Assembly: GCA_028716725.1 (NCBI GenBank)
Contig: JAQUPG010000001.1
Location: 47,660-111,659 of the forward strand
From: Patescibacteria group bacterium
GTDB lineage: Bacteria; Patescibacteriota; Patescibacteriia; Patescibacteriales; JAQTRU01
Length of the DNA stretch: 64,000 nucleotides
Direction: 5' to 3'
Within the stretch, counting starts at the first letter, position 1. Every line of letters begins with the position of its first letter. The translations under genes were made by a program, and so were the position numbers. The notes under the pieces are model-generated. The model worked only from the letters and a program-made list of their open reading frames with translations. It was not told the DNA's origin and ran no database searches. This document shows positions 1-64,000 of the stretch, piece after piece.

Positions 1-141
<141 letters not shown>

Positions 142-147
142 GAAGTT

Positions 148-177
148 TTGACAGGCCAAAGAGAGGTATGATAAAAT
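148..177 (+). promoter_or_regulatory. sigma70-like promoter for trxA
   Basis: TTGACA at 148-153, an 18-nt spacer ending in TGa, and TAAAAT at 172-177, about 33 nt upstream of the ATG at 210. Confidence 0.6.
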
Positions 178-209
178 ACTTTTATGTTTAATAATTTAGA
201 AAAGAATTT

Positions 210-533
210 ATGGCAAAAGTTTTTAATGATGAGAATTTTAATAAAGAAGTTATAGAAGCTTCTAAGATCAAGCCGGTTTTGGTTGATTTTTTTGCCGTCT
301 GGTGCGGGCCTTGCAAAATTCAGGGTCCGATTATTGATGAAGTGGCAGAAGAAATGGGGGATAAGGCAATTGTCGGCAAGCTTAATACGGAAGAAGCCCC
401 GGAAACTTCATCGCAATATGGGGTTATGAGCATCCCGACCTTAATCTTATTTAAAGGCGGAGAGCCGAAAGAAACTTTAAACGGCCTGCACCCCAAGGAA
501 GCTTTAGCGGAAGTGATCAAGAAATATTTATAA
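210..533 (+). CDS. trxA: thioredoxin
   Basis: 107 aa with the WCGPC active site and thioredoxin-fold sequence (VLVDFFAVWCGPCK..SIPTLILFKGG). Confidence 0.95.
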   Translation: MAKVFNDENFNKEVIEASKIKPVLVDFFAVWCGPCKIQGPIIDEVAEEMGDKAIVGKLNTEEAPETSSQYGVMSIPTLILFKGGEPKETLNGLHPKEALAEVIKKYL

Positions 534-534
534 A

Positions 535-574
535 CCCCGTTAGAAATAATACCCCGCTGGAATTTCTAACGGGG
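535..574. repeat. REP-like hairpin, family CCCCGTTAGAAAT/ATTTCTAACGGGG (copy 1)
   Basis: Perfect 13-bp arms at 535-547 and 562-574 with a 14-nt loop, starting 2 nt after the trxA stop. The same arm sequence recurs at 9094, 12577 and 40230/40321. Confidence 0.8.
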
Positions 575-590
575 TAAACAGCATAAAAAA

Positions 591-620
591 ACCACCCCGG
601 ATAACCCGGGGTGGTTTTTT
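591..620. terminator. bidirectional rho-independent terminator (trxA and convergent zinc-ribbon gene)
   Basis: accaccccgg-ataa-cccggggtgg stem, flanked by an A-run upstream and a T-run at 615-620. Confidence 0.85.
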
Positions 621-706
621 AGATGTTGGTTTAATTACCGATAAGAGTTTATGTTATCTTATGATAGATTAAAGTTTCCAACTTGTCCCGCTTCTAAGGG
701 CGGGGC

Positions 707-877
707 TTATCTCCTCGGCCGACTGTCACGTCTTTGTCTGTGGCAGTCACGGCAGAAAATTGGCCTGTCTCCGTCCGGTTGAAAAGGCAGTTCGGTAATT
801 TCACAACCGCAGCCAGAGCAGGTCCAGTTTCCCTGGTACATTTGGCGTTGGCCAAAGGAGCTGTTTTGATCGCTCAT
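707..877 (-). CDS. small zinc-ribbon protein (CxxC-x17-CxxC), 56 aa, absent from ORF track (<60 aa)
   Basis: Reverse strand reads MSDQNSSFGQRQMYQGNWTCSGCGCEITELPFQPDGDRPIFCRDCHRQRRDSRPRR*. It has two CxxC pairs and its own promoter at 954-982. Confidence 0.7.
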   Translation of the reverse strand: MSDQNSSFGQRQMYQGNWTCSGCGCEITELPFQPDGDRPIFCRDCHRQRRDSRPRR

Positions 878-953
878 TTAATGCTTTTTTGTCTTGCTTA
901 ACTTAAATTTTTAAAAAATAAGCCGGGCAAAACTCTTAATTAATTATGAATAA

Positions 954-982
954 AGTGTAGCATATAGTCGCAGTTTTGTCCA
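954..982 (-). promoter_or_regulatory. promoter for zinc-ribbon gene 707..877
   Basis: Minus strand reads TGGACA (982-977), a 17-nt spacer, then TACACT (959-954). Confidence 0.5.
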
Positions 983-991
983 TTATGAATA

Positions 992-1066
992 CCTCTCCCC
1001 CCAGCCCCCTCTCCTAATTAGGAGAGGGGGAGGAGACCCGCCAGCTGGCGGGACGACGGGGTGAGG
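992..1066. repeat. nested GC-rich palindromic element (copy A)
   Basis: Sequence CCTCTCCCC..CCCCTCTCCTAATTAGGAGAGGGG..CCCGCCAGCTGGCGGG..GGGGTGAGG. Homologous copies lie at 17158-17218 and inside tsaD at 30338-30392. Confidence 0.85.
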
Positions 1067-1072
1067 TAAATG

Positions 1073-1104
1073 AAAAAGGACGCGGAATGCAATGCGTCCT
1101 TTTT
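1073..1104. terminator. bidirectional terminator downstream of gene 1134..1364
   Basis: aggacgc-ggaatgcaat-gcgtcct stem with an A-run before and a T-run after. Confidence 0.75.
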
Positions 1105-1133
1105 GCGTACTTTTTTGGTAGTCTGGGTATTAC

Positions 1134-1364
1134 TTATACGATTTTGAAACCGAGTTTTTCCAATTCTTCCGCCGCCTTGTTAGGCGGGATACCCAGACCA
1201 TAGGCGTATGTATTTGCCAGAGAAAGATCTATGGGTGTGAGCATATTATCCTCATCCCCCGGCCACTTTACGCCCGCCACATCAGCTTCTTCTCCTACGC
1301 CCGCTACTTCGCTGTCGTCTCCCGTTACTACTGCTACGCCGGTTCCGCCTGTTTGTTGGCTCAT
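1134..1364 (-). CDS. hypothetical acidic protein, 76 aa
   Basis: ATG preceded by a strong SD (agagGGAGGaaagt). No motif recognised. Confidence 0.6.
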   Translation of the reverse strand: MSQQTGGTGVAVVTGDDSEVAGVGEEADVAGVKWPGDEDNMLTPIDLSLANTYAYGLGIPPNKAAEELEKLGFKIV

Positions 1365-1421
1365 ACTTTCCTCCCTCTTTTTGGTTAAGGCTTGTTTTAA
1401 AATAGCGAAATCACAATTTTT

Positions 1422-1497
1422 AAAGCCGCTTCCTTCAGGGAGAGCGGCTTTAGTTTTATGTAATCTATTTTTTAAGTCTAATTTTTAAGCCGCTCTA
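1422..1497 (-). promoter_or_regulatory. possible attenuator in the ~245-nt leader of gene 1134..1364
   Basis: Three mutually exclusive pairing segments on the mRNA strand. AGAGCGGCUU (1497-1488) can pair with AAGCCGCUCU (1450-1441). That segment can alternatively pair with AAGCGGCUU (1431-1423), followed by a weak U-run. Confidence 0.3.
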
Positions 1498-1614
1498 ATA
1501 TGGAAAGTTTTCCACAAATATAAACAAAACTTACCTTAAAAACTAAGCTCGTCTTTTTTAGTGAATTTTGGCGGTTTATCCACATATATTTTTTATTTAT
1601 TTCCCTGTATTAAC

Positions 1615-1643
1615 ATAATAATACAGCTTAAAAAACTTGTCAA
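1615..1643 (-). promoter_or_regulatory. sigma70-like promoter reading toward gene 1134..1364
   Basis: Minus strand reads TTGACA (1643-1638), a 17-nt spacer, then TATTAT (1620-1615). Confidence 0.55.
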
Positions 1644-1746
1644 GAATTTAGGTATATTTCCTTATCTGCATGGAAATTTTTTTTTCAGAGCTTTAGATTC
1701 CGCGTCGCTTCGTCTCGCCCCGCACCTTTGTGGTGTGGGGTCAAGT

Positions 1747-2829
1747 TTATCTTGTTAAAATGGCTGCCAGTTGCTTAATTAATGATACTACCACCGGGGG
1801 AGATAATAAGCTGTAAGCTTCCCGGCCTTGGTCATCCTTAATTGTCCAGGGTTTTTCTATTACTTTAACTTTATTATTCTTTTCCAGCTTATAAACGTAC
1901 TCCGGGGTAATTTCGTAATTATCAACCAGTTTTTTCGCTTCTTTAACCGGAATGGAATTACGCAAAAGAATTTTTGGCACGCCATGGAGAGAAAAAACTT
2001 TATCAATCAATTTATCATCCAGTTCAATCCTGGCCCTGATTGACTCAATGCCCAGATTATCTCCTTCTTTGGCGCTCATGCGGGCTCCGTTGCAGGCCGG
2101 GTCGTCGCAGATCAGATAAAATTTCTTTTCTTCCTTGTCATAGCCGACTTTTTGCGTAGCCAGAAGCTTTAAATTGCGGGGGGTCTGGCATTTCGGGCAG
2201 ACGACGCGGTATTTCATGCGCTCGTCAATTACCGCTTCCGGAATATCAATCGCCGCAAAAATATCCGGGTCCTGCCGGTAGTTAATCAGGTCGCGGAAAT
2301 AAAGAGAATAGGAAACCTGGTCAAGTTCGCGGGGAAAGCCGTCGATAAAAAGAGTTTTTTTCGGCATCTTATCAATTTCTCTTTTTACCAGGGTAAGGAT
2401 AAATTCCGTGGGCAGCAAAGTTTTTGTGTCCCGCGCCAGGAGCGCCCTTATCGCCTCGTCAACGGAAATATAGCCGCGGTAATTTTTAGCCAGGTATTCT
2501 ACCAGCTCTTTCTTTTTCTTTTTGTCATCCATATCCCTATGGACGCTTCTCACGACATCGCCGACGGAAATATGGCCGATTTTATCTTCCCCGAATATTT
2601 CCATCATCAGTTTTGAATAAGTGCCTTTGCCCGAATTCTTTTTACCCAGCCAATAAGCGATAAAAGTGTTGTTTTTTAAATATTTTTTCAGTTCCTTAAT
2701 TTCCTTTCCCGCCTTGGCTTCAAAATATTTCTTCCTTTCCGCCGGAATGGCTAAGTTGAATTTTTTTCCCGAACTTTTTACTTTGGTTTTGGATAGTGTT
2801 AAGGGGAAATCTTTTTCGTAATTTTTCAT
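1747..2829 (-). CDS. adenylate/nucleoside-monophosphate kinase-like protein with zinc LID and N/C extensions (360 aa)
   Basis: P-loop GKKNSGKGT and a LID-like CPKC...CDDPAC four-Cys cluster. At 360 aa it is much longer than canonical Adk (~215 aa). Confidence 0.5.
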   Translation of the reverse strand: MKNYEKDFPLTLSKTKVKSSGKKFNLAIPAERKKYFEAKAGKEIKELKKYLKNNTFIAYWLGKKNSGKGTYSKLMMEIFGEDKIGHISVGDVVRSVHRDMDDKKKKKELVEYLAKNYRGYISVDEAIRALLARDTKTLLPTEFILTLVKREIDKMPKKTLFIDGFPRELDQVSYSLYFRDLINYRQDPDIFAAIDIPEAVIDERMKYRVVCPKCQTPRNLKLLATQKVGYDKEEKKFYLICDDPACNGARMSAKEGDNLGIESIRARIELDDKLIDKVFSLHGVPKILLRNSIPVKEAKKLVDNYEITPEYVYKLEKNNKVKVIEKPWTIKDDQGREAYSLLSPPVVVSLIKQLAAILTR

Positions 2830-2835
2830 GTTTTT

Positions 2836-2913
2836 AAATAATATAAAAATAAAATAATAAAATAATAAAATAATAAATCTTATTTTTATATTATTATTTT
2901 ATTTTATTATTTT
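2836..2913. repeat. AT-only palindrome carrying the dispersed AAAATAATATAAAAA word in both orientations
   Basis: aataatataaaaataa at 2841-2856 and its exact reverse complement at 2881-2896, lying between the adk-like start and the response-regulator stop. Confidence 0.8.
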
Positions 2914-3278
2914 AAGTGTTCTTTAATTTTTTTGCTAATCTCCGCCGGAGTCAGGCTGGCCTTAACCCAATAATCAGCCGCGCCTAATGTTTCGCCCTTT
3001 TTCTTATCCTCGTCCGTGCCTAGATTGGTAAGCATAATCACCGGTATGCCCTTAGTTTTACTGTCCGCTTTCAGATCTTTTAAAATTGAAAATCCATCCA
3101 ATTGGGGGAGCATGACGTCAAGCATTATAAGGTTCGGCTTTTCTTTTTTGGCGGTTTCCAAACCGGCCGGGCCGTCATTGGCGACAAGGCAGGCAAAGCC
3201 GTCAGCTTCAAATTTAGTTTTATACATTGAGCAGATCATCTGGTCGTCTTCGACGATAAGAATTTTCTTCTTATCCAT
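2907..3278 (-). CDS. single-domain response regulator (REC only)
   Basis: 123 aa, KILIVEDD..LIMLDVMLPQLDG..K, a CheY-like receiver with no output domain. Confidence 0.9.
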   Translation of the reverse strand: MDKKKILIVEDDQMICSMYKTKFEADGFACLVANDGPAGLETAKKEKPNLIMLDVMLPQLDGFSILKDLKADSKTKGIPVIMLTNLGTDEDKKKGETLGAADYWVKASLTPAEISKKIKEHLK

Positions 3279-3283
3279 AGTTA

Positions 3284-3928
3284 TTATAGGTTAAAAATTA
3301 CTAATTCCATATCTTCGGCCGGCAGGTCTTTTTTGCTGATTTTCAGCTTTTCTTCAATCGTCGGCTTAAGCCCTAGCTCTTTTATAAATTTATCAATTCC
3401 GTCAAGGTTTATTTTTAAATCCTTGGTTTTGTAATGCATCGGGATAACAATCCGCGGTTCAATCTGGGAAACGACTTCCACCGCGTTTTTGGCGTCTAAA
3501 GTATAAACCCCGCCGACCGGAACCAACAAGATATCAGCTCCGCCGATTTTTTCCAATTGCTTGTTATCTAAAATATGCCCCAAATCCCCCAGATGGACAA
3601 TGGTTATGTCGTCAATTTCAATCCTATACATTATGTTTTTTCCCTGCTTCGCGCCCTCCTTGTCGTCATGGTATGACTCCACGCCTTCTATCATTACTCC
3701 CCGCCGGTCGTATTCGCCGGCGCTGTCGATTATAAACGGATTGCCGCGTAGAGCGCTCGTGTTGTTATGGTCATGATGGTTATGGCTGACGGTTACGATA
3801 TCAGCCTCAAAATTAGGCACTTTTAAGCCAATTAATTTATCAAAAGGGTCGGTAACTAAAGTGACTCCGTCCGGAGTTGTTTTGTCTTGGATTTTAAAGC
3901 AGGAATGCCCTAGCCAGGATATATACAT
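3284..3928 (-). CDS. MBL-fold metal-dependent hydrolase (UPF0173-like)
   Basis: MYISWLGHSCFKI..VSHNHHDHNN motif; 214 aa. Confidence 0.85.
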   Translation of the reverse strand: MYISWLGHSCFKIQDKTTPDGVTLVTDPFDKLIGLKVPNFEADIVTVSHNHHDHNNTSALRGNPFIIDSAGEYDRRGVMIEGVESYHDDKEGAKQGKNIMYRIEIDDITIVHLGDLGHILDNKQLEKIGGADILLVPVGGVYTLDAKNAVEVVSQIEPRIVIPMHYKTKDLKINLDGIDKFIKELGLKPTIEEKLKISKKDLPAEDMELVIFNL

Positions 3929-4005
3929 AATTCGTTGTTTTATAATAAAAATAGGCCTTAAACCTATTTTTATTATAGCAAAATTGAGGTGGGTGTCAAT
4001 GTTAA

Positions 4006-4311
4006 TTATTTTTGCAATTGGCTCACCGTTTCTTTCATCTCTTTTTTGAAGTTCTCTATTTCATTTTTTACCATTTTCTCGTAGCCGGGGATATTATCCG
4101 ACAAAAATTCATTTATTTTTTCAGAATCTTTTGATTTAAAAATTTCGTCAAACTCTCCCTTTTTGCTTTCGGGAATTTTTTCTAAGGCCACGATTAGAAT
4201 TCTTTTTAAAAGCGCTTCCGTCATCGCTAAGAGGACCTCTTCTCTTTTGTCTTCCGGCAATTGGTTTAACCCCAAATCTTCTATAATGTTTTCTTTTAAT
4301 TTTTTGGGCAT
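4006..4311 (-). CDS. small helical hypothetical protein, 101 aa
   Basis: ORF lies directly downstream of and co-oriented with the giant gene. No catalytic motif recognised. Confidence 0.55.
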   Translation of the reverse strand: MPKKLKENIIEDLGLNQLPEDKREEVLLAMTEALLKRILIVALEKIPESKKGEFDEIFKSKDSEKINEFLSDNIPGYEKMVKNEIENFKKEMKETVSQLQK

Positions 4312-4371
4312 AATTTTAAGTTATAACTAATAAATTGTAATAAATTTTACAGTCAGGTTTTATTTAGCTTT

Positions 4372-7300
4372 CTAAAATTTATCCCGGTTAAATGAATTTA
4401 GTATTGGCCAGTCTTGTATTCTTTGCAATCTTATTCCCGCATCTAATTTTTCAGTAGAACTCAGATCCTTTACTCCTGATCTAAAGTAGTCATATATATT
4501 TTTCAGGGCAGTTTCACCATTTCCCTTACTGCTCTCCGATAAGTAGTACTCGGCCACGGGGTTATTTTCTCTGATTAAATAATTAAACATCCATTTTTTC
4601 ATTTTTGGATTTTTAATTTTAAATTCTTCACTCATAATTTTTGCGAGATTATCCCGAATTTCCTGTTTCCCAATAAAATTATCTTCTATTAATTTTTGCG
4701 TTAAAGACTTCGTGTCCTGCTGGCCGGCCGTTTCATATACTTGTTTCGCTTTTTCCAGTAAGCCATTTCTTAGGTTTTCTTTTTGGTCGTATAATTCGGC
4801 TAATTTTCTGTATTCCGCGGCGGCTCCGGCTTTAATATTATATTTATCAAACAGGGCCCTGGCTTCTTCATTTTTTTCAATCAGCTTTAAAAATTTGCCT
4901 GTGAACTTTCCGTTCTTAAGAACGTCTTTGCCGCCGTTAAGGATTTTCATTTGCTCGGCCAGGGAATCCTGGTGGGCTTCCAATGCCATATAAGCGACAG
5001 ATGCAGTATTGCTTTGATCGGGGCCTATTTCTAATCCGGCTTTTTTTATTTTTTCAAAAATTTCATTATCTTCGTCGCTTAAGTTAAGTTCATCTATTTT
5101 CTTTCCTATCCCTTTGTAGTACTTCCAGGAGTCAAAAGATTCTTCTGTGGCTGGGGGGCCATTTTTTAGATCAGTCAGGTCGTCAAACGATTTAGAAAGA
5201 TTTTTCGCCGTTTCCTCGTAAGTTGCCACGCCCTCATTATATTGTTCTATCGTTTCTTTTAACCCCTGACTTAAGTTTTCCGTATCTCCGTCATAACTTG
5301 TAAATACCCTGGATTTATCATAATCAATTTTTGTTTGTTCATACAAAGTGTTACCTAGAGGTTTTTTATCGTCAAAAAATTTAGTAACTTCATCGGCCTC
5401 CTGACCCTGTAATTGCGATTCTTCTGGCATTAGCCCAGTAATTTTATTAAAACTATTTTCCTTTATTTCCCCTGTGGAAATATCAGCTTCAGTAAATTTC
5501 GTAGTTCCTTTTTCAATTATCCCGTCTTTAGCAGTTATTTTTTCATCAATTACCGTCTTTGAGTCTATGCCCGGTTTTTGATTAACAACGGTTTCGCTTG
5601 TTGAAGAAACTATTATTCCCTTAGCTAAAAGACGTTCTCTAAACTCTTCCGCTAACAACGGTTTGTCCAAACTGTCTATCCCCAGTTTTTCTGCTTGTAT
5701 TTGCGCCAATTCGTTATTAGTGAGACTCCCATCCATGGTCGCTTCTTTTAAATCCTCAACTTCAAGACCATATTTTTCTGCTGTATCTTTTTTCCAAGAC
5801 TCCATTTGTTCTTTGAGTCTTGTTATTTTTTCTTCCTGAGATTCTATCCCCGGCCTTTCCGGCGCTTCTTCGGGAGGAGGAGCAACTTCCGGCCTCTCGG
5901 ATTGGGTTATAACCTCTTCCGGTTTTGGCACTAGCGGCGTTTCCTTAATTTTATAATCATTAACAAAATTTTTAATGTTCTGGTTAAAAGCATCTTCGTG
6001 GTAAGTGTTTTTGCTCGTCTCCACTATTTCTTTTATTCTATCTAATCTTTCCTGTGCCTGGTCAGGCGTAAGATTAAATTTTTCAAGCTCATTTCTTAAA
6101 ACCGATATTTCTCTTGACCAGCCCAAAATTATTTGTTTATTATGTTCCACCGATAATCCTTTTTTGGCAACATCATTAATTATTTTCCCGTATGACTGTT
6201 GGTCCAAATTTTCCTGGCCATCAAAGATTTTCATTTCCGGTATCACTTTTTTTTCTCCGCCTATTTCCTCAACGGGCTTAACTGGCTCTGGCGGAGTTTC
6301 CGTTTTCACCGGCGCTTCCTGGGGGCGAGCAACTTCCGGCTTTTCGGATTGGGTTATGATTTCTTCCGGCTCTTTGCCAATTGGTTTTGGTTCAGCCCCA
6401 TGTTCTTCTGGTGTTATTGGCGTTTGTTTTCCTATTAGTTCCTCTTCCGGAGTTTTTCCTTCTTCCCAAATTTTTCTTGCTTCTTCCTCCATTCCTTTCA
6501 GGCGGAATTCAGCTTCTTGTTTAAATAGATTTAAATTATTTCCCACTTGTTCTGGATTATTAAGGTCCGTGTGCTCATAAAATTTATCACTTTGTTCCGG
6601 GGGTAACTGGCTAATTTTTCCTCCCCATTTTTCCCAGAACTGGCTGGCTTTTTTAGCTTCCAGTTTGTCCATTCTTGCCCACCAGCTGCCTTCAGCCCTG
6701 TTAGTATTGAAATAATTTTGTACTTCTTGCGGTACGCCCCTGTCGGTTAGACCGGCTTCAATTTTATCATAAATATTTTTTAAGGTATCTTTTTCATCCA
6801 TGCTTATCCCGGAAGTCTTTAAAACATAAATCTGGCCATCTGCAGTTCTTATCAACGTATCGTCAGGATGAACCAAATTAGCGTCACCCACGATTATATT
6901 GCCATCAGGGTTGATAACATGTACAGTCGCGTTTTCGGCCATGCCTACGCCTAGAATTTTAGAAATATTGCCCCCTTCTGGTATTTGGTCTACACTTAAA
7001 ACTTTTTGGCTTTCAGTAAGTTCTGCGAGTTTTTCAAAAATTTTCGGATTTAACTCCGCCATTTTTTGGATATTGGCAAGATCGGAGGGATCTTCTAAAA
7101 TCGCCAATTTTACGTTTTCGGGCCAGTCGGATTTTAGGATGTTTTCTCCCAGATCATTAATTTTTCCGTCAGTAAAAATTTTCCCAATTAAAGTTGGGGC
7201 CTTCTCTTGCAGCTCTTGTATATTCCCGAATTCTTCAGCTGATAGTGGTTCGCTGATAGTCGGTATGCCTAATCTATCTGATTGAATTTTTGCTATATCC

Positions 7301-8934
7301 CCCAGATCAAGTTTTCCGTCTTCAGTAACATCTTTTAAATCCTCAACTTTAATACCAAATTTGTTTTCAAACTCCAGTCTTGTTTCCTGGATATCTTTAA
7401 TTTTTCCGACTGCCTCGGCTATTTTTTTATCCGCTGACATCGGCGGTTCTCCCATTCCTCCCGTTTCTGCCCCAGACTCGGGAATTAAGCCGGTTTTCTT
7501 CCCGATAAACTCAAAGCCAGCGCCGAGTTTTTTCCCCACCCAATCTTTCCATTCATCCGGAATGTGTTCAGCAACAGCTTTGCTGGCCCATCCCGAACCG
7601 ACTAAAATTCCTCCCGCAGTTGCTATTATACTTCGTCTTATTTCTTCCCACTGCTTTTTATCCGTCAGTTCAAATATTTTATTATCTAATTCTTCGTTTT
7701 GCTCCTTTAAGCTTTCAAGTAAATTTTCAACGTCAAATTGTTTAAGAAGATCTTCTTCAGTCTCTTTTTCCTGCGAGCGCTTCATCCAGGCCTCAAAAAA
7801 TAAAGCTGACCCAGCTCCGCTCAAAACCCTTTGCAAAGTTTTGGCACTAATCACTCCCGTCCCCATAGCTACCCCAACCGCTCCGCCGATAGTCCCAGCT
7901 GCAACCCCACCGACGAGAAGTAAACTACCTACCGATACTTTTTTCCAAGTCCTCTGCTTGCGGTACCAGCTTACCGCTTCCAGACTTTTTTTCATCAGCC
8001 AGCCCGACTTTTCCGCCTTTTTGTCGGTTTTAAGATTGAAGATTTCCGTTGCTTCTTTGGCGGTTGTTTCAATTAATAGCTGTTTGGCGTATCTTTCTAA
8101 CTCTTCCTTGCTTTTGGGGTTACCCTCTAATTTCACTTCTTTCGCCTCCAGCATTTTTTGCTTATATTCATTAATAGCCAGCAAATATTCTTCTTTGGCT
8201 TCGTCAATATTTTCTTTATTTGATAAGCATTCAACGTATTTTTCTCTGGCCAATTTGACTTTTTTCTTAAATTCATTTTCTTCTTTTTCTTCCTTGGTTT
8301 CCGGCGCTTCTTTGCTTTGGGTTTCCGGAGCCGGCGTCGATTCTAATCCGGTTTGAGAGGTTTCTTCCTCTTTAATTCCCAACTTTTCTGACAATTCAGA
8401 TTTTTCTTTTTCAAGCAAATCAATTCTTTTTTGGTGTCCCTCTTTACTTTTTCTCTTTTTGGCGTTTTTTAAATCAATCCTTAGATTTCCCAAAGTTTTT
8501 TTAATTTTTTCAAGCCTTTTTTCCAGTTTTAATCTTTCCGCTTTCGATTCAAATTTAGGCGGAGTTTGACTTTCCGGCTTTTCTACAAAAGGGCCGATAG
8601 ATTTCATCCCTTCCAAACTTCTTTCCAGTTTTCTCATTTCTTGTTCTTCTGTCGGAGTCGGATTTTTTTTTTCTGTCTCTGGAGTTTTTTCTTCGGGCAT
8701 TATGCTTTCCATATTCTCTACGTCTTTCTCTAATTTTTTCATTTCTTGTTCTTCCAGAGTTAAATTTAAATTTTTCTCTTCCTCAGGTTTAGGCATAAGA
8801 TTTTCCGTGTCGCCGCTATTCAATTCTCTTTCAAGTTTTTTTCTTTTTTCCTCTTCTCCAAGTGGCCTTTTTAAAATTTTATCTTCGGGTTTTTCTCCTC
8901 CTCCTTGAGGAAGGATCGTGTCCGGTGATTTCAT
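4372..8934 (-). CDS. giant (~1520 aa) coiled-coil/low-complexity membrane protein
   Basis: Continuous ORF. The first ATG is at 8934 (MKSPDT..); the ORF track begins at a TTG at 8958. It has E/K-rich heptad-like N-terminal repeats (EEQEMKKLEK / EEQEMRKLER) and a Gly/Ala-rich TM block (VSVGSLLLVGGVAAGTIGGAVGVAMGTGV). Internally duplicated modules include FGIKVEDLKDVTEDGKLD.. versus YGLEVEDLKEATMDGSLT... Confidence 0.8.
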   Translation of the reverse strand: MKSPDTILPQGGGEKPEDKILKRPLGEEEKRKKLERELNSGDTENLMPKPEEEKNLNLTLEEQEMKKLEKDVENMESIMPEEKTPETEKKNPTPTEEQEMRKLERSLEGMKSIGPFVEKPESQTPPKFESKAERLKLEKRLEKIKKTLGNLRIDLKNAKKRKSKEGHQKRIDLLEKEKSELSEKLGIKEEETSQTGLESTPAPETQSKEAPETKEEKEENEFKKKVKLAREKYVECLSNKENIDEAKEEYLLAINEYKQKMLEAKEVKLEGNPKSKEELERYAKQLLIETTAKEATEIFNLKTDKKAEKSGWLMKKSLEAVSWYRKQRTWKKVSVGSLLLVGGVAAGTIGGAVGVAMGTGVISAKTLQRVLSGAGSALFFEAWMKRSQEKETEEDLLKQFDVENLLESLKEQNEELDNKIFELTDKKQWEEIRRSIIATAGGILVGSGWASKAVAEHIPDEWKDWVGKKLGAGFEFIGKKTGLIPESGAETGGMGEPPMSADKKIAEAVGKIKDIQETRLEFENKFGIKVEDLKDVTEDGKLDLGDIAKIQSDRLGIPTISEPLSAEEFGNIQELQEKAPTLIGKIFTDGKINDLGENILKSDWPENVKLAILEDPSDLANIQKMAELNPKIFEKLAELTESQKVLSVDQIPEGGNISKILGVGMAENATVHVINPDGNIIVGDANLVHPDDTLIRTADGQIYVLKTSGISMDEKDTLKNIYDKIEAGLTDRGVPQEVQNYFNTNRAEGSWWARMDKLEAKKASQFWEKWGGKISQLPPEQSDKFYEHTDLNNPEQVGNNLNLFKQEAEFRLKGMEEEARKIWEEGKTPEEELIGKQTPITPEEHGAEPKPIGKEPEEIITQSEKPEVARPQEAPVKTETPPEPVKPVEEIGGEKKVIPEMKIFDGQENLDQQSYGKIINDVAKKGLSVEHNKQIILGWSREISVLRNELEKFNLTPDQAQERLDRIKEIVETSKNTYHEDAFNQNIKNFVNDYKIKETPLVPKPEEVITQSERPEVAPPPEEAPERPGIESQEEKITRLKEQMESWKKDTAEKYGLEVEDLKEATMDGSLTNNELAQIQAEKLGIDSLDKPLLAEEFRERLLAKGIIVSSTSETVVNQKPGIDSKTVIDEKITAKDGIIEKGTTKFTEADISTGEIKENSFNKITGLMPEESQLQGQEADEVTKFFDDKKPLGNTLYEQTKIDYDKSRVFTSYDGDTENLSQGLKETIEQYNEGVATYEETAKNLSKSFDDLTDLKNGPPATEESFDSWKYYKGIGKKIDELNLSDEDNEIFEKIKKAGLEIGPDQSNTASVAYMALEAHQDSLAEQMKILNGGKDVLKNGKFTGKFLKLIEKNEEARALFDKYNIKAGAAAEYRKLAELYDQKENLRNGLLEKAKQVYETAGQQDTKSLTQKLIEDNFIGKQEIRDNLAKIMSEEFKIKNPKMKKWMFNYLIRENNPVAEYYLSESSKGNGETALKNIYDYFRSGVKDLSSTEKLDAGIRLQRIQDWPILNSFNRDKF

Positions 8935-9093
8935 ATTTCTAAAATTAAAACAGCCCAAAACTAAATTAGGCTGTTTTTATGAGAATTATTTATTATTATA
9001 AGATGTCTTTTCATATTTTTAAACTAATTTAATCCCAATAACTAATATTTATTTTTGATTTTTTATTTTACCCCTTTTTTAAAGATTTGTCAA

Positions 9094-9121
9094 CCCCGTT
9101 GAAATAAAACTTCTAACGGGG
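9094..9121. repeat. REP-like hairpin CCCCGTT(A)GAA../..TTCTAACGGGG (copy 2)
   Basis: ccccgttgaaataaaacttctaacgggg, located 13 nt downstream of the ftsK stop. Confidence 0.75.
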
Positions 9122-9133
9122 TCAAGGGTGGGA

Positions 9134-11602
9134 TTATTTGGCAAAATACATGCCATCGTCTTCCTCGTCAGATGAATTATTTTTTTTAGACGCATTATTA
9201 TTTTCGGGTGTGTCATCAGGTGTTTCTTCGTCAGACAGCTGGCCAGCTGTCTCTACATTTTTTTGAGACGAATCGCCATTCGTCTCTACATCATCATCGG
9301 GCAAATATTCATCCGGCTCTTCAGCCTCTTCTTTGTTATGCAGGCTTACGCCGCTTACGCCTTGGCTTATTAGGCCTTCGTATTGTTCTCGGCTTACCAT
9401 AATTTCTCTGGCTTTAGCTCCGTCCGACGGCCCGATTATGCCGTTTTCTTCTAAAATATCAAGCAAGCGCGCGGCCCGGGCATAGCCGATGCTTAAGCGC
9501 CTTTGCAGGAAAGAAGCCGAAGCTTTGCCGGAATTTATGATAAGCTCCTTAGCTTCTTCAACTAATTCATCTTCGTCATCGCCGCCGCCGCCGGCCAGGC
9601 CGACTCCGGCAATGCCATGGACTTTTTGCTTTTCCGTTATGCCTTCAACGTAGTCCGACTCTCCGCCCTTGCTTCTTATGTAATTTATGATTCTTTTTAT
9701 TTCCTGGTCGCTGACATAAGCGCCTTGCAGTCTTTTTGGTTTGGAAATCTCGGCCGTGATAAAAAGCATATCGCCCTGGCCCAATAATTTTTCCGCGCCG
9801 AGCGAATCCAAAATCGTTTTTGAATCCACGCCGGAAGCAACCGAGAAAGCAATGCGGGTCGGCATATTGGCTTTAATCAGGCCGGTAATGACGTCAACGC
9901 TCGGCCGTTGGGTGGCTAAAACCAAATGGATGCCGACCGCCCGGGCCATTTGCGCCAAGCGGATTACTCCGCCCTCAATATCCCGTCCGGCCGCGACCAT
10001 TAAATCCGCCAATTCATCGATGATAAAAACGATATAGGGCATTTTTTCCTGCCCGGGTTTTAGATTTTCATTGTAGGCCTGGATGTTTCTTTTGTGGGTC
10101 TTGGAAAGGGTTTCAAAGCGCTGGTCCATTTCATTAAGGCACCATTTTAAAGCGTTAATGGTTTTGCTGACGTTGGTGATGACCGGAGTTAGAAGATGGG
10201 GGATAGAGTTATAAATCGGCAATTCCACCCTTTTGGGGTCAACCATAATAAAGCGCAGATCTTCGGGGTTGTTCTGGTAAAGCAGGCTGACAATAACGGA
10301 ATTAAGGCAGACGGATTTTCCCGACCCGGTCGCGCCGGCAACCAAAAGGTGCGGCATTTTTGTTATATCATAAACCCAGCTTTTCCCGGAAACATCTTTG
10401 CCCAAAGCCACGGTTAAATTGCTTTTTCTTGCCTTAAACTCTCCGCTTTCCAAAGTTTCTTTTAAGCCGACAATGGCTTTGGTTTGGTTAGGGACTTCAA
10501 TGCCGACTAAGGCCCGGCCGGGTATCGGCGCCTCAATCCTTATGGGGTGGGCGGCCAGAGCCAGAGCCAAGTCATTATTTAAAGAAGTGATGCGCGAGAG
10601 CTTAACCCCCTCGGCTGGCTTAAAAGTATATTGGGTAACGGTCGGGCCCACGCTGACTTCGCCCATTTCCACGGCAATGCCGAAATTTTCCAGAGTTTTT
10701 TGGATTATGAAAGCATTATTTTTGATATCTCCGCTGGTGGGTTTGTCTTTTTTTCCGTTTAAGAGAGACAAGGGCAAATCTATTTTTATGCTTTTGGTTT
10801 TCCAGCCCATTTCCTCTTTGGCCCTGCCTTTCTTTTCCGGCAGGGATTCGGGAAATTCCAACTCTTCATTTACTTTTTTATTGGAAAAGCCTATTTCCCC
10901 GTCCAAAGACGCATCATCAGGCGTTTCCAGATTCTCATCCTCTATTTCTTCCTCTTCCATTAATTCTTCTTCGTCTTCATCTTCTTCCTCTTCTTTTCGA
11001 TCTTTTTCTCTGAACATTTTTGAGAAGAGGGCTTTAAGAGGATAAAAAGCCGAAGCTAAAATGCTTTCCGAGCCGATCAGTTTATTTAAGGAAGTATCAA
11101 GCATGAGCATTAAAGAAATGAGCAGGAGCCCCAAGAGGATGATAAGGCTGCCCCAGAAACCGATGATATTGTAAAAAATTAAGGCCAGGTACATGCCCAG
11201 ATAGCCGCCGCCGGCTCCGCTCGCGACAATTTCCTTCCAAAGCTGGACCTCAATAAAGAAATGAAGCAGGGCCTGGAAGGAGACAGCAAACAAAAACATC
11301 CCTAAATAATTCGTCCCCCGGACATAATATTTGTCTTCGTTATAGAGAAGCAGACCGAGGATGATAAGAATGACAGGAAAGAGCCATTTCCCCCAGCCAA
11401 AGGCCAGAGTCAGACCGCGAGCCAGATAAACGCCAAGCCCGCCGGCCAAGCCGAATAGGCTTAAAAAGCAGATGACGCCGAAAAGCAGGATTAAAACAAT
11501 AAAAATGCCCTTTTTCGTGTCCGGGTCTAAATTTACCTTGGGCAGGGCAATATAATCCAAGGGGTCTTTTTTTCTCCGCCTGTATTTTCTTCGTCTAGCC
11601 AT
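9134..11602 (-). CDS. ftsK: DNA translocase FtsK/SpoIIIE
   Basis: 822 aa with N-terminal TM helices, an acidic linker, Walker A GATGSGKSV, and a gamma-domain-like C-terminus. Confidence 0.95.
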   Translation of the reverse strand: MARRRKYRRRKKDPLDYIALPKVNLDPDTKKGIFIVLILLFGVICFLSLFGLAGGLGVYLARGLTLAFGWGKWLFPVILIILGLLLYNEDKYYVRGTNYLGMFLFAVSFQALLHFFIEVQLWKEIVASGAGGGYLGMYLALIFYNIIGFWGSLIILLGLLLISLMLMLDTSLNKLIGSESILASAFYPLKALFSKMFREKDRKEEEEDEDEEELMEEEEIEDENLETPDDASLDGEIGFSNKKVNEELEFPESLPEKKGRAKEEMGWKTKSIKIDLPLSLLNGKKDKPTSGDIKNNAFIIQKTLENFGIAVEMGEVSVGPTVTQYTFKPAEGVKLSRITSLNNDLALALAAHPIRIEAPIPGRALVGIEVPNQTKAIVGLKETLESGEFKARKSNLTVALGKDVSGKSWVYDITKMPHLLVAGATGSGKSVCLNSVIVSLLYQNNPEDLRFIMVDPKRVELPIYNSIPHLLTPVITNVSKTINALKWCLNEMDQRFETLSKTHKRNIQAYNENLKPGQEKMPYIVFIIDELADLMVAAGRDIEGGVIRLAQMARAVGIHLVLATQRPSVDVITGLIKANMPTRIAFSVASGVDSKTILDSLGAEKLLGQGDMLFITAEISKPKRLQGAYVSDQEIKRIINYIRSKGGESDYVEGITEKQKVHGIAGVGLAGGGGDDEDELVEEAKELIINSGKASASFLQRRLSIGYARAARLLDILEENGIIGPSDGAKAREIMVSREQYEGLISQGVSGVSLHNKEEAEEPDEYLPDDDVETNGDSSQKNVETAGQLSDEETPDDTPENNNASKKNNSSDEEDDGMYFAK

Positions 11603-11622
11603 AATTAAAATAACAAAATAAT

Positions 11623-11637
11623 AAAATAATATAAAAA
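11623..11637. repeat. dispersed AT word AAAATAATATAAAAA (exact copy)
   Basis: Exact 15-mer, also found at 18440-18454, 24027-24041 and (reverse complement) 32408-32422. Confidence 0.8.
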
Positions 11638-11676
11638 CAAGGATTTTCTGCTTTTATTATATCATATTTAAATGGT

Positions 11677-11705
11677 AAAAAAAAGAGCCCATTTTACCAA
11701 TGGGC
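11677..11705 (-). terminator. terminator of acpP
   Basis: gcccatt-ttacc-aatgggc stem followed on the minus strand by an 8-nt U-run. Confidence 0.75.
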
Positions 11706-11728
11706 CCCATGAATTACGCGAGGAAGAC

Positions 11729-11980
11729 TTATTCGGTCTGTTCTCTGAGCCGTTTTTCGATATAGCTGATAATGTCCTGGATGGTCCGTAATTTTTCCGC
11801 ATCTGCATCGGAAATTTCGATCTTGAATTCTATTTCCAGATCCATGATAAGCTCAACGGTATCCAGGGAATCCGCGCCCAAATTATCTATAATGGATAAT
11901 TCGGGCGTTACTTTTTCCTTATCAACGCGAAATTTGTTAGTAATTACTTTTTTGACTCTGGCTTCAACAGTTTCCGGCAT
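11729..11980 (-). CDS. acpP: acyl carrier protein
   Basis: 83 aa with the LGADSLDTVELIMDLE phosphopantetheine-attachment motif. Confidence 0.9.
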   Translation of the reverse strand: MPETVEARVKKVITNKFRVDKEKVTPELSIIDNLGADSLDTVELIMDLEIEFKIEISDADAEKLRTIQDIISYIEKRLREQTE

Positions 11981-12074
11981 ATTGCCCTCCTTTTCGGTGT
12001 GTGATAATGTGCGAAGTATAATTTACTATTATACCCAAAATTTTTAAAAAGTCAAGGGGAGTTTATCGCTAACC

Positions 12075-12103
12075 TTGACTAAATCGGAAAAATTTGCTAT
12101 ACT
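12075..12103 (+). promoter_or_regulatory. sigma70-like promoter giving a near-leaderless transcript of 12112..12483
   Basis: TTGACT at 12075-12080, a 17-nt spacer, TATACT at 12098-12103. The ATG at 12112 is only 9 nt after the -10 box. Confidence 0.65.
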
Positions 12104-12111
12104 GTATATAG

Positions 12112-12483
12112 ATGGCTAAAACAGGCCATCTTAAAATTTTGGGTCAAAACAAAAACAAAAACAAAATGGAAAATATAAATATCCTGGCCAAAACCAGTGG
12201 GTTTAATTTTATTGGCTGGAAATCATACAATCAAATAAAAAAGAAAGCAATGGAGCAGGAGTTCAGCTGGTCTGGACTTATTATAAGCTTGTCCATTGCT
12301 TTTTTTGTTGTCCTGGCGAGCGCCCAGATTTTAAGCACGGTTTACCAGTCAATGGAAAAAGCCAGGCAGGAAAAGAATCTGGTTAATCAAAATATCTACC
12401 GTTTAGAAAGCAAAGAGCTTATGAATCCCCAGACCAGCGGAGCTTTAGAGAAATTCTTTTCCCAGCCTACGTCTTTAGCTTAA
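12112..12483 (+). CDS. hypothetical single-pass membrane protein, 123 aa
   Basis: ORF with one TM segment (LIISLSIAFFVVLASAQIL) followed by a coiled-coil-like tail. Confidence 0.6.
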   Translation: MAKTGHLKILGQNKNKNKMENINILAKTSGFNFIGWKSYNQIKKKAMEQEFSWSGLIISLSIAFFVVLASAQILSTVYQSMEKARQEKNLVNQNIYRLESKELMNPQTSGALEKFFSQPTSLA

Positions 12484-12576
12484 GAAAATTAACAATATAT
12501 TTTTATATATATTTTGGCTAAGATAATTACGCCAATTCGCCTGTTTTTAAAACAAGGCTATAGGTTCTTTCAAAAA

Positions 12577-12605
12577 CCCCAGTAGAAATTTTATTTCTAA
12601 CGGGG
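12577..12605. repeat. REP-like hairpin (copy 3, two arm mismatches)
   Basis: ccccagtagaaat-ttt-atttctaacgggg. Confidence 0.7.
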
Positions 12606-12807
12606 TAAAGCGAGGATTAAAAATTAAATCTGACTTTATGTACAAATGAAGTTAAGCCGGTTGGCGATTTCTACCAACCAAAAAGGGCTATGGTGATTTA
12701 AAATCTACAAAAAGATAGGATTAAAATTAGCATAGCCCCTCTTTCTTGGTTTATTGGTTATTTGATCTCTAAAAAATAACCAGTAACTCAAGCATGGGGA
12801 AGAAAAG

Positions 12808-12850
12808 CCCGCTCAGCGCGCAAGCACTTGAGCGGGTTTTTCGTTTTTTT
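12808..12850 (+). terminator. rho-independent terminator ending an unassigned plus-strand transcript
   Basis: cccgctca...tgagcggg stem followed by a long T-run (12837-12850). An upstream ACTCAAG can compete with the 3' arm. Confidence 0.65.
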
Positions 12851-12853
12851 TAA

Positions 12854-12892
12854 TAAAAAAACCGCAGTTCCTGATGTTTTAGGAATCTGCGG
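12854..12892 (-). terminator. terminator of zinc-ribbon gene 12914..13084
   Basis: ccgcagattcct/aggaactgcgg stem followed by a U-run on the minus strand. Confidence 0.7.
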
Positions 12893-12913
12893 CATTGTCT
12901 GTTGCCCGTTTTT

Positions 12914-13084
12914 TTACTCGCCGTTATAAGCAAGTTTTCCGCATTCCGGGCAGATTGCTATGTGTCCGAATCCAAAAGGTAACAATTTCACCATTACCTC
13001 TTTATAGCAGGTCACACAGTTTACCTTCTTTGTTATTTTTTTCAACCATTCCAATGTTATCGGTGTTTCCGGCGGTGTTTCCAT
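12914..13084 (-). CDS. small zinc-ribbon protein, 56 aa, absent from ORF track
   Basis: METPPETPITLEWLKKITKKVNCVTCYKEVMVKLLPFGFGHIAICPECGKLAYNGE*. It has CxxC...CxxC, an SD (gaaggggg), and its own promoter and terminator. Confidence 0.65.
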   Translation of the reverse strand: METPPETPITLEWLKKITKKVNCVTCYKEVMVKLLPFGFGHIAICPECGKLAYNGE

Positions 13085-13138
13085 TTTTTTGCCCCCTTCG
13101 GGTATTTTTGTTTTTGTCTGTTTTTCGGTTGATAATTT

Positions 13139-13167
13139 AGTATAGCATGAAAATATTATTAAGTCAA
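13139..13167 (-). promoter_or_regulatory. promoter of zinc-ribbon gene 12914..13084
   Basis: Minus strand reads TTGACT (13167-13162), a 17-nt spacer, then TATACT (13144-13139). Confidence 0.7.
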
Positions 13168-13187
13168 CTTAGACGTCAATTTAATCT

Positions 13188-13237
13188 AAAAAATGAACGC
13201 CTTTTCTAGCGTTCATTTTTTGTATTCCGTAATTTAT
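13188..13237. repeat. terminator-hairpin module, copy 1 of a ~50-bp direct repeat
   Basis: aaaaaatgaacgc..gcgttcattttttgtattccgtaatttatt, about 80 percent identical to 13417-13468. Confidence 0.8.
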
Positions 13238-13244
13238 TTTTATA

Positions 13245-13367
13245 TAAAAAAAGCCAGTCCAAGATAAAAGGACTGGAGGGCTTTAAGTCTCTTGGCAATT
13301 TTTGTTGCCATTGTAGGCGTCCCATTAACGCCTCGTTATTCGAGGTTTTTCCTCTACACTCAGAGTC
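13245..13367 (-). ncRNA. candidate ~120-nt small RNA (unclassified)
   Basis: It has its own promoter (13402-13374). Three internal hairpins are visible: cctcg/cgagg, ggcgt/acgcc and ggcaa/ttgcc. A terminator gccagtcc-ttttatctt-ggactggc is followed by a U-run. There is no SD and no credible ORF. Confidence 0.45.
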
Positions 13368-13373
13368 AATTTT

Positions 13374-13402
13374 ATTGTAGGTCTTTTTAAAGTTTAAGTC
13401 AA
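13374..13402 (-). promoter_or_regulatory. promoter of candidate sRNA
   Basis: Minus strand reads TTGACT (13402-13397), a 17-nt spacer, then TACAAT (13379-13374). Confidence 0.65.
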
Positions 13403-13416
13403 TAGGCAAATGTAAA

Positions 13417-13468
13417 CAAAAAATGAACGTCTTGCGGCGTTCATTTTTTTGGCATTCCGTAGTTTGTT
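13417..13468. repeat. terminator-hairpin module, copy 2 (also the terminator of gene 13470..13802)
   Basis: aaaaaatgaacgt..gcgttcatttttttggcattccgtagtttgttt. Confidence 0.8.
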
Positions 13469-13469
13469 T

Positions 13470-13802
13470 CTACCAAATTATCTGATAAAGAAAAACAATT
13501 AGAGTGATGACGAAAAGCCAGATGATATTGCAGAAGAATAATCGGACTGCTTCTTCTTTTTTGCCGTCAAAATAAAGATAAATCGGGCGGCCGAGGACTA
13601 AGGAGCTGGTTATCAGGGCAGAGAAGATAAAGAGCATTAAGAAAGCAATCGGGCTCCAGAAAGTGTCCGCTTTGCCGAATAGCTTTTCGCCGTTTCTTAT
13701 AACCAGAGCCACGACTACGACGTAAGCGAGGACGCCGATTGAGTAGAGCAGGCTTTGCCAGCAAAGCCTGCAGTTCTTACAGTCTATTTTGCAGCATTTC
13801 AT
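13470..13802 (-). CDS. hypothetical multi-pass membrane protein with N-terminal Cys cluster, 110 aa
   Basis: MKCCKIDCKNCRLCW followed by three hydrophobic segments. Confidence 0.55.
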   Translation of the reverse strand: MKCCKIDCKNCRLCWQSLLYSIGVLAYVVVVALVIRNGEKLFGKADTFWSPIAFLMLFIFSALITSSLVLGRPIYLYFDGKKEEAVRLFFCNIIWLFVITLIVFLYQIIW

Positions 13803-13816
13803 AAAGTTTAGAGTTA

Positions 13817-15250
13817 TTATTTATTAATTAATTTTTTGTAAAGCTTTAAATAATCTTTGGCAGACCTGCGCCAAGAGAAGTCCTTTTTCATGCCTCTTTT
13901 TTGCATTTTTTTCCATTTCCTCGGTTTTTTATAGTACAAATTTAAAGCGTCTTTAAGGGTTTTGGTAAAAGCAACGGATGTAAATTCGGAAAAAGAAAAT
14001 CCGAGTTTTTTATTAACGGTATCAGCCAGGCCGCCGGTGGATCTTACGATCGGTACGGCGCCGTAGCGCATGGCAATCATTTGGCCCAGTCCGCAGGGCT
14101 CAAAACGGGAAGGCATTAAGAAGATGTCTGAAGCCGCATAAATCTGCTGGGCCAGTTTTATATCAAAAGTAATTTGAGCGCTTATTTTATCCGGATATTT
14201 TTTAGCTATTTTTTTAAGCTGGTTTTCATATTTTTTCTCGCCCGTTCCTAAAAAAACAAATTGGCAAGTAAGTTTTGCCTCATTTTCTGTAATTAATTCT
14301 AATCCCTTTTGCCAAGCCAGGCGCGAAACCAAACCGGCTAAAGGTATATTTTTATTCTGCTCTAGGCCTAATCGTTTTTGTAAAGCCAGTTTATTTTCCA
14401 CCTTTTTTTCTAAAGTTTTGAAAGTATAATTTTGCTTAATGAGTTTGTCTTTCGCTGGGTTAAAAAAACTGACATCAATGCCGTTTAGAATTCCGGAAAT
14501 TTTATCTCTGTTTTGCCTTATTACTTTTTCAATTCCAGCCCCGTAAATGGAAGTGGCGATTTCTTTAGCATAAGTCGGGCTGACGGTATTAACTAAGTCA
14601 GCATTTATTATGCCCTGCACCATAAAATTTATGTCTCCGTCCTGGGCGTCGCGGGATAAGGATTTTAAAGAATCTTTATTTAAATTTCCGGTGGAGAGAA
14701 TTTTAATTTCCGATTTTCCCTGATGGTTTAGATTATGAATGGTATAGAGCGTTTTAGTATTTTTATAATAAGGATTTTGGTCGGCTTTAAGGAGATTGGG
14801 GATTAAGGCGGTATGAAAATCATGAGAATGGATTATGTCCGGCTTGAATTTTATTAGAGGCAGAACTTTTAAAATCGCTAAAGAGAAAAACAAGAAACGC
14901 TCGGAATCCTCGGTGCCGGTGTAAATTTTTTTATTGCCGCTATAAATTTCTTCTCCTCCGAAATATTTTTGGCAATCAAGAAGATAAACTGTAATTCCAC
15001 TGGCTTTTGTCTGCCAAAGATTTATTTTTAGATCCTGGCCGGCGCTGGCTACGGCAATGTTTGATAATATTTTTTTAGCTTTTATTTTTTTCTTGTCAAT
15101 TGACCCGTAAGCCGGCAGGGCAACCCGAACGTCGCAGCCAAGACGAGCCAAAGCCGGAGGCAAAGAGCCGACCACGTCCGCCAAACCTCCGACTTTAGCC
15201 AGGGGCGCCATCTCCGAAGCCGCCATTAATATTTTAAGACCTTTTTTCAT
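13817..15250 (-). CDS. glgA: glycogen/starch synthase (GT5), copy 1
   Basis: 477 aa with the KVGGLADVV motif near the N-terminus and C-terminal PSRFEPCGL. Confidence 0.9.
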   Translation of the reverse strand: MKKGLKILMAASEMAPLAKVGGLADVVGSLPPALARLGCDVRVALPAYGSIDKKKIKAKKILSNIAVASAGQDLKINLWQTKASGITVYLLDCQKYFGGEEIYSGNKKIYTGTEDSERFLFFSLAILKVLPLIKFKPDIIHSHDFHTALIPNLLKADQNPYYKNTKTLYTIHNLNHQGKSEIKILSTGNLNKDSLKSLSRDAQDGDINFMVQGIINADLVNTVSPTYAKEIATSIYGAGIEKVIRQNRDKISGILNGIDVSFFNPAKDKLIKQNYTFKTLEKKVENKLALQKRLGLEQNKNIPLAGLVSRLAWQKGLELITENEAKLTCQFVFLGTGEKKYENQLKKIAKKYPDKISAQITFDIKLAQQIYAASDIFLMPSRFEPCGLGQMIAMRYGAVPIVRSTGGLADTVNKKLGFSFSEFTSVAFTKTLKDALNLYYKKPRKWKKMQKRGMKKDFSWRRSAKDYLKLYKKLINK

Positions 15251-15257
15251 GTTTGAA

Positions 15258-16121
15258 TTAGCCGATTATTTTTTTTACCCCCCTTAAATATTTTGAGTCC
15301 ACTTTAAAATAGTTCCAGGAATTCTGAACAGGAAGCTTGTCCCTTTCGTGGCGGTGGAAATCCGAGCCACCGGTGGCGATAAAATCAAATTCCCGCGCCA
15401 TGGCCTGGGCGTACATAACGGCGCCGATGGAATGGTGCGGAGAAAGCACTTCAATCCCGTCCACCCCCAGTCTTTTTAATTTTTCCAGAAGCTTTCTTTT
15501 TAGTTGGTCGTGCTTTCCCGGATGGTTAAAAATAAGGATGCCCCCGATTTTTTTTCTTAAGGAAATAATTTTTTTTATGTCCGTGTAGCTTTCCCTTAAG
15601 ATGCTTGTGCTCTTATTGCGGAAATATTCTCCGATAATTTCCCCTTCCCGCGGATTTTTTATTTTTAGCTCTTTTTTTATCTTGGCCCGGTTGGCCGGGA
15701 TGGCCCAGACATCGTCTACGACATGGTTTAAGGGAACGTAATGCGTGTATTTGTCTATGATTCTATTAATATCAATCTCAAATCCTCTTCTCGCCAGTTT
15801 TTTTAAAATTTTTCTTACTTTAATTTTTCTCCTAATTTGGCTATCACGCAGCAGGTCGTGGAGCCCGGCATCTTTTTCGTCAAAATTAAACCAAAGCAGG
15901 TTTAGTCTCGTGCCCCCTAATTTAGCATAAAGCTCCAGGCCGATGATGGGTTTAACCCGGTACTGGCGGCAAGCCCGCCTAAACTCGCCAAAACCGCCGA
16001 CCGTGTTATGGTCGGTTAAAGCCGCGACTTTTACTCCCTGGCCGGCAATAAATTTCGCCGTTTCCGTGGGCGTTAGATAGCCGTCGGAATAATTTGAATG
16101 AAGCTGCAAATCAATCAGCAT
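15258..16121 (-). CDS. PHP-domain phosphoesterase
   Basis: IDLQLHSNYSDG..ALTDHNT..GGSDFH; the His/Asp PHP motifs are present. Confidence 0.85.
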   Translation of the reverse strand: MLIDLQLHSNYSDGYLTPTETAKFIAGQGVKVAALTDHNTVGGFGEFRRACRQYRVKPIIGLELYAKLGGTRLNLLWFNFDEKDAGLHDLLRDSQIRRKIKVRKILKKLARRGFEIDINRIIDKYTHYVPLNHVVDDVWAIPANRAKIKKELKIKNPREGEIIGEYFRNKSTSILRESYTDIKKIISLRKKIGGILIFNHPGKHDQLKRKLLEKLKRLGVDGIEVLSPHHSIGAVMYAQAMAREFDFIATGGSDFHRHERDKLPVQNSWNYFKVDSKYLRGVKKIIG

Positions 16122-16128
16122 AAAATTT

Positions 16129-17148
16129 TTAGATGCCCAGGTTATTTTTTACTTTTTCTATCAGGGGTTTGGCCCGCCCCGGCTCTGTTTCATATTTTAA
16201 GAGAAAAAAGGTGGCGGTGCGCATAATTGTCCAGTTATAGTAATTATCAATCCGGTCTCGTAAGCCCCTGTCTAGCTCTATTTTAGCATTTTTAAAGTAA
16301 TTTTCCAAAAAGAGATTTTTTACTTTTTGGGCGTATTCCTCGTCGTTAATTTTTCTCATCACCATAAATTCAACTTGCTGGAGGAAGCAGCCTAAATCGC
16401 GGGCAAAATCAGACAGGCAGATATCGGTAAAATCAATTATGGCCAGTTTTTTCTTTCCCATTTTTATAATATTTTCCGGATGGGCGTCGCCATGGACGAT
16501 CCACCTTTTCGGGGTAGAAGCTAAAAAATCCTCCTCTTTTTTAATAAAAATATCATAGGCCTTTTTGTAGGTTTCATAATAAGCCGGGTATTCTCTTTTC
16601 ATGTCAATCAGGATTTGGTCGCGGCCGGGGATAACCGTTTTAATCCGGCTGTTTTCCTCGTTAAAATTATAAGCGTCTTTGGTTGGCAGCCGGTGCAATT
16701 TGGCAAACCAGGCCGCAGCCTTGGGAATAATTGTCTCAATTTCCTTATGATCCTTTTCTCTTATGTAATGGTAAAGGTTATTGCCCTGGACGCCGCGGTA
16801 AAAAATTCCGTTGAAGTATTCGGAATAAAAAAGAGGATGGGGGATAGTTAGAAAGCCGTTGGCAAAACCGTTGTCCCATAAATATTTCAGAGCATGATAG
16901 ACATTCTTTCGCGGCTCTTCGCTGTGGGCCGAGCAAAAAATGGGCAGGATTTTTATTCTGCCGGTTTTGGTTAAAAAGGAGGTTTTAAATTCAAGCACGA
17001 CGTGGTAAGTCGTCTCCCAAACATGATTTTTATGGGCGCGGACTTTTACTTTTTTTATATCAACAAAATCCGGGTACCTGGGCAGGACCTCTTTTTTAAA
17101 TAAGTCTATAACGTATTTTTCGTCAAAAAGATTATGGATTATGTTCAT
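16129..17148 (-). CDS. APH/ChoK-like phosphotransferase (possible sugar kinase)
   Basis: Kinase catalytic loop HGDAHPENI and IDFTD motif. The substrate cannot be inferred from sequence alone. Confidence 0.55.
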   Translation of the reverse strand: MNIIHNLFDEKYVIDLFKKEVLPRYPDFVDIKKVKVRAHKNHVWETTYHVVLEFKTSFLTKTGRIKILPIFCSAHSEEPRKNVYHALKYLWDNGFANGFLTIPHPLFYSEYFNGIFYRGVQGNNLYHYIREKDHKEIETIIPKAAAWFAKLHRLPTKDAYNFNEENSRIKTVIPGRDQILIDMKREYPAYYETYKKAYDIFIKKEEDFLASTPKRWIVHGDAHPENIIKMGKKKLAIIDFTDICLSDFARDLGCFLQQVEFMVMRKINDEEYAQKVKNLFLENYFKNAKIELDRGLRDRIDNYYNWTIMRTATFFLLKYETEPGRAKPLIEKVKNNLGI

Positions 17149-17157
17149 ATGTTCAAG

Positions 17158-17218
17158 ACCTCACCCCCGGCCCCTCTCCTAATTAGGAGAGGGGAGGAGC
17201 GATAGCGACGGGGTGAGG
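17158..17218. repeat. nested GC-rich palindromic element (copy B)
   Basis: CCTCACCCCCGGCCCCTCTCCTAATTAGGAGAGGGGAGGAGCGATAGCGACGGGGTGAGG. It fills most of the 82-bp gap between the GH57 stop and the kinase start. Confidence 0.85.
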
Positions 17219-17230
17219 TGCAAAATTGTA

Positions 17231-18400
17231 TTATGCCTTCTTCCAGTAATACGTCCAATGCTTTTTCCAGACCATCTTTTTTATTTTCAAATATAATTTT
17301 TCCGCCTTGATTTTCGTTTTCCGGGTGGTAGCGTCGTCTAAAGCGCGGATAGACCGGATTAATTCGTTAATTCCCCGCTCAATTTCGTCCGGGTTCCAGG
17401 AAAGGGGCCCGAAGATATGGCTAAAATCTTTCCCAGAAGCCCACCAGAAAGTGCAGCTGGCCAGGCCCCTGACAAGATGCCAGCGCGCCCAGCCGGCATT
17501 TTCGTCTTTTTCATATTTAGCCGCCGTTTTATAAGCCAGGTTAGCCAGCTTCCAGATATTTTTTTGGATTTTATTTTTTTTATCGGACCAAAGAATATAG
17601 GGTTCCCCTCTTTTTAATTCCTCCTCCGTTGACACCCAGCTGCCGGCCACAGGTTTTATCTTTTCTATTTCTTTATGCCCGTCAATAAATTCGGAAATGG
17701 TTTCGGTCTTTAGATTCGGATTTTTCAGGATTTTTTCAAATTCTCCCGTCGGGTCATTATGCCTTAAGCCGTATAATTCCGCGTCCGTGGCCGTGATAGC
17801 TAAGTTATTGTCTTTGGCTTCAGCCATTATTTTATTTAAAGTTTCCGGGACATAAGATTCGGATAAGGGGCGGGAGCGGAAAATTATTTTTAAACCGGAA
17901 TTTTTATCTTTATAAATTTTATTAAAATCAGTTTTACCCAGTTTGCCTTTTTCAACAATTTCGCCAAGGATTATCCATTCATAACCCAGTTTTTTTATGA
18001 TTTTGGCCACTTTTGGGCTATAGGCCATTTCCGGAATAAAAAATCCCCGGGGCTTAAAGTTTCCTCCAAAATGTTTTTGCAGTATTTTCTCGTTTTCTTT
18101 AATCTGTCTGATGGTTTCTTCCTTCGGGATTAAAGGCAGGAGAGGATGATAAGCGGCTGATCCCGTCAGCTCAATTTGGCCCTTCTCTCTTAGATTATTT
18201 ATTCTTTTCAGCAATTCTCCATAGCCCAATTCTTCCCAGCGCAAAATCAGGCCGCCGGTAATATTTAGAGTGAATTTTACATTAGGATGTTCTTCCAAAG
18301 CCCTGATTATCCGGGCATAACTTAATTCCGTCGCTTCTTTGATAAAGTGGGCGTCAGTATTTACGGGCTGGTAGAGATGTAAAAAATTTATCCAAAGCAT
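17231..18400 (-). CDS. glycoside hydrolase family 57-like protein
   Basis: N-terminal LHLYQP (the HQP-type motif of GH57) and glycogen-cluster context; 389 aa. Confidence 0.6.
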   Translation of the reverse strand: MLWINFLHLYQPVNTDAHFIKEATELSYARIIRALEEHPNVKFTLNITGGLILRWEELGYGELLKRINNLREKGQIELTGSAAYHPLLPLIPKEETIRQIKENEKILQKHFGGNFKPRGFFIPEMAYSPKVAKIIKKLGYEWIILGEIVEKGKLGKTDFNKIYKDKNSGLKIIFRSRPLSESYVPETLNKIMAEAKDNNLAITATDAELYGLRHNDPTGEFEKILKNPNLKTETISEFIDGHKEIEKIKPVAGSWVSTEEELKRGEPYILWSDKKNKIQKNIWKLANLAYKTAAKYEKDENAGWARWHLVRGLASCTFWWASGKDFSHIFGPLSWNPDEIERGINELIRSIRALDDATTRKTKIKAEKLYLKIKKMVWKKHWTYYWKKA

Positions 18401-18411
18401 AGGTTAAAAAT

Positions 18412-18454
18412 ATCAGCCAGAGGCTGACCCGCCTCTGGCGGGAAATAATAAAAT
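18412..18454. repeat. composite of shared 16-mer ATCAGCCAGAGGCTGA, CCCGCC/GGCGGG mini-hairpin and AT 15-mer
   Basis: The 16-mer at 18412-18427 is identical to 31227-31242 (the last codons and stop of tsaD). The hairpin cccgcctctggcggg is at 18428-18442 and the AT word at 18440-18454. Confidence 0.8.
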
Positions 18455-18539
18455 AATATAAAAATTTTTTCTGTCATTGCGGGTAATTAGGTAGGTAATT
18501 TATTAAAGTGGAACTAAATATATACAGTTAAATGAAGTT

Positions 18540-19898
18540 TTATTTAATTTCAGGAATTAAATCTTTTATTTGTTCATACCAAGATTCTAGTGTTTTAAGC
18601 TCTTCCTCCCAATTATCTTTTGAAAAGACAAACTGTTTTAAAGGTCGTAAGTGTTCAGGAACTTTGATTTTATCATCAGTGGCGGTACCTAATTTTGCTA
18701 AACATGATTCCGGATAGCCAAATAATTTGCCAATTTTATAATGAGTTTCATAATATTTAGGATGACGTGGATTTGGCATCTTTTTTAGTTGGTTTTGGAG
18801 TTGTTCTAACTCATCCAAAATTTCTTTAGTTTTTGCTATAATTGTACTTTTCACTTTGTGACTTTTAGAAAATTCAACTTCCGGTTCCGGCATGTTAACC
18901 CCAATGGATCTTAGGTATTCAATTTGTTCTGTTGTTGGTAAAACACGAGTTTCCGCTTCTTCTACCTGGCTAAATAGTCCTATGGGGCTGGTATCAATTT
19001 CGCCACTAACGGCACAGGCTGGTTTTATACCTTTTAACATTAGTAATAAGCTAATTTTATCTTCGAAAGAAAGTTTAAGGCCTTTTATCCATTCAAGTTT
19101 TTGTTTGAATTCCTCCTTTTCTTCCGCTTCTATATTGTCATCATCAATAGTAACTACCTCACATTGGTTTATTGGAATGTCATATTCACCGGTTTTTGGG
19201 TTAAATTTATTTCCAGAGATAGACATTTTTGAAATAATTTTTCCTATGGTTTCAGGATTTCTAAATCCTCCCCTTTTTATAATATCTTCAGCTCTAGCTC
19301 TTATTTCATCGCCACCGTATTTAATAAATTCTTGAGGTATTCTGGTGTCGCAAGTTCCAGGAATAACAGAAAATATTTTTATATCTTTATTCTCGGGTCG
19401 GTCAGAAAAATTTTTCAACCATTCTTCAATTCTTTTTTTTGATTTTCCATAAGCCTCGGCCCCTTTAACGTTTTTTGCGGCAGATGTTAAAAAAACCACT
19501 CGTCCCCCGCTTTCCTTGAGTGCTTCTGCGGCAGCCTTTGTTAGAGCAACTTGCGCTACCTCGTTCACTTTAAAAACATACTCATCATCCTCTTTCATTC
19601 CGGTTACGGCGGCGTTGAGGATTAGGACATCTAAGCCGCCGAGATCAGCTATGCTATCCTTGATAAATTTTTTAGCAGCATGCCTATCAGCGAGATCTAA
19701 TTGATAAGCGGAAACAAGGTCGGGATTTTTTTTAGCCGAGTCAATTTTTTCTTGAGTTCTAGCGCAAATAGCGATATCAGCCCCTTCTTTCAATAATTCA
19801 TCAGTAATGGCTTTACCAATTCCTTCGGTGCCGCCGGTTATTATAAATCTTTCTTTTTTTGGAACTTCTTGATTTTGCGTAAAAATATTTTCTTTCAT
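18540..19898 (-). CDS. SDR (Rossmann TGGTEGIGKA) fused to a ~200-aa C-terminal domain of unknown function
   Basis: The first ATG gives MKENIFTQ..; the ORF track starts at an upstream TTG (19922). N-terminal residues 1-250 are SDR-like and the remainder is unrecognised. Confidence 0.7.
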   Translation of the reverse strand: MKENIFTQNQEVPKKERFIITGGTEGIGKAITDELLKEGADIAICARTQEKIDSAKKNPDLVSAYQLDLADRHAAKKFIKDSIADLGGLDVLILNAAVTGMKEDDEYVFKVNEVAQVALTKAAAEALKESGGRVVFLTSAAKNVKGAEAYGKSKKRIEEWLKNFSDRPENKDIKIFSVIPGTCDTRIPQEFIKYGGDEIRARAEDIIKRGGFRNPETIGKIISKMSISGNKFNPKTGEYDIPINQCEVVTIDDDNIEAEEKEEFKQKLEWIKGLKLSFEDKISLLLMLKGIKPACAVSGEIDTSPIGLFSQVEEAETRVLPTTEQIEYLRSIGVNMPEPEVEFSKSHKVKSTIIAKTKEILDELEQLQNQLKKMPNPRHPKYYETHYKIGKLFGYPESCLAKLGTATDDKIKVPEHLRPLKQFVFSKDNWEEELKTLESWYEQIKDLIPEIK

Positions 19899-19985
19899 AC
19901 TATTATTTAAACAATATAGCAATTTAACAATTTAATAATTTAGCAATATTCTAGAACCTAAAAGCTAACACCTAAAATCCAACAC

Positions 19986-21449
19986 CTATTTTAAGGCCTT
20001 CCGATAAAGCAAAATATATTTTTTCGCCGGTATTTCCCAGCTGTTTGATTCCTGCATGATGCGAACCACTAAATTGCGCCAGGTATTTTTATGCTTATAA
20101 TTCTCCAAAGCCCTGACAATCGCTTCAAAAAGAGAAAGTTCGTCAAATTGGTTGAAAACAAAGCCGGTGCCTTTACCAGTGGTTGGATTAAAATTTGTAA
20201 CCGTATCGTTTAAGCCCCCGACTTTTCTGACAATCGGCACGCAGCCATAACGCATGGCAATCAGCTGGTTTATGCCGCAGGGCTCATGGTAGGAGGGCAG
20301 AAGAAAAAAGTCAGAGCCGGCATAGACTAAAGTTTCGTATTTCTGGTTTTCCTCATGGGAAGGTATGACCACCAATTTTTCCGGATATTTTTTGGATAAT
20401 TTTTCCAGTTCTTTAAGGTAGGTTTTATCTCCGGAGCCGATGACTATGAATTGGATATCAAGCTGCAATAATTGTTCGGCGATTTTTAAGATTAATTCAA
20501 AGCCCTTTTGGAAAGTAACGCGTGAAGTCGTGCAGAAAAGCGGAATTTTCGCGTCCATGGGCAGTTTAAATTTTTTCTGCAAATACTCTTTATTTAATTT
20601 TTTGCGGTGGGTTTTTTTAGAGTCGTAGTTTTTATAAAGCCCGATATCTTTAGCCGGGTTGTAGGCCTTATAATCAATGCCGTTAACTATTCCGAATAGC
20701 CGGTCCTCGCGGTTAGCCAAAATTCGCTGCAGGTCCTGGCCGAATTTTTTCGTCATTATTTCTTCGCGGTATTGCTCGCTCACTGTGTTTATAATGTCAG
20801 CCGACAGAATCGCCCTTTTGGCAAAATTCAAATATTCAATTTTTTTGTCAGATAAATGGGGAATTCTTTTCCGGCCGTAATCTTTAAATCTCACCGGCAC
20901 TTCCCACCAATTATGCCCCAACTGAAAGACTAAATTATGGATAGTAAAAACAGTTTTGGCTTTTTTTAGAGTTTTAGAATAGCGGAAATCGGTTTTTAAA
21001 TAAAAAGGGATTAAGCCGGCCTGCCAGTCATGGCAATGGACGATATCCGCTTCAAATTTTAAAAGGGAAATTAATTTTAAAGCGGCGACGTCAAAAATTA
21101 AAAAACGGGCGTTTTCATGGCTTGACCCGTAAATGGCTTTTCTTTGAGAGAAATATTTTTTATTTTCGATAAAGTAGACGGGCAGGCCGTCCATTAAATA
21201 ACCTTTCCAATAATTAATTCTGACCGCCTCTTTCGAGTTAAGGTAAACCTTAACGTTATCGTAAATTAATTTCAGGCCGTTTTTTTTCTTGTCAATTACC
21301 TGCCCGTAAAGAGGGGTGATGACAACTACTTCGTGGCCTAATCTTTTCTGGGCTTTGGGCAGGCTGCGGGCAACGTCAGCTAACCCCCCGGTTTTGGAAA
21401 AGGGGGAAACTTCAGAAGCGATATGAACGATTTTTAATTTTTTAGACAT
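19986..21449 (-). CDS. glgA: glycogen/starch synthase (GT5), copy 2
   Basis: 487 aa with KTGGLADVA and PSYHEPCGI motifs. Confidence 0.9.
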   Translation of the reverse strand: MSKKLKIVHIASEVSPFSKTGGLADVARSLPKAQKRLGHEVVVITPLYGQVIDKKKNGLKLIYDNVKVYLNSKEAVRINYWKGYLMDGLPVYFIENKKYFSQRKAIYGSSHENARFLIFDVAALKLISLLKFEADIVHCHDWQAGLIPFYLKTDFRYSKTLKKAKTVFTIHNLVFQLGHNWWEVPVRFKDYGRKRIPHLSDKKIEYLNFAKRAILSADIINTVSEQYREEIMTKKFGQDLQRILANREDRLFGIVNGIDYKAYNPAKDIGLYKNYDSKKTHRKKLNKEYLQKKFKLPMDAKIPLFCTTSRVTFQKGFELILKIAEQLLQLDIQFIVIGSGDKTYLKELEKLSKKYPEKLVVIPSHEENQKYETLVYAGSDFFLLPSYHEPCGINQLIAMRYGCVPIVRKVGGLNDTVTNFNPTTGKGTGFVFNQFDELSLFEAIVRALENYKHKNTWRNLVVRIMQESNSWEIPAKKYILLYRKALK

Positions 21450-21464
21450 GGGTTATTGGTTATT

Positions 21465-21947
21465 TTATTTTATATTACTATTGGCGGCGCAAATGGCGAT
21501 GGCCAAAGCGTCAGCCGCGTCATCCGGTTTGGGCAGTTCTTTTAAATTTAAAAGGATTTTTACCATTTTTTGTACCTGGATTTTTTCCGCCTGGCCGTAA
21601 GAAGAAACCGCTTGTTTGACCTGCAGGGGAGTGAATTCAATTGTCGGGATTTTATTTTGTCTGGCCGTAAGGAGAATCACGCCCCGGGCCTGCCCGACCA
21701 ACAAAGCGGTTTTTACGTTTTTGCAAAAAAATAATTGCTCTACCGCTATTAATTTCGGTTTATATTTTTTTATTATTTTATTCAGATCTTTATTAACAAC
21801 TTCCAGCCTTTCTCCCAGTTCTTTTTTTGCCTTCGTTTTTATTACTCCATATTCCCGGCAGATTAGTCTGCCTCGTTCGTTTTTTTCTATAATTCCATAG
21901 CCGGTATCGGCCAATCCCGGGTCAATTCCTAAAATTATTTGTTCCAT
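21465..21947 (-). CDS. ruvC: Holliday junction resolvase RuvC
   Basis: MEQIILGIDPGLADTGYGII.. start chosen at the conserved N-terminus. The track's upstream extension overlaps yebC. Confidence 0.9.
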   Translation of the reverse strand: MEQIILGIDPGLADTGYGIIEKNERGRLICREYGVIKTKAKKELGERLEVVNKDLNKIIKKYKPKLIAVEQLFFCKNVKTALLVGQARGVILLTARQNKIPTIEFTPLQVKQAVSSYGQAEKIQVQKMVKILLNLKELPKPDDAADALAIAICAANSNIK

Positions 21948-21957
21948 AGACCAATAT

Positions 21958-22686
21958 TTAGATATTAGAGATATTATGGTAATAGTCGGCGGTATCTTCA
22001 TTATCTTCTAATTCTCCAATAAATTTTTCAATTTTTTCTTTGTCTTCGCCGGTAATTTCCTGGCTCTCCTTGGCGATAAATTCAATGTCGGCCGTTTCCG
22101 TTTTTATGTTTTTTTCTTCCATGAATTTTTTCAAAGCCTGCAGGTCTTCGATTTTAGTGTAGATGGTTATGCCCTCTTCCTCGGTCAAAAAATCCTGGGC
22201 GCCCATGTCGATTAAATTCAATTCCAGATCCTCTAATTTTATGTTGGCATTTTTTATTTCTTCTTTTAAGATTCTTATTACTCCCTTCTTTTCGAAATTC
22301 CAGGCCACCGCGCCAAAAGCTCCGCCATGCTTAGAAAACAAATGGCGGATAGAAGCGCTCGCCCGGTTCCGATTGTCAGTCAGGCATTTGACGATAAATT
22401 GCGATTTAGCCGGGCCAAAGCCTTCGTAAATCAGTTCGGCTACTTCCTGCCCGCCGCCTTCACCCGTGCCTCGTTTTATCGCCCGGGCAATATTATCTTT
22501 TGGCATATTGGCCTGTTTGGCTTTCTCAACAGCCATTCTTAGGGTGAAATTAGTATCCGGGTCGCCCCCCTTTTCCCGCGCCGCAATTGTGATAAGATTG
22601 GCAATTTTCGTAAATATCGCCCCCCGCTTAGCGTCTACGGCCGCCTTTGCCCTTTTAGTTGTCGCCCATTTGGAATGTCCCGACAT
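21958..22686 (-). CDS. yebC: YebC/PmpR family transcriptional regulator
   Basis: MSGHSKWATTKRAKAAVDAKRG.. is the canonical N-terminus. Confidence 0.9.
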   Translation of the reverse strand: MSGHSKWATTKRAKAAVDAKRGAIFTKIANLITIAAREKGGDPDTNFTLRMAVEKAKQANMPKDNIARAIKRGTGEGGGQEVAELIYEGFGPAKSQFIVKCLTDNRNRASASIRHLFSKHGGAFGAVAWNFEKKGVIRILKEEIKNANIKLEDLELNLIDMGAQDFLTEEEGITIYTKIEDLQALKKFMEEKNIKTETADIEFIAKESQEITGEDKEKIEKFIGELEDNEDTADYYHNISNI

Positions 22687-22884
22687 AGTAAAAAAATTCA
22701 AAATTCAAAAGTCCCCGGCCCGCCTCGCGTTAAATTAGTCTGTCTATAATTACTTATTTACATCTGCCAAATAACATAAATTGATGAATAGGTTAAAGGC
22801 GAGCGGGGCAGGCAAAATGCAAAATTAAGGTGTGTTTATTAAAATAAAATCAGGGTTTACCTGATATATTAAAATTAACATAAA

Positions 22885-22913
22885 TTGAAATAAAAATCAA
22901 TATTAGATATAAT
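22885..22913 (+). promoter_or_regulatory. promoter of PGI/PMI gene
   Basis: TTGAAA at 22885-22890, a 17-nt spacer, TATAAT at 22908-22913. Confidence 0.7.
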
Positions 22914-22943
22914 GAAATTAGGATAAATTAAAACATTAAAACT

Positions 22944-24014
22944 ATGAAATTAAACAATCTTATTTTGCCAAGAAAAGGCGAAGTCGGACGGTTGGTTGAA
23001 TCCATCCAGTTTTTGCCTGACCAGGTCAGGCAGGTTTTAACTGAGGCCCGTTTAATTAAAATACCAGCTTCCTATAGCCAGATAAACGAGGTCGTTGTGA
23101 ACGGAATGGGCGGGTCTAATTTGGGCGCCGGCATAGTCAAAGCCGTTTTTAGCGACAAGATGAATGCGCCATTAACTATTACTCCCGGCTATCAGGTGCC
23201 GGCTCATGTGGGCAGAAATACCCTCTATATTATTTCTTCTTATTCCGGCAGCACGGAAGAGCCATTAAGCGTTTATCAGGAGGTAAAGAAGCGGGGGGCA
23301 AAAATAGCGGCCATTACTTCGGCCGGCAATGGCAAACTGGAAAAGCTGATGATAAAAGATAATATTCCCGGCTATATTTTTAAGCCGGAATTTAATCCCT
23401 CTTGCCAGCCCCGATTAGGCGTGGGTTATATGATTTTCGGTCTGGCGGTGATGCTGGCTAAAGCCGGACTTTTTAAAATTAAAGTGAAAGAAATTGAAGA
23501 CTTGATTGCCGATTTGGAAATCTGGGACCGGAGATTAAGGCCGGCCATAGCCACTAAAAATAATCAGGCGAAAAAAATAGCGGAAGCTCTTTTCGGCCGG
23601 CAGCCGATATTGGTTGGAGCCGAATTTTTAATAGGCAATTTGCGGGTTTTGCGCAATCAGCTTTGCGAAAACAGCAAAAACTTTGCCAGCTACCTAACCT
23701 TACCGGAACTAAATCATTATGCTTTGGAAAGTTTGGCTAATCCAAGGAGTAATAAAAAAGATTTGATATTTTTCTTTTTAGATTCAAAACTTTATCATCC
23801 GCGGGTAGAAAAAAGGAGTCGCCTGACAAAGCAGGTAGCCAAGAAAAGCGGAATTAAAGTATTTGGTTATACTCTAACAGGTAAAACGAAATTAGTTCAG
23901 GCTTTTGAGATGTTGCAGCTTGGCACCTGGGTTAGTTTTTATCTGGCTGTGCTTAATAAGGTTAACCCGGCCGAAATCGCCTGGGTAGATTGGTTTAAGA
24001 AGCAGTTAAGATAA
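22944..24014 (+). CDS. SIS-domain bifunctional phosphoglucose/phosphomannose isomerase-like
   Basis: 356 aa with GMGGSNLG and ISSYSGSTEE SIS motifs. Confidence 0.75.
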   Translation: MKLNNLILPRKGEVGRLVESIQFLPDQVRQVLTEARLIKIPASYSQINEVVVNGMGGSNLGAGIVKAVFSDKMNAPLTITPGYQVPAHVGRNTLYIISSYSGSTEEPLSVYQEVKKRGAKIAAITSAGNGKLEKLMIKDNIPGYIFKPEFNPSCQPRLGVGYMIFGLAVMLAKAGLFKIKVKEIEDLIADLEIWDRRLRPAIATKNNQAKKIAEALFGRQPILVGAEFLIGNLRVLRNQLCENSKNFASYLTLPELNHYALESLANPRSNKKDLIFFFLDSKLYHPRVEKRSRLTKQVAKKSGIKVFGYTLTGKTKLVQAFEMLQLGTWVSFYLAVLNKVNPAEIAWVDWFKKQLR

Positions 24015-24026
24015 AAATAAAATAAT

Positions 24027-24041
24027 AAAATAATATAAAAA
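24027..24041. repeat. dispersed AT word AAAATAATATAAAAA (exact copy)
   Basis: Exact 15-mer located 13 nt after the PGI/PMI stop. Confidence 0.8.
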
Positions 24042-24048
24042 TTAAAAA

Positions 24049-24081
24049 GAAAGCAAGGTTAGTTAACCTTGCTTTCTTTTA
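24049..24081. terminator. bidirectional terminator between convergent PGI/PMI and histidine kinase genes
   Basis: gaaagcaaggtta-gt-taaccttgctttc 13-bp stem flanked by A- and T-runs. Confidence 0.85.
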
Positions 24082-24095
24082 TTAATGTGTTGATT

Positions 24096-25487
24096 TTATT
24101 TTTTCACCACCGGAAATTGCAGGCTAACCTGGGTGCCGACTCCTTCCATGGAATCAATCGCAATCGTGCCCTTCATTAATTCTATGATCTGTTTAGTAAT
24201 CCAGAGGCCCAGGCCGGTGCCGGTAATGTTTTTAGTTTTTTCTGTTTGCACGCGGTAAAACTTCTGGAATAACCTTTCTCTGTCCGCGGCCGACATGCCG
24301 ATGCCCGTGTCTTTTATTTTTATCTCCAAAGTTTTGCCGTTGTTCTTTTCGGCTGTCGTTACTTCCACCTGGCCCTTTTCCGTGTACTTAATACTATTGC
24401 CGATCAAGTTGATTAGAACTTGCTTAAAGCGTTCGCTGTCGATATTAAGAAGAGGCAATTTTTCCGCGTGGGGCTGATATTTTAATTCTAAATTTTTGGC
24501 TTTGGCCTGGATCGACAATTCGGCCATTATGTCTTTTATAATTTGGTTAACATCCTGCGGAGAAGCTTCTATGGCCAGCCGGCCCTGTTCAATCCGGCTG
24601 ACATTTAACAAATCTTCCACCAAAGAAGCGAGCCTCGTGGCCGCGCCCTCCACCATTTTTAAACTTTCTTCCATCTTGCCGCCAACCTTGCCGAAAGTGC
24701 CTTCCAAAATCATAGATATATAGCCCCTGATGCCGGTTACCGGGGTGCGCAGTTCATGGGAAGCAATAGAAATAAATTCATCTTTCATCTGATCAACTTC
24801 TTTTATTTTCTTGTAAAGAAGAGCATAATCCCATAATCGGACCGCTGCGGTTAAGAACAAAATGACAATTAAAACCGTTAAAACCAGCAGGAAAATGGAA
24901 GCATTGCGGTTGTAGTTCGTTAAATCGTCAACAATTTTAGAAGACAGCCGCATGGCCAGAAGGGCTTGTTTTTCTCCGGCCGCATTTTTCATGGGCATGG
25001 CTACCTGCCAAAACCGGCTCTCCTGGGAAAAACTGCCGACCAGTTCTTCGCCTTCGGCCGTCGTGGCCAGTTTAAGGGAATCGGTGGCCAGGCCGTCATT
25101 ATCCGGCTGCATCCAGGCGACTTTATAATAATAAAATTTCAGAACCTTGCCGACATCTTCCTTTTTGCCGGCGGCTGCGACTTTAAAATCGTCGCCTTCC
25201 GGAACTAAGATTTCTAAGTCCTGAAATTCCAGATTTTTTTTCAAAAGGGCGTCAATTTTTTCCTGAAGCAGGGTCTGGTCTCCCAAGTCTTCTTTTATCA
25301 GGGCATAAATTGAACGGCCGACGATTAAAGCCTGTCTCTGCAGAGCTACATCCAGATTTTCATTATATTTGTTGATAATGAAAATCGTGTTGAAGGCAAT
25401 TAAAAGGGGGATAAGGATAATTAAAACAACGCCGTAAACCAGCTGGAGAGTTTCCCTGTTTTTTACAAAAAATTCCTTAAACTTCAT
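24096..25487 (-). CDS. sensor histidine kinase
   Basis: Two TM segments flank a periplasmic-type domain. H-box SHELRTP and N/G boxes (NLIGNSIKYT, DTGIGM, GTGLGL) are present. Confidence 0.9.
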   Translation of the reverse strand: MKFKEFFVKNRETLQLVYGVVLIILIPLLIAFNTIFIINKYNENLDVALQRQALIVGRSIYALIKEDLGDQTLLQEKIDALLKKNLEFQDLEILVPEGDDFKVAAAGKKEDVGKVLKFYYYKVAWMQPDNDGLATDSLKLATTAEGEELVGSFSQESRFWQVAMPMKNAAGEKQALLAMRLSSKIVDDLTNYNRNASIFLLVLTVLIVILFLTAAVRLWDYALLYKKIKEVDQMKDEFISIASHELRTPVTGIRGYISMILEGTFGKVGGKMEESLKMVEGAATRLASLVEDLLNVSRIEQGRLAIEASPQDVNQIIKDIMAELSIQAKAKNLELKYQPHAEKLPLLNIDSERFKQVLINLIGNSIKYTEKGQVEVTTAEKNNGKTLEIKIKDTGIGMSAADRERLFQKFYRVQTEKTKNITGTGLGLWITKQIIELMKGTIAIDSMEGVGTQVSLQFPVVKK

Positions 25488-25581
25488 ATGTTCAACACCT
25501 TCGTATCTCTTTAAAGCTTTAGATAAATCATTGATACAAATGCTTTAGTGATTTTTAAAAGTTAATACAGCAATGCGAATG

Positions 25582-25648
25582 ATACGAATAAATACGAATT
25601 TATGTTTGCGGCATTAGTATTATTAGCATCATTCGTATTTATTCGTAT
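25582..25648. repeat. TACGAAT-word hairpin cassette
   Basis: Perfect 18-bp arms atacgaataaatacgaat (25582-25599) and attcgtatttattcgtat (25631-25648). The TACGAAT words are phased 10 nt apart. Confidence 0.85.
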
Positions 25649-25663
25649 ATTAGTATCATATCT

Positions 25664-28600
25664 CTATGTTTGTTTCTTTTTTTGGACAATGAAAATGACA
25701 AAAAGCAAAATCCCGACAATCATGATTAGGGCGGCGATGATAATATAATACTTTATTAAGTTTCCCGTCTGGCTCGTGGGCGTAACCGGGGCGACCGTTT
25801 CCGAGATGAAGTCTCCGACTGAAGCCGCTTTCGCTTCCTGGATGAAGAAACTCAAAGGGTTGCTCTTAGAAACAATTTTGCCGGTATTATCATTTAAGGC
25901 CACATAAACTTCATGCTCGCCCTCAATCAAAGACTGGGTAAAATCGTATTGCCAGTTTCCGTATTCATCGGCCTTTACCGTCGCGACCAAGGGCAAATCA
26001 GAATAAAGATAAAGAGTTATCGTGCTGCCTGCTTCCGCTATACCCGCGAGGCTATAGCCTTTATTTAAATTGTTCTCATCCAGAATGTTATCAACACTGT
26101 CAACGGACAAATTTTCCGAAACTTCGCCTTCGGATTTAGGCTGGCTTAATTTTTTATTGGCCATAATAGCCTCCTCGATCGGGGAAAGGACGTTTCCCAA
26201 ATTTCCTTCTCCAGAGGGGTTATAATTGTTTTTCACTTCGGCGCCGTCATCATAACCGTCTCCGTCCGTATCTGCCTTTTGGGGGTCAGTGCCCAATCTT
26301 TTTTCCATATCATCAGGCAGCCCGTCCTGGTCGCTGTCAATCATTAAGGCCATGGGCGCGGTCTGGATTAAATTGTCGCCGTCGTCAAGAGTTAATTTTC
26401 CCTCCATGCCCAAAACTTTCAAACCGGCTTTTCCCTCTTTTAAGGGCATCATCCCTTTAGCCACATCCAGACTGGCTGTCAGTTCTTCCTGGGTGACAGA
26501 GCCGCCGGCCAGATGAACCGCTTTTTCTTCAAGCTCCTGATATTGGACCTGGGTGGCTACAATATTCCCCAGATGCCTTTCTTTTATGGAATTTTTGCAT
26601 TGCCAGTCGTCTATCCCCTGGCAGACTACTTGCGGTGCGTATTTGCTAAACATGAAATCCTGGCATTTTGCGTCATCTTCTATGCCGGCCGCTAAGCATT
26701 CTTTCGGCCCGTATTTTTTAAACATTATTTTATCGCAATCACTCCTTGTTTTTGCCCCGGTCTGCTGGCATTCTTTCGGCATATTCTTTTGCTGCATATA
26801 AAGTTCGCATTTTCCCTCATCCGTTATGCCCTGATCCTGGCATTCTTTCGGCATATACATTTTTCTCATTACTTTATCGCAATCCGTGGAATTAGTGGCT
26901 CCGGCTTTTTGGCATTCTATCGGAAGTTGATCAGCCGGAACTTTTTCCGCTCCGCCGTATTTTTCAAACATGTATTTTTTACAGGCCTCCATGGTTGAAA
27001 TTCCGGCTTCCTTGCAGTCGGTTGGAGCGGATTTTTCAAACATAAATTTTTCGCATTTATCCGGAGTGCTGATTCCGGCATCTATACATTCCTTAGGGGC
27101 GTTTTTTTTAAATAATATTTTACTGCACTCTTCCGCAGAACTCGCTCCGGCTTGCCGGCACTCTTCCGGCAGGCCCACTTCTTTAATTTCGGTTCCCTGT
27201 TCCGTTTTCACCTCAACCTTTACCAGGACATTCAGGTTGCTGGCTTTTCCCCGTAAAATGTAGTCGCATTCTTCCATAGTTGTTACCCCCGCCTCCCGGC
27301 ATTCCGGCGCCATAAAGTTTTGGGCCATGTATTTATCGCAAGCGGCCTGGTCGGTAATTTTGGCTTTTTCACATTCCGGCGATAACCGTACCTGAATTTT
27401 TACAAGTTTATCGCATTCCTCCCTGCTTTTTACTTGCGCCTTTTGGCATTCGGTCGGCATGCTGTTCAGAAATATTATATTATTGCATTCTTCCGGCGTG
27501 GTTACTTGCGCCTTTTGGCATTCGGTCGGCATGGAAAATCTATATGAATATTTTTTGCATTCTTCCTGGTCTAAAATTCCCTTCTCTCGGCATTGGGGCG
27601 GGATAGCCATATATTTATTGCATTCATCTTGCGAAAGCAACCCTTTGTCTCGGCACTCCGGAGGAATGGCTTTAAATTTTTGGCATTCTTCCTGCGAAAG
27701 CAGGCCTCTTTCCCGGCAATCAGGCGGGATATTCATAAATCTCTGGCATTCTTCTATGGAAGTAATATTATTTTTTTTACATTCCGGAAGAAGTTCCGGC
27801 TGGACCTGGGGTACCATTGGTTGTGGTTGCTTTTCCATTATTTCCGGATTCATCGGCTGGGTCGGCGGGAGGAGATTATTTGGTGATGTTCCGTTATTAA
27901 TAATCTGGATGCTGAAAGACCGGGAAGTTTTTATGGTTCCGGCTAATCTGGCATTGGCTGTAATTTTGTAGTAGCCATTAGGAAAACTAGGCGTATTCCA
28001 CATAAAATAATATTGCCGGTTATTATCGCGGATGCCATTATATTTATAGCTTTTTGGTCCTTCAATGGAAAAATCCACTCCGTCCACATCTTTGTTTAAA
28101 GAAGCCGTAACCCTTTTTTCGCCAGTTAGAGGCGGCTGGAAAGCTTCCATAAAAGTAATTTCGTAAGAAGTAGTTGAATCGGCGGGTTTGGTTGATAAAT
28201 CAACTGGCGCAGTGGGCGTAATGGGCGTAGCGGGTGTAGGATTAGTAAGATTATTTGGCGTTTTTAGAGTAGAATTTTCAACCGTAACATCTATTTGTTT
28301 TAAGGCATCAATATAACCGCTTTTTTTTGCCGAAGCTTTAATAGTGTACTGGCCATTAGAAACCGATGCCGTATCCCAGATAAAAGAATAAGTATTATTG
28401 CCCTTAGAAATCGCATTGGATTTTTTTATCTCCGCCCCGTCTTTATAAATATAAAAAACTACCTCCGCAGCTTCGCTGGTTCTCACGGAAAAATTGGGCT
28501 GGCCGGAAAGTCTCATCGGCGGAGAAAGAAATTCCAGAGTCAGAATATAATGGGTGGAAGTATCAGTCGTGTCGGTAATTATATCCTGGAATATAATATT

Positions 28601-29218
28601 GGAATCGCTGGCGGAAGGGGTTGTGTTTACAGCGGGGTTAGCGGCGTTTAGATTGTTTTTAACATCAACAAAGATCTGGTCATAATCATAGGTAAAAGTT
28701 TCCTGGCCCGCAGTATCGTTTCTGGTAACATAGCTGTTGGAGTCAATAATGTAAGAACCGTCAGCTACGGTTGTCGTATCCCAGGTAGCACTAAGCAAAC
28801 CATTTTGCCAAAACATCGGCAAATCTTTTTTAATGACGGTGCCAGCTCTGTTGCTGATATTCAGAGAAGCCTTAGCATCGCTTAAAGAAGGCTTAACCTG
28901 GATATTAATTTTTCCTGAAACCGTGGCGCCTGAAGCCGGGCTGGTAATTTTGGCTGTTAGCTCTACGGGGGTATAAGTAGTAGTATTTGTCGTTGAAGTA
29001 TCAGTGGTGGTGTCTGAAGTTGGGGCAATATAAGTCGTGGTATCTATCGTTGGAGTTGTGTAAGTTGTGGTTGTTGAGGGGGCGGTGTAATAAGTATTAT
29101 CAGTGCTTGTTTGAGCTTGCCCGGCTAAGACGGGGATAAATAAAAAAACCGCCTGATTTAATATCAAAATAGCGGTCAAGAAAATGTTAATAGATTTTGA
29201 TTGGGTTAGCCTCCTCAT
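25664..29218 (-). CDS. large surface protein: signal peptide, Thr-rich linker, Ig-like domains, ~20 Cys-pair repeats, TSP3-like Ca-binding repeats, C-terminal TM anchor
   Basis: 1184 aa. Three W-D/N-T..NG.Y.I Ig-like modules are present. A repeated P-x-E-C-x3-G-x6-C-x-K-x-M motif occupies roughly residues 478-905. DSDQDGLPDD..DTDGDGYDDG follows, and the final hydrophobic helix ends in KKKQT. Confidence 0.85.
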   Translation of the reverse strand: MRRLTQSKSINIFLTAILILNQAVFLFIPVLAGQAQTSTDNTYYTAPSTTTTYTTPTIDTTTYIAPTSDTTTDTSTTNTTTYTPVELTAKITSPASGATVSGKINIQVKPSLSDAKASLNISNRAGTVIKKDLPMFWQNGLLSATWDTTTVADGSYIIDSNSYVTRNDTAGQETFTYDYDQIFVDVKNNLNAANPAVNTTPSASDSNIIFQDIITDTTDTSTHYILTLEFLSPPMRLSGQPNFSVRTSEAAEVVFYIYKDGAEIKKSNAISKGNNTYSFIWDTASVSNGQYTIKASAKKSGYIDALKQIDVTVENSTLKTPNNLTNPTPATPITPTAPVDLSTKPADSTTSYEITFMEAFQPPLTGEKRVTASLNKDVDGVDFSIEGPKSYKYNGIRDNNRQYYFMWNTPSFPNGYYKITANARLAGTIKTSRSFSIQIINNGTSPNNLLPPTQPMNPEIMEKQPQPMVPQVQPELLPECKKNNITSIEECQRFMNIPPDCRERGLLSQEECQKFKAIPPECRDKGLLSQDECNKYMAIPPQCREKGILDQEECKKYSYRFSMPTECQKAQVTTPEECNNIIFLNSMPTECQKAQVKSREECDKLVKIQVRLSPECEKAKITDQAACDKYMAQNFMAPECREAGVTTMEECDYILRGKASNLNVLVKVEVKTEQGTEIKEVGLPEECRQAGASSAEECSKILFKKNAPKECIDAGISTPDKCEKFMFEKSAPTDCKEAGISTMEACKKYMFEKYGGAEKVPADQLPIECQKAGATNSTDCDKVMRKMYMPKECQDQGITDEGKCELYMQQKNMPKECQQTGAKTRSDCDKIMFKKYGPKECLAAGIEDDAKCQDFMFSKYAPQVVCQGIDDWQCKNSIKERHLGNIVATQVQYQELEEKAVHLAGGSVTQEELTASLDVAKGMMPLKEGKAGLKVLGMEGKLTLDDGDNLIQTAPMALMIDSDQDGLPDDMEKRLGTDPQKADTDGDGYDDGAEVKNNYNPSGEGNLGNVLSPIEEAIMANKKLSQPKSEGEVSENLSVDSVDNILDENNLNKGYSLAGIAEAGSTITLYLYSDLPLVATVKADEYGNWQYDFTQSLIEGEHEVYVALNDNTGKIVSKSNPLSFFIQEAKAASVGDFISETVAPVTPTSQTGNLIKYYIIIAALIMIVGILLFVIFIVQKKKQT

Positions 29219-29347
29219 ATTTTTAGTTGTTAACTTTCTGGAAAATTGGGGATAATTTTTCAGATAAGTTTCTTAGTTTATATATGTTTGTCCTTTTTAT
29301 ATTATAACATATCAGCTTTTTTTCTGCCAGAATAAACTATAAGTGGT

Positions 29348-29375
29348 TTGACAAAATTATTTTTTAGTGTAAGAT
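29348..29375 (+). promoter_or_regulatory. possible promoter of 29419..29652
   Basis: TTGACA at 29348-29353, a 16-nt spacer, TAAGAT at 29370-29375. Confidence 0.45.
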
Positions 29376-29418
29376 AGTAAAAACCCAGGAAAATATTTTT
29401 TTGAGAGGAGGGAGAAAG

Positions 29419-29652
29419 ATGCCAGAAGCAGAAGAAACCACAAAAATTACCTTTAAGCCTTTAAAGGGTGGTTGGTTCAAATGCAACCAGACTGGAGACA
29501 GGGTCCGGGCCGGACAGACTAAAACCTACAGAAGAAATAAGCTTGGTGGAAGGCCGAAAAAAGACAAAATTCCGCCACGGCCTGTGAGAGAACCGGTTTC
29601 GTCCATTAGCCAGCCGTCAAGACGATTCTTTTTTTCCTCATCGCGCTGGTGA
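29419..29652 (+). CDS. small basic hypothetical protein, 77 aa
   Basis: ATG with a strong SD (gagaGGAGGGAGaaag); Lys/Arg/Pro-rich; followed by a terminator at 29684-29714. Confidence 0.5.
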   Translation: MPEAEETTKITFKPLKGGWFKCNQTGDRVRAGQTKTYRRNKLGGRPKKDKIPPRPVREPVSSISQPSRRFFFSSSRW

Positions 29653-29683
29653 TAAAATTAGATGAAACATTTTGGAAAACAAA

Positions 29684-29714
29684 ATGCCTTGAGATTAATC
29701 TTAAGGCATTTTTC
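29684..29714 (+). terminator. rho-independent terminator
   Basis: atgccttgagatt/aatcttaaggcat near-perfect palindrome followed by a T-run. Confidence 0.8.
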
Positions 29715-29730
29715 ATTTTTTAAAATTTTT

Positions 29731-29748
29731 TGTAGTCCCTAGGGGAAT
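29731..29748 (-). repeat. 18-nt duplicate of the tRNA-Glu 3' end (att-like direct repeat)
   Basis: tgtagtccctaggggaat is identical to 29948-29965, which covers the last 15 nt of tRNA-Glu, the discriminator and 2 nt beyond. Confidence 0.85.
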
Positions 29749-29949
29749 TCCGCCTCGTCCCGCCTTCCGGCGGGACTTCGTTGTCCTGGGCAGCGCCGAG
29801 TCCTGCGCCAGCTCGGACTCGTCGATGCTCGACAGCGTTTCTCGCCGACCGAATTTTAGCTCGAAACTTGTCTCGCTTCTGCCCGTTCGATTCCCCCGGT
29901 GATAAACACCATAATTTAAAAAACGGGATGAACCCGTTTTTAAATTATG

Positions 29950-30021
29950 TAGTCCCTAGGGGAATCGAACCCCTGTTACCAGGATGAAAACCTGATGTCC
30001 TAACCACTAGACGAAGGGACC
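29950..30021 (-). tRNA. tRNA-Glu (UUC)
   Basis: Cloverleaf read by hand: acceptor GGTCCCT/AGGGACT, anticodon loop TTTTCAT, T-arm AGGGG-TTCGATT-CCCCT. It closely resembles canonical bacterial tRNA-Glu. Confidence 0.9.
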
Positions 30022-30117
30022 TTAAAATTAAAACACCCCGAGAACTAGGGATGGATTTTTTGAGGAAAGTATGGTAATACTAAGAATAGTTTATATAATT
30101 TTTTAGTTTTAGTCAAG

Positions 30118-31242
30118 ATGAAAATATTGGGCATAGAAACCAGTTGTGATGAAACTGCCGCGGCTATTGTTGAGGGTAAAAAGGTAGGGACACAAAATTT
30201 TGTGTCCGTACAATCTAATGTGGTTTCTTCGCAAATAGAAATCCATAAAAAATACGGGGGCGTAGTGCCGGAAGTAGCAGCCCGGGAGCATGTTTTAAAT
30301 ATTTTGCCCGTAGTTAACGAAGCTTTGGAAAAAGCAGACCTCACCCCCCGCCCCCCTCTCCTAGGCAGGAGAGGGGGAGCAAAGGGGAGAGGTATAGACG
30401 TTATTGCCGTTACAGTCGGGCCGGGTTTAATAACCTCTTTAATGGTTGGCGTAGAAACTGCCAAAATTTTGTCTTATGTGTGGAATATTCCTTTGGTAGG
30501 TGTAAACCACATTGAGGGACATATTTACGCTAACTTCGTTAGCGTAAATTCCAAATTCCAAATTCCAAATTCCAAACAAATCCAAAATTCAAAATCCCAA
30601 ATTTCAAATATAAAGTTTCCGGCATTGATTTTGACAGTTTCCGGGGGGCATACGATGTTGGTTTTAATGGCTGGGCATGGAAAGTATAAAATAATTGGGG
30701 AAACACGGGATGACGCGGCCGGGGAGGCGTTTGATAAAGCGGCTAAACTTTTGGGCGTTGGTTATCCCGGAGGACCGGCAATCGCCGCTTACGCGGCTAA
30801 GTCAAAAGTCAAAAGTCAAAAGTCAAAAGTTTCTTTACCTAGGCCGATGATAAATTCAAATGATTATGATTTTTCTTTTTCCGGCTTAAAGACCGCTTTG
30901 CTTTATAAATTAAAAAAGGATAAAATATGGAAGAAGAAAATTCCGGAATATTGCGCCGAATTTCAGCAGGCCGTAATTGATGTTTTAATTGCCAAAACCG
31001 TTAAAGCCGTCCGGGATTTTAAGGTAAAAACCATAATGCTTTCCGGCGGTGTAGCGGCTAATCAGGAATTGCGCCGGCAGATGAAAGAAAAAATTGAAGT
31101 TTTAATACCTGATTTGAAATATACGACCGATAACGCGGCCATGATCGCTACTGCCGGTTATTTCCATGCCTTAAAAAAAGATTTTATCCCCTGGCAGAAA
31201 ATAAAAGTTGATCCTAATTTAGAATTATCAGCCAGAGGCTGA
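30118..31242 (+). CDS. tsaD: tRNA N6-adenosine threonylcarbamoyltransferase TsaD, carrying three repeat-derived in-frame insertions
   Basis: MKILGIETSCDETAAAI.., HIEGH metal site, GGVAAN and TDNAAMI motifs. Extra segments are encoded at 30338-30392, 30546-30612 and 30801-30829. Confidence 0.9.
   Translation: MKILGIETSCDETAAAIVEGKKVGTQNFVSVQSNVVSSQIEIHKKYGGVVPEVAAREHVLNILPVVNEALEKADLTPRPPLLGRRGGAKGRGIDVIAVTVGPGLITSLMVGVETAKILSYVWNIPLVGVNHIEGHIYANFVSVNSKFQIPNSKQIQNSKSQISNIKFPALILTVSGGHTMLVLMAGHGKYKIIGETRDDAAGEAFDKAAKLLGVGYPGGPAIAAYAAKSKVKSQKSKVSLPRPMINSNDYDFSFSGLKTALLYKLKKDKIWKKKIPEYCAEFQQAVIDVLIAKTVKAVRDFKVKTIMLSGGVAANQELRRQMKEKIEVLIPDLKYTTDNAAMIATAGYFHALKKDFIPWQKIKVDPNLELSARG
30338..30392. 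repeat. nested GC-rich palindromic element (copy C), inside the tsaD reading frame
   Basis: CCTCACCCCCCGCCCCCCTCTCCTAGGCAGGAGAGGGGGAGCAAAGGGGAGAGG, translated as LTPRPPLLGRRGGAKGRG. Confidence 0.85.
30546..30612 (+). repeat. heptamer tandem repeat (AAATTCC x4 plus degenerate units) inside tsaD
   Basis: Four exact units at 30546-30573, then aaacaaatcc/aaaattc/aaaatccc/aaatttc. It encodes NSKFQIPNSKQIQNSKSQISNIK. Confidence 0.85.
30801..30829 (+). repeat. heptamer tandem repeat GTCAAAA x4 inside tsaD
   Basis: Exact 4 units encoding KSKVKSQKSKV. A related GTCAAAAGTCGAAA array is coding in the Elp3-like gene at 53415-53443. Confidence 0.85.
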
Positions 31243-31299
31243 TCAGCCCGCTTAGACAAGTTGGCGAGATTGGCCCTAGGCTGAAAATAATTTAATCTT

Positions 31300-31626
31300 A
31301 TGTTAAGTAAAGATTTTATCCAAAAAATGAAAACCAAGCTGGAAGAGGAAAGGAGGGCGGTAGCCGAAAAAATTTTAAAATTGAAAAAGCCGGAAGTTGA
31401 CGAGGATAATCCTGACCTTGACGATTTGGGCCATGACGCGGCCGATGATATTTTAGAAGATTCTCTTTTGTCGGTCCATGAAGAGATTTTAGAAAAGATA
31501 GATAACGCTTTGGCAAGAATAGCCGACGGCACTTACGGGGTTTGCCTTAAATGCGGGAAACAAGTAGGAGAAGAAGATTTGGCTAAAGAGCCTTGGGCCG
31601 AACATTGCCGTGTTTGCGGAAAGTAA
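31300..31626 (+). CDS. DksA/TraR-family C4 zinc-finger protein
   Basis: 108 aa with a coiled-coil N-terminus and CLKCGKQVGEEDLAKEPWAEHCRVC (CxxC-x17-CxxC). Confidence 0.8.
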   Translation: MLSKDFIQKMKTKLEEERRAVAEKILKLKKPEVDEDNPDLDDLGHDAADDILEDSLLSVHEEILEKIDNALARIADGTYGVCLKCGKQVGEEDLAKEPWAEHCRVCGK

Positions 31627-31635
31627 ATTTTTCAG

Positions 31636-31701
31636 GGTGTTCAAACACCCTAGCCTCCTTCGCCAAAGTAGCTACGGAGGCTGAGTAGGGTGTTTGACAC
31701 C
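31636..31701. repeat. long imperfect hairpin (~23-bp arms) after the dksA-like gene
   Basis: ggtgttcaaacaccctagcctcc ... ggaggctgagtagggtgtttgacacc, with no T-run. Confidence 0.7.
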
Positions 31702-31717
31702 TGGTTTAAATAACCGT

Positions 31718-31746
31718 TTGACTTACTTTTAAAATTAGCGTAATAT
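31718..31746 (+). promoter_or_regulatory. promoter of 31856..32329
   Basis: TTGACT at 31718-31723, a 17-nt spacer, TAATAT at 31741-31746. Confidence 0.7.
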
Positions 31747-31855
31747 TTGATTTACAAAAGTCCCCGGAAAAACAAAACCAAAAACTCCGAAGTCCGGGAC
31801 AACAAGTGAAATCCGGGCAAAGAAAGGCAGCCTAGACTGCTAAAGGAGGATTAAA

Positions 31856-32329
31856 ATGAAAATCACAGTCGATTCGGAAATCCAGGGTAAGACAGGGGGA
31901 AAAATCAATTTAACACAGGTAACATTAGTGGAATGCGTTGAGATTGCTTCCAGGTTTTTTTCCCTTCTTGATCTTTCTATTGTGGAGTCTTTTGAAATTG
32001 TGAAGATAACTTTTCACTATGGAAGGAGCAACCTGATATTCGCTCATTTTTTGATAATCTTAAATTTTCTCAAGGAAGACTTTCATGGATTGGGGAAAAT
32101 TGAAACAACAGCCTCTTTAGATTTACAAGAAAGAAAGAGTTTATGGTTTGAAGGGAAGGTTGAAGGCAAAGCAGCCGAGGTGGGATTTAAAATTATTTTA
32201 GAAGATGGAGGAAACCATGGGGTTGCTTTGGGTTTAAAAAAGGGGCTAGCAAAAATAACATTGAATAGGGCCCGCCTTATTAAGGCCTTAGCTAATGATC
32301 TGGAAGAAAGGGGGAGGAAAACTGAATAA
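31856..32329 (+). CDS. hypothetical protein, 157 aa, unrecognised family
   Basis: Strong SD (ctaaAGGAGGattaaa) with its own promoter and terminator. The transcript ends carry a perfect 14-nt inverted repeat (31760-31773 and 32351-32364). Confidence 0.7.
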   Translation: MKITVDSEIQGKTGGKINLTQVTLVECVEIASRFFSLLDLSIVESFEIVKITFHYGRSNLIFAHFLIILNFLKEDFHGLGKIETTASLDLQERKSLWFEGKVEGKAAEVGFKIILEDGGNHGVALGLKKGLAKITLNRARLIKALANDLEERGRKTE

Positions 32330-32370
32330 GCTTAATAGTATTTAAAAATCGTTTTTCCGGGGACAAAAAA

Positions 32371-32401
32371 GTCGTGTTTATTTGATAGACACGACTTTTT
32401 T
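32371..32401 (+). terminator. terminator of 31856..32329
   Basis: gtcgtgt-ttatttgatag-acacgac followed by a T-run. Confidence 0.8.
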
Positions 32402-32407
32402 AATATT

Positions 32408-32422
32408 TTTTTATATTATTTT
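32408..32422. repeat. dispersed AT word (reverse-complement exact copy)
   Basis: tttttatattatttt is the reverse complement of AAAATAATATAAAAA. Confidence 0.8.
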
Positions 32423-32452
32423 ATTTTTACCTGTCCCGCCCCGGCGGTGATA

Positions 32453-34843
32453 TTATTTTTTTCTCTTCCCTCTCATCTTTTTCTCTTTCTTATTTATTTC
32501 TATCGTGGTTTTAACAACCGTGTCCGGGATTAAGGAGATAGAGTCTATGCCGCATTCGACTAAAAAAGTGGCAAAATCCGGATAATCGCTCGGGGCCTGG
32601 CCGCAGATTCCGATTTTCGTTTTTGTCCGTCGGGCAGCGTCTATAGCATATCTTATTAAAGTTTTCACGGCTTCGTTTCTTTCATCATAAACATGGCTGA
32701 CCAACGAACTGTCGCGGTCAACTCCCAGGGTAAGCTGGGTTAGGTCATTGCTGCCGATAGAAAAGCCGTCAAAGACTTCGGCAAATTGCTCGGCTAAAAT
32801 GACGTTAGAGGGAATTTCCACCATGCAATATAATTCAAAGCCGTTTTTGCCCTGCTTTAAGCCATGGTCAGCCAGGATTTTTCTCACCTTTTTCGCTTCC
32901 TCAAGAGTGCGGCAGAAAGGCACCATGACTTTCAGGTTAGTTAAGCCCATTTCGTCTCTTACTTTTTTCATGGCCTGGCATTCTAAAGTAAAGGCCGGCA
33001 AAAATTTAGGCGAGTAATAGCGGGAAGCGCCGCGCCAGCCGATCATTGGGTTGGATTCAACCGGCTCGTACTTAGTCCCGCCAACCAAATTGGCGTACTC
33101 ATTGGTTTTAAAATCAGAAAGCCGGATAATCACGTCTTTAGGATAAAAAGCCGCGGCGATCATCGCTACCCCTTCGGCTAATTTATCAATAAAAAATTGT
33201 TTTTTATTTTCATAGCCGGCAGTCAGATTATCTATTTTCTTTTTTACATCCTTATCTTTTATTTTGTCGTAGTTAATCAAAGCCAAGGGATGGATTTTAA
33301 TGTAATTATTTATGATGAATTCCAGTCTGGCCAGGCCCACGCCGTCATTGGGAATAAAGGAAGAAGTAAAAGCCATGTCCGGTTCGCCAAGATTCATCAT
33401 GATTTTGGTCTTGGGCCGCTTTAGATTTTTGATATTCGTTTTTTTAACTTTAAAAGGCATAATGCCTTCGTAAACATAGCCTTCTTCACCTTCGGCGCAG
33501 CTCACCGTCACTTTTTTTCCGGTTTTTACCCGGTAAGAAACGTTATTGGTGCCGACAATGCAGGGAATGCCGAGTTCGCGGGAAACAATGGCCGCGTGGC
33601 AGGTCCGTCCGCCTTTATCCGTGACAATGGCCGAAGCGATTTTCATAATCGGCTCCCAGTCCGGGTCGGTCATGTCCGTGATAAGGACCTGGCCGGGCTT
33701 AAAATTTTTAATGCCGCTTAACTCCATAATCCGGTTGGCCGTTCCGCTCCCTATCTTATTGCCCACACTTTGCCCCTTAGTTATAATTTTGCCTTTTTTG
33801 CCAAGGCCATACTCTTCCAGGATATTATAGTTTTTAAGACTCTGAACAGTTTCCGGCCTGGCCTGGATTATATATAGTTTGCCGTCCTTGCCGTCCAGAG
33901 CCCATTCAATATCCATAGGCCGGCCATAATGTTTTTCTATAATCATGGCCCACTGGCCTAATTTTTTTACCTGTTCGTCGGTAATAGATTGTTTTACTTG
34001 TTCTTTTGGCTTAATTCTTATATTTTTAGTCGGCTCTTTAGGATCGTCATTGTAAACCATTCTTAAAAGTTTGCGGCCGATAGAGCGGGAGATTATAGCA
34101 CCGGTTGGCTTAAAGACGTAAAATTCATCGGGATTGACTCTACCTTGAACAATATTTTCCCCCAAGCCGTAGATGGAATTAATCAGAACGGCATTAGAGA
34201 AACCAGACTCGGTATCAATTGTAAAAATTACCCCGGAAGCGGCTAAGTCGGAGCGGATCATTTTTTGGACTCCAACCGAAAGGGCGATTTTAAAATGGTC
34301 AAATTTTTTGTCAACGCGGTAAGAAATCGCCCGGTTGGTAAATAAGGAAGCGATGCATTTTCTTACGGCCAGCAATAATTCTTTTTCTCCGCTGATATTT
34401 AGATAAGTTTCCTGCTGGCCGGCGAAAGAAGCGTCTGGCAAGTCTTCAGCCGTGGCTGAAGACCGAACCGCTACAGACAGATTTTTAACTCCGTATTCAG
34501 CTGAAAGTTTTTTATAAGCCTTTCCGATTGCTTTTTCAAAATCTTCCGGGAAAGGCGTGCTGACTATTAATTTTCTTATTTCCGATCCCCGGCGCATAAG
34601 GTCCATTACGTTATGGGTGTTAAGGCCTTTTAAGATTTTTTTTATTTCTTTCTTTGCGCCCGTACTTTCTAAAAAATAATTATAGGCGGAAGCCGTGGTG
34701 GCAAAGCCATTAGGCACTCTAACGCCTTTTCCGGAAAGTTTACGATACATTTCTCCTAAAGAGGCATTTTTTCCTCCAACTAAAGGAACGTCTTTAATTG
34801 TCAGTTGGTTGAAAAATCTTATAAGTTGTTTAGACTTTTTCAT
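32453..34843 (-). CDS. ppsA: phosphoenolpyruvate synthase (pyruvate, water dikinase)
   Basis: 796 aa. N-terminal VPLVGGKNASLGEM, phosphohistidine region GGRTCHAAIVSRELGIP, and a C-terminal PEP-utilising TIM barrel. Confidence 0.9.
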   Translation of the reverse strand: MKKSKQLIRFFNQLTIKDVPLVGGKNASLGEMYRKLSGKGVRVPNGFATTASAYNYFLESTGAKKEIKKILKGLNTHNVMDLMRRGSEIRKLIVSTPFPEDFEKAIGKAYKKLSAEYGVKNLSVAVRSSATAEDLPDASFAGQQETYLNISGEKELLLAVRKCIASLFTNRAISYRVDKKFDHFKIALSVGVQKMIRSDLAASGVIFTIDTESGFSNAVLINSIYGLGENIVQGRVNPDEFYVFKPTGAIISRSIGRKLLRMVYNDDPKEPTKNIRIKPKEQVKQSITDEQVKKLGQWAMIIEKHYGRPMDIEWALDGKDGKLYIIQARPETVQSLKNYNILEEYGLGKKGKIITKGQSVGNKIGSGTANRIMELSGIKNFKPGQVLITDMTDPDWEPIMKIASAIVTDKGGRTCHAAIVSRELGIPCIVGTNNVSYRVKTGKKVTVSCAEGEEGYVYEGIMPFKVKKTNIKNLKRPKTKIMMNLGEPDMAFTSSFIPNDGVGLARLEFIINNYIKIHPLALINYDKIKDKDVKKKIDNLTAGYENKKQFFIDKLAEGVAMIAAAFYPKDVIIRLSDFKTNEYANLVGGTKYEPVESNPMIGWRGASRYYSPKFLPAFTLECQAMKKVRDEMGLTNLKVMVPFCRTLEEAKKVRKILADHGLKQGKNGFELYCMVEIPSNVILAEQFAEVFDGFSIGSNDLTQLTLGVDRDSSLVSHVYDERNEAVKTLIRYAIDAARRTKTKIGICGQAPSDYPDFATFLVECGIDSISLIPDTVVKTTIEINKKEKKMRGKRKK

Positions 34844-34959
34844 AGAGATATAATTCGAATACTTTAAATTAATTATTCAAATGCTTCAAATAATTATATT
34901 GCTTCTAAATTTTGGCAATAACACTTGAAGTATTTGAATGAATTTGTAGATTTGAATTA
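34844..34959. repeat. ~115-bp intergenic cassette, paralogue 1 (between DUF4870-like stop and ppsA start)
   Basis: It shares gatataattcgaat, attcaaatgcttcaaat and ttgaagyatttgaatgratttgtaratttgaatta blocks with 48995-49104. Internal arms are attcaaatgcttcaaat/atttgaagtatttgaat. Confidence 0.85.
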
Positions 34960-35289
34960 CTAAAGGTTGATTTTTTTGCTCCAATCGTAAATAAAAGGAA
35001 TTTTCCACCATTCGCCATTATAGGTTTTAATAATTCCCATAACTGAGATGACGATCAAGAAGAGCATCAGGAGCTGCCCGAAAAACGGAAACCAGGCGAA
35101 GAGACCGGCGACTAATTCAATAATAAACAAAATTAAGCCCTGCTTGGCATGGAATTGGGCAAATTCGGAATTCTTTTTTCCCAAAAGAGGCACGAGACAG
35201 AGGATCCAAACATAAGACAGAACAGCAATGTTTTTATTAGCTTCCACATCGGGATTGGCAGAAGTTTTTTTATTTTCCTGTTTGGCCAT
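34960..35289 (-). CDS. small membrane protein (DUF4870-like)
   Basis: 109 aa with three TM helices. The family assignment is tentative. Confidence 0.55.
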   Translation of the reverse strand: MAKQENKKTSANPDVEANKNIAVLSYVWILCLVPLLGKKNSEFAQFHAKQGLILFIIELVAGLFAWFPFFGQLLMLFLIVISVMGIIKTYNGEWWKIPFIYDWSKKINL

Positions 35290-35380
35290 AAATTTAATTT
35301 ATTTATTGATTTAAATTCCGCCTAGTCAGGCGGATATTATTATCATAACATAATTTTTGCTATAATAAAAATACTAGCGT

Positions 35381-35409
35381 TTGACAGGAAAGTTAAATTA
35401 GTTTAAAAA
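35381..35409 (+). promoter_or_regulatory. promoter of tRNA-Leu
   Basis: TTGACA at 35381-35386, a 17-nt spacer, TAAAAA at 35404-35409. The tRNA starts at 35423. Confidence 0.55.
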
Positions 35410-35422
35410 TAAAGAGACAAAA

Positions 35423-35507
35423 GGGGATATGGTGAAATTGGTATACACGCATGCCTTAGGAGCATGTGGAGCAATCCGTGAGAGTTCGAGTCTCTCTATC
35501 CCCACCA
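35423..35507 (+). tRNA. tRNA-Leu (UAG), CCA encoded
   Basis: Acceptor GGGGATA/TATCCCC, anticodon loop CTTAGGA, long variable arm, T-arm GAGAG-TTCGAGT-CTCTC, 3' ACCA. Confidence 0.9.
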
Positions 35508-35553
35508 GTAGTTAGTATTCTTTAGAAGTGCACATTATAACGGGGAGGCAGTA

Positions 35554-35646
35554 ATGTTGGAGTATTTAGAAGAAAACTGGAAGTCGCTCGGTGTGATGTT
35601 GATTGCGACCGTTATCGCCTTTTTCTTTATCTGTAATCATGCTTAA
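35554..35646 (+). CDS. possible 30-aa membrane peptide
   Basis: MLEYLEENWKSLGVMLIATVIAFFFICNHA* with an SD (cGGGGAGGcagta) and a terminator at 35677-35710. Confidence 0.35.
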   Translation: MLEYLEENWKSLGVMLIATVIAFFFICNHA

Positions 35647-35676
35647 TTCCGCCCAAGAATAAGGGTAAAAGCGAAA

Positions 35677-35710
35677 AGCCTGAAGTTTAACTAATATTCA
35701 GGCTTTTTTT
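35677..35710 (+). terminator. rho-independent terminator
   Basis: aagcctgaa...ttcaggctt followed by a T-run. Confidence 0.8.
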
Positions 35711-35721
35711 AGTTTAAGGTA

Positions 35722-35750
35722 TTGACAAAAAAATATAAATATGATATAGT
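35722..35750 (+). promoter_or_regulatory. promoter of 35805..36059
   Basis: TTGACA at 35722-35727, a 17-nt spacer, TATAGT at 35745-35750. Confidence 0.7.
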
Positions 35751-35804
35751 ATTATCAGCTCATGGGGGTGAGTCTTGCTGTCTTAATAAAGGGAGGTTAA
35801 AGTG

Positions 35805-36059
35805 ATGACTTCAGGACTCAGATGGGCGGAATTAGGAGTTGCAATAATTATGGTCATAGGGATTATCCTTATGGCCTGCGAGACTTGTAATGAAACGTTT
35901 GGCTCTTACATCCCCGAGGAGGTGTATCAAAAGGATTTTACTCTATTCGTAATAGTCAAAGTAACAGGCCTCGTTCTCTTTTTTCTTGGGGTTTTTATCC
36001 TTAGGAGAATCGACCCGGATAATTGGGTTAACCCTTGGGAGAGAAGAAAAGCAAATTGA
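35805..36059 (+). CDS. small two-TM membrane protein, 84 aa
   Basis: ATG immediately after the GTG used by the track; SD GGGAGG. Confidence 0.6.
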   Translation: MTSGLRWAELGVAIIMVIGIILMACETCNETFGSYIPEEVYQKDFTLFVIVKVTGLVLFFLGVFILRRIDPDNWVNPWERRKAN

Positions 36060-36133
36060 TATTCTATAAAGAAAGCCGGATGTACTTTTGTCCGGCTTTT
36101 TCATTTGGTTTTTCTGTGTTAATATCAAGGTAT

Positions 36134-36955
36134 ATGGTAAATTTTCTTCATACTTTTAACCCCAATCCAATTTTAGTTTCTTTCGGCCCGATTAATATTT
36201 ATTGGTACGGTTTTTTTATTGTTTTAGGGGCTTTGGCCGCTATAGCTGTGGCTTTTAAAATTTCTTCTTATTACTCCTTGAAAAAAGAAGCAATTATTGA
36301 TTTGGCCTTTTGGCTGGTTATCGGCGGGATAATCGGGGCCCGGCTTTACCATGTTTTTTTGGAATTCCCTTATTATCTAAAATATCCTTTAAATATTTTT
36401 AAAGTCTGGCAAGGCGGGTTAGCTATCCATGGCGCGATTATCGCCGGCTTATTGATAATCTGGTTTTTTGCCAAAAAGCGCAATTTAGATTTTTGGCTTC
36501 TAACCGCCATTATCGCTCCGGGCCTGGCTTTAGCTCAGGCGATCGGGCGCTGGGGAAATTATTTTAACGGGGAACTTTTTGGCAAGCCCACTAATTTAGG
36601 TTGGGGGATTCCGATTGATATTATGAGGCGGCCGCTTGAATATATTTCTTCTGAATTTTTCCACCCCACGTTTCTGTATGAATCAATCGGCAATTTTTTA
36701 ATTTTCCTGATTTTAATTTCTCTCCATATTTGGATCATCGGGAAAAAACAATTTAAAAATTATTCTTACTTTTTAATTTTTTCTTTTTATTTAATAATGT
36801 ATTCTATTCTTCGCTTTAGCCTGGAATTTATTAGGATAGATGAAACGCCGGTTATCTGGAGTTTAAGATTTCCGCAGATTGCCAGTTTAATTATAGTCTT
36901 ATTGACTTTTGCCCTGTTAATCTATAAAATTAGGAAAGATAAATTGAAAACATAA
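36134..36955 (+). CDS. lgt: prolipoprotein diacylglyceryl transferase
   Basis: Start set at MVNFLHTF... Motifs present: YWYGFFIVLG, GRWGNYFNGELFG, HPTFLYES. Confidence 0.9.
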   Translation: MVNFLHTFNPNPILVSFGPINIYWYGFFIVLGALAAIAVAFKISSYYSLKKEAIIDLAFWLVIGGIIGARLYHVFLEFPYYLKYPLNIFKVWQGGLAIHGAIIAGLLIIWFFAKKRNLDFWLLTAIIAPGLALAQAIGRWGNYFNGELFGKPTNLGWGIPIDIMRRPLEYISSEFFHPTFLYESIGNFLIFLILISLHIWIIGKKQFKNYSYFLIFSFYLIMYSILRFSLEFIRIDETPVIWSLRFPQIASLIIVLLTFALLIYKIRKDKLKT

Positions 36956-37020
36956 CTTTTCTCGCCTACGCGAGCAACCGTGGGCCTTGCCCGCCGTAGT
37001 CCCGAAGGCTCGGGACGTAG

Positions 37021-37105
37021 GCGGGTATCGTATAATGGTTTATTACCTGCCTGCCGGTAGGCAGGTGTTAGCCCTGTCTGCCGACAGGCAGGCTTCCAAG
37101 CTGAA
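37021..37105 (+). pseudogene. tRNA-Gly 5' pseudo-copy (acceptor to anticodon stem) disrupted by two 20-nt hairpin insertions
   Basis: gcgggtatcgtataatggtttatta + [cctgcctgccggtaggcagg] + tgttagcc + [ctgtctgccgacaggcagg(c)] + ttccaagctgaa. Apart from the inserts this matches the intact tRNA-Gly at 37361. The T-arm and 3' acceptor are missing. Confidence 0.8.
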
Positions 37106-37120
37106 TATTAAAATTAAGAT

Positions 37121-37357
37121 ATGATAGTGGTGTATGCTATATATAATACGTCTTATGGTGAAATATATGTCGGTATGACCAATAACCTAAAGAGAAGACT
37201 AAAAGAACATGCCAGGGGGCAGACAAAATATACAAGAAAATTTTCTAATTTCAATTTAATATTTACAGAGGAATTCGAAGACTACAAAATTGCCAGAAGA
37301 AAAGAGAAATATTTAAAGTCTGGATGTGGTAAGGAATTTTTAAAAACATTGATTTAG
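37121..37357 (+). CDS. GIY-YIG nuclease domain protein (YhbQ/UPF0213-type), 78 aa
   Basis: VYAIYN..GEIYVGMTNNLKRRLKEH..E..K, i.e. the GIY-x10-YVG, Arg and Glu catalytic pattern. The protein is a single domain. Confidence 0.85.
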   Translation: MIVVYAIYNTSYGEIYVGMTNNLKRRLKEHARGQTKYTRKFSNFNLIFTEEFEDYKIARRKEKYLKSGCGKEFLKTLI

Positions 37358-37360
37358 TTC

Positions 37361-37433
37361 GCGGGTATCGTATAATGGTTTATTATGTTAGCCTTCCAAG
37401 CTGAAGATACGGGTTCGATTCCCGTTACCCGCT
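37361..37433 (+). tRNA. tRNA-Gly (UCC)
   Basis: Acceptor GCGGGTA/TACCCGC, anticodon stem-loop TTAGC-CTTCCAA-GCTGA, T-arm ACGGG-TTCGATT-CCCGT, discriminator T. It starts 4 nt after the GIY-YIG stop. Confidence 0.9.
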
Positions 37434-37546
37434 CCTTTCTTCGCTTCCTCCTACACTGAAGTTTCGGAGGACAAGAAAGCTACAAATGACAAGCAATAGA
37501 AATTCATGGACATCGCAAGCTCGCCCGCCGAAGCTTTAGCGTAGGT

Positions 37547-37565
37547 GGGTTCCCGTTACCCGCTC
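37547..37565 (+). pseudogene. tRNA-Gly 3' remnant
   Basis: gggttcccgttacccgctc matches the T-arm/acceptor 3' end of tRNA-Gly. It is preceded by the same gcccgcc..gtagg context that precedes the 5' pseudo-copy at 36989-37020. Confidence 0.6.
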
Positions 37566-37613
37566 TGATATTGATAGTTAACAATTGGCTATTAACAATT
37601 AACTAATTAAAGT

Positions 37614-37910
37614 ATGGGTGTAAAAGATTTAATGGGTAATGCCAAAAATTTAACCGATTACGAATTTGAAAGAAAGTTGAATGAATTAGTAAGAACTAAT
37701 TACCGTTATAGTAATTTAAATGACAAGAATAAAAAAATTATTTTGGATTTAGTTAAAAAATACAAGTCCTATTTGAGGAAGGGGATTGGCATTTCTTCCG
37801 TTAATTTAAGGAATGAGTCGTATCGGCTTTATCAAAATCGATTAAAACTTGGTTTAACAGAAGGAGATTTGGATGATATAAAAGAAATTTTAGGGGAACT
37901 CCGAAGTTAA
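37614..37910 (+). CDS. hypothetical protein, 98 aa
   Basis: ORF followed by a strong terminator. No motif recognised. Confidence 0.5.
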   Translation: MGVKDLMGNAKNLTDYEFERKLNELVRTNYRYSNLNDKNKKIILDLVKKYKSYLRKGIGISSVNLRNESYRLYQNRLKLGLTEGDLDDIKEILGELRS

Positions 37911-37922
37911 AATAAATAAATC

Positions 37923-37963
37923 AAAAAAGCAGTCCTGAGTACTTTAGGACTGCTTTTCTTTTT
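37923..37963. terminator. bidirectional terminator (37614..37910 and purD)
   Basis: gcagtcct-gagtacttt-aggactgc with flanking A- and T-runs. Confidence 0.85.
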
Positions 37964-37978
37964 AGAAAAAAACATTTA

Positions 37979-39280
37979 TTACTTTTCAAGCGCTTGCCAG
38001 GCAATATCTCGGCGAGAATAGCATCCGGTCCAGGATATTTTTTCTACCGCTCGGTAAGCGTTCGCTTGCGCTTGTCGGAAGTTGTCTCCCAAAGCGGTTA
38101 CTCCTAAGACTCTTCCGCCAGCAGTTATAACCCTGCCTTGGCGGTCTAAAGCTGTACCGGCGTGGTCAATTATAGCTCCGGTTTCTGCCGCTTCTTTAAG
38201 GCCGGATATTATAAAGCCTTTCTGATAGTTGGAATCGGGATAACCGCCGGAGGCTATTACGATGGAAACCGCCGGTCTAGTGTCCCACTCTATTCGAACT
38301 TTATCCAGATTACCTTCCAAAGCTGCCATGATAATGGCCACCAAGTCAGACTTCATTCTGGCTAAAATTGGCTGGGTTTCCGGATCACCGAAACGGACAT
38401 TGAATTCCAGAACATAGGGATTGCCGTTTTCATCAATCATTAAACCGGCATAAAGTACGCCGGTAAAAGGAGTGCCTCTTTCGGCCATGGCCGCGACAGT
38501 CCGCTCTATAATTCTTTCCATAATACGTTGTTCCATTTCGGTAGTAACAAAAGGAGCTGGCGAGTAAGCGCCCATACCGCCGGTATTAGGATTGGGAGTC
38601 CAGCCGCTGTCGTGATCATAAAGAGATTTATGGTCCTGGGAAGTGGCTAAGGGGAGAATATGGCCGTTTTTATCAACTAAAACAATAAAGGAAATTTCCC
38701 GGCCACGTAAAAATTTTTCAATTAAGAATTCATTTCCGGCTGAACCGAATTCATTTTCCTTGATTCTACCTAAGGCCGTCTCCACCCCTTCCTTGGTAAA
38801 ACAGACCATGGCACCCTTGCCAGCGGCCAAACCATCAACTTTTATTACCACCGGCAATCCGAAATTTTCTAAACAACGGCTAATTCTGCTAGCAGCCATG
38901 TCGGCATCGGTAAATACTTCAAAATCCGCAGTTGGCACGCCAGCCTTTGCCATAATTCTTTTGGCAAAAATTTTTGAGCCTTCAAGCCGAGCTGCTTGTC
39001 TGCTGGGGCCGAAAATCGGCAAGCCCATGGTCATAAATTTATTCACAATGCCATTGACTAAAGGCCATTCCGGTCCGACAATTGTCAAATCAACTTTTTG
39101 CTCTTGAGCAAACCGAGCCTGTCCCTCGATGTCGTCTACGGCAATGGCAATGTTTCTGGCCATAGTCCCGATGCCGGCATTGCCCGGAGCGCAGAAAAGT
39201 CTATCCACTAAATCCGACTTGGCTATCTTCCGCACCAAGGCGCTTTCCCTTCCGCCTGAACCAATCACAAGAACTTTCAT
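37979..39280 (-). CDS. purD: phosphoribosylamine-glycine ligase
   Basis: 433 aa, MKVLVIGSGGRE..ATP-grasp..C-terminal domain; strong SD (aGGAGGtg). Confidence 0.95.
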   Translation of the reverse strand: MKVLVIGSGGRESALVRKIAKSDLVDRLFCAPGNAGIGTMARNIAIAVDDIEGQARFAQEQKVDLTIVGPEWPLVNGIVNKFMTMGLPIFGPSRQAARLEGSKIFAKRIMAKAGVPTADFEVFTDADMAASRISRCLENFGLPVVIKVDGLAAGKGAMVCFTKEGVETALGRIKENEFGSAGNEFLIEKFLRGREISFIVLVDKNGHILPLATSQDHKSLYDHDSGWTPNPNTGGMGAYSPAPFVTTEMEQRIMERIIERTVAAMAERGTPFTGVLYAGLMIDENGNPYVLEFNVRFGDPETQPILARMKSDLVAIIMAALEGNLDKVRIEWDTRPAVSIVIASGGYPDSNYQKGFIISGLKEAAETGAIIDHAGTALDRQGRVITAGGRVLGVTALGDNFRQAQANAYRAVEKISWTGCYSRRDIAWQALEK

Positions 39281-39336
39281 AATACACCTCCTAATTGTTA
39301 AAAGGGCGGTTGAATTTGATTATTCCAAATTTTTGA

Positions 39337-40263
39337 TTAATTTACGTCAGTTCTTAAGTGTTTATTTCTTTTAGAAAATATTTCGGAATATTTTTTATCC
39401 ATAAAGTGCTGCGCCACTTCATTTCTATCCGGCTCATAGCCTAGATCTTTTTCTGTTTCTTGCTTGTGCCAAGGAGAATCCATTACTTTTTTTTGTTTTT
39501 TCAGATAACTTTTTAAATCTAATTTTTTGTAATTATAAAGTAAATCTATAATATCTCCATCTTCTTCTCGCCTAAACTTTTTTCTTAGTAGTTCGCGGAC
39601 TTGATTTATGGGCATAGCTCCTTTATAAGGCCGTTCGTACAAGAGGGAATCAAATTCATCCACGATAGAAAAAATTCTTAATATTTTTCCAGTTTCCGGG
39701 CCAAAAGGATGCTCCCGGTGGTTTATTCGTCTGTCCCTTTGCCTATGGTGAGAACCAATAATAAGGGCAACCGGTTTGTATAATTCTTCGGGGATTTTAC
39801 CTTTTAAGTGTTCAATGCCTTCGGGAATATGCCTATCTATTTCAGCATTTTCTTCATCAGATAATTTCCCTGGTTTATTGAGAATTTTTTTATCTACATA
39901 AACTTTGCCAGTATCATGGAGCAGAGCGGCCGTGAAAAATATTTCCTTGCCTTTTTCATCAAATCCCAAATCATCTTTATCATTTAATTCCCGAGCTAAA
40001 TCCGCCGTTCTTAAGCAGTGCTCAAAAGTGCCCTTATCATGATTAAGGATTTCGCCTAATAATTCTCTTAATTCCGGGTTATTTTTTATGTTTTCCTCGG
40101 TTTCCGGAGTAACGTCTAAAAATTTTACTGCCTCAGTTTGCTGGATCTTTTCCCAGGTTGCCGATTGTTCCGGCATTTCTTTTTTTCCATTATTTTCGCC
40201 CGCCCCCGGCATTGATAAAACTTCTTTCACCCCGTTAGAAATTATAATATTTTCTTTTTCCAT
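39337..40263 (-). CDS. HD-domain phosphohydrolase
   Basis: H..HDTGK..D pattern (ALLHDTGKVYVD, GSHH). No GYP motif was seen. Confidence 0.75.
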   Translation of the reverse strand: MEKENIIISNGVKEVLSMPGAGENNGKKEMPEQSATWEKIQQTEAVKFLDVTPETEENIKNNPELRELLGEILNHDKGTFEHCLRTADLARELNDKDDLGFDEKGKEIFFTAALLHDTGKVYVDKKILNKPGKLSDEENAEIDRHIPEGIEHLKGKIPEELYKPVALIIGSHHRQRDRRINHREHPFGPETGKILRIFSIVDEFDSLLYERPYKGAMPINQVRELLRKKFRREEDGDIIDLLYNYKKLDLKSYLKKQKKVMDSPWHKQETEKDLGYEPDRNEVAQHFMDKKYSEIFSKRNKHLRTDVN

Positions 40264-40333
40264 AATAATATACTAATTGATTTTTTAACATTTTATTTTT
40301 ATCCATTTATTTCTAGTAAGATTTCTAACGGGG
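40230..40333. repeat. REP-like arms (copy 4) split around the HD-gene start codon
   Basis: ccccgttagaaat at 40230-40242 lies inside codons 6-10. atttctaacgggg at 40321-40333 lies in the 5' UTR, just after the methyltransferase stop. Confidence 0.8.
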
Positions 40334-40340
40334 TAAATAA

Positions 40341-41048
40341 TTATTTTCTTAAAATGGCGTAATAATTATATTTATCTTTATAGATTTTTTCAATTTTCAA
40401 CCCGGATTTTTTAACAATTTTTTTTAAGCCCCATTTCGTAAAAGCGTGGTAATAGCGCCGAGTTTGAGCTTCGCCCTCCGGATTTTTCCAGTCAAATAAA
40501 ATATCCCCGAAATCCATTCTGCCCGCGGGCAGATTTTTTTTGATTAATTTAAGAAGGGAAAATTTTAGAATTAATTTTCTAAATTTCGGCTGGCTCCATA
40601 AGTTCCAGACTACTATAATTATTTTTCCATTTTCGCTCACTTTATTTTTCAATTGCCTTAAGGCGGCAATCCGCAGGTCGTCCCCGGGGAGATGGTGAAA
40701 AAGGGCGACAGAAAATACATAATTAAAATTCATTTCCGGAATTTTTCCTAAATCCAAAACGTCTCCGACAATAAATTTATTTTTAGGATGCAGGGATTTA
40801 GCATGCTCAATAAGATTTTCGCTGGCATCTACTCCTAAATAATTTATTTTTTTATTTTTAAATGCCTCTAGCAGCCGGCCATTGCCGCAGCCAATATCTA
40901 AAATTTTATCTCCGGTTTTAATTTTTTTCGTTAACTCAATTAATTCCGGCCATAAATATTTTTTCCGGGTTTCGTTAAACTGGTCAGCGATTTCTTCGTA
41001 GCTGGATTTAACTAAGGCGAGTAAATTTTTTTGCGTTTGCTTGTCCAT
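40341..41048 (-). CDS. class I SAM-dependent methyltransferase
   Basis: ILDIGCGNGR motif I with downstream motifs; 235 aa. Confidence 0.85.
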   Translation of the reverse strand: MDKQTQKNLLALVKSSYEEIADQFNETRKKYLWPELIELTKKIKTGDKILDIGCGNGRLLEAFKNKKINYLGVDASENLIEHAKSLHPKNKFIVGDVLDLGKIPEMNFNYVFSVALFHHLPGDDLRIAALRQLKNKVSENGKIIIVVWNLWSQPKFRKLILKFSLLKLIKKNLPAGRMDFGDILFDWKNPEGEAQTRRYYHAFTKWGLKKIVKKSGLKIEKIYKDKYNYYAILRK

Positions 41049-41124
41049 TTTTTAGGTGTTAGATATTAGGTGTTAGTAATTAGTAATTTAGTGTAATCTA
41101 ATTTTAAACTATCATTTTTTTAGT

Positions 41125-41156
41125 AAAAAAGAAAGGGCGGAAAGCGGGTCCGCCCT
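41125..41156 (-). terminator. terminator of purM-like gene
   Basis: gggcgg-acccgcttt-ccgccc on the minus strand followed by a U-rich run. Confidence 0.7.
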
Positions 41157-41184
41157 GTGATTGTGAAATGTTTAGAGTTTTGGA

Positions 41185-42324
41185 TTAATCTCCCGGAGGA
41201 GGCAGGACCAGATCGTTTTCCGGTCCAAAGATTGTCTGCCTCTCACCTTCTTCGACCACGCCCAACTCATACATTTCGTAGCCGGCTTTTATGCCTACAT
41301 CCATGGCTTTTTGCACCGCGCTACGAGGGAAAAATCCAACGGCTCCGATGCCATTGTTAAAGGTCGTTAAAGAACCCATTACGCTTAGGCCGAACTGCTC
41401 CCTCATGTAGGTAAAGATTGGGGGAATCTTCTTGGGCCAGTCCTTGATCCGGTAGGTGAACGGCCGCTTGTCAAAAGCGATCTTCGCTACCCCGCCGCCC
41501 GTAATCGGCTGGAAGGCATGAATCTCCAGTTCAGCTTCAAGCCAAGCGTCCATCAAGGCCACATAGGAACGAGTGGGTGTCAGAGCGTGTTCGCCCAATG
41601 TTCTGCCATCTGGTAATTTGGCGTTGAATCCGTCCGGCAGTTTCAGCGCCTCTTCAATAATATAAGTTGCGCCATTGGAATGCCAACCGGAAGACGTCGC
41701 TCCGATAATGATATCGCCAGGGCGAAGATTTTTCTCGTTGATTCGCCGGCTTGCCGGAGCAATTATGCCGAACACGGCGCAACTTAAGGACGGAGTATCG
41801 CTTACCGGCGGCGTGGCTCCTAACAGAAAGCGATAAGCTGGCGATTCCCCACCGACTAATGCCATGCCGCAGAGCTGGCAAACTTCAAAAACCCCTCTGG
41901 CATAATCCTCGGCCCGCTTCTGGTCATTAAACCAGTCACTGGTTTTGGCGACCACTTCGTCATGATATCCGACCGGTAATGCGCCAACGGCCAGAATATC
42001 GTTAACTCCCATCAACGCTTGGTCGATGGCGATAGGGTCAAAGAAGGATCTGCAGATCCCGCTGAATTGATACATCCATTGGGCGATCCAATCCTTATTC
42101 CCTAACCCTTCCAGCATGGTCTTCCATGAATGAGGCTTATTCCCTTGGTACTCCAATACCGGGTTATCGCCTACCACATAAACATCGCGGCGATTAGGAA
42201 AATTTCTGGTCTTTTTTCCGACTTCCACCAGCCGGTCCTTAAAAGGTTGTATTAACCCATAATCCAAGCCGGAATTCCGATATTCATCTCCCACTCCCGG
42301 CTGCTTACCATTACTTTCAGCCAT
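41185..42324 (-). CDS. divergent PurM-like (AIR synthase family) protein
   Basis: Blocks align by eye to PurM: GVNDILAVGALP, GGESPAY, SSGWHSNG, LTPTRSYV, ITGGG, TFNNGIG. The N-terminal GTDGVGTK box is degenerate (EGLGNKD). Confidence 0.65.
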   Translation of the reverse strand: MAESNGKQPGVGDEYRNSGLDYGLIQPFKDRLVEVGKKTRNFPNRRDVYVVGDNPVLEYQGNKPHSWKTMLEGLGNKDWIAQWMYQFSGICRSFFDPIAIDQALMGVNDILAVGALPVGYHDEVVAKTSDWFNDQKRAEDYARGVFEVCQLCGMALVGGESPAYRFLLGATPPVSDTPSLSCAVFGIIAPASRRINEKNLRPGDIIIGATSSGWHSNGATYIIEEALKLPDGFNAKLPDGRTLGEHALTPTRSYVALMDAWLEAELEIHAFQPITGGGVAKIAFDKRPFTYRIKDWPKKIPPIFTYMREQFGLSVMGSLTTFNNGIGAVGFFPRSAVQKAMDVGIKAGYEMYELGVVEEGERQTIFGPENDLVLPPPGD

Positions 42325-42410
42325 CGTCTTTCTCCTTCCCGCATAGGTTTAAGAAAAATAAAAAGAGCGACTTTCGTCCCTCCTTACGATAATACTTGAC
42401 GTTTGGTTTA

Positions 42411-42439
42411 ACTTTACTTAAATTTAAGCTAAAAGTCAA
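42411..42439 (-). promoter_or_regulatory. promoter of purM-like gene
   Basis: Minus strand reads TTGACT (42439-42434), a 17-nt spacer, then TAAAGT (42416-42411). Confidence 0.55.
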
Positions 42440-42444
42440 TTAAA

Positions 42445-44556
42445 TTATTTCCGGCTGTTCATTTTGGTCAAGACTAATTTTATCTCTTCATAGCTTACAT
42501 CTTCGCCCAATTCTTCTTTAATCGGTTTTAGTTTTTCGCTGCCGACTTTGGTCATAGCTTTGGTTATTTTTTTCTGCTGCTCCGGCTTGACTAATTTGTC
42601 TATATTTTTTATCAATCCTTTTTCTATTAAAAAAGCCAGATGGCCGATAATTGTGCTTAAAGACAAATCTCTTCCTTTGGCTATTTCTTCGGGCGTTAGA
42701 TTCTTATTATACAAATCAAAAGTTTCCAGCTGGGTTAATTTAGTGCTTAAGGCCGGTTTCGAGTTTGGTTTTTTTATAATGTCGTCCTGATTGACTTTAG
42801 AAATTTTTTCCTTGCGGCTTTTTTCCCGAGGCCGTTGGTGCTTTCTTTGGTAGCCTCCGGCCGTCAGGCAATTGTCGCACTGGCCGCAAGGCTTGGCGGT
42901 GATATCGCTGAAATAATTTAAAATATATTCCTGGCGGCAGCCGAAATGGTAAACATAGTCTTCCATTTTATCTAATTTAGCATAAGCCCTTTTAAGCTTT
43001 TCGGCTAAGGCGGAAAAATCAATCTTAACCTCGCCTGGGTCAACTCTTTTTAAAATATTAATTTCCGTTCCCCGGAACGGCGGCTCATACTCGGCTAAAT
43101 TATTTTCCGCCAAGTGGCGGGTCAGGCGCATAAAAGAATCTTTTTTTACTTTAATTACGCCAGCGGCTTCTTCAAAATTAAAACTCCAGCCGGCTTCCAG
43201 CTCTGTTCCAAATCGGTCATAGAGCTTATGGAAAATATCAATTTTGGTTTTTGACCGGCCGCCAAAAGAAGCTAAAACAGAGGCAAAATCTTTATTTAAT
43301 TTTAAGAAAGCATTAGCGGTTTTTTCATTCGGCCGGCTGATATAGCCTTCCCGTTCAAGAATTTTTAGACTTGTGCCAATCGCCATTTCCGGAACATTAT
43401 CCGAGAGCATTTCCGCCAAATCCGCATAGGTGATTAAGACCGTGTCTGATTCATAGTCAGTTAGGATTTTGTAAATTTCTAAAATAATATTCGGCGGGGG
43501 ATTGTCGCCTTTTATAAAAAATTCGCGCAAATAGCGGTCGCGGGGTGAGTAAAGCAGAAGGCAAAAACTGGGTTGCCCGTCGCGCCCGGCCCGGCCGGCT
43601 TCCTGGTAATAAGCTTCAATCGTCCCGGGCATATCATAATGGATGACAAAGCGGATATCTTTTTTATCAATGCCCAAGCCGAAAGCGTTCGTGGCGACAA
43701 TCGCCCTGACCTTTCCCGCCATAAAATTTTCCTGGACCCAGGTTCTGTCGGAAGCGTCCATGCCGGCGTGATAGACCACAGTCGGGATATCCTCCTCTAA
43801 TAAAGTTTGCGCTAAGCCATCAGCTTTAGCCCGCGTGCCGACATAAATAATTCCCGATCCTTCCGTAGCTTTCAGGGCGTCCAAAACTAAGCTGGGTTTC
43901 TGGGCATCACTGGCCTGGATAACTCCGAATTGCAAGTTTGGCCGGGCAAAGCCGGTTATTACCAATTCCGGATTTTTTAAATTGAGCTGCCTTATAATAT
44001 CTTCCCGGACTTCCGGAGTGGCGGTCGCGGTTAAAGCCACGACGGGAGGATTGCCCACCAAATCAAGGGCATTTTTTAATCTTAAATAACTGGGCCGGAA
44101 ATCATGCCCCCACTGGCTGATGCAATGGGCTTCGTCTATGGCGAAAAGGCTTACTTTAATATTTCCCAAAGCGTTAACGAATTCCTGGTTATAAAATCTT
44201 TCCGGAGCGATAAAAAGAAGTTTATATTGATTTTTTTTAACCGCCTCTAGGCGCTTATAAGTTTCCTCGGGAGAGATTGAAGAATTAACAAAAGTGGCCG
44301 GGATCCCGACTTTTTTTAAACTGTCCACTTGGTCTTTCATTAAAGCGATTAAAGGAGAAATAACAATAGTTGTGCCTTCTAAAACTAAAGCTGAGAGCTG
44401 ATAAATTAAGGATTTACCTCCGCCGGTCGGCATGATAACAATAGAGCTTAAACCGGCTAAAATATTATCAATGGCTTTTTCCTGCCCGGGCCGAAAATCT
44501 TTAAAACCATAATGGATTTTAAGCAGTTCCAGAAGCTGTTGTTTTTTTATATTCAT
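42445..44556 (-). CDS. recQ: ATP-dependent DNA helicase RecQ
   Basis: 703 aa with the [17 protein letters not shown] motif, a zinc-binding Cys cluster (CGQCDNC) and a C-terminal HTH-like extension. Confidence 0.95.
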
Positions 44557-44591
44557 ACAAATTACAAATCAATACAAATTTACAAATATGG

Positions 44592-44620
44592 TTGACAAAA
44601 GTTTTTTATTAAACTAACTT
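44592..44620 (+). promoter_or_regulatory. possible promoter of pyrC
   Basis: TTGACA at 44592-44597, a 17-nt spacer, TAACTT at 44615-44620. Confidence 0.4.
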
Positions 44621-44686
44621 AATATTAGCAAATTAAGAATAGAGAGGCAATTTTGGTTCATTTTAACCCATAAATCGAGGTGCTTA

Positions 44687-45736
44687 ATGGAAAGTTTAAG
44701 AATTTCAAGGCCTTTTGATGCCCACGTGCATTTGAGAGAAGGGGATATTTTGAAGACTGTTTTGCCCTATACCGCCGATGTATTCTTCAGTGCGGTAGCC
44801 ATGGGCAACTTAAAAGAACCCATCTCCACGGCCGAACAGGTGAGAGTGTATCGGGAGCAAATTCTTTCAGCATTGCCATCCGGATCGAACTTTATGCCGA
44901 TCATGTCGGTCATGCTGCAAAAGAACATGACTCCAGAAATTCTGGAGCAAACTTTCGAGGCAGGAGCTCAAGTTCTGAAATTCATTCCCGCGGCAACATC
45001 CACGAATTCAAGCGCGAGCAACGGAGTTACAATACCTGAGTTGCGGAATTATTACCCTGTGCTCGCCAAAGCTGCGGATCTGGGCATGATTTTTTCCGGC
45101 CATTGGGAGCTGGCAAGGGACGCGGGGAATGTTGAAATTCCCGAACTTGAGCGCGAACGTCTGGCTATTCCCTGGTTGCGGGGAATCATCAGCGATTTTT
45201 CAGAGCTCAAAATAATGGTCGAGCATGTCACAACCGCGGAAATGATCGAGGTAGTAAAAGCCGCTCCGGACAATGTGGCCGCGACCATAACGGCCCATCA
45301 CCTGATGCTTGAAGCAAAAGATGTAATGGATCCAAGCGGCCGCATTATCAATTCGCTCAATTATTGCAAACCGGTCGCGAAAACACACCGTGATCGAATG
45401 GCCGTTGTCGAAACTGCTGTAAGCGGACATCCTCGATTTTTCTTCGGCTCTGATTCCGCGCCTCATCCGATTTCGGCTAAGAGGAGAATTCCGCCGGCCG
45501 CCGGAATTTTTTCCGATCCGGTAGCGCTTTCCATTGTCGCGCAGGTCTTCGAGGAAAGAGGGTTTTTGAACCGGATGAAGAATTTTACTTCTGGGTTCGG
45601 TCCGCAATTCTACGGCTTGCCAATAAGCCAGGAAACGATTGTTCTGGAAGAAAGATATTGGCGGGTGCCGGAGAGCATTGATGGCATTCCGGTCTTCATG
45701 GGAGGGAAGGCTGTGAAATATCAGATAGTATCTTAA
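44687..45736 (+). CDS. pyrC: dihydroorotase, class II (E. coli PyrC type)
   Basis: 349 aa, collinear by eye with E. coli PyrC: FDAHVHLREGD, VLKFIPA (carboxylated Lys position), VEHVTT, ATITAHHL, GSDSAPH. Confidence 0.9.
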   Translation: MESLRISRPFDAHVHLREGDILKTVLPYTADVFFSAVAMGNLKEPISTAEQVRVYREQILSALPSGSNFMPIMSVMLQKNMTPEILEQTFEAGAQVLKFIPAATSTNSSASNGVTIPELRNYYPVLAKAADLGMIFSGHWELARDAGNVEIPELERERLAIPWLRGIISDFSELKIMVEHVTTAEMIEVVKAAPDNVAATITAHHLMLEAKDVMDPSGRIINSLNYCKPVAKTHRDRMAVVETAVSGHPRFFFGSDSAPHPISAKRRIPPAAGIFSDPVALSIVAQVFEERGFLNRMKNFTSGFGPQFYGLPISQETIVLEERYWRVPESIDGIPVFMGGKAVKYQIVS

Positions 45737-45753
45737 GCGATATGCTTACGGAT

Positions 45754-45793
45754 AAAAAGAAAGGCCGGCTGTTTCCAACCGGCCCCTTTTTTT
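45754..45793. terminator. bidirectional terminator between pyrC and pyrK-pyrD
   Basis: ggccgg-ctgtttccaa-ccggcc with A-rich and T-rich flanks. Confidence 0.8.
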
Positions 45794-45807
45794 CTTTCAA
45801 TAAAGAA

Positions 45808-47562
45808 TCAAACTCCTCCTTGTCCGACTAAATCCCGGATATGGCTTACCTGGTGATAGGAAACCATTTTAAGGAAAAAGTCATGCATATCAGACATGGC
45901 GTTTCCGTTTCCGAATAAACCCGTACCAACTTCAACAACGCTGGCGCCAGCCAGAATCATTTCCATAGCGCTTTCTCCGTCGTCGTTTCCGCCAATGCCG
46001 ATAATCGGAATTCCCAAATCGGCTTGAGCAAGGTCGTAAACGATTTTTACGGCGTGAGCATGAATAGCTGGTCCGGACATACCGCCAAAACCCCGGCCAA
46101 TTTTTGGCCTTCTGGCGTAAACATCAATCGCCATACCGGGCAGGGTGTTTATGGCTGCTATAGCATCGGCTCCGGCTTCTTTTGCGGCTCGAGCCACGTC
46201 AACAATATAGATGCCGGCGGTCGGGGTAAGTTTAACAATTACGAATTTGTCCTTAGCCCATTTGCGAACAGCTTCTACTACCCTAAAAGCTTGCGTGGGA
46301 TCCACACCAAAGGCTATACCGCTGCCTTCTTTATTGGGGCAAGAGATATTAACCTCCATACCCCTTATGCCGGTATCAGCCAAGCGACAAGAAATTTCGC
46401 CATATTCATAAATTTTGGAACCGGCGATGTTGACAATCACTGGCAGGCCGAAACTCGACCATTCGGGCAAATCTTCTTTAAGGAATCTTTCGATTCCCGG
46501 GTTTTCCATGCCGATTGAATTAAGCATTCCCGCCGGTATCTCGCAGACGCGGTGACCTTCATTGCCGGAGAGTCCTTCCAGCGTTACGACTTTGGTAATA
46601 AGGGCGCCGGTGCGGGCAATATTCACATCTCCTTTTTTTATGGCCTTGGTAGCTAAGGAGCCAGAGCCGTTCATTATCGGAGTTGCTAGCGTAAGTGTTC
46701 TACCGCCCTGGCCGAGCAAGGTAGTTTCCAGAGGATTTTTTGCCCGCCCCTCAGAGCTTTTCACTAGGGGCGCAACCTCATAAGGACGCATTATCCTTTC
46801 CCAGTCAATCTCGGAGGCGTCAAAAGCCGGACCGTCTTCGCAGACATGTTTAGTTGTTTTGTCTTTGCAAAAAACGGCGCAACCTTTGCATGAACCGACT
46901 CCGCAAGCCATTCGCTCTTCAAGCAGGACCAGACAACTATTTCTGCTTTCTGCCGTCATGGTCGCTATTTCTTTGAGCATCGCCGTTGGTCCGCAGGCGA
47001 TTACTGTGGATTTACCCTCGTCGCCTGCTAACGCTTCTTTCAGCAAATCCGTAGCCTTTCCTGTCTTTGTGCCATTTTCTTCGCCTTCCTGTGTTATTGT
47101 TTGAAGGTGACAGCCAATAGCTCCTAGCTCCTCAACTCCGAAGATTTGGCTTGGCTTCTTTACTCCCAGCAAGAAAGTTACGGTTTTACCTTTTTCCCTC
47201 AAATCTTTTGCCAGAAGAATCAGAGCAGCGCCGCCGATTCCGCCGCCAACCAAAATGTATCTTTCAACTTCAGAATCAAGCGGTATCGGGTTGCCTTTCG
47301 GTCCGGAAATATTGATTCCATCATGAAGCTTCAATCGGGAGTAGGCTCGAGTATTGGGTCCGACAGCCTTAACGAGAATAGAAACTATCGTGCCGTCCCG
47401 AGAAATGTCATAAACGGAAAATGGGCGGCGCCAACATCCCGAAGCCAAGGGCGGAAGCGTGACAAACTGGCCTGGCTTTGCTCGAATCTTTTTTTCAAGT
47501 TTCAATCGCAATAAAAAATGATCTTCGCTCACTTGCCTACGCGATCTGACTGTCGCTTTCAT
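45808..47562 (-). CDS. pyrD: fusion of PyrK-like electron-transfer subunit and class 1B dihydroorotate dehydrogenase PyrD
   Basis: 584 aa. The N-terminal ~260 aa carry RRPFSV (FAD), GGGIGGAAL (NAD) and CGVGSCKGCAV..C (2Fe-2S). The C-terminal ~320 aa carry NGSGS, NISCPN (catalytic Cys), VKLTP, GGMSGPAI and GIGG. Confidence 0.85.
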   Translation of the reverse strand: MKATVRSRRQVSEDHFLLRLKLEKKIRAKPGQFVTLPPLASGCWRRPFSVYDISRDGTIVSILVKAVGPNTRAYSRLKLHDGINISGPKGNPIPLDSEVERYILVGGGIGGAALILLAKDLREKGKTVTFLLGVKKPSQIFGVEELGAIGCHLQTITQEGEENGTKTGKATDLLKEALAGDEGKSTVIACGPTAMLKEIATMTAESRNSCLVLLEERMACGVGSCKGCAVFCKDKTTKHVCEDGPAFDASEIDWERIMRPYEVAPLVKSSEGRAKNPLETTLLGQGGRTLTLATPIMNGSGSLATKAIKKGDVNIARTGALITKVVTLEGLSGNEGHRVCEIPAGMLNSIGMENPGIERFLKEDLPEWSSFGLPVIVNIAGSKIYEYGEISCRLADTGIRGMEVNISCPNKEGSGIAFGVDPTQAFRVVEAVRKWAKDKFVIVKLTPTAGIYIVDVARAAKEAGADAIAAINTLPGMAIDVYARRPKIGRGFGGMSGPAIHAHAVKIVYDLAQADLGIPIIGIGGNDDGESAMEMILAGASVVEVGTGLFGNGNAMSDMHDFFLKMVSYHQVSHIRDLVGQGGV

Positions 47563-47609
47563 CTTTTCCTCTCTTTTTTAAAGGAGCGTTCTCCAATGGT
47601 TTTATAGAA

Positions 47610-47638
47610 ATATTAAATGATAAAGCTCTATTTGTCAA
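47610..47638 (-). promoter_or_regulatory. promoter of pyrK-pyrD
   Basis: Minus strand reads TTGACA (47638-47633), a 17-nt spacer, then TAATAT (47615-47610). Confidence 0.7.
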
Positions 47639-47687
47639 ACTTAAAACCCGCCGAAATTTTGGCGGGTTTTATTTTAATTTCCGCTTG

Positions 47688-47713
47688 AGTCCGTGTCAGT
47701 CCGTATAAGTCCG
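47688..47713. repeat. three AGTCCG hexamers phased exactly 10 nt apart
   Basis: AGTCCG at 47688, 47698 and 47708, immediately downstream of the gdh stop (47717). Confidence 0.8.
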
Positions 47714-47716
47714 CGA

Positions 47717-48994
47717 TTAGATGCCTCTTACCTTGATGGCTTTTCGCAATCTTTCCACGGCGACGATATAGGCGGCGGTGCGCATATCCACTTTATACCT
47801 TTCTTTTGTTTCCCAGATTAAATTAGTGGCTTGCGCCATTTTTTCTTTTAATCTCGCCCGCACTTTTTCCAACTCCCAATAATATTGCCTGGTGTTCTGC
47901 ACCCATTCAAAATAAGAAACCGTCACACCCCCGGCATTGGCCAGAACATCGGGAATAATTAAAACGTCTTTTTCCGCCAAGGCTTCGCTCGCGTCAATTT
48001 TCACCGGGCCGTTGGCCAGTTCCAAAATTATGCTCGCCTTTATATCATTAACCATTTCCAAAGAAATAACATTTTCAAAAGCGGCCGGCACAAGGATTTT
48101 AACCGGCAAAACTAAAAGCTCTTCATTGGAAATATTTTTGGCATTAGGGAAGTTAATAACCGAACCGCTGGAATTTTTATGCTCAACCACTTTTTCAATA
48201 TCAAGTCCTTCCTCGTTATAAATCCCGCCTTTGGAATCGGAAACGGCGACGACGCGATAGCCGGCGTCATGGGCGATCTTGGCAAAGTTATAGCCGGCAT
48301 TGCCGAAACCCTGGACGGCGATGGAAATGTCTTTTTTATTTTGGTCAGAAGACAAATTTGATATTTTTTTTAAGACCTCTTCCAGAACAAAAAATCCGCC
48401 TTGGGCTGTGGCTGTATCCCGGCCAAGAGAACCGCCGATTTCCACCGGTTTTCCCGTCACTACGGCCGGCACGTTTTTGCCCCGGATTTTACTATATTCA
48501 TCCATGAGCCAAGCCATAATCTGGGGAGTGGTATAAACATCAGGCGCCGGGATATCAACCTCCGGGCCGATAATATTGGCAATTGCCCGGGTATAGCTTC
48601 TGGTTAACCTTTCCAGCTCGCCTAAGCTTAATTGTTTCGGGTCCAGAGTTATCCCGCCCTTGGCGCCACCGTAAGGGATATCCACGGTCGCGCATTTGAT
48701 TGTCATCCAAAAAGCCAGAGATTTAACTTCGTTTAAATCAACCTGGGGATGGAAGCGGATTCCGCCCTTGTAGGGTCCGCGGATATTAGAATGCTGGACG
48801 CGGTAGCCGGTAAAAATTTTCAGATGGCCGTCATCCATTATAACCGGGAGAGAGACTTCCGTGACGCGGTTAGGATGCTTTAAGATTTCCATCTCATGGT
48901 AGGTTAGTTCGGCTTCAGAGTCTTCACTTTCCGTTTTTTTTATGATAGCGCAAATTTTATCAAGCTGGTTGATGGCGTGTTCGTATTGGTTCAT
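47717..48994 (-). CDS. gdhA: glutamate dehydrogenase (Glu/Leu/Phe/Val dehydrogenase family)
   Basis: 425 aa with KGGIRFHP, GGAKGG and GFGNAG motifs. Confidence 0.95.
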   Translation of the reverse strand: MNQYEHAINQLDKICAIIKKTESEDSEAELTYHEMEILKHPNRVTEVSLPVIMDDGHLKIFTGYRVQHSNIRGPYKGGIRFHPQVDLNEVKSLAFWMTIKCATVDIPYGGAKGGITLDPKQLSLGELERLTRSYTRAIANIIGPEVDIPAPDVYTTPQIMAWLMDEYSKIRGKNVPAVVTGKPVEIGGSLGRDTATAQGGFFVLEEVLKKISNLSSDQNKKDISIAVQGFGNAGYNFAKIAHDAGYRVVAVSDSKGGIYNEEGLDIEKVVEHKNSSGSVINFPNAKNISNEELLVLPVKILVPAAFENVISLEMVNDIKASIILELANGPVKIDASEALAEKDVLIIPDVLANAGGVTVSYFEWVQNTRQYYWELEKVRARLKEKMAQATNLIWETKERYKVDMRTAAYIVAVERLRKAIKVRGI

Positions 48995-49104
48995 AGATAT
49001 AATTCGAATTAATTTAAATAAAATTCAAATGCTTCAAATGCTATTATTGGAGATAATTTATAATACAATTATTTGAAGCATTTGAATGGATTTGTAAATT
49101 TGAA
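48995..49104. repeat. ~110-bp intergenic cassette, paralogue 2 (between folD stop and gdh start)
   Basis: Homologous to 34844-34959, with 17-bp arms attcaaatgcttcaaat/atttgaagcatttgaat. Confidence 0.85.
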
Positions 49105-49965
49105 TTATTTTTTAAGTTTATATAATTCTAAGGTGTTTCTAAAAAGCATGGCAATAGTCAAGGGCCCGACGCCTCCGGGTACGGGCGTTATATAACCGGC
49201 TTTGTCCTTAACTTCAGCAAAGTCGACATCACCACAGACCTTTCCCGCTTTTTTGGTTATGCCAATGTCAATTACTATAGCTTCTTTTTTTATCATCTCT
49301 TTTTTTATGAATTTTGGCTTGCCGATAGCGGTAATTAAAATATCAGCTTCACTTGTTTCTTTACCTAAATTTTTGTCGCCGGATTTTATAGTTTTAACTT
49401 TTGCCTTCTGGCATTCTAAAATTTTTTCCAAACTTTTTCCGAAGATATCCGAGTTAGCAATAATACAAATTTTTTTATTTTTTAATTGATAACCTACACC
49501 GGAGAGCATTTCTAAAACAGCGGAAAAAACCGGAGAAATAAGATGATTATGATTACAGCTTCCCAAGATTATTTTTAAATTTTCTGGATGGAAGCAATCC
49601 ACGTCTTTCGACGGGTCAATGGCTTTTATAATCTTGTCAGTATCAAAACCTTTCGGCAAAGGCAATTGAACTAAGATTCCGTCAATTAATTTATCATTAT
49701 TTAAGCATTCTATGGTAGAGATAATTTTATTTTCTTCCGTGTTTTCCGGCAATTTGTAAGTATGGACATCGATTCCGACCCTTTTTGCTTCCTTTTCTTT
49801 TAAATTGACATAAAGTTTTGAATCTTCACGTTCCCCGATTAAAATAATCGCCAGATTGGGCCGTCTTTGGCAATCCGGTTTATTATTATTAAGTTCAAGA
49901 ATTTCTTTTACAATCTGGTCTTTAATTTTTTCCGCCAAAGCTTGGCCGTCAATTATTTTTCCCAT
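49105..49965 (-). CDS. folD: bifunctional methylenetetrahydrofolate dehydrogenase/cyclohydrolase
   Basis: Start set at MGKIIDGQALAEKIK; motifs VQLPLP and PVPGGVGP. Confidence 0.9.
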   Translation of the reverse strand: MGKIIDGQALAEKIKDQIVKEILELNNNKPDCQRRPNLAIILIGEREDSKLYVNLKEKEAKRVGIDVHTYKLPENTEENKIISTIECLNNDKLIDGILVQLPLPKGFDTDKIIKAIDPSKDVDCFHPENLKIILGSCNHNHLISPVFSAVLEMLSGVGYQLKNKKICIIANSDIFGKSLEKILECQKAKVKTIKSGDKNLGKETSEADILITAIGKPKFIKKEMIKKEAIVIDIGITKKAGKVCGDVDFAEVKDKAGYITPVPGGVGPLTIAMLFRNTLELYKLKK

Positions 49966-49973
49966 GTTGATTT

Positions 49974-51221
49974 TTAGATGCTGGGGATAGGGAAGTCTAA
50001 GCACATGTCCTTAACTTCTTTTTTAATCCTGCCTAAAATTTCTTCATTTTTTTTATTTTCCAAGGCTTCGTTAACCCACTTGGCGATTTGTTTTATTTCC
50101 GCTTCTTTCATGCCCCGAGTAGTAATTGCCGGGGTGCCAAATCTGACGCCGGAAGGCTTCATGGGCGGGTTCGGGTCATTGGGAATGGTAGAGCGGCTGA
50201 CAGAAATTCCGGCTTTGTTTAAAACATCCTCGGCTTCTCTCCCATTTAGTCCTTTTGAAGTCATATCAACTACCATTAGATGGTTGTCAGTGCCTCCGGA
50301 AACTATTTTGTAGCCCATGTTCAAAAATTCCTGGGCTAAAGTTTTAGCATTAGCCATGACTTGTTTGGCGTATTCTTTAAATTCCGGCTTTAAGGCCTCG
50401 CCGAAAGCCACGGCTTTGGCGGCCTGGATGTGGTCATGCGGGCCGCCCTGCATGCCGGGGAAAACAGCCCGGTCAACCTGCTTGGCGTATTTTTCCTGGC
50501 ACATTATCATGGCGCCTCTGGGCCCGCGTAAAGTTTTATGAATAGTAGTGGAAACAACGTCGAAAATCGGCACCGGATTATTCATTAAACCAGCCGCGAT
50601 TAGACCGGCGGTGTGGGCAATGTCAGCAAAAGAATAAGCCCCGACTTCATCGGCTATATCTTTAAATTTTTGCCATTCAATTTCCCGAGAATAAGCGCTA
50701 TAGCCGGCGACAATCATTTTTGGTTTCTCCCGCAAAGCGATTTCCCTGACTTTTTCCATATTGACCCGGCCGGTGTCTATATCTACTTCATATTGGACAA
50801 AATTATAAAGCATGCCGGAAAAATTTATGGGATGGCCGTGGGAAAGATGCCCGCCGTGGTCAAGCCGCAAACCCAAAACTTTATCGCCCGGTTTGATAAA
50901 GGCGAAATAAACCGCGGCGTTAGCCGGCGAGCCGGAAAGGGGCTGGACATTAACATGCTCGGCGGAAAATAATTTTTTCGCCCGCTCGATAGCAATATTT
51001 TCCACTTCATCAATTACTTGGTTTCCTCCATAATATCTATGCCCCGGATAGCCCTCGCTGTATTTATTAGTTAGGACCGTGCCCATGGCTTCCAGGACCG
51101 CTTTGGAAACATAATTTTCCGAAGCGATCAGTTCCATTTCCTCGCTTTGCCTTTTCATTTCTTTTTCAACCGAGGAGAAAACTTCCGGATCCTGGCTTGA
51201 TAAATTTTTATAAGATAACAT
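49974..51221 (-). CDS. glyA: serine hydroxymethyltransferase
   Basis: 415 aa with SENYVS, the TTHKTLRGPRG PLP-Lys motif and VTGGTDNH-like VSGGTDNH. Confidence 0.95.
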   Translation of the reverse strand: MLSYKNLSSQDPEVFSSVEKEMKRQSEEMELIASENYVSKAVLEAMGTVLTNKYSEGYPGHRYYGGNQVIDEVENIAIERAKKLFSAEHVNVQPLSGSPANAAVYFAFIKPGDKVLGLRLDHGGHLSHGHPINFSGMLYNFVQYEVDIDTGRVNMEKVREIALREKPKMIVAGYSAYSREIEWQKFKDIADEVGAYSFADIAHTAGLIAAGLMNNPVPIFDVVSTTIHKTLRGPRGAMIMCQEKYAKQVDRAVFPGMQGGPHDHIQAAKAVAFGEALKPEFKEYAKQVMANAKTLAQEFLNMGYKIVSGGTDNHLMVVDMTSKGLNGREAEDVLNKAGISVSRSTIPNDPNPPMKPSGVRFGTPAITTRGMKEAEIKQIAKWVNEALENKKNEEILGRIKKEVKDMCLDFPIPSI

Positions 51222-51280
51222 AGGTTTAATTTTTAAGAGTAAGTAGTATTTTTATAATAGGCTTAATATGGATTTTTATT

Positions 51281-51874
51281 TTATTTATGAAGTTTTTTGT
51301 AAGTCATCTTTTTCAATCCTTTCCACCAGTCTGTAAATTTTGTTTTTTTCATTTGTTCAATTAGAGCTTTGGCTGATTTGGTTTCTAAGGCTTTTTCCAC
51401 ATTGGCGATCCAGTTATCTAAAGAAGGATAACCCATATCCAAATATTCTTTAGCCTGAAAAGCGGTTTCCAGCCAGTCGGCGTCTTTGGCAATAATGCCT
51501 TCCCTGGTATTTCTTTCTTCGAATTCGGAAAAATATTTTTTCCATTTTTTCTCAATTTGCCCGCCTAAATTTTTTAACTGGTCGGAAAAAGCGTCATGTT
51601 CGGCCTGTTGGTTGTCAAAATATCTTGCCCCGACTTTGTTTTGGTCGCCAATACGGACTTCGCCATTATCGTGAATTAGAATTATTGCAGCCACCTTTTC
51701 CGGATTGGCATTCCCCTCCATTACAGCCAGAATATAACCGATTTGAGCAGCTCTCATTACATGTTCGGCTATGGTATCCGGGTCTTTTATGCCAGCCAGC
51801 TGAAAGCCGCTATGTCTCTGGCGTTTTAGCTGGTTTAATTCAAAAATAAAATTAACGATATTTTTTATGGCCAT
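51281..51874 (-). CDS. HD-domain hydrolase (YfbR-like 5'-nucleotidase family)
   Basis: H..HD..E..D pattern (AEHVMRAA, LIHDNGEVRIGD). Confidence 0.75.
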   Translation of the reverse strand: MAIKNIVNFIFELNQLKRQRHSGFQLAGIKDPDTIAEHVMRAAQIGYILAVMEGNANPEKVAAIILIHDNGEVRIGDQNKVGARYFDNQQAEHDAFSDQLKNLGGQIEKKWKKYFSEFEERNTREGIIAKDADWLETAFQAKEYLDMGYPSLDNWIANVEKALETKSAKALIEQMKKTKFTDWWKGLKKMTYKKLHK

Positions 51875-51957
51875 ATAATTAAGATTAATAATCTATATTT
51901 ACTTTATCATTTTTGCCTGATTTGTCAAAAAAATGGCCTGCTTTAAAGAGCAGGCCG

Positions 51958-52134
51958 TTATTTTTGGCATTCGGGGCAGGTTTCATGGTTAAAGGTGTAA
52001 CTATTTTCAGCATTAGCAATAATCATTTCAACTCTTGCTTTAGTATTCTCTGATGGTGGTTCCCATTTTCCATCCAAGAACACGTTTTCACATTCTTTGC
52101 AGGTTGTTATTACTATAGTTTCTCCCGTTGGCAT
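51958..52134 (-). CDS. small zinc-ribbon protein, 58 aa, absent from ORF track
   Basis: MPTGETIVITTCKECENVFLDGKWEPPSENTKARVEMIIANAENSYTFNHETCPECQK*. It has an SD (aaAGGAGaaaaa) and a terminator ggcctgc/gcaggcc directly after the stop. Confidence 0.65.
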   Translation of the reverse strand: MPTGETIVITTCKECENVFLDGKWEPPSENTKARVEMIIANAENSYTFNHETCPECQK

Positions 52135-52279
52135 TTTTTCTCCTTTACAAAGAGCATTGGGTGTATTGGGGGCGATATGGCGATATATTAAATTATCACT
52201 TAAAATTTACTTTGTCAAATTTTGGCAAAAGAAAAAGCGCCCATATCTTTGCGGACAGGGCGCGTTGAGGTTCGCCCGC

Positions 52280-52387
52280 TTAAAGGGCGGAGAAGTCAGC
52301 AGGGTAGATAAGAACCATAAAGGTTAAGACGCAGAAAAGGGCAAAGGCATACAAACATTTTCCGATTATCCTGATAATTTTTTTCAT
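52280..52387 (-). CDS. possible 35-aa membrane peptide
   Basis: MKKIIRIIGKCLYAFALFCVLTFMVLIYPADFSAL*. The SD GAGGAG overlaps the Elp3-like stop, and a terminator-like gcgccc/gggcgc hairpin lies downstream. Confidence 0.35.
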   Translation of the reverse strand: MKKIIRIIGKCLYAFALFCVLTFMVLIYPADFSAL

Positions 52388-52391
52388 CTTT

Positions 52392-53960
52392 CTACTCCTC
52401 TCTGAGGGTTTTTACCATATAGGTATTTTCTAATTTGTAGCCAAGTTTTTTGTAATATTCCCTGACTCCTATTCCGGATATTACAATAATTTTTTTAAAT
52501 CCGCAACCACGGGCGATTTTTTCCGCTTCAAACATTAATTTTTTTCCCAAACCGGCGTGCTGGACTTTTTTATTTTTGCCGACCGGAACCAATTCGCCGT
52601 AAACGTGCAGCTCACGGATAATAGCCCTATCATCTAACCGTAATCGGCAAAAACCATAAAGAGTTTTTTTATCTTTAGATTCATAACTAATAAAATATTC
52701 TTGTCCGCCGGAAGCTTTATATTTTTTAATGAACAGTTTCAGGTCGCTGGTTTTAAATTGTCTATTTCCTACTTCCCGGCAGCGGACGCAATTGCATTTT
52801 ACTCCCTTATCTTTCATAATCTGCCGCAGATTAGTAATAATATTTCCGGCGATAATTGATTCTTTGGGAATGTCCCGGATTAACCTGATGATGCGAACGT
52901 AAGGCGGGATTATTTTTTTGCATTTTATAATTAAATTTTGCAACTGTTTATCCGAATATGGTTTGTATTTTCCCTCCCTCCACCATTTATAGAGTAAACT
53001 GCCGCGGGTAACGACCGTTGGATAAAATTTAATCTGGTCCGGCTGAAAGCGCTCATCAGAAAAAAGTTTTTTAAACATTAAAAAATCCTTGGCCGGAGTG
53101 GAACCGGGCAGGCCGGGCATGATATGATAGGTGACTTTGAAGCCGAAATCTTTAAGAAGTTTCGTGGCTTTGGCAATCTCGGCTATGCCATGGCCGCGCT
53201 TGTTTAAAGCCAAAATTTTATTATCAATCGCTTGCACTCCTAACTCTACTCGCGTACAACCGAGTTCCCTCATCTGCCAGAGCTCTTTTTCGTTAATATA
53301 ATCCGGCCGGGTTTCTAAAGTGATGCCGATAAGGCGGTATTTTGCTTTTTCATTTTTACTTTGTTCTTTAACCAATTCTTTTTTTAATTTTTTAATTTTG
53401 ATTTTTGAATTGTACTTTCGACTTTTGACTTTCGACTTTTGACTAAAATTATTCGCCGCCGCGAAACAATTTTTTATGAACCAGTATTTATATTTCTCTG
53501 GCAAGACGCTCCAAGTTGCGCCGATGACAATCAATTCAATTTTGTTCGGCTCGTGGCCGTTAGCTTCCAAAGCGCGCAGGCGGAGCTGGACTTGCTTGTA
53601 TGGATCGTAATGGCAAAGAATTGCCCGCATTACCGCCGGTTCATTAGACAAATAACTTTGCGGCACGCCTTTTTCCGAAGGGCAATAAACGCATTTGCCT
53701 GGGCAGGGGTAGGGCTTTATTAAAACCGCTACGGGCGCAATCCCCGACATTGTTCGCATCGCCCTTTTGCGAAGGATTCTTTCTAAGGTTGGATTGTCTT
53801 TTATTTTTTTTGCAGTTTTAAGCTCTTGGTATTTTTTCAAAATATCAGAGTTAAGCAGAATGCCAATCTTAAATTTCTTCGCCACTTTTCTTTTAGCCGC
53901 GGTCAATTCGTCCCCTGATTTTATGTTTAATTTTAGCAGTTCTTCGATTGCTTTTTCCAT
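52392..53960 (-). CDS. Elp3-like radical SAM / GNAT acetyltransferase (tRNA U34 modification family)
   Basis: 522 aa. CPGKCVYCP radical-SAM Cys triad, ETRPD, and a C-terminal GNAT block (QHAGLGKKLMFEAE). It contains a repeat-encoded K/S-rich insert. Confidence 0.85.
   Translation of the reverse strand: MEKAIEELLKLNIKSGDELTAAKRKVAKKFKIGILLNSDILKKYQELKTAKKIKDNPTLERILRKRAMRTMSGIAPVAVLIKPYPCPGKCVYCPSEKGVPQSYLSNEPAVMRAILCHYDPYKQVQLRLRALEANGHEPNKIELIVIGATWSVLPEKYKYWFIKNCFAAANNFSQKSKVKSRKYNSKIKIKKLKKELVKEQSKNEKAKYRLIGITLETRPDYINEKELWQMRELGCTRVELGVQAIDNKILALNKRGHGIAEIAKATKLLKDFGFKVTYHIMPGLPGSTPAKDFLMFKKLFSDERFQPDQIKFYPTVVTRGSLLYKWWREGKYKPYSDKQLQNLIIKCKKIIPPYVRIIRLIRDIPKESIIAGNIITNLRQIMKDKGVKCNCVRCREVGNRQFKTSDLKLFIKKYKASGGQEYFISYESKDKKTLYGFCRLRLDDRAIIRELHVYGELVPVGKNKKVQHAGLGKKLMFEAEKIARGCGFKKIIVISGIGVREYYKKLGYKLENTYMVKTLREE
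53415..53443 (-). repeat. GTCAAAAGTCGAAA x2 tandem repeat inside the Elp3-like CDS
   Basis: Plus strand reads ctttcgacttttgactttcgacttttgac. It encodes part of SQKSKVKSRKYNSKIKIKKLKK. Confidence 0.8.
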
Positions 53961-54004
53961 GCCAGTTTGTTATTATTTAATATATAATACTTAACCATAA
54001 ATCT

Positions 54005-55174
54005 ATGACAAAAACAAGGTTAGCGATCATTTTTTCTTTTATTCTGCTTTTGGCCTTGCCCTTGGGGGTAGAAGCATTCGCGGTAAAAACCGGGGATTCC
54101 GTCTATGTCCCGGAAGGCGAAACCATAGAAGGCAATCTTTATTCCGCGGCTGCCAATATTACGGTTGACGGGACGGTTAAGGGCGACGTCATCTGCGCCG
54201 GCCAGTCGATTAATATCAACGGAAAAGTAGAAGGCGACGTCATCTGCGCCGGCCAGTCGATTAACGCTAAAGGCGAAGTCGGCGGAAACATCAGGGTAGC
54301 TGGGAATTCTATTAATTTAGGGGGGAAAATCGCCCGAAATGTTAATGCTTTCGGCGCTTCTATTATTTTGGATAAAAATGCAGAAATAGGCTGGAGCCTG
54401 CTTTTTGCCGGAGCCACCGCGGAAATAAGAGGTAAAGTCGGCGGTGATTTGTATGGCGCTGGCCCCAAAGTTACCATTGCCGGAGAAGTTGGCAAGGATG
54501 TAAGGATAAAATTAAACGATAGAATACGCGCGGAGAAAAAAGGGATTAGTTATGAAAATAAAGGCGAGCTTTTATCTGTTTCCGATGAGGCTAAAATTGG
54601 CGGCAATTTAACTTATACCGGCAGCAATGAAGCGGTTATTTCCGATAAAGCTTCGGTCGGAGGCGAAGTAAAACATAATCTACCTAAAATAGAAAAGGGC
54701 GGAGGAAATAGATTTGTCGGCTGGTTTTGGGGAAAACTATATGCAGTTTTTGCCGCCCTTGTGATTGGCTTAGTATTAATTAGTCTTTGGCGCAAGCAGA
54801 TTCTAGAATTAACTGATAAAATGATAGAAAGGGTTGGAGCTTCAATCGGCTGGGGAATAGTGGTTATGTTTTTAGCTCCGATTATCGCTATTTTATTGCT
54901 ATTTACTGTTATTGGCATCCCTTTAGCTTTGTTGCTTCTTGGCATCTGGATAATCGCCTTGTTTATAGGTAAAATTTTGGCCGGCATTATGATCGGCCGG
55001 GCGGTTTTGGGAAGATTATGGAAAAAGAAAAAAGATTCTTTAATTTGGGCCATGATTGTCGGTATTGTTATTTGCTGGTTTATTTTCTCCGTGCCTTTTG
55101 TCGGCTGGATTTTAGGTTTAATCGCAGTTTGGTGGGGTCTCGGAGGAATCTGGCTTGCTTTTAAGAAAGCTTAA
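54005..55174 (+). CDS. membrane protein with bactofilin-like beta-helix repeats
   Basis: Signal/TM N-terminus, repeated G-D-V-I-C-A-G-Q-S-I-N units (a tandem DNA duplication at about 54183-54266), and four C-terminal TM helices. Confidence 0.65.
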   Translation: MTKTRLAIIFSFILLLALPLGVEAFAVKTGDSVYVPEGETIEGNLYSAAANITVDGTVKGDVICAGQSININGKVEGDVICAGQSINAKGEVGGNIRVAGNSINLGGKIARNVNAFGASIILDKNAEIGWSLLFAGATAEIRGKVGGDLYGAGPKVTIAGEVGKDVRIKLNDRIRAEKKGISYENKGELLSVSDEAKIGGNLTYTGSNEAVISDKASVGGEVKHNLPKIEKGGGNRFVGWFWGKLYAVFAALVIGLVLISLWRKQILELTDKMIERVGASIGWGIVVMFLAPIIAILLLFTVIGIPLALLLLGIWIIALFIGKILAGIMIGRAVLGRLWKKKKDSLIWAMIVGIVICWFIFSVPFVGWILGLIAVWWGLGGIWLAFKKA

Positions 55175-55239
55175 ACAAAATTTGTATATTTAAAAAGCGG
55201 GCTTCTAAAAAGAAGTCCGCTTTGCGTTTCCCTTATAAA

Positions 55240-55857
55240 TCATTTAAAGAAAAGATTGTATTCAACCGCCAGGATTTTTTTGCCCTGGCCTATTTGCCAG
55301 CCCGGCCAAACAACCAGATGGCCCGACCCGACCGGGAAGGAAAAAGTCGGTCCGGTAAAAGGCTTATAATTTTTTTCCCACCAGACCGCCTCAACATGAA
55401 TTGCTAACCAATTGTACTTGAAGTCGTGTTCGTAATAGTATTGGTCGGCTGCCCAATGGAAGATTTTGTTCCTGGCGATGTCTTTTATTTCATTCACGGA
55501 TAAAAGTTGGAATTTTCCGTGTTCGAGAAAAAGCACCAGGGCCTGCTGGTCTACGTATTTTGCTCCGGTTCTCGAAGAGTCCGGGGCGCTTATATTGAGG
55601 CCAGCCCGTAGCTTTAACGCCCCGCCGGGAATATTAATTTTCGGCCCGAATTCAAGCAGGGCATACTTGCCCGTGGGCGATACTTCTACGAAACTAGTCC
55701 AACCCGCAAGATCAATCCACTGCCAGTCGTGGAAATGGTCAAGTTTCAGCGAAGCTGAATTCCCGAGCATAAAACGGGAATCAAATATATTTTGGGAAAG
55801 GGCATTATTGCTGGAAAGTAGAGTAGCCAGAACGAGTAAGACTAATAATTTTTTCAC
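55240..55857 (-). CDS. secreted hypothetical protein, beta-rich, aromatic C-terminus (205 aa, GTG start)
   Basis: Signal peptide MKKLLVLLVLATLLSSNNALSQ, SD AAGGAG upstream of the GTG, C-terminus ..VEYNLFFK. Confidence 0.6.
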   Translation of the reverse strand: MKKLLVLLVLATLLSSNNALSQNIFDSRFMLGNSASLKLDHFHDWQWIDLAGWTSFVEVSPTGKYALLEFGPKINIPGGALKLRAGLNISAPDSSRTGAKYVDQQALVLFLEHGKFQLLSVNEIKDIARNKIFHWAADQYYYEHDFKYNWLAIHVEAVWWEKNYKPFTGPTFSFPVGSGHLVVWPGWQIGQGKKILAVEYNLFFK

Positions 55858-55948
55858 TGAAAATCTCCTTTGTGATAATTAATTTTAACGAACATTTAAC
55901 ATAAGAGTAAAGCATAATTTTTATAATATGTCAATGATTAAAGGTAAT

Positions 55949-56934
55949 GTGCACACACATCTTGCACTTTCTGGTAATCTAGGGGCATATGTCAAAAACT
56001 ATGCCCAAATCAACTCAAGAAGAGAAATACAGATGGATTAAGCCCATTCTGGGCAAAGAAATAAGCATTAAGCAGATGGCTAAGGTGTGCTCGTTCTCTG
56101 AAAGAGCATTAAAGTATTGGCTGGCCAATTTCAGGCTATACGGAAGGGCGGGATTAGAGAATAAATCTACCCGGCCCAAGAGTCAGCCGAATGAGACCCC
56201 AATTAGGATTAAAGAGCGGGTAATAGAACTGCGAAATGAAACCAAACTCTGCGCTAAGAAGCTAAACTACAAATTAAAAAAAGAGAATATATTAATTCAT
56301 GACCGCACGATTGGAAAAATAATCAAAACCGAAGGGTTGGTTAGAAAATACCGAATCAGGAAATTGAAATATAAATATGTGAAACTGCCGTTGGCGGCAG
56401 GCGAATTGGTGGAGATTGATATTAAGTTTGTGCCTAAAAGATTGGGGAATAAACGCTATTACCAGTTTACGGCCATAGACTGCGCTACCAGGTGGAGATA
56501 TTTAAAAATTTACGATAATATGGGCAATGGCCAGGCGATTGATTTTTTTGAGGAATTAAAATCAATGGCTCCGTTCAGAATCAGAACAATTAAAACGGAT
56601 AATGGCAGCTGTTTCACTAATCGCTATACCGGTTACCTGAGATCGGCCGATCCTTTAAACCCGAGATTGCATCCCTTTGATTTATGCCTAATGGAAGAAA
56701 ATAATATATTACATTATTTGATTGATCCGGGCAAGCCGGCCCAGAACGGCAAAGCGGAGAGGAGCCACCGGACAGACCAGGAGATGTTTTATGATAGACG
56801 CAAATTTAAAACTGTATTAGGATTAAAACGAGCGCTTAAACAATGGAATAATAATTACAATAATTTAGAACATTGCGCTCTGGACGGCCTCACTCCAAAT
56901 GAGGCTTTGGCTAGAGTGCAAAATGTCTGTGCCT
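55949..56934 (+). mobile_element. IS481-family insertion sequence (single ORF, DDE/rve)
   Basis: Imperfect terminal inverted repeats gtgcacacacatcttgcact (55949-55968) and agtgcaaaatgtctgtgcct (56915-56934). The right IR overlaps the transposase stop, as is typical for IS481. The exact ends and target duplication were not resolved. Confidence 0.75.
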
Positions 56935-56936
56935 AA
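55989..56936 (+). CDS. IS481-family transposase (HTH + rve integrase core)
   Basis: 315 aa with the D (EIDIKF), D (IKTDNGSCF), E (NGKAERSH) triad and an N-terminal HTH. Confidence 0.9.
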   Translation: MSKTMPKSTQEEKYRWIKPILGKEISIKQMAKVCSFSERALKYWLANFRLYGRAGLENKSTRPKSQPNETPIRIKERVIELRNETKLCAKKLNYKLKKENILIHDRTIGKIIKTEGLVRKYRIRKLKYKYVKLPLAAGELVEIDIKFVPKRLGNKRYYQFTAIDCATRWRYLKIYDNMGNGQAIDFFEELKSMAPFRIRTIKTDNGSCFTNRYTGYLRSADPLNPRLHPFDLCLMEENNILHYLIDPGKPAQNGKAERSHRTDQEMFYDRRKFKTVLGLKRALKQWNNNYNNLEHCALDGLTPNEALARVQNVCA

Positions 56937-57017
56937 AACATTGATAATTTAGAGAGGTTTGTTTTTTTAGTGAAAGTAGAGTAAGATTATTTATATAAAT
57001 TATCAAAAAATAAAAAT

Positions 57018-58358
57018 ATGGCTTTAAATCCAAAAATTTTTAAATCATATGATATTAGGGGAATTTACCCGGATGAGCTGGATGAAGAAACGGCTTTTAA
57101 GATTGGTCAAGCTTATGCGCAAATAACAAAAGCTGAAACAATTTTAGTGGGGCGAGATATGCGTATCGGGTCTCCGGAATTATCAAAAGCCGTAATTGAG
57201 GGTGTGCTAAGCCAGGGCGTTAATGTTTATGATACTGGGATGATTTCTTGCGATGGAGTTTATTTTGGGGTTGGGAAAACTTATGATGCTGGCGTATATA
57301 TTACGGCTTCGCACAATCCCAAAGAGTATAATGGGATGAAATTTCCCATTCATGGTTCGTCTGGAATGAAATGGCTTAGAGGCGCGGAATTATATGAATT
57401 TATGAGAGACAAAACATTCGCAGTGGCGAGCGGAAAAGGTAAGTTAATAGAACGTGATATTACCCCAGAATATATTGAGCATGTTTTATCCTTCGCGGAT
57501 TTGAAGAAAATAAGACCATTAAAGATAGTAATTGATGCGGGGAACGGAATGGCCGGAAAAATCGCGCCCCTACTTTTTAAAAAACTACCTGGGGAAATAA
57601 TCCCTTTAAATTTTACCTTAGACGGAACTTTCCCGGGGCATCCTTCTAATCCTTTATTGCCTGAATCGCAAGTTGAAATTTCTAAAAAAGTAGTTGAAAC
57701 CCGTGCTGATTTTGGCATTATTATGGATGGCGATACGGATCGATTATTTTTTGTAACTGAAAAAGGAGATTTTATCAGGGCTGATGTTACTTTGATTCTT
57801 TTAGCTAAACATTTTTTGAAGCATAATCCCGGGGTGGGCATAGCTTATAATTTAATTTGTAGCCGGGCTGTTCGGGAAAGAATTGCTGAATGGGGAGGCA
57901 GGCCATTGCGTGCAGCTGTTGGCTATGTAAATGTGGCTGAAGCTATGAGAAATGGGCAAGGAATCATGAGTGGCGAAGTTTCGGCCCATTATGCCTTCAG
58001 AGATAATTACTATGCCGATTCCGGATTTATCGCCCTCATGATTTTAATTTCCTTAATCTCGGAAGAAAATAGGAAATTATCAGACATTATGGAAGGCCTA
58101 AACCCTTATTTCCGGTTAGATGAAATAAATTTTAAAACTGACAAGATGCAAGAAATAATTGCCGCCGCCCGGGAAAAATTTAAAGACGGCCAGCAGAATG
58201 AATTGGACGGCTTAACGGTTGAATATAAAGACTGGTGGCTGAATATCCGGCCGTCAAATACCGAACCCTTGCTGCGGATTACGATTGAAGCCGAGACAAA
58301 AGAAATAGCGGCCGAAAAAGAAAAAGAGGTAAGGAAATTTTTAGAGGAGAACCTTTAA
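57018..58358 (+). CDS. phosphomannomutase/phosphoglucomutase
   Basis: TASHNPKEYNG phosphoserine loop and DGDTDR metal loop; 446 aa. Confidence 0.9.
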   Translation: MALNPKIFKSYDIRGIYPDELDEETAFKIGQAYAQITKAETILVGRDMRIGSPELSKAVIEGVLSQGVNVYDTGMISCDGVYFGVGKTYDAGVYITASHNPKEYNGMKFPIHGSSGMKWLRGAELYEFMRDKTFAVASGKGKLIERDITPEYIEHVLSFADLKKIRPLKIVIDAGNGMAGKIAPLLFKKLPGEIIPLNFTLDGTFPGHPSNPLLPESQVEISKKVVETRADFGIIMDGDTDRLFFVTEKGDFIRADVTLILLAKHFLKHNPGVGIAYNLICSRAVRERIAEWGGRPLRAAVGYVNVAEAMRNGQGIMSGEVSAHYAFRDNYYADSGFIALMILISLISEENRKLSDIMEGLNPYFRLDEINFKTDKMQEIIAAAREKFKDGQQNELDGLTVEYKDWWLNIRPSNTEPLLRITIEAETKEIAAEKEKEVRKFLEENL

Positions 58359-58426
58359 ATAAGACGGAGAAATAAGAAATAGTCTCGAGGGCTCGGGGGT
58401 TGTTTTTTATTTAAAAATATGCTAAC

Positions 58427-58450
58427 ATAATTTTGAACTCCTCGGGGAGT
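58427..58450 (+). terminator. terminator of PMM/PGM gene
   Basis: aactcc-tcgg-ggagtt followed by a T-run. Confidence 0.75.
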
Positions 58451-58461
58451 TTTTTAAATTA

Positions 58462-58535
58462 GCACTCGTAGCTCAACTGGATAGAGCGCTTGGCTTCGGA
58501 CCAAGAGGTTGCAGGTTCGAGTCCTGCCGGGTGCA
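58462..58535 (+). tRNA. tRNA-Arg (UCG)
   Basis: Acceptor GCACTCG/CGGGTGC, anticodon stem-loop CTTGG-CTTCGGA-CCAAG, T-arm GCAGG-TTCGAGT-CCTGC. Confidence 0.9.
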
Positions 58536-58577
58536 CTTTGCGCAAGAGACCAAGAAATCAACAACGAATCAATAACT

Positions 58578-58841
58578 ATGGACTATCATCTTATAATTTA
58601 TTTTTTAGCAGGCGTTCTACAAGATTTTTTGTTAACTCTCAATTGGCGATTTATAGCCAAGGAAAAAGCCATTTTTGCCGCTGTTCTTTCTTTTGCCGTG
58701 ACTATAGTGACAATGCTTGTGCTTTATAATATTTTAACCCAACTTGACAGGCAACGAAGTATGATTGCAATTATAGTTTACGCTCTGGGTATAGGAACCG
58801 GCACAATTTTGGGAATAAAAACAAAAATTAGTTCTAATTAA
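58578..58841 (+). CDS. small three-TM membrane protein, 87 aa
   Basis: Start moved to MDYHLIIYF.. because the track's upstream extension overlaps tRNA-Arg. Confidence 0.5.
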   Translation: MDYHLIIYFLAGVLQDFLLTLNWRFIAKEKAIFAAVLSFAVTIVTMLVLYNILTQLDRQRSMIAIIVYALGIGTGTILGIKTKISSN

Positions 58842-58904
58842 AAAATTGTCACAACAGCGATACTTAAATTTTACATTTTTATTTTTTAATTTTGGTTTAT
58901 CTAC

Positions 58905-58978
58905 GGCTGGGTAGCTCAGTTGGTTAGAGCGTAGCACTCATAACGCTAAGGTCGAGAGTCCGATCCTCTCCCCAGCCA
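58905..58978 (+). tRNA. tRNA with CAU anticodon (Met or lysidine-Ile2; not resolvable by eye)
   Basis: Acceptor GGCTGGG/CCCAGCC, anticodon loop CTCATAA, T-arm GAGAG-TCCGATC-CTCTC. Confidence 0.85.
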
Positions 58979-58988
58979 CAATAATAAC

Positions 58989-59061
58989 GCCCTGTTAGCT
59001 CAGTTGGTAGAGCAGTTGCCTCTTAAGCAAATGGTCGCAGGTTCGAGTCCTGCACAGGGCA
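58989..59061 (+). tRNA. tRNA-Lys (CUU)
   Basis: Acceptor GCCCTGT/ACAGGGC, anticodon loop CTCTTAA, T-arm GCAGG-TTCGAGT-CCTGC. Confidence 0.9.
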
Positions 59062-59073
59062 CTAATTTAGAAA

Positions 59074-59110
59074 TAAAAAACAACCCCTTCCAACAAACGG
59101 GTTGTTTTTT
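59074..59110. terminator. bidirectional terminator (tRNA cluster and hup)
   Basis: caaccc-cttccaacaaac-gggttg flanked by A- and T-runs. Confidence 0.75.
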
Positions 59111-59128
59111 ATTATGTTGATTTAGAAA

Positions 59129-59413
59129 TTATATTTTTCCCTTTAAAGCGTCCTTTAAATTTTTTCCGGTTTTGAATTTTGCTACTTTTACTTCCGGGAT
59201 TTTAATCCTTTCCGTCGGTTTCTGCGGGTTGACTCCGCCGCGGGCGTGCCTGGTTCTGGCTAAAAACGTGCCAAAACCGGCGATCGTCACTTCACCCCCG
59301 GCCTTTAGTTCAGAGATAATAGTTTTTACCAGAACTTCAATCATATCTTCAGCTTTCTTCCTGGGCACATCTGCTTCCTCGGCTATTTTTTCAATTAGTC
59401 CTGCTTTATTCAT
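59129..59413 (-). CDS. hup: DNA-binding protein HU
   Basis: 94 aa, MNKAGLIEKIAE..GFGTF..R.ARGGVNPQ, the canonical HU/IHF fold sequence. Confidence 0.95.
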   Translation of the reverse strand: MNKAGLIEKIAEEADVPRKKAEDMIEVLVKTIISELKAGGEVTIAGFGTFLARTRHARGGVNPQKPTERIKIPEVKVAKFKTGKNLKDALKGKI

Positions 59414-59516
59414 ATTTTTATTCTACGAATTGCGAATTCATTACGAATATACGAATACTAAATTAAGGTGTTAGCTGGGAAATTCGTACATTCGTATATA
59501 TTTGTAATTCGTAGGG
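59414..59516. repeat. TACGAAT/TACAAAT-word hairpin cassette filling the ymdB-stop to hup-start gap
   Basis: ~33-nt imperfect arms ctacgaattgcgaattcattacgaatatacgaat / attcgtacattcgtatatatttgtaattcgtag. Confidence 0.8.
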
Positions 59517-60308
59517 TTATTCTATATTGATGGTTTTAATTATTGGTTTTATGGTTTTGGCTTTTTGGGTTTTGGAATCAATCGTTATTAAAACGGCGTT
59601 AAAGATCGCCCGGCCCTTTTCCGGAATAGTGTGCGGCTGCTTTATCTGGGTTAGGAAAATTTTAATAATGTCTTCTTTATCAACCCCGAGACAGCCGCCG
59701 GCAAACCCTGCCATGCCAATATCTGTTATATAAGCCGTGCCCTCTTTGGAAATTTCTGCGTCCGCCGTCATAATATGCGTATGCGTCCCGAGAACGGCGC
59801 TTGCCCTTCCTTCAAGATAATGTTTTAAAGCAACTTTTTCCGAAGTCGCTTCCGCGTGTATATCAATAATTATAGCAGACATATCTTTTTTTGCAAACTT
59901 AGCCAGAATTTCGTCTACTTTCCTGAAGGGGCAGTCATAATCAGCCGCCATAAACACCCGGCCGATAAGATTTATTAAGAGTATTTTATATTTCCCTTTT
60001 TCTACAACAGAATATCCTTTTCCCGGGGCATCGCAAGAGTAATTAGCCGGCCGGATAATCGGGAGTTTTTCATAGCAATCAATTTGTTTAATCTTATCAA
60101 AAGCATGGTCGCCGTTGGTAAAATAATCAACGCCCGCGTCCATTAATTCCTTCAGGGCGTCTTCAGTCACGCCTGTGCCATGAGCGGCATTTTCCGCATT
60201 GGCAAAAACAAAATCTATTTTTTGAGATTTCTTTAATTTAGGCAAAATCTTAGCGACCGCCCGCCGGCCAATCTTGCCGTTAATATCGCCGATGAAGAGA
60301 ATGTTCAT
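59517..60308 (-). CDS. ymdB: YmdB-like metallophosphoesterase (2',3'-cyclic-nucleotide phosphodiesterase family)
   Basis: Start set at MNILFIGDINGKIGRRAV; GDHAFD and GTHTH motifs. The track's N-terminal extension is encoded by the heptamer array. Confidence 0.85.
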   Translation of the reverse strand: MNILFIGDINGKIGRRAVAKILPKLKKSQKIDFVFANAENAAHGTGVTEDALKELMDAGVDYFTNGDHAFDKIKQIDCYEKLPIIRPANYSCDAPGKGYSVVEKGKYKILLINLIGRVFMAADYDCPFRKVDEILAKFAKKDMSAIIIDIHAEATSEKVALKHYLEGRASAVLGTHTHIMTADAEISKEGTAYITDIGMAGFAGGCLGVDKEDIIKIFLTQIKQPHTIPEKGRAIFNAVLITIDSKTQKAKTIKPIIKTINIE

Positions 60309-60313
60309 ATATT

Positions 60314-60348
60314 CGCATAACGCATATCGCGTAACGCATAACACATAA
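60314..60348. repeat. heptamer tandem array CGCATAA x5 (left member of an inverted pair)
   Basis: cgcataa cgcatat cgcgtaa cgcataa cacataa, beginning 6 nt upstream of the ymdB ATG. Confidence 0.85.
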
Positions 60349-60440
60349 CGTTGCCAAATGTCTAAGTTTAAAAAGTATTAGGGTGGAACATAGTAAAAAT
60401 AGATATTTGGTGTTAGGCGAAGTTGTATTGGTTACTTCTT

Positions 60441-61013
60441 TTAATTTATAAATTCCGCGATTTCTGGATATTTCTTTTTAAATTCTTCTGAAAGATTGCA
60501 TGTGCCCATACAATCAGGAAACCAGTAATTATAGTCTTTTTCTCTTTCTCCGAAAAGAAATTCTGAGCTTCCGTCTTTAAATATTGCTGAAATTTCATAT
60601 GGTTCTCCAACATTGTCTGGCGCTTTAATGGTCAGTGTAATAAGATTAATTTCTTTTTCATTATAATAATCTATATACGGGTTAACCAATTTTTTTTCAA
60701 AATTTTTCTTTTCTGTTTTATCCAATATCCATGGATTAGTATAGAATACTACTGGCAATTTAATATCCTTTGCTGTGTCCAGTAATTTTGTTGGAGTTGG
60801 CTCTACTGTTACTTTTAAATCAGCATTTTCTTTCTGAAGTTCAACAATTTGTTTTAGCAAAGATTGTTCCGTGGATTTTAAATTTAACCTTTGCCATGCG
60901 TAGACACCGCTGCCAACGATTATGGCTGTCGCAACAACAAAAATTGCCATTATCCAAATATTTTTTGAGCTTTGGGTGGGCCTATTTGATTGCGGAAAGT
61001 TTTGTTCGTTCAT
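60441..61013 (-). CDS. hypothetical membrane-anchored protein, 190 aa
   Basis: One N-terminal TM (IWIMAIFVVATAIIVGSGVYAW). It sits between rny and ymdB, which are adjacent in the B. subtilis rny-ymdB operon. Confidence 0.6.
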   Translation of the reverse strand: MNEQNFPQSNRPTQSSKNIWIMAIFVVATAIIVGSGVYAWQRLNLKSTEQSLLKQIVELQKENADLKVTVEPTPTKLLDTAKDIKLPVVFYTNPWILDKTEKKNFEKKLVNPYIDYYNEKEINLITLTIKAPDNVGEPYEISAIFKDGSSEFLFGEREKDYNYWFPDCMGTCNLSEEFKKKYPEIAEFIN

Positions 61014-61123
61014 AATTGTTTAAGTCAAATGTTAGTTTGTTTATATTATATCAAATTATATCGGCTATTAAAATAAATTACCGAAAAAATCTTGAAAATA
61101 ATATAATTTCGTCTAACTTTAAT

Positions 61124-61165
61124 TATGTGTTAGCGTTACGCGTTATGAGTTATGTGTTGTGCGCA
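61124..61165. repeat. heptamer tandem array TTATGTG-type x6 (right member, inverted relative to 60314-60348)
   Basis: ttatgtg ttagcg ttacgcg ttatgag ttatgtg ttgtgcg, ending 3 nt from the rny stop. Confidence 0.85.
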
Positions 61166-61167
61166 GT

Positions 61168-62682
61168 TTACCTCGCGTATTCCGTTACTCTCATTTCCCT
61201 AATAACATTAACTTTAATTTCTCCCGGATATTTTAATTCGGCTTCAATTTTTTTAGCAACTTCTTGGGCAAGATTATGGGCAGCTAAGTCGTCAATTTCT
61301 TCCGGCATAACAAAAACCCTTACTTCCCGTCCGGCCTGGATAGCGTAAGATTTTTCCACGCCCGGGAAGGAAGTGGCGATTTTTTCCAGTTCCTCCAGGC
61401 GCTGGATATAACGCTCATAAGTATCATAACGGGCTCCCGGTCGGGCCGCGGAAATCGCGTCCGCCACTTTAACGATGACGGCGGTTAAACCCCGCGGATG
61501 GTCTTCGTGATGAGTTTCAATCGGATCAATAACTTCCTGGGGCAGGTTGAATTTTTTCGCGATGTCGCGGCCGATTTCCGGATGAGTGCCCTGGACTTCG
61601 TGGTCAACGGCTTTGCCTATATCATGCAATAGCCCGGCTTTTTTAGCCAGGGTCACATCGGCTTTTAATTCTTCCGCCAAAAGCGCGGAGAGATGGGCCA
61701 CTTCGATGGAATGGCTAAGAGCATTCTGCCCGTAGCTGGAGCGGTATTTTAAGCGGCCGATAATCTGGACCAATTTCGGGTCAAGTCCGGCCACGCCGAT
61801 TTCATACATCGCTTCTTCTCCGGCTTTTTTAATATCCAAAGCCAGTTCTTTTTTAGCTTCTTCAATGGCTTCCTCAATTTTGGTCGGATGGATCCGGCCG
61901 TCTTTTATTAAATAATCCAAAGCCCGTTTGGCGATATGGCGCCTGATCGGGGAGAAGCCGGAAATGGTAATAGCGTTAGGCGTATCGTCAACAATAATTT
62001 CCACACCGGTTATCTGCTCAATGGCTTTGATGTTGCGGCCTTCCCGTCCGATAATCCGGCCTTTCATTTCGTCGCTCGGCAGGTCAACGGTAGTCGTGGT
62101 TATTTCCGGAGTGTAGGAAGAAACCAGGCGCTGCATGGCTCCGGCCATTAAGTCTTTAGCTTTTTCATCTATGGTTTCAGTGGCTTCTTTTTCCAATTTA
62201 GCAATGCGGACAAGCAAATCTTCTTTCATTTTTTCTTCCACATTTTTCAATAAGACTTCCCTAGCCTCATCTTTTGTCATCTTGGCGATTTTCTCCAGTT
62301 TCGCCATCTGTTCTTCCCTTATTTGTTTTATTTTTTCCTTTACTTCTTCAACTTTATTGACTTTGTCAAAAAGCTGCTGCTGTTTTTCCTGCAGTTCAAG
62401 CAATTTTTGGGAAAAAGCAGTCTCTCTTTTTTCTAACCTGGTCTGCAGGTCGTTTATTTCCCGCCGGCGCTGGTTTTCTTCCTTCTTCGCTTCGTCAATA
62501 ATCTTTAAAGCTTTATCCTGGGCAACAAGCATCAGTTCTTTTTGCTTTGTTTTGGTTTCGTTAAGGATTTTTTCCGCTTTTGATTCAGCGCTGTTAATTT
62601 GGCCCAAAGCTTTCTTTTTTCTCAACCAATAACCAACAAAAAAACCGCCTACAACCAGAATAAGGTAAAATACATATTCCAT
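61168..62682 (-). CDS. rny: ribonuclease Y
   Basis: 504 aa with an N-terminal TM, coiled coil, KH domain (GRIIGREGRNI) and HD domain (LLHDIGKA). Confidence 0.95.
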   Translation of the reverse strand: MEYVFYLILVVGGFFVGYWLRKKKALGQINSAESKAEKILNETKTKQKELMLVAQDKALKIIDEAKKEENQRRREINDLQTRLEKRETAFSQKLLELQEKQQQLFDKVNKVEEVKEKIKQIREEQMAKLEKIAKMTKDEAREVLLKNVEEKMKEDLLVRIAKLEKEATETIDEKAKDLMAGAMQRLVSSYTPEITTTTVDLPSDEMKGRIIGREGRNIKAIEQITGVEIIVDDTPNAITISGFSPIRRHIAKRALDYLIKDGRIHPTKIEEAIEEAKKELALDIKKAGEEAMYEIGVAGLDPKLVQIIGRLKYRSSYGQNALSHSIEVAHLSALLAEELKADVTLAKKAGLLHDIGKAVDHEVQGTHPEIGRDIAKKFNLPQEVIDPIETHHEDHPRGLTAVIVKVADAISAARPGARYDTYERYIQRLEELEKIATSFPGVEKSYAIQAGREVRVFVMPEEIDDLAAHNLAQEVAKKIEAELKYPGEIKVNVIREMRVTEYAR

Positions 62683-62992
62683 AGAATTTAATTCTGTTGT
62701 TAGGAGGCTCTATTTAACTATTTTTCCGCAACCCAATAAGCCTTAAGCTCTTAAGGCTGACAAACGATTTTTCAATTTTTGTTCCAGAGAATATTCTAGA
62801 GTAATTAGATATTGTCACAAATTTATTGAGTTTGTCCGGGATTTATTGGAAAAAATCTTTTAAAATTATTCCTTTTTCCTAACAACAATTTTTCATTAAT
62901 AATTTAAGTTTGTAAAATTATCTTAGCATAAGATTCAGGGTTTGTAAAGAGGGAGAAAATACAAGAAAATCATTAAATTTTTACAGTAAGGA

Positions 62993-63115
62993 TGCTTCGC
63001 TAGGACCTACTTTTGTAACCAAAAGTAGGCAAAAGTTTCGGGGGCCTCAATTCGCTAGTCTAAAGATTAATCTCTAGATGGGCTCGCCTTGGCGCTCAGT
63101 TCGGCCCCCGAACCC
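62993..63115. other. GC-rich structured element of unknown function
   Basis: A 10-bp long-range stem ttcgggggcc (63038-63047) / ggcccccgaa (63103-63112) encloses the palindrome tctaaagattaatctctaga. It is preceded by a perfect 10-bp hairpin cctacttttg-taac-caaaagtagg (63006-63029). Strand undetermined. Confidence 0.4.
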
Positions 63116-63155
63116 CATGGTGATTTAAATATCGAAAACAAAAATTGTAGTAAAA

Positions 63156-63198
63156 TAAAAAAGAACGGATATTTTTGCGAATCCCGTTCTTTTTATTT
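63156..63198. terminator. terminator of clpP (bidirectional form)
   Basis: aagaacgga...tcccgttctt stem with flanking A- and T-runs. Confidence 0.75.
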
Positions 63199-63203
63199 TA
63201 ATA

Positions 63204-63782
63204 TTATTTCGTAATTATTTTATCAATGATTCCGTACTTCTTCGCTTCTTCCGCATCCATAAAGCGGTCGCGGTCAGTGTCTTTTTCAATCGTGGCAATT
63301 TTCTGGCCGGTATGGAAAGCCAGGATTTTATTCATCTTATCCCTGATTTTTAAAATATGCTCGGCCCTGATTTTGATATCCGTGGCCTGGCCTTCGGCTC
63401 CGCCCATAATCTGATGAATCATTATTTCCGAATTAGGCAGGGCAAACCTTTTCCCTTTAGCCCCGGCCGCCAGTAAAGTCGCGCCCATGGAAGCGGCCAT
63501 GCCCACGCAGATGGTGGAAACATTGCATTTTACATATTGCATGGTGTCGTAAATCGCCATGCCGGACGTAACCGAGCCGCCGGGGGAATTTATATAAAAT
63601 TTAATATCCCGGTCCTTGCTTTCCGCATCAAGGAATAAAAACTGGGCGATAATAATATTGGCGACGTGGTCGGTTATGGGCTCGCCTAAAAATATAATCC
63701 GGTCTTTTAAGAGCCGGGAGTAGATATCATAGGCCCGTTCCACATGTCCATCTTTTTCTATAACTGTTGGAATAAGAGGCAT
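63204..63782 (-). CDS. clpP: ATP-dependent Clp protease proteolytic subunit
   Basis: 192 aa with Ser-His-Asp triad context (GMAASMG, IMIHQ) and canonical N-terminus. Confidence 0.95.
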
Positions 63783-63791
63783 ATAATTAAA

Positions 63792-63840
63792 ATTTTCAAT
63801 TTTTAATTTTCAATTTTTAATAACCCTGCCTAACGGCAGG
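63792..63840. repeat. clpP 5'-UTR repeats: ATTTTCAATTTTTA x2 tandem plus CCTGCC/GGCAGG mini-hairpin
   Basis: Two exact 14-mers at 63792-63819. The hairpin cctgcctaacggcagg at 63825-63840 is related to the 20-nt inserts in the tRNA-Gly pseudo-copy. Confidence 0.8.
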
Positions 63841-63863
63841 TAAATGGTTTATAAACATTTAAA

Positions 63864-63892
63864 ATTATAGAGGAACTTTATTGGGTTGTCAA
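63864..63892 (-). promoter_or_regulatory. consensus promoter of clpP
   Basis: Minus strand reads TTGACA (63892-63887), a 17-nt spacer, then TATAAT (63869-63864). Confidence 0.75.
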
Positions 63893-64000
63893 TGTTTGCG
63901 GAGTATGATTTCAATATTGAGCTTACTTCGAAATAATGGTAAAATAAATTCAGATAACTGAGGTAGTTTTTTTTGCCTATTTTTTGCTATAAGTAATCTA

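Follow-up and report, generated by a model that had tools for sequence, protein, structure and literature searches.

A repeat of probable BoxC/PIT/TMECO type lying in frame within tsaD of Patescibacteria

A short GC-rich repeat lies in frame within tsaD, the gene for the tRNA t6A37 threonylcarbamoyltransferase, in a 64-kb stretch of DNA (hereafter the window) from the MAG of an uncultured Patescibacteria (CPR) bacterium, which also contains two intergenic copies of it. The repeat is dispersed, its presence at the tsaD site is specific to certain lineages, and where it is present it has replaced a loop of variable length. The copies in genes obey constraints of frame and stop codons, some are decaying, others have received a second palindrome, and the translated segment is predicted to form a disordered loop. 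We consider it likely, taking the explanation as a whole, that a copy of a triplex-motif repeat took the place of the loop and that the segment is a translated passenger.

Three aspects of these observations are new: essentially the same three-block motif recurs across about ten phyla, a conserved essential gene offers clean filled and empty sites, and nested insertions occurred independently at one point of a hairpin loop. Together, they provide handles on the movement and the targets of BoxC-type repeats. The full-text literature yielded no description of triplex-motif or BoxC repeats within genes, or of such elements in CPR, which in view of partial coverage is absence of evidence only; the sequence-only reading of the window, which knew of no such case in this kind of genome, is in line with this.

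The repeat in the window and its copy in tsaD

The three copies (Table 1) had been picked out from the sequence alone as one element at three loci, with coordinates that agree with ours to within 1 nt. A repeat search of the window placed them in a single family (D9) at 81-86% identity, and the core CCCTCTCCTANNNAGGAGAGGG was found at exactly three window loci against 0.00 expected (it was absent from each of 100 shuffles), so that the copies are significantly similar as DNA. The purine block GGAGAGGGG gave 6 strand matches in the window, with 0.32 expected. All three copies fold as nested hairpins, with energies of -42 to -55 kcal/mol and z-scores of -4.5 to -6.0. Copy 1, whose 5' block is CCTCTCCCC with one mismatch, carries an additional internal hairpin (CCCGCCAGCTGGCGGG) and lies next to a zinc-finger ORF of the treble-clef type and another small ORF. 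The tsaD copy is the sole triplex-motif copy within a gene in the 64 kb, and no further palindromic insert in a gene was seen among the other GC-rich islands examined in the window.

Table 1. Positions in the window of the repeat copies, their parts and other features discussed in the text
Feature	Position	Strand	Sequence or size	Setting or remark
Copy 1	991..1067		77 nt	intergenic, minus-strand setting, between zinc-finger ORF 707-877(-) and ORF 1134-1364(-)
Copy 2	17158..17219		62 nt	intergenic, past the stop of a GH57 gene (17231) and ahead of the start of an APH-family kinase gene (17148), both (-)
tsaD	30118..31242	+	374 aa	host of copy 3
Copy 3	30338..30393		56 nt	within the tsaD frame; forms codons D74-G92 (DLTPRPPLLGRRGGAKGRG) together with the G before it
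Copy 3, 5' block	30338..30347	+	ACCTCACCCC	minus strand: third (mirror-repeat) block GGGGTGAGGT
Copy 3, inner hairpin	30352..30377		CCCCCTCTCC-TAGGCA-GGAGAGGGGG	11-bp stem
Copy 3, 3' block	30384..30393	+	GGGGAGAGGT	plus-strand third block, A*A:T type, after spacer AGCAAA
CCTGCC..GGCAGG mini-hairpin	37046-37065			intergenic
DDE rve gene	55989-56933			sole transposase gene of the window
CCTGCC..GGCAGG mini-hairpin	63825-63840			intergenic

The ORF that hosts copy 3 is TsaD according to TIGR03723 (372 bits against a cutoff of 296), and its best PDB match is the Thermotoga TsaD (5e-76); a protein from an NCBI MAG (P0001, in GCA_028712785.1) is 100% identical to it. The filled allele is present in independent NCBI, JGI and ENA assemblies, which rules out an assembly artefact. 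The earlier reading of the third copy as being in frame in tsaD, with the translation LTPRPPLLGRRGGAKGRG, was correct. It had also held that the frame is kept and the catalytic motifs intact, and indeed the metal-binding histidines H131 and H135 are invariant in the orthologue alignment, as is D338. Its estimate of about 15 extra residues holds against the Thermotoga TsaD, where the gap is of 15 residues, whereas relative to the closest empty orthologues the gain is of 9 residues only (19 instead of 10). This TsaD has three inserts that derive from repeats, of which copy 3 is one.

AlphaFold2, run on a 42-sequence alignment, gave a confident TsaD fold (mean pLDDT 81.9, pTM 0.82). In this model, residues 73-94 form a coil between a helix (51-72) and a strand (95-101), with pLDDT below 50 at residues 81-90. 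Mapping the insert onto a structure, as had been suggested, thus places it in a predicted surface loop, alpha1-beta4, as a low-confidence coil, and the insert, once translated, would be a flexible loop at the surface. A search of a database of 5.8 billion proteins with three variants of the peptide joined into 56 aa returned 514 word-sharing candidates, none of them with E <= 10.

Filled and empty loops, nested insertions and copies in other genes

In an alignment of 120 Patescibacteria TsaDs (58-100% identity), the loop that joins helix alpha1 to strand beta4 takes three states. It is empty in 52 of the 120 orthologues, which have a conserved 10-residue sequence resembling GIKREEAAKK. About 26 orthologues contain a triplex-type element, read as xLTPxPPLLIRRGG... 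or, in a variant spacing, as LTPALSLxRRG, and 42 contain the translation of other small GC-rich hairpins of the PPLLKGG type (SPLPPLLKGA and similar). Altogether, some insert occupies the loop in 68/120. The peptide is absent from the TsaD of Thermotoga maritima and from the 52 empty CPR orthologues, and by the sequence-only reading's alignment by eye E. coli TsaD lacks it too.

The insert is not unique to the window genome, and five relatives have it with identical boundaries. Four of them (L120, L122, L123 and L124) share with the window the junctions GCN N/ACCTCACCCC ... GAGAGGT/ATAGAC, where the slashes mark the ends of the element, and in these five alleles the 3' spacer reads AGCAAA or differs only slightly from it (AGTAAA, GGTAAA, AGCAAG). 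The fifth relative, L125 (P0027), has the same boundaries around a longer subtype that resembles copy 2 of the window. In L121 and L126, which are empty, this site is occupied by GGGATTAAACGTGAAGAAGCGGCGGAAAAA or by 30 nt almost identical to it; close relatives with ~87-90% identity over conserved alignment columns keep the empty site. The ancestral GIKREEAAEK (10 codons) has thus become 19 codons, 30 nt being replaced by 57 nt. The multiple alignment bears out the in-frame gain with shared boundaries that had been described as an insertion, but the event was a replacement of 10 codons by 19 and not a pure insertion. Since the filled allele lacks the 30 nt, deletion cannot yield the empty alleles, and the empty state is ancestral. 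At the filled and empty junctions of both the tsaD site and the copy 2 site, no convincing target-site duplication or microhomology was found.

How the filled allele came to be distributed among relatives was examined with a bootstrapped neighbour-joining tree based on 328 conserved columns. Two filled clades were recovered, P0001/P0002/P0007 with 87.5% bootstrap and P0003/P0008 with 93%, and the node joining them received 28% only; moreover, P0003 and the empty P0021 share 89.9% identity. The tree is compatible with a single gain in one clade but does not support it, the monophyly of the filled alleles resting on this 28% node. As these clades are not clearly sisters, their shared boundaries imply either that the element was gained twice with identical ends, which would call for a targeted process, or that a filled allele was transferred by homologous recombination; we favour the latter.

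In the six filled orthologues, the segment is free of stop codons and a multiple of three in length, despite nested insertions of 18 nt and 21 nt and a 3-nt deletion. Some of these copies are decaying, and in L122 and L125 both the stem and the third block contain mismatches. In two lineages, a second palindrome is nested in the hairpin loop of the element, at the same point (CTCTC^CTA) and with the frame kept: 18 nt in L120 (CCTGCCTGCGCAGACAGG) and 21 nt in L123 (CCTGCCTCGCCGGCAGGCAGG). Both nested palindromes are CCTGCC..GGCAGG hairpins, a family of mini-hairpins that is also found in L121 and between genes in the window (Table 1). The intergenic site of copy 2 offers a comparable picture. 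It is empty in L136, a relative with 84% identity in the APH protein and a spacer of about 4 nt between the GH57 and APH genes, and in other relatives this spacer contains heptamer arrays and a CCTGCC hairpin instead. Intergenic spacers and protein loops are thus occupied by the same repeat families.

Copies in frame are not restricted to tsaD. Among the matches listed from a scan of species genomes (described below), 18 of 126 elements lie within long stop-free spans, of which 9 are genuine genes by Pfam. In Patescibacteria, these encode MurG (L005, from the genome that also has the P0007 TsaD) and two GT4 glycosyltransferases (L056 and L108), and in Saccharibacteria TsaE (L045). An unclassified bacterium MAG (DBS2-1.bin63) contributes RsmA/KsgA (L086), Chloroflexota a GT4 glycosyltransferase (L042) and a PMT_2 protein (L075), Calothrix PCC 7103 a helicase (L087), and Nostocaceae an NB-ARC/TPR protein (L009). 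Every copy in a gene verified by Pfam uses a stop-free frame. The canonical form with a TAATTA loop has one such frame per strand, which gives PPLLIRRGG, and the in-gene copies with this loop all read PLLIRRG (L005, L086, L108, P0007 and P0027).

Three-block architecture and relation to known repeats

We scanned 185,579 species genomes (one per species, GTDB) with a pattern made of the inner hairpin alone, without the outer arm. This gave at least 119 loci in about ten phyla or more, the matches listed including Patescibacteria, Chloroflexota/Dehalococcoidia, Gammaproteobacteria, Bacteroidota, Ignavibacteria, Nitrospira, Cyanobacteria, Oscillibacter, Latescibacterota and Bathyarchaeia. Among the matches listed, 107 of 126 hairpins (85%) are accompanied within 22 nt by CCTC[AT]CC upstream or GG[AT]GAGG downstream, for a background of 1.2% per side, and just 8 of these 126 have such a block on both sides. 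As the outer arm is usually present on one side only, it is not mainly the partner of a second stem. The outer arms and inner palindrome named in the earlier reading are present as sequences, but the arms are mirror-repeat third blocks rather than primarily the sides of a second stem.

In the unit, the pyrimidine block CCCCTCTCC is followed, after a loop, by the purine block GGAGAGGGG and, 2-3 nt further on, by the mirror-repeat purine block GGGGTGAGG. The third block mirrors the purine arm except for a T opposite one A; indeed, GGAGAGGGG and GGGGTGAGG placed antiparallel give G-G, A-A and T-A pairs only, as expected of a mirror repeat that would permit G*G:C, A*A:T and T*A:T triads. Over 157 elements, the G run of the inner purine arm varies in length together with that of the third block (r = 0.75), the second loop is mostly 2-3 nt, and the triad position is T 133 times and A 24 times. 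On its minus strand, copy 2 reads CCCCTCTCC-TAATTA-GGAGAGGGG-CCG-GGGGTGAGG, so that its blocks and loops measure 9/6/9/3/9 nt, the dimensions of TMECO type B, and the three-block arrangement of BoxC/PIT/TMECO is equally recognisable in copies 1 and 3. In copy 3, CGG separates the third block from the inner purine arm on the minus strand, giving the motif CCCCCTCTCCTGCCTAGGAGAGGGGGGCGGGGGGTGAGG. The window copies are of the two-sided ("palindromic") form, with the motif legible on both strands, and in 3/3 of them it is the minus strand that carries the compact version, the one whose second loop is short.

Knowledge of BoxC/PIT/triplex-motif repeats dates back to the 1990s. BoxC/PIT/TMECO is an intrastrand triplex motif of E. 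coli and cyanobacteria (Bachellier et al.; Hoyne & Maher 2000, 2002; Holder et al. 2015, PMC4666352), defined for TMECO as CCCTCTCCC-N3-6-GGGAGAGGG-N3-GGGTGAGGG (PMC4666352). The element described here agrees with it in its three-block layout and almost entirely in sequence, and fits the published pattern and Table 1 of that work (PMC4666352). It has the T*A:T triad at the same loop-proximal position and, like TMECO type B, CCG as its second loop. It also shares with BoxC/PIT/TMECO an apparent dispersion in many copies, the "palindromic" two-strand arrangements, the lack of an associated transposase and a location in locally variable DNA. In contrast to TMECO, its register is shifted by one G, with 8/9 positions matching per block, and the literal consensus CCCTCNCCC N3-6 GGGNGAGGG N3 GGGNGAGGG is not matched by the window element; the similarity is one of pattern, as compared with the published table. 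A blastn search of 5,426 E. coli genomes with copy 2, a short query of low complexity, gave no match. Because of the one-G shift and of this result, we class the element as a variant of the BoxC/PIT/TMECO family and not as TMECO proper, and treat it as such on the basis of its sequence, triplex formation being a prediction from the layout.

The host and location also differ. The family was established in Proteobacteria and cyanobacteria, whereas the host here is a Patescibacteria genome of 41% GC, and E. coli copies are "always located intergenically" (PMC4666352), unlike the element in this tsaD and in nine other genes, where it lies in frame within the coding sequence. The window itself has 3 copies per 64 kb, 2/3 of them intergenic, with nine others elsewhere intragenic, unlike the E. 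coli description. Experiments in E. coli did not detect the triplex in vivo or in double-stranded DNA, and given these results the ability to form one may have no bearing on the biology of the repeat.

In-frame palindromic repeats are established for the Rickettsia RPEs and some MITEs (PMC10969869, PMC3184786). RPEs are about 100-150 bp long and have been reported from Rickettsia only (Ogata et al. 2000, 2002, as reviewed in PMC10969869 and PMC3184786). The parallel with RPEs drawn from the sequence alone is apt as regards the outcome, and as regards the outcome only. In both cases, palindromic repeats without a transposase of their own lie between genes and also in frame within unrelated housekeeping genes, where they add stretches of peptide that the fold is presumed to accommodate. 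However, the present element is shorter (56-77 bp) and spans many phyla, and published descriptions of RPEs do not mention a mirror-repeat block. By its length and by comparison with these descriptions, it probably belongs to another family.

REP/REPIN sequences, which are mobilised by RAYT, and MITEs are likewise short GC-rich extragenic palindromes in many copies, and the two-sided form of our element has 10-nt terminal inverted blocks as they do. A REP/RAYT origin was rejected: no GTAG or CGTC tag is visible beside the hairpins, and Pfam found no Y1/HUH transposase (Y1_Tnp) among the 56 window ORFs. The only transposase gene of the window, of the DDE rve type, has no link to the element. 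The MITE model was rejected as well, since there is no target-site duplication and most copies elsewhere are one-sided, contrary to a terminal inverted repeat. As for known RNA families, Rfam at gathering thresholds reported tRNAs only, and permissive searches with copies 1 and 3 gave only sub-threshold, generic matches to miRNA hairpins. Cyanobacteria reportedly have small dispersed repeats and heptameric tandem repeats, with tiny hairpins that nest in one another; in the work of Elhai and colleagues from 2008 (Genome Res), such hairpins are also said to sit within heptamer arrays, including in coding regions. Compared by description, our element resembles these repeats in its nesting hairpins and the accompanying heptamer arrays and differs from them in sequence and in host phylum.

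Origin of the tsaD segment and alternative explanations

According to the explanation that we prefer, the dispersed triplex-motif repeat is non-autonomous and non-coding, and would survive in genes only where it presents a stop-free frame in a tolerant loop. A copy would have taken the place of the alpha1-beta4 surface loop of TsaD, 10 codons long, in an ancestor of a small Patescibacteria clade, and would have persisted because of three circumstances, each of them observed here: a stop-free frame, a net change that is a multiple of three, and a loop of variable length located away from the invariant catalytic residues. The segment would be transcribed and translated as a disordered loop rich in Pro, Arg and Gly, and is probably a near-neutral passenger rather than an adaptation. 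As a working assumption, copying could proceed through an extruded hairpin or single-stranded DNA, by template switching, ectopic repair or a trans-acting enzyme, and the filled allele would then spread between related lineages by homologous recombination. We call the repeat mobile on the strength of presence/absence patterns and nesting only, because no transposase, target-site duplication or other signature of mobility was found. Against this explanation stand the lack of such a signature, the identical boundaries in two filled clades that are not clearly sisters, and the replacement of sequence, an outcome that simple insertion models do not predict.

A different view would be that the element acts as a nucleic acid. 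A stable mRNA hairpin (-42 kcal/mol) might slow ribosomes, serve as a point of RNase processing or decay, or tune TsaD output, or a DNA structure might pause replication and promote local recombination. The strong structure predicted on both strands, the conservation of the hairpin and of the third-block symmetry across phyla, and the hypervariability among relatives of both the tsaD loop and the GH57-APH spacer are what such a role would lead one to expect, and the E. coli family is linked to local genomic variability and blocks DNA polymerase in vitro. However, close relatives do without the element while showing the same gene order around tsaD, the copies of L122 and L125 show decay, the host genes are functionally unrelated, and E. 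coli PIT/TMECO has neither promoter nor terminator activity and no effect in vivo. On balance we find a nucleic-acid role unlikely.

One could also imagine that the loop is a lineage-specific adaptation of TsaD, in which a positively charged Pro/Arg/Gly peptide aids the binding of tRNA or of a partner and the DNA palindrome is incidental. The peptide has a net charge of +5 and TsaD acts on tRNA; triplex-motif-type inserts are kept in about two dozen of the 120 orthologues, and the hosts TsaE and RsmA also act on or with RNA. Such an adaptation is nevertheless hard to reconcile with a DNA sequence that is the same as in the intergenic copies and with hosts that include MurG and glycosyltransferases. 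Moreover, 42 orthologues have unrelated hairpins of the PPLLKGG type at the same site and 52 have no insert there, nested insertions alter the peptide freely, and AlphaFold2 confidence is low, all of which makes this reading quite improbable, more so than a role as nucleic acid. Finally, CPR genomes carry many rRNA insertions and introns and the element is a compact, stable hairpin, but its absence from the mature protein through intron-like removal from the mRNA or ribosome bypass is very hard to credit, given a segment that is stop-free and a multiple of three in 6/6 filled orthologues even after nesting and deletion, verified in-gene copies that all use a stop-free frame, and the lack of any ribozyme or intron family match in Rfam.

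If the segment is indeed a translated passenger derived from a triplex-motif repeat, many length differences and "low-complexity" segments in the core proteins of CPR would be repeat DNA read through by the ribosome, with consequences for annotation, alignment, phylogenetic markers and structure prediction, and the Rickettsia precedent would extend to free-living or episymbiotic bacteria with reduced genomes. A broader scenario deserves to be raised, although we would stop somewhat short of endorsing it. In Patescibacteria, surface loops of core housekeeping enzymes may be colonised in frame, and pervasively so, by several tiny repeat families (triplex palindromes, mini-hairpins of the CCTGCC/PPLLKGG type and heptamer arrays), which would insert preferentially into hairpin loops and into each other, the filled alleles moving by recombination. 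Were this true, CPR genes would offer a natural system of filled and empty sites for studying how BoxC/triplex-motif repeats are copied, from E. coli to CPR and archaea.

Two further observations concern the heptamer arrays. They are common in the window, and in CPR TsaD proteins hairpins such as the one read as LPAGRQ occur inside heptamer-derived peptides.

Repeat arrays within tsaD and a radical SAM gene

Besides the GC-rich triplex-type palindromic element, the tsaD gene carries two heptamer arrays. The first, (AAATTCC) x 9.6, gives SKFQIPNSKQIQNSKSQIS in the tsaD frame, which forms an 18-residue insert compared with the Thermotoga TsaD. In the AlphaFold2 model, pLDDT falls below 50 at residues 146-162. 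Some TsaD orthologues have no array at this site (IGEPEVK); at the other extreme the array is longer than here and has hairpins nested within it. The second array, AAGTCAA/GTCAAAA x 4.6, encodes the peptide KSKVKSQKSKV. The same heptamer is repeated in frame about 7 times in an Elp3-like radical SAM + GNAT gene, where it lies within the radical-SAM domain.

A second palindromic family, the CCTGCC...GGCAGG mini-palindrome, also reaches tsaD in relatives. In the two relatives' loci L120 and L123, it is nested in the hairpin loop of the tsaD triplex-type element, as two independent insertions. Moreover, the mini-palindrome turns up in translated form, as LPAGRQ-like peptides, at TsaD sites 2 and 3 of orthologues.

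Positions of repeats and associated genes (window coordinates unless stated)
Feature	Position	Strand	Context
Degenerate tandem repeats, 72-nt and 63-nt	26624-27755		inside ORF 25667-29218 (-)
GC-rich stretch	29737-29834		intergenic
(AAATTCC) x 9.6	30546-30609		inside tsaD
AAGTCAA/GTCAAAA x 4.6	30799-30830		inside tsaD
AT-rich 85-nt repeat	34875-34959		intergenic
GC-rich stretch	36960-37031		intergenic
CCTGCC...GGCAGG	37046-37065		intergenic
AT-rich 85-nt repeat	49023-49107		intergenic
AAGTCAA/GTCAAAA x ~7	53396-53444		inside ORF 52395-53960 (-)
DDE transposase gene, HTH_28/HTH_32 + rve/rve_3, IS3/IS481-like	55989-56933	+	
(CGCATAA) x 5.3	60314-60350		one flank of ORF 60444-61013 (-)
(TTATGCG) x 6.0	61123-61163		other flank of ORF 60444-61013 (-)
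CCTGCC...GGCAGG	63825-63840		intergenic
CCTGCC...GGCAGG	5905-5925 of L121		in a relative

The GH57-APH spacer and composite repeats in other genomes

The GH57-APH intergenic spacer (17149-17230) is hypervariable across relatives, as judged by comparison with loci L128-L139. It holds the triplex-type element in the window and measures about 4 nt in L136; heptamer arrays, with or without the CCTGCC hairpin, occupy it in L130-L132, L137 and L139.

In Chloroflexota bin_187 (L006, L010, L015, L031, L038, L042, L044 and others) and in Dehalococcoidia genomes (L014, L025, L027, L028 and others), the triplex-type module is the 5' portion of longer, lineage-specific composite repeats present in numerous copies in each genome. 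Their second conserved hairpin is CTCCCCCCGATGTCGGGGGGA in the former and AGAGGGGCTnnGCCCCTCT in the latter.

Other repeats and the transposase gene

The 72-nt and 63-nt tandem repeats are ordinary coding repeats of a surface-protein-like gene (1184 aa, TSP3 and Ig-like domains). The DDE gene is the sole transposase within the window, and no link between it and the palindromic repeats is evident there. The two GC-rich stretches, rich in hairpins in a genome of 41% GC, adjoin tRNA genes and gave no Rfam match, even at permissive thresholds. The (CGCATAA) and (TTATGCG) arrays, mutual reverse complements, bracket an ORF without a Pfam match. Finally, the two AT-rich 85-nt copies share 75% identity and contain the internal inverted repeats ATTCAAATGCTTCAAAT...ATTTGAAGCATTTGAAT.

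Follow-up and report, generated by a model that had tools for sequence, protein, structure and literature searches.

The tRNA-Gly locus described here is probably one copy of a widespread selfish cassette nested at tRNA genes, which would consist of a gene for a 78-aa GIY-YIG nuclease and a partial (sometimes full) tRNA duplicate disabled by a 20-nt hairpin (H). With an intact copy of that tRNA directly on the far side of the ORF, the host would keep its tRNA. The locus lies in a Patescibacteria group bacterium (contig JAQUPG010000001.1), in the window, i.e., the whole 64-kb stretch of DNA that was analyzed. A preliminary description of this DNA had proposed a mobile cassette at the tRNA gene; that idea turned out to be largely right, but its details of a split ancestral tRNA and of classical homing are unsupported. 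The same description regarded the arrangement as undescribed, and in the searchable literature on the hairpin sequence, YhbQ, COG2827, GIY-YIG with tRNA, and Bacteroidetes or Patescibacteria no description of it was found.

Structure of the tRNA-Gly locus

The only tRNA called here by ARAGORN and Rfam is tRNA-Gly(UCC) at 37361-37435/37433 (64 bits), and the stop codon of the GIY-YIG ORF lies 3 nt ahead of it, in agreement with the preliminary description. The features of the locus are as follows.

36902..36930, + strand: promoter-like site TTGACT-17-TAAAAT inside the 3' end of lgt (10/12 consensus match)
36989..37026, + strand: native 5' leader hairpin, CCCGCC-GTAG-inner hairpin-CGTA-GGCGGG (-20.5 kcal/mol, z -2.8)
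37021..37045, + strand: partial tRNA-Gly copy, positions 1-25 (25/25 identity with 37361-37385)
37046..37065, + strand: hairpin H1 (CCTGCCTGCCGGTAGGCAGG), between tRNA positions 25 and 26; lineage-specific
37066..37072, + strand: partial tRNA-Gly copy, positions 26-32 (part of the 45/45 match)
37073..37092, + strand: hairpin H2 (CCTGTCTGCCGACAGGCAGG), in the anticodon loop, between positions 32 and 33
37093..37105, + strand: partial tRNA-Gly copy, positions 33-45, and end of the copy (part of the 45/45 match)
37106..37120, + strand: AT-rich spacer from the partial copy to the ORF start; conserved in locus L007
37121..37357, + strand: predicted 78-aa single-domain GIY-YIG nuclease gene (Pfam PF01541)
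37361..37435, + strand: intact, presumably functional tRNA-Gly(UCC) (ARAGORN; Rfam tRNA, 64 bits)
37436..37546, + strand: region X, from the intact tRNA to the 3' remnant
37547..37565, + strand: 3' remnant (tRNA T-stem 3' strand and acceptor 3' strand), then native downstream DNA

With its two 20-nt hairpins removed, 37021-37105 is identical to positions 1-45 of the intact tRNA-Gly (45/45) and diverges from it abruptly at 37106, while the hairpins are alike at 17 of 20 positions, all of which bears out the interrupted 5' copy of the preliminary description. The hairpin-bearing copy lacks tRNA positions 46 onward. At its upstream edge, the 3' arm of the leader hairpin takes in tRNA nucleotides 1-5, and the frame of this hairpin is also found 5' of the single tRNA in two alleles devoid of the insert (L132 and L134). 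The promoter-like site at 36902..36930 may be the native tRNA-Gly promoter, which would now drive the pseudo-copy, the ORF and the intact tRNA; between this site and the intact tRNA there is no second credible promoter.

On the downstream side, 37550-37565 is an exact copy (16/16) of the tRNA 3' end (37419-37434), and a match of at least 16 nt anywhere in the 64 kb arose in just 1 of 200 shuffles, so that the 3' remnant recognized earlier stands. Because the remnant follows the T-stem of its own lineage (cccgt here, ccccc in L007), the comparison indicates that it was formed recently or by gene conversion. The remnant had also been said to share a "gcccgcc..gtagg" context with the pseudo-copy: 12/14 and 10/11 positions do match, but by local alignment against shuffles this is marginal (p ~0.01-0.06). 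Region X, which is common to L007 (130-point alignment) and absent from the empty alleles and from L135, contains a lineage-specific 30-nt hairpin (37446-37475) and a leader-like stretch that runs from 37520 into the remnant (to 37549). A reading of region X as a copy of the tRNA 5' leader was set aside, as the similarity is marginal only, and is not relied on.

The GIY-YIG gene is the sole ORF of the insert, its neighbours being lgt, a 98-aa ORF and purD, and no integrase or recombinase occurs within the insert or close to it. With E up to 10, an Rfam scan returned for this region the intact tRNA only, with no intron and no known motif, and in eight related loci scanned at the gathering score only intact tRNAs were found. 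As there was no Rfam match beyond the intact tRNA and no complete exon pair, a tRNA group I intron or intron-containing tRNA was rejected.

A single-domain GIY-YIG protein of a distinct subfamily

Against the Pfam GIY-YIG profile (PF01541) the ORF scored 54.8 bits (cutoff 22.6; E 1.2e-14), confirming the earlier assignment, and the domain spans the full 78 aa with no DNA-binding or accessory domain. The catalytic residues of GIY-YIG enzymes (Tyr of GIY, Tyr of YIG, Arg, His and Glu) are conserved: across 40 family members Y5, Y16, R26 and H30 never vary, and at least 90% of the members have E62. The AF2 model (pLDDT 88.8) has the topology E-E-H-E-H-H, in keeping with the three-stranded sheet and helices of the GIY-YIG fold, and its best Foldseek matches were BH0048 (UPF0213), Slx1, the I-TevI catalytic domain and the UvrC N-terminal domain. 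By profile, residues and model, the protein belongs to the GIY-YIG nuclease superfamily and is a predicted nuclease. The dN/dS of the ORF (0.06-0.12) points to purifying selection.

The protein had been called YhbQ-type, which holds insofar as the nearest solved structures and sequences are UPF0213 (PDB 1ZG2, BH0048; 1YWL, EF2693; E 1.6e-6 to 1.6e-5, 32-37% identity) and UPF0213/YhbQ proteins are likewise stand-alone GIY-YIG domains (~95 aa). However, judged from sequence, the tRNA-linked family is a subfamily distinct from UPF0213/YhbQ, with an invariant C-terminus of its own (KYLKSGxGKEFLK), and its closest functional analogue appears to be Ssn. No NCBIfam family scored above cutoff for this subfamily, the score for TIGR01453 being 24 bits against a cutoff of 56. 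To our knowledge, UPF0213 proteins have no link to tRNA. The family comprises ~3,000 protein clusters at 50% identity (E 1e-10 or better).

Association of the nuclease family with tRNA genes

In a survey set of 80 metagenome loci with 89 family ORFs, an intact same-strand tRNA (Leu, Arg, Gly, Asp or Asn) lay -21 to +120 nt after the stop of 61 of the 89 ORFs, and 12 ORFs had an intact tRNA upstream instead; the remainder were mostly tandem arrays or contig ends. Upstream of the ORF, 46 of the 51 tight ORF-tRNA pairs carried a partial copy of the paired tRNA, usually interrupted by H, and in 30 of the 51 the removal of exactly 20 nt restored the intact tRNA sequence. The coupling of GIY-YIG genes to tRNAs with duplicated fragments, which the preliminary description had noted at one locus, is therefore real and general.

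What stays constant in the architecture is that the ORF lies between a partial tRNA copy with hairpin and an intact tRNA. In Patescibacteria, Bacteroidota and further phyla this arrangement recurs at genes for tRNA-Leu, -Arg, -Gly, -Asp, -Asn, -Lys, -Val and -Thr. The fuller layout (5' copy, ORF, tRNA, X and 3' remnant) has similar counterparts at a tRNA-Val gene (L087) and another tRNA-Gly gene (L001). The view that an ancestral tRNA was split between anticodon stem and T-arm fails as a general architecture, since the remnant is absent from 43 of the 51 surveyed elements and from the syntenic relative L135, and a similar remnant is present in L131, which has no ORF.

Moreover, the nearest neighbour of an ORF had the same tRNA amino-acid type in 70 of 73 cases, compared with 47% by chance (88 ORFs, with the window, L007 and L001 included); by this measure nuclease clades follow tRNA type. 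Target tRNAs and breakpoints vary widely, H being the only constant DNA element, and among the family loci there are pseudogenised copies, arrays in tandem and polymorphisms of copy number. One homologue is encoded in the genome of Niabella insulamsoli (CP190246.1, around 2.5186-2.5219 Mb). Viral contigs seldom carry the family (2 full-length matches), and a plasmid search for relatives gave only two weak matches. Phage as a vector was rejected on this rarity and on the finding that, among 75 viral stretches with H, a family gene was nearby in just 2. Partial tRNA copies and GIY-YIG genes beside tRNAs are common in Bacteroidota and candidate-phyla genomes.

A conserved and dispersed 20-nt hairpin

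H is a conserved 20-nt palindromic element (CCTGCCTGCCGGCAGGCAGG) that accompanies the nuclease family across phyla. The two hairpin inserts of the preliminary description do not represent incidental decay; they are copies of this element. Exact H was located 13-55 nt before the ATG of 44 ORFs and within 150 nt upstream of 48 of the 89, and it occurred within 150 nt after the stop of 15 of the 89 (11 of these at 10-40 nt); in the window the copies lie 28-75 nt upstream of the ORF. H1 is the same 20-mer as the H of other phyla, and it is missing at the orthologous site of L007 and L135, a presence/absence polymorphism between lineages. H2 is identical, and at the same tRNA position, in L007, L001/L136, L139 and L140 despite their differing tRNA-Gly sequences; it also adjoins diverged or ambiguous flanks in L135 and L137.

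Insertions of H are clean and exactly 20 nt long. In tRNA copies they are found at 25/26 and in the anticodon loop, elsewhere in D and T loops; H also occurs in non-tRNA contexts, and among the matches listed it is nested in itself in 7 of 121 copies. Outside the family context H was present, among the matches listed, in at least 120 species genomes and more, compared with ~9 expected from a uniform-composition estimate. In the genome and viral scans, ~95% of the H copies among the matches listed had no family gene nearby, and up to ~7 copies were found on one 29.5-kb contig. In the 64-kb window H is not dispersed, with two exact copies and one 16-nt H-like hairpin at 63825. H behaves as an invasive repeat.

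Three further regularities were sought. Placement of H within the loop of a larger hairpin was rejected as a rule, since it held for 13-18% of copies against 2.5-7% of controls, which is an enrichment. Asymmetric variants of H showed a strand preference with respect to the ORF (10 against 3, many of the 10 related by descent) that was too weak to keep, and no half-hairpins were found as inverted repeats bracketing the ORF.

Empty and filled alleles at the lgt-tRNA-Gly site

The empty site that the preliminary description had asked for was found: in L132/L133 and L134 (Lgt 85-87% identical), lgt is followed by the same leader and one intact tRNA-Gly and nothing more, whereas the full cassette is present at this site in the window and L007. 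The comparison supports the ORF-bearing arrangement being an optional insertion at a conserved tRNA-Gly site. In L006 the ORF is followed by tRNA(1-32)::H and then by the ORF again, a junction that only a tandem or circular form can provide. In L140 and L137 the partial copies are unlike the resident tRNA (the L140 copy resembles the tRNA-Gly of the window), which argues that the unit moves as a whole. On the other hand, the phylogeny of the five related lineages is star-like (lgt dS 0.65-1.0), and the two filled lineages differ in the ORF by a dS (0.98) that matches that of the host gene (0.73). Thus the ORF has co-diverged with its hosts, and gain is indistinguishable from loss.

Comparison with Ssn nucleases and the proposed mechanism

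The closest described system is that of the Ssn proteins of CDD clade cd10448, which are GIY-YIG nucleases of one domain and ~94 aa. They bind single-stranded hairpin repeats and cleave upstream of these, their genes are flanked by the repeats, NTS/SRM, and strong co-occurrence of SRM and Ssn was found (Chenal et al., Nat Commun 2025, PMC11893778). In that published description "tRNA" has 0 occurrences (PMC11893778). By analogy, the present family may act on ssDNA. Both are small single-domain GIY-YIG proteins with no DNA-binding module, the 78-aa ORF conforming to the Ssn size and domain pattern (~90 aa, single domain). In both, the gene adjoins a cognate hairpin of ~20 nt (8-bp stem, 4-nt loop) that also has copies elsewhere in genomes; H, at the frequencies given above upstream (48/89) and downstream (15/89), falls within the 20-50 nt of Ssn cognate hairpins. 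An IS-like, possibly selfish origin is suspected in both. In contrast to Ssn, the present protein has 78 rather than ~94 aa, its hairpin is unrelated in sequence and usually on one side only, its link to tRNA genes is near-obligatory and comes with partial tRNA duplications, and it is found mainly in Patescibacteria and Bacteroidota, Ssn in Pseudomonadati. The SRM consensus HGTCWYN(0-2)YYVSBRHN(0-5)WNVSBRGN(0-2)RNCYNB had no match in H and its flanks or in the whole window; the NTS positive control did match.

Several steps would make up the spread of the selfish cassette, a mechanism that we infer: i) the ORF and the essential tRNA-Gly would here be co-transcribed from the native tRNA promoter; ii) the protein, by analogy with Ssn, would bind H when it is extruded in ssDNA and nick nearby; iii) the duplicated tRNA segments may serve as portable homology for recombination; iv) recombination would put the unit (tRNA::H + ORF) into a matching tRNA gene, amplify it in tandem or delete it precisely, precise deletion giving empty alleles; and v) H copies elsewhere may be non-autonomous relatives acted on in trans. 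Several points sit badly with the selfish-cassette model: H departs from the SRM consensus, the ORF has co-diverged with its hosts, most H copies (~95%) have no family gene nearby, an H-adjacent nick in the resident copy followed by single-strand annealing would favour loss over spread, so that the model does not account for the drive step, and region X and the 3' remnant lie outside what it explains.

A further-reaching proposal, which we offer tentatively and consider a minority chance, is that of a new class of minimal transposable system made up of the 78-aa nuclease and the 20-nt hairpin. In it the tRNA-nested unit (tRNA::H + ORF) would be the autonomous master and hundreds of solo H its non-autonomous derivatives. 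Movement of both would need no transposase or recombinase: a hydrolytic GIY-YIG enzyme would nick ssDNA under guidance of the hairpin, and the host would repair and ligate. The sites of insertion would be exposed loops, in tRNA genes, terminators and other hairpins, and no target duplication would arise. REP/BIME-RAYT and IS200/IS605 systems resemble the locus described here in their dispersed short hairpins tied to one small gene, in insertion without target-site duplication and, if the protein acts as proposed, in hairpin recognition in ssDNA. However, they employ an HUH (Y1) transposase with covalent intermediates, in place of which there is here a predicted hydrolytic GIY-YIG nuclease, and REPs are species-specific whereas H is nearly identical across phyla.

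Alternative explanations

It is unlikely that the ORF is a domesticated or resident host gene, i.e., a long-standing part of a tRNA operon that, for example, processes hairpins or R-loop ssDNA at highly transcribed tRNA genes or restricts incoming ssDNA like SsnA, the partial copies being relics of old duplications and the absences due to loss only. In its favour are the strong purifying selection and an ORF divergence that matches the host's; its presumed co-transcription with an essential tRNA and the host-level role of SsnA in transformation (PMC11893778) point the same way. A host gene is hard to reconcile with i) the arrays in tandem, the pseudogenised copies and the polymorphism of copy number, ii) partial copies mismatched to the resident tRNA, iii) an architecture repeated at eight or more tRNA types, with targets that differ by clade, iv) patchy presence among near-equidistant relatives and v) the behaviour of H as an invasive repeat.

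GIY-YIG homing endonucleases such as T4 SegB sit in a phage tRNA gene cluster, and enzymes of the Seg/I-TevI type are modular (~200-250 aa), have a DNA-binding domain and cut the dsDNA of the ORF-less allele, the target not being duplicated. A classical free-standing enzyme of this kind would cut the uninterrupted double-stranded tRNA-Gly gene, and break repair would copy in the ORF, a replacement tRNA-Gly and X, splitting the ancestral tRNA into the 5' part and the 3' remnant. We regard this as quite improbable, although the establishment of such enzymes in phage tRNA clusters lends it precedent and the present family shares with Seg/I-TevI the GIY-YIG catalytic domain, an optional gene beside tRNA genes and an expected recombination-dependent spread. 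Presence/absence polymorphism is likewise shared, ORF-bearing (window, L007) and ORF-less (L132, L133, L134) alleles occupying one site. The 5' copy, moreover, keeps its native leader, native DNA follows the remnant, and L087 and L001 have a similar layout with X and 3' remnant. A difficulty for the cut of an uninterrupted tDNA-Gly, as the preliminary description had it, is that the intact tRNA beside the gene does not differ from the presumed target, which would leave the host allele without immunity; furthermore, the protein is a bare 78-aa catalytic domain, with modular homing-endonuclease architecture absent and TIGR01453 below cutoff. The target tRNA is here duplicated and the gene accompanied by a conserved hairpin, a 3' remnant is lacking in most elements (43/51) and in the syntenic L135 but present in the ORF-less L131, and H is the only constant among widely varying target tRNAs and breakpoints.

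An integrase-island relic or chance tandem duplication, in which an att-type duplication would account for the 16-nt 3' repeat and decay for the remainder, is very improbable. The tRNA 3' end does recur as a direct repeat, 115 nt beyond the intact tRNA, 3' ends of tRNA genes are well known as sites of integration, and integrase islands and prophages also insert in tRNA genes and restore an intact copy via a duplicated tRNA segment. However, these elements are kilobases long and duplicate the 3' part via a site-specific recombinase, whereas here there is no recombinase, it is mostly the 5' part that is duplicated and the foreign DNA is ~250-330 bp; the survey contradicts the relic further, the pattern recurring at dozens of unrelated loci with the same ORF and hairpin. 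Finally, a functional tRNA that is split or contains introns, or another structured RNA, with the hairpins as its introns or expansion segments, is scarcely credible. At their loop positions an insertion would preserve a tRNA fold, but the copy here is without its entire 3' half, is unrecognised by ARAGORN and Rfam (no Rfam family covers it), and the same hairpin occurs outside tRNAs and within itself.

Implications

If the selfish-cassette reading is true, the locus would represent a very small and very widespread bacterial selfish element, whose landing pad is among the most conserved genes in biology and is left unharmed, by a duplication strategy unlike that of integrase-borne islands. For annotation, partial tRNA copies and the "GIY-YIG nuclease family protein" genes beside tRNAs would be one element. 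It would give Ssn-like nucleases a biological context, extend hairpin-directed ssDNA nucleases to Patescibacteria and Bacteroidota, and add a nuclease-hairpin pair that is new and might be put to use as a tool for ssDNA. H itself, as a mobile 20-nt palindrome nearly identical across phyla, would be a candidate for the smallest mobile DNA known.

Organization of the tRNA-Gly locus

ARAGORN and Rfam called a single tRNA in the region, tRNA-Gly(UCC), which lies among the following features of the window:

36902-36930, native promoter-like site
36989-37026, leader hairpin frame
37021-37105, partial 5' copy of tRNA-Gly
37046-37065, hairpin H1, between tRNA positions 25/26 (the window's extra copy)
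37073-37092, hairpin H2
37121-37357, 78-aa GIY-YIG nuclease ORF
37361-37435, intact tRNA-Gly(UCC)
37550-37565, 16-nt exact repeat of the tRNA-Gly 3' end

The preliminary description of an intact tRNA-Gly with a 5' pseudo-copy, two 20-nt hairpin inserts and an abrupt point of divergence was correct: 37021-37045 exactly repeated bases 1-25 of the intact tRNA, removal of both hairpins left 37021-37105 identical to bases 1-45 (45/45), and identity stopped abruptly at 37106. The GIY-YIG ORF assigned to the 5' side of the intact tRNA was likewise recovered (Pfam E 1.2e-14), ending 3 nt ahead of it. Because the tRNA-Gly has no room for a promoter of its own, it and the ORF are probably read from the promoter-like site. 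On the 3' side the proposed remnant stood in part: a match as long as the 16-nt repeat arose in 1/200 shuffles of the whole window, but the "gcccgcc..gtagg" context said to precede both copies was of marginal significance only (p ~0.01-0.06).

The window ORF consists of a GIY-YIG domain and nothing besides. Among 40 aligned relatives, Y5, Y16, R26 and H30 were invariant, E62 was present in at least 90% and the C-terminal motif KYLKSGxGKEFLK was nearly invariant. The AlphaFold model was confident (pLDDT 88.8) and similar to UPF0213 protein BH0048, Slx1 and the catalytic domains of I-TevI and UvrC, while no NCBIfam family claimed the protein. Its dN/dS against three relatives was 0.06-0.12, indicating strong purifying selection, and the family comprised 3,073 clusters at 50% identity (E 1e-10 or better).

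Filled and empty alleles

Relatives sharing the upstream gene lgt carried the site with and without the cassette:

The lgt-tRNA-Gly site in relatives
L006-L010: ORF 82% identical to the window's; layout after lgt as in the window, with the anticodon-loop hairpin as the sole one; leader hairpin frame at 318-353 in L007
L132/L133: Lgt 85% identical; same leader (frame at 1531-1565 in L132), single intact tRNA-Gly; ORF, partial copy and remnant absent
L134: Lgt 87% identical; leader longer (frame at 3945-3985), with the hairpin next to the tRNA in common with the window; single intact tRNA-Gly; ORF, partial copy and remnant absent
L135: syntenic, ORF 74% identical; frame at 1340-1381; tRNA followed directly by a 98-aa gene; remnant and the region before it (37436-37546 in the window) absent

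Thus the empty site sought beside lgt exists, and the site is a clean presence/absence polymorphism. The idea at the core of the preliminary description, an optional cassette with a nuclease gene that leaves a working tRNA in place, is supported. The five lineages were about equidistant (lgt dS 0.65-1.0), and between the two filled lineages ORF dS (0.98) was similar to lgt dS (0.73), so the ORF has co-diverged with its hosts; the filled alleles may reflect gain or the empty ones loss. Moreover, in L006 (1012-1359) the ORF end ran into tRNA bases 1-32, the hairpin, a spacer and the ORF start again, with a 107-nt terminal repeat, a junction that requires the unit to be tandem or circular; L007, from the same sample series, carried a single-unit allele.

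The gene prs followed tRNA-Gly in L007- and L134-type lineages, separated it from the 98-aa ORF in L132 (1681-2580), and was absent at that position in the window (cf. 37566-37613), L131 and L135. The 98-aa ORF itself (37614-37910; no Pfam match) was kept directly 3' of the tRNA-Gly locus in L131, L132 and L135.

The 5' leader of the tRNA also folds into a conserved hairpin frame (CCCGCC-GTAG...CG(T/A/C)A-GGCGGG, the 3' arm being tRNA-Gly bases 1-5), with an inner hairpin wholly different by lineage (TCCCGA/TCGGGA, TTTTTGC/GTAAAAA, CTCGC/GCGAG). Either a pre-tRNA structure has evolved by compensatory changes, or small hairpins have replaced one another in series.

The 3' remnant

Native downstream DNA follows the remnant, whose T-stem mirrors that of its own lineage (cccgt in the window, ccccc in L007), which points to gene conversion or recent formation. 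The remnant falls outside the general element, since L135 lacks it, L131 has it without the ORF, and 43/51 surveyed elements have no 3' copy. On the same grounds, the proposal that the cassette split an ancestral tRNA-Gly is unproven; the remnant may instead be what an internal deletion left of a second tRNA copy.

A 30-nt hairpin nearby (TCCTCC...GGAGGA, 37446-37475), unrelated in sequence to H and missing at the aligned position of L007, is another small-hairpin insertion polymorphism.

The family at tRNA genes

Scanning the family alignment over metagenome contigs yielded 80 loci with 89 ORFs; the ORF-tRNA tally covered 88 ORFs, in a set with the window, L007 and L001 added. Relative to the stop codon, an intact same-strand tRNA began at -21 to +120 nt in 61 ORFs; in another 12 the intact tRNA lay just 5' of the ORF, and a hairpin-bearing partial or full copy then stood 3' of the ORF. 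The remaining ORFs were mostly inner members of tandem arrays or at contig ends. Partner tRNAs were Leu (all five anticodons), Arg, Gly(UCC), Asp and Asn, with Lys, Val and Thr found at loci other than the survey's. The suspected association with duplicated tRNA fragments proved general, as 46/51 tight ORF-tRNA pairs had a partial copy of the partner tRNA 5' of the ORF; a 3' partial copy lay downstream in only 8/51. Furthermore, ORFs and their nearest non-identical neighbours shared amino-acid type in 70/73 cases versus 47% by chance: nuclease clades follow tRNA type.

Niabella insulamsoli CP190246.1 (L310 1337-2300) carried an intact tRNA-Leu(CAG) and then two units of ORF, full-length tRNA-Leu bearing H, and terminator, the second ORF having a premature stop. 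As a cultured isolate with two units, it is a tractable experimental host.

A gammaproteobacterial MAG (L087 860-1290) held a full nest at tRNA-Val(UAC). Its ORF was decayed, with the C-terminal third alone left; the D loop of the 5' copy contained another hairpin, of CCCGCC type, and one copy of H lay in the region ahead of an 18-nt 3' remnant.

Hairpin H behaves as an invasive repeat

Both inserts in the window are copies of a 20-nt hairpin, H (CCTG[C/T]CTGCCG[G/A][C/T]AGGCAGG; 8-bp stem, 4-nt loop). Of the 89 ORFs, 48 had an exact H in the 150 nt preceding the ATG, at a distance of 13-55 nt in 44; in 15, an exact H followed the stop by no more than 150 nt, the distance being 10-40 nt in 11. 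Removing exactly 20 nt regained the adjacent intact tRNA sequence in 30/51 pairs, so H inserts cleanly without target duplication. Its sites were loops or loop-stem borders (including Leu 14/15, 22, 39; Arg 21-22, 26, 55/56; Gly 32/33), and Gly-type elements of different candidate-phyla lineages carried the same H variant at the same anticodon-loop position despite differing tRNA-Gly sequences.

With one genome per species, H occurred in at least 120 stretches versus ~9 expected from our uniform-composition estimate, the matches listed covering Bacteroidota, Patescibacteria, Omnitrophota, Planctomycetota, Proteobacteria and other phyla. Among these matches a family ORF lay within 300 nt in 5/120, all five in tRNA or partial-tRNA context, and 7/121 copies were nested at the centre of another H; H was inside larger hairpins 3-5x as often as controls. 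At the orthologous position L007 and L135 had no H1, which shows directly that the hairpin is itself gained and lost. Thus H behaves as an invasive repeat. Dispensable tRNA copies were also invaded by other small hairpins.

In another Gly-type element (L144 1389-1480), H was split by a further palindrome, TAGATAGATTTATCTAC, and a different hairpin, TCTACCTAACGGTAGA, occupied 25/26, the site of the window's H1; therefore several hairpin families hit the same loop positions. Two shorter hairpins with a CCTGCC/GGCAGG stem, CCTGCCTAACGGCAGG (63825-63840, AT-rich intergenic) and CCTGCCTTTCTTTTCCGGCAGG (10823-10844), could be degenerate forms related to H. Among viral or prophage contigs, some were rich in H (L273, L283 and L287, IMGVR_UViG_3300037242_000417, at least 7 in 29.5 kb; L306, 4 copies within 1 kb), and their fetched stretches contained no family nuclease gene.

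Known systems and a proposed mechanism

GIY-YIG homing endonucleases of the classical kind have a modular build and leave their target unduplicated; the present protein is a GIY-YIG domain alone, and the homing details first suggested are not supported. In integrase-borne islands the duplicated part is the tRNA 3' end and a recombinase is required, and REP/RAYT and IS200/IS605 depend on HUH enzymes. Among described systems the nearest is the Ssn family of single-domain GIY-YIG proteins (~94 aa), which bind NTS/SRM hairpin repeats (8-bp stem, 4-nt loop) as ssDNA only and cut upstream of them, and whose genes are flanked by repeats in an IS-like arrangement (PMC11893778). H shares this stem and loop size but does not fit the published SRM pattern, and the Ssn paper mentions neither tRNA nor Bacteroidota or Patescibacteria (PMC11893778).

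By analogy with Ssn, the protein may recognise H once extruded in ssDNA, which strong transcription of tRNA genes would supply in abundance, and nick close by. The duplicated tRNA segments would then serve as homology by which the unit of hairpin-bearing tRNA and ORF integrates into a matching tRNA gene. One crossover would restore exactly one intact tRNA, and the same homology would permit tandem amplification and precise deletion. Such a model would account for: i) both orientations, tandem arrays and empty alleles; ii) the fidelity of clades to tRNAs; and iii) mismatched partial copies, as in L140 and L137, where these do not match the resident tRNA. We consider a selfish cassette of nuclease and H at tRNA genes somewhat favoured overall, and any specific recombination pathway much less likely.

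The window finding is real: a nuclease gene that is optional, conserved and under selection lies between duplicated tRNA segments, one intact and the others bearing the cognate hairpin. The arrangement had been thought undescribed, and our literature search, which included the hairpin sequence itself, agreed, returning no account of this architecture. The window locus belongs to a large class of cassettes, each pairing a nuclease gene with the hairpin and nested at a tRNA, for which we found no description.
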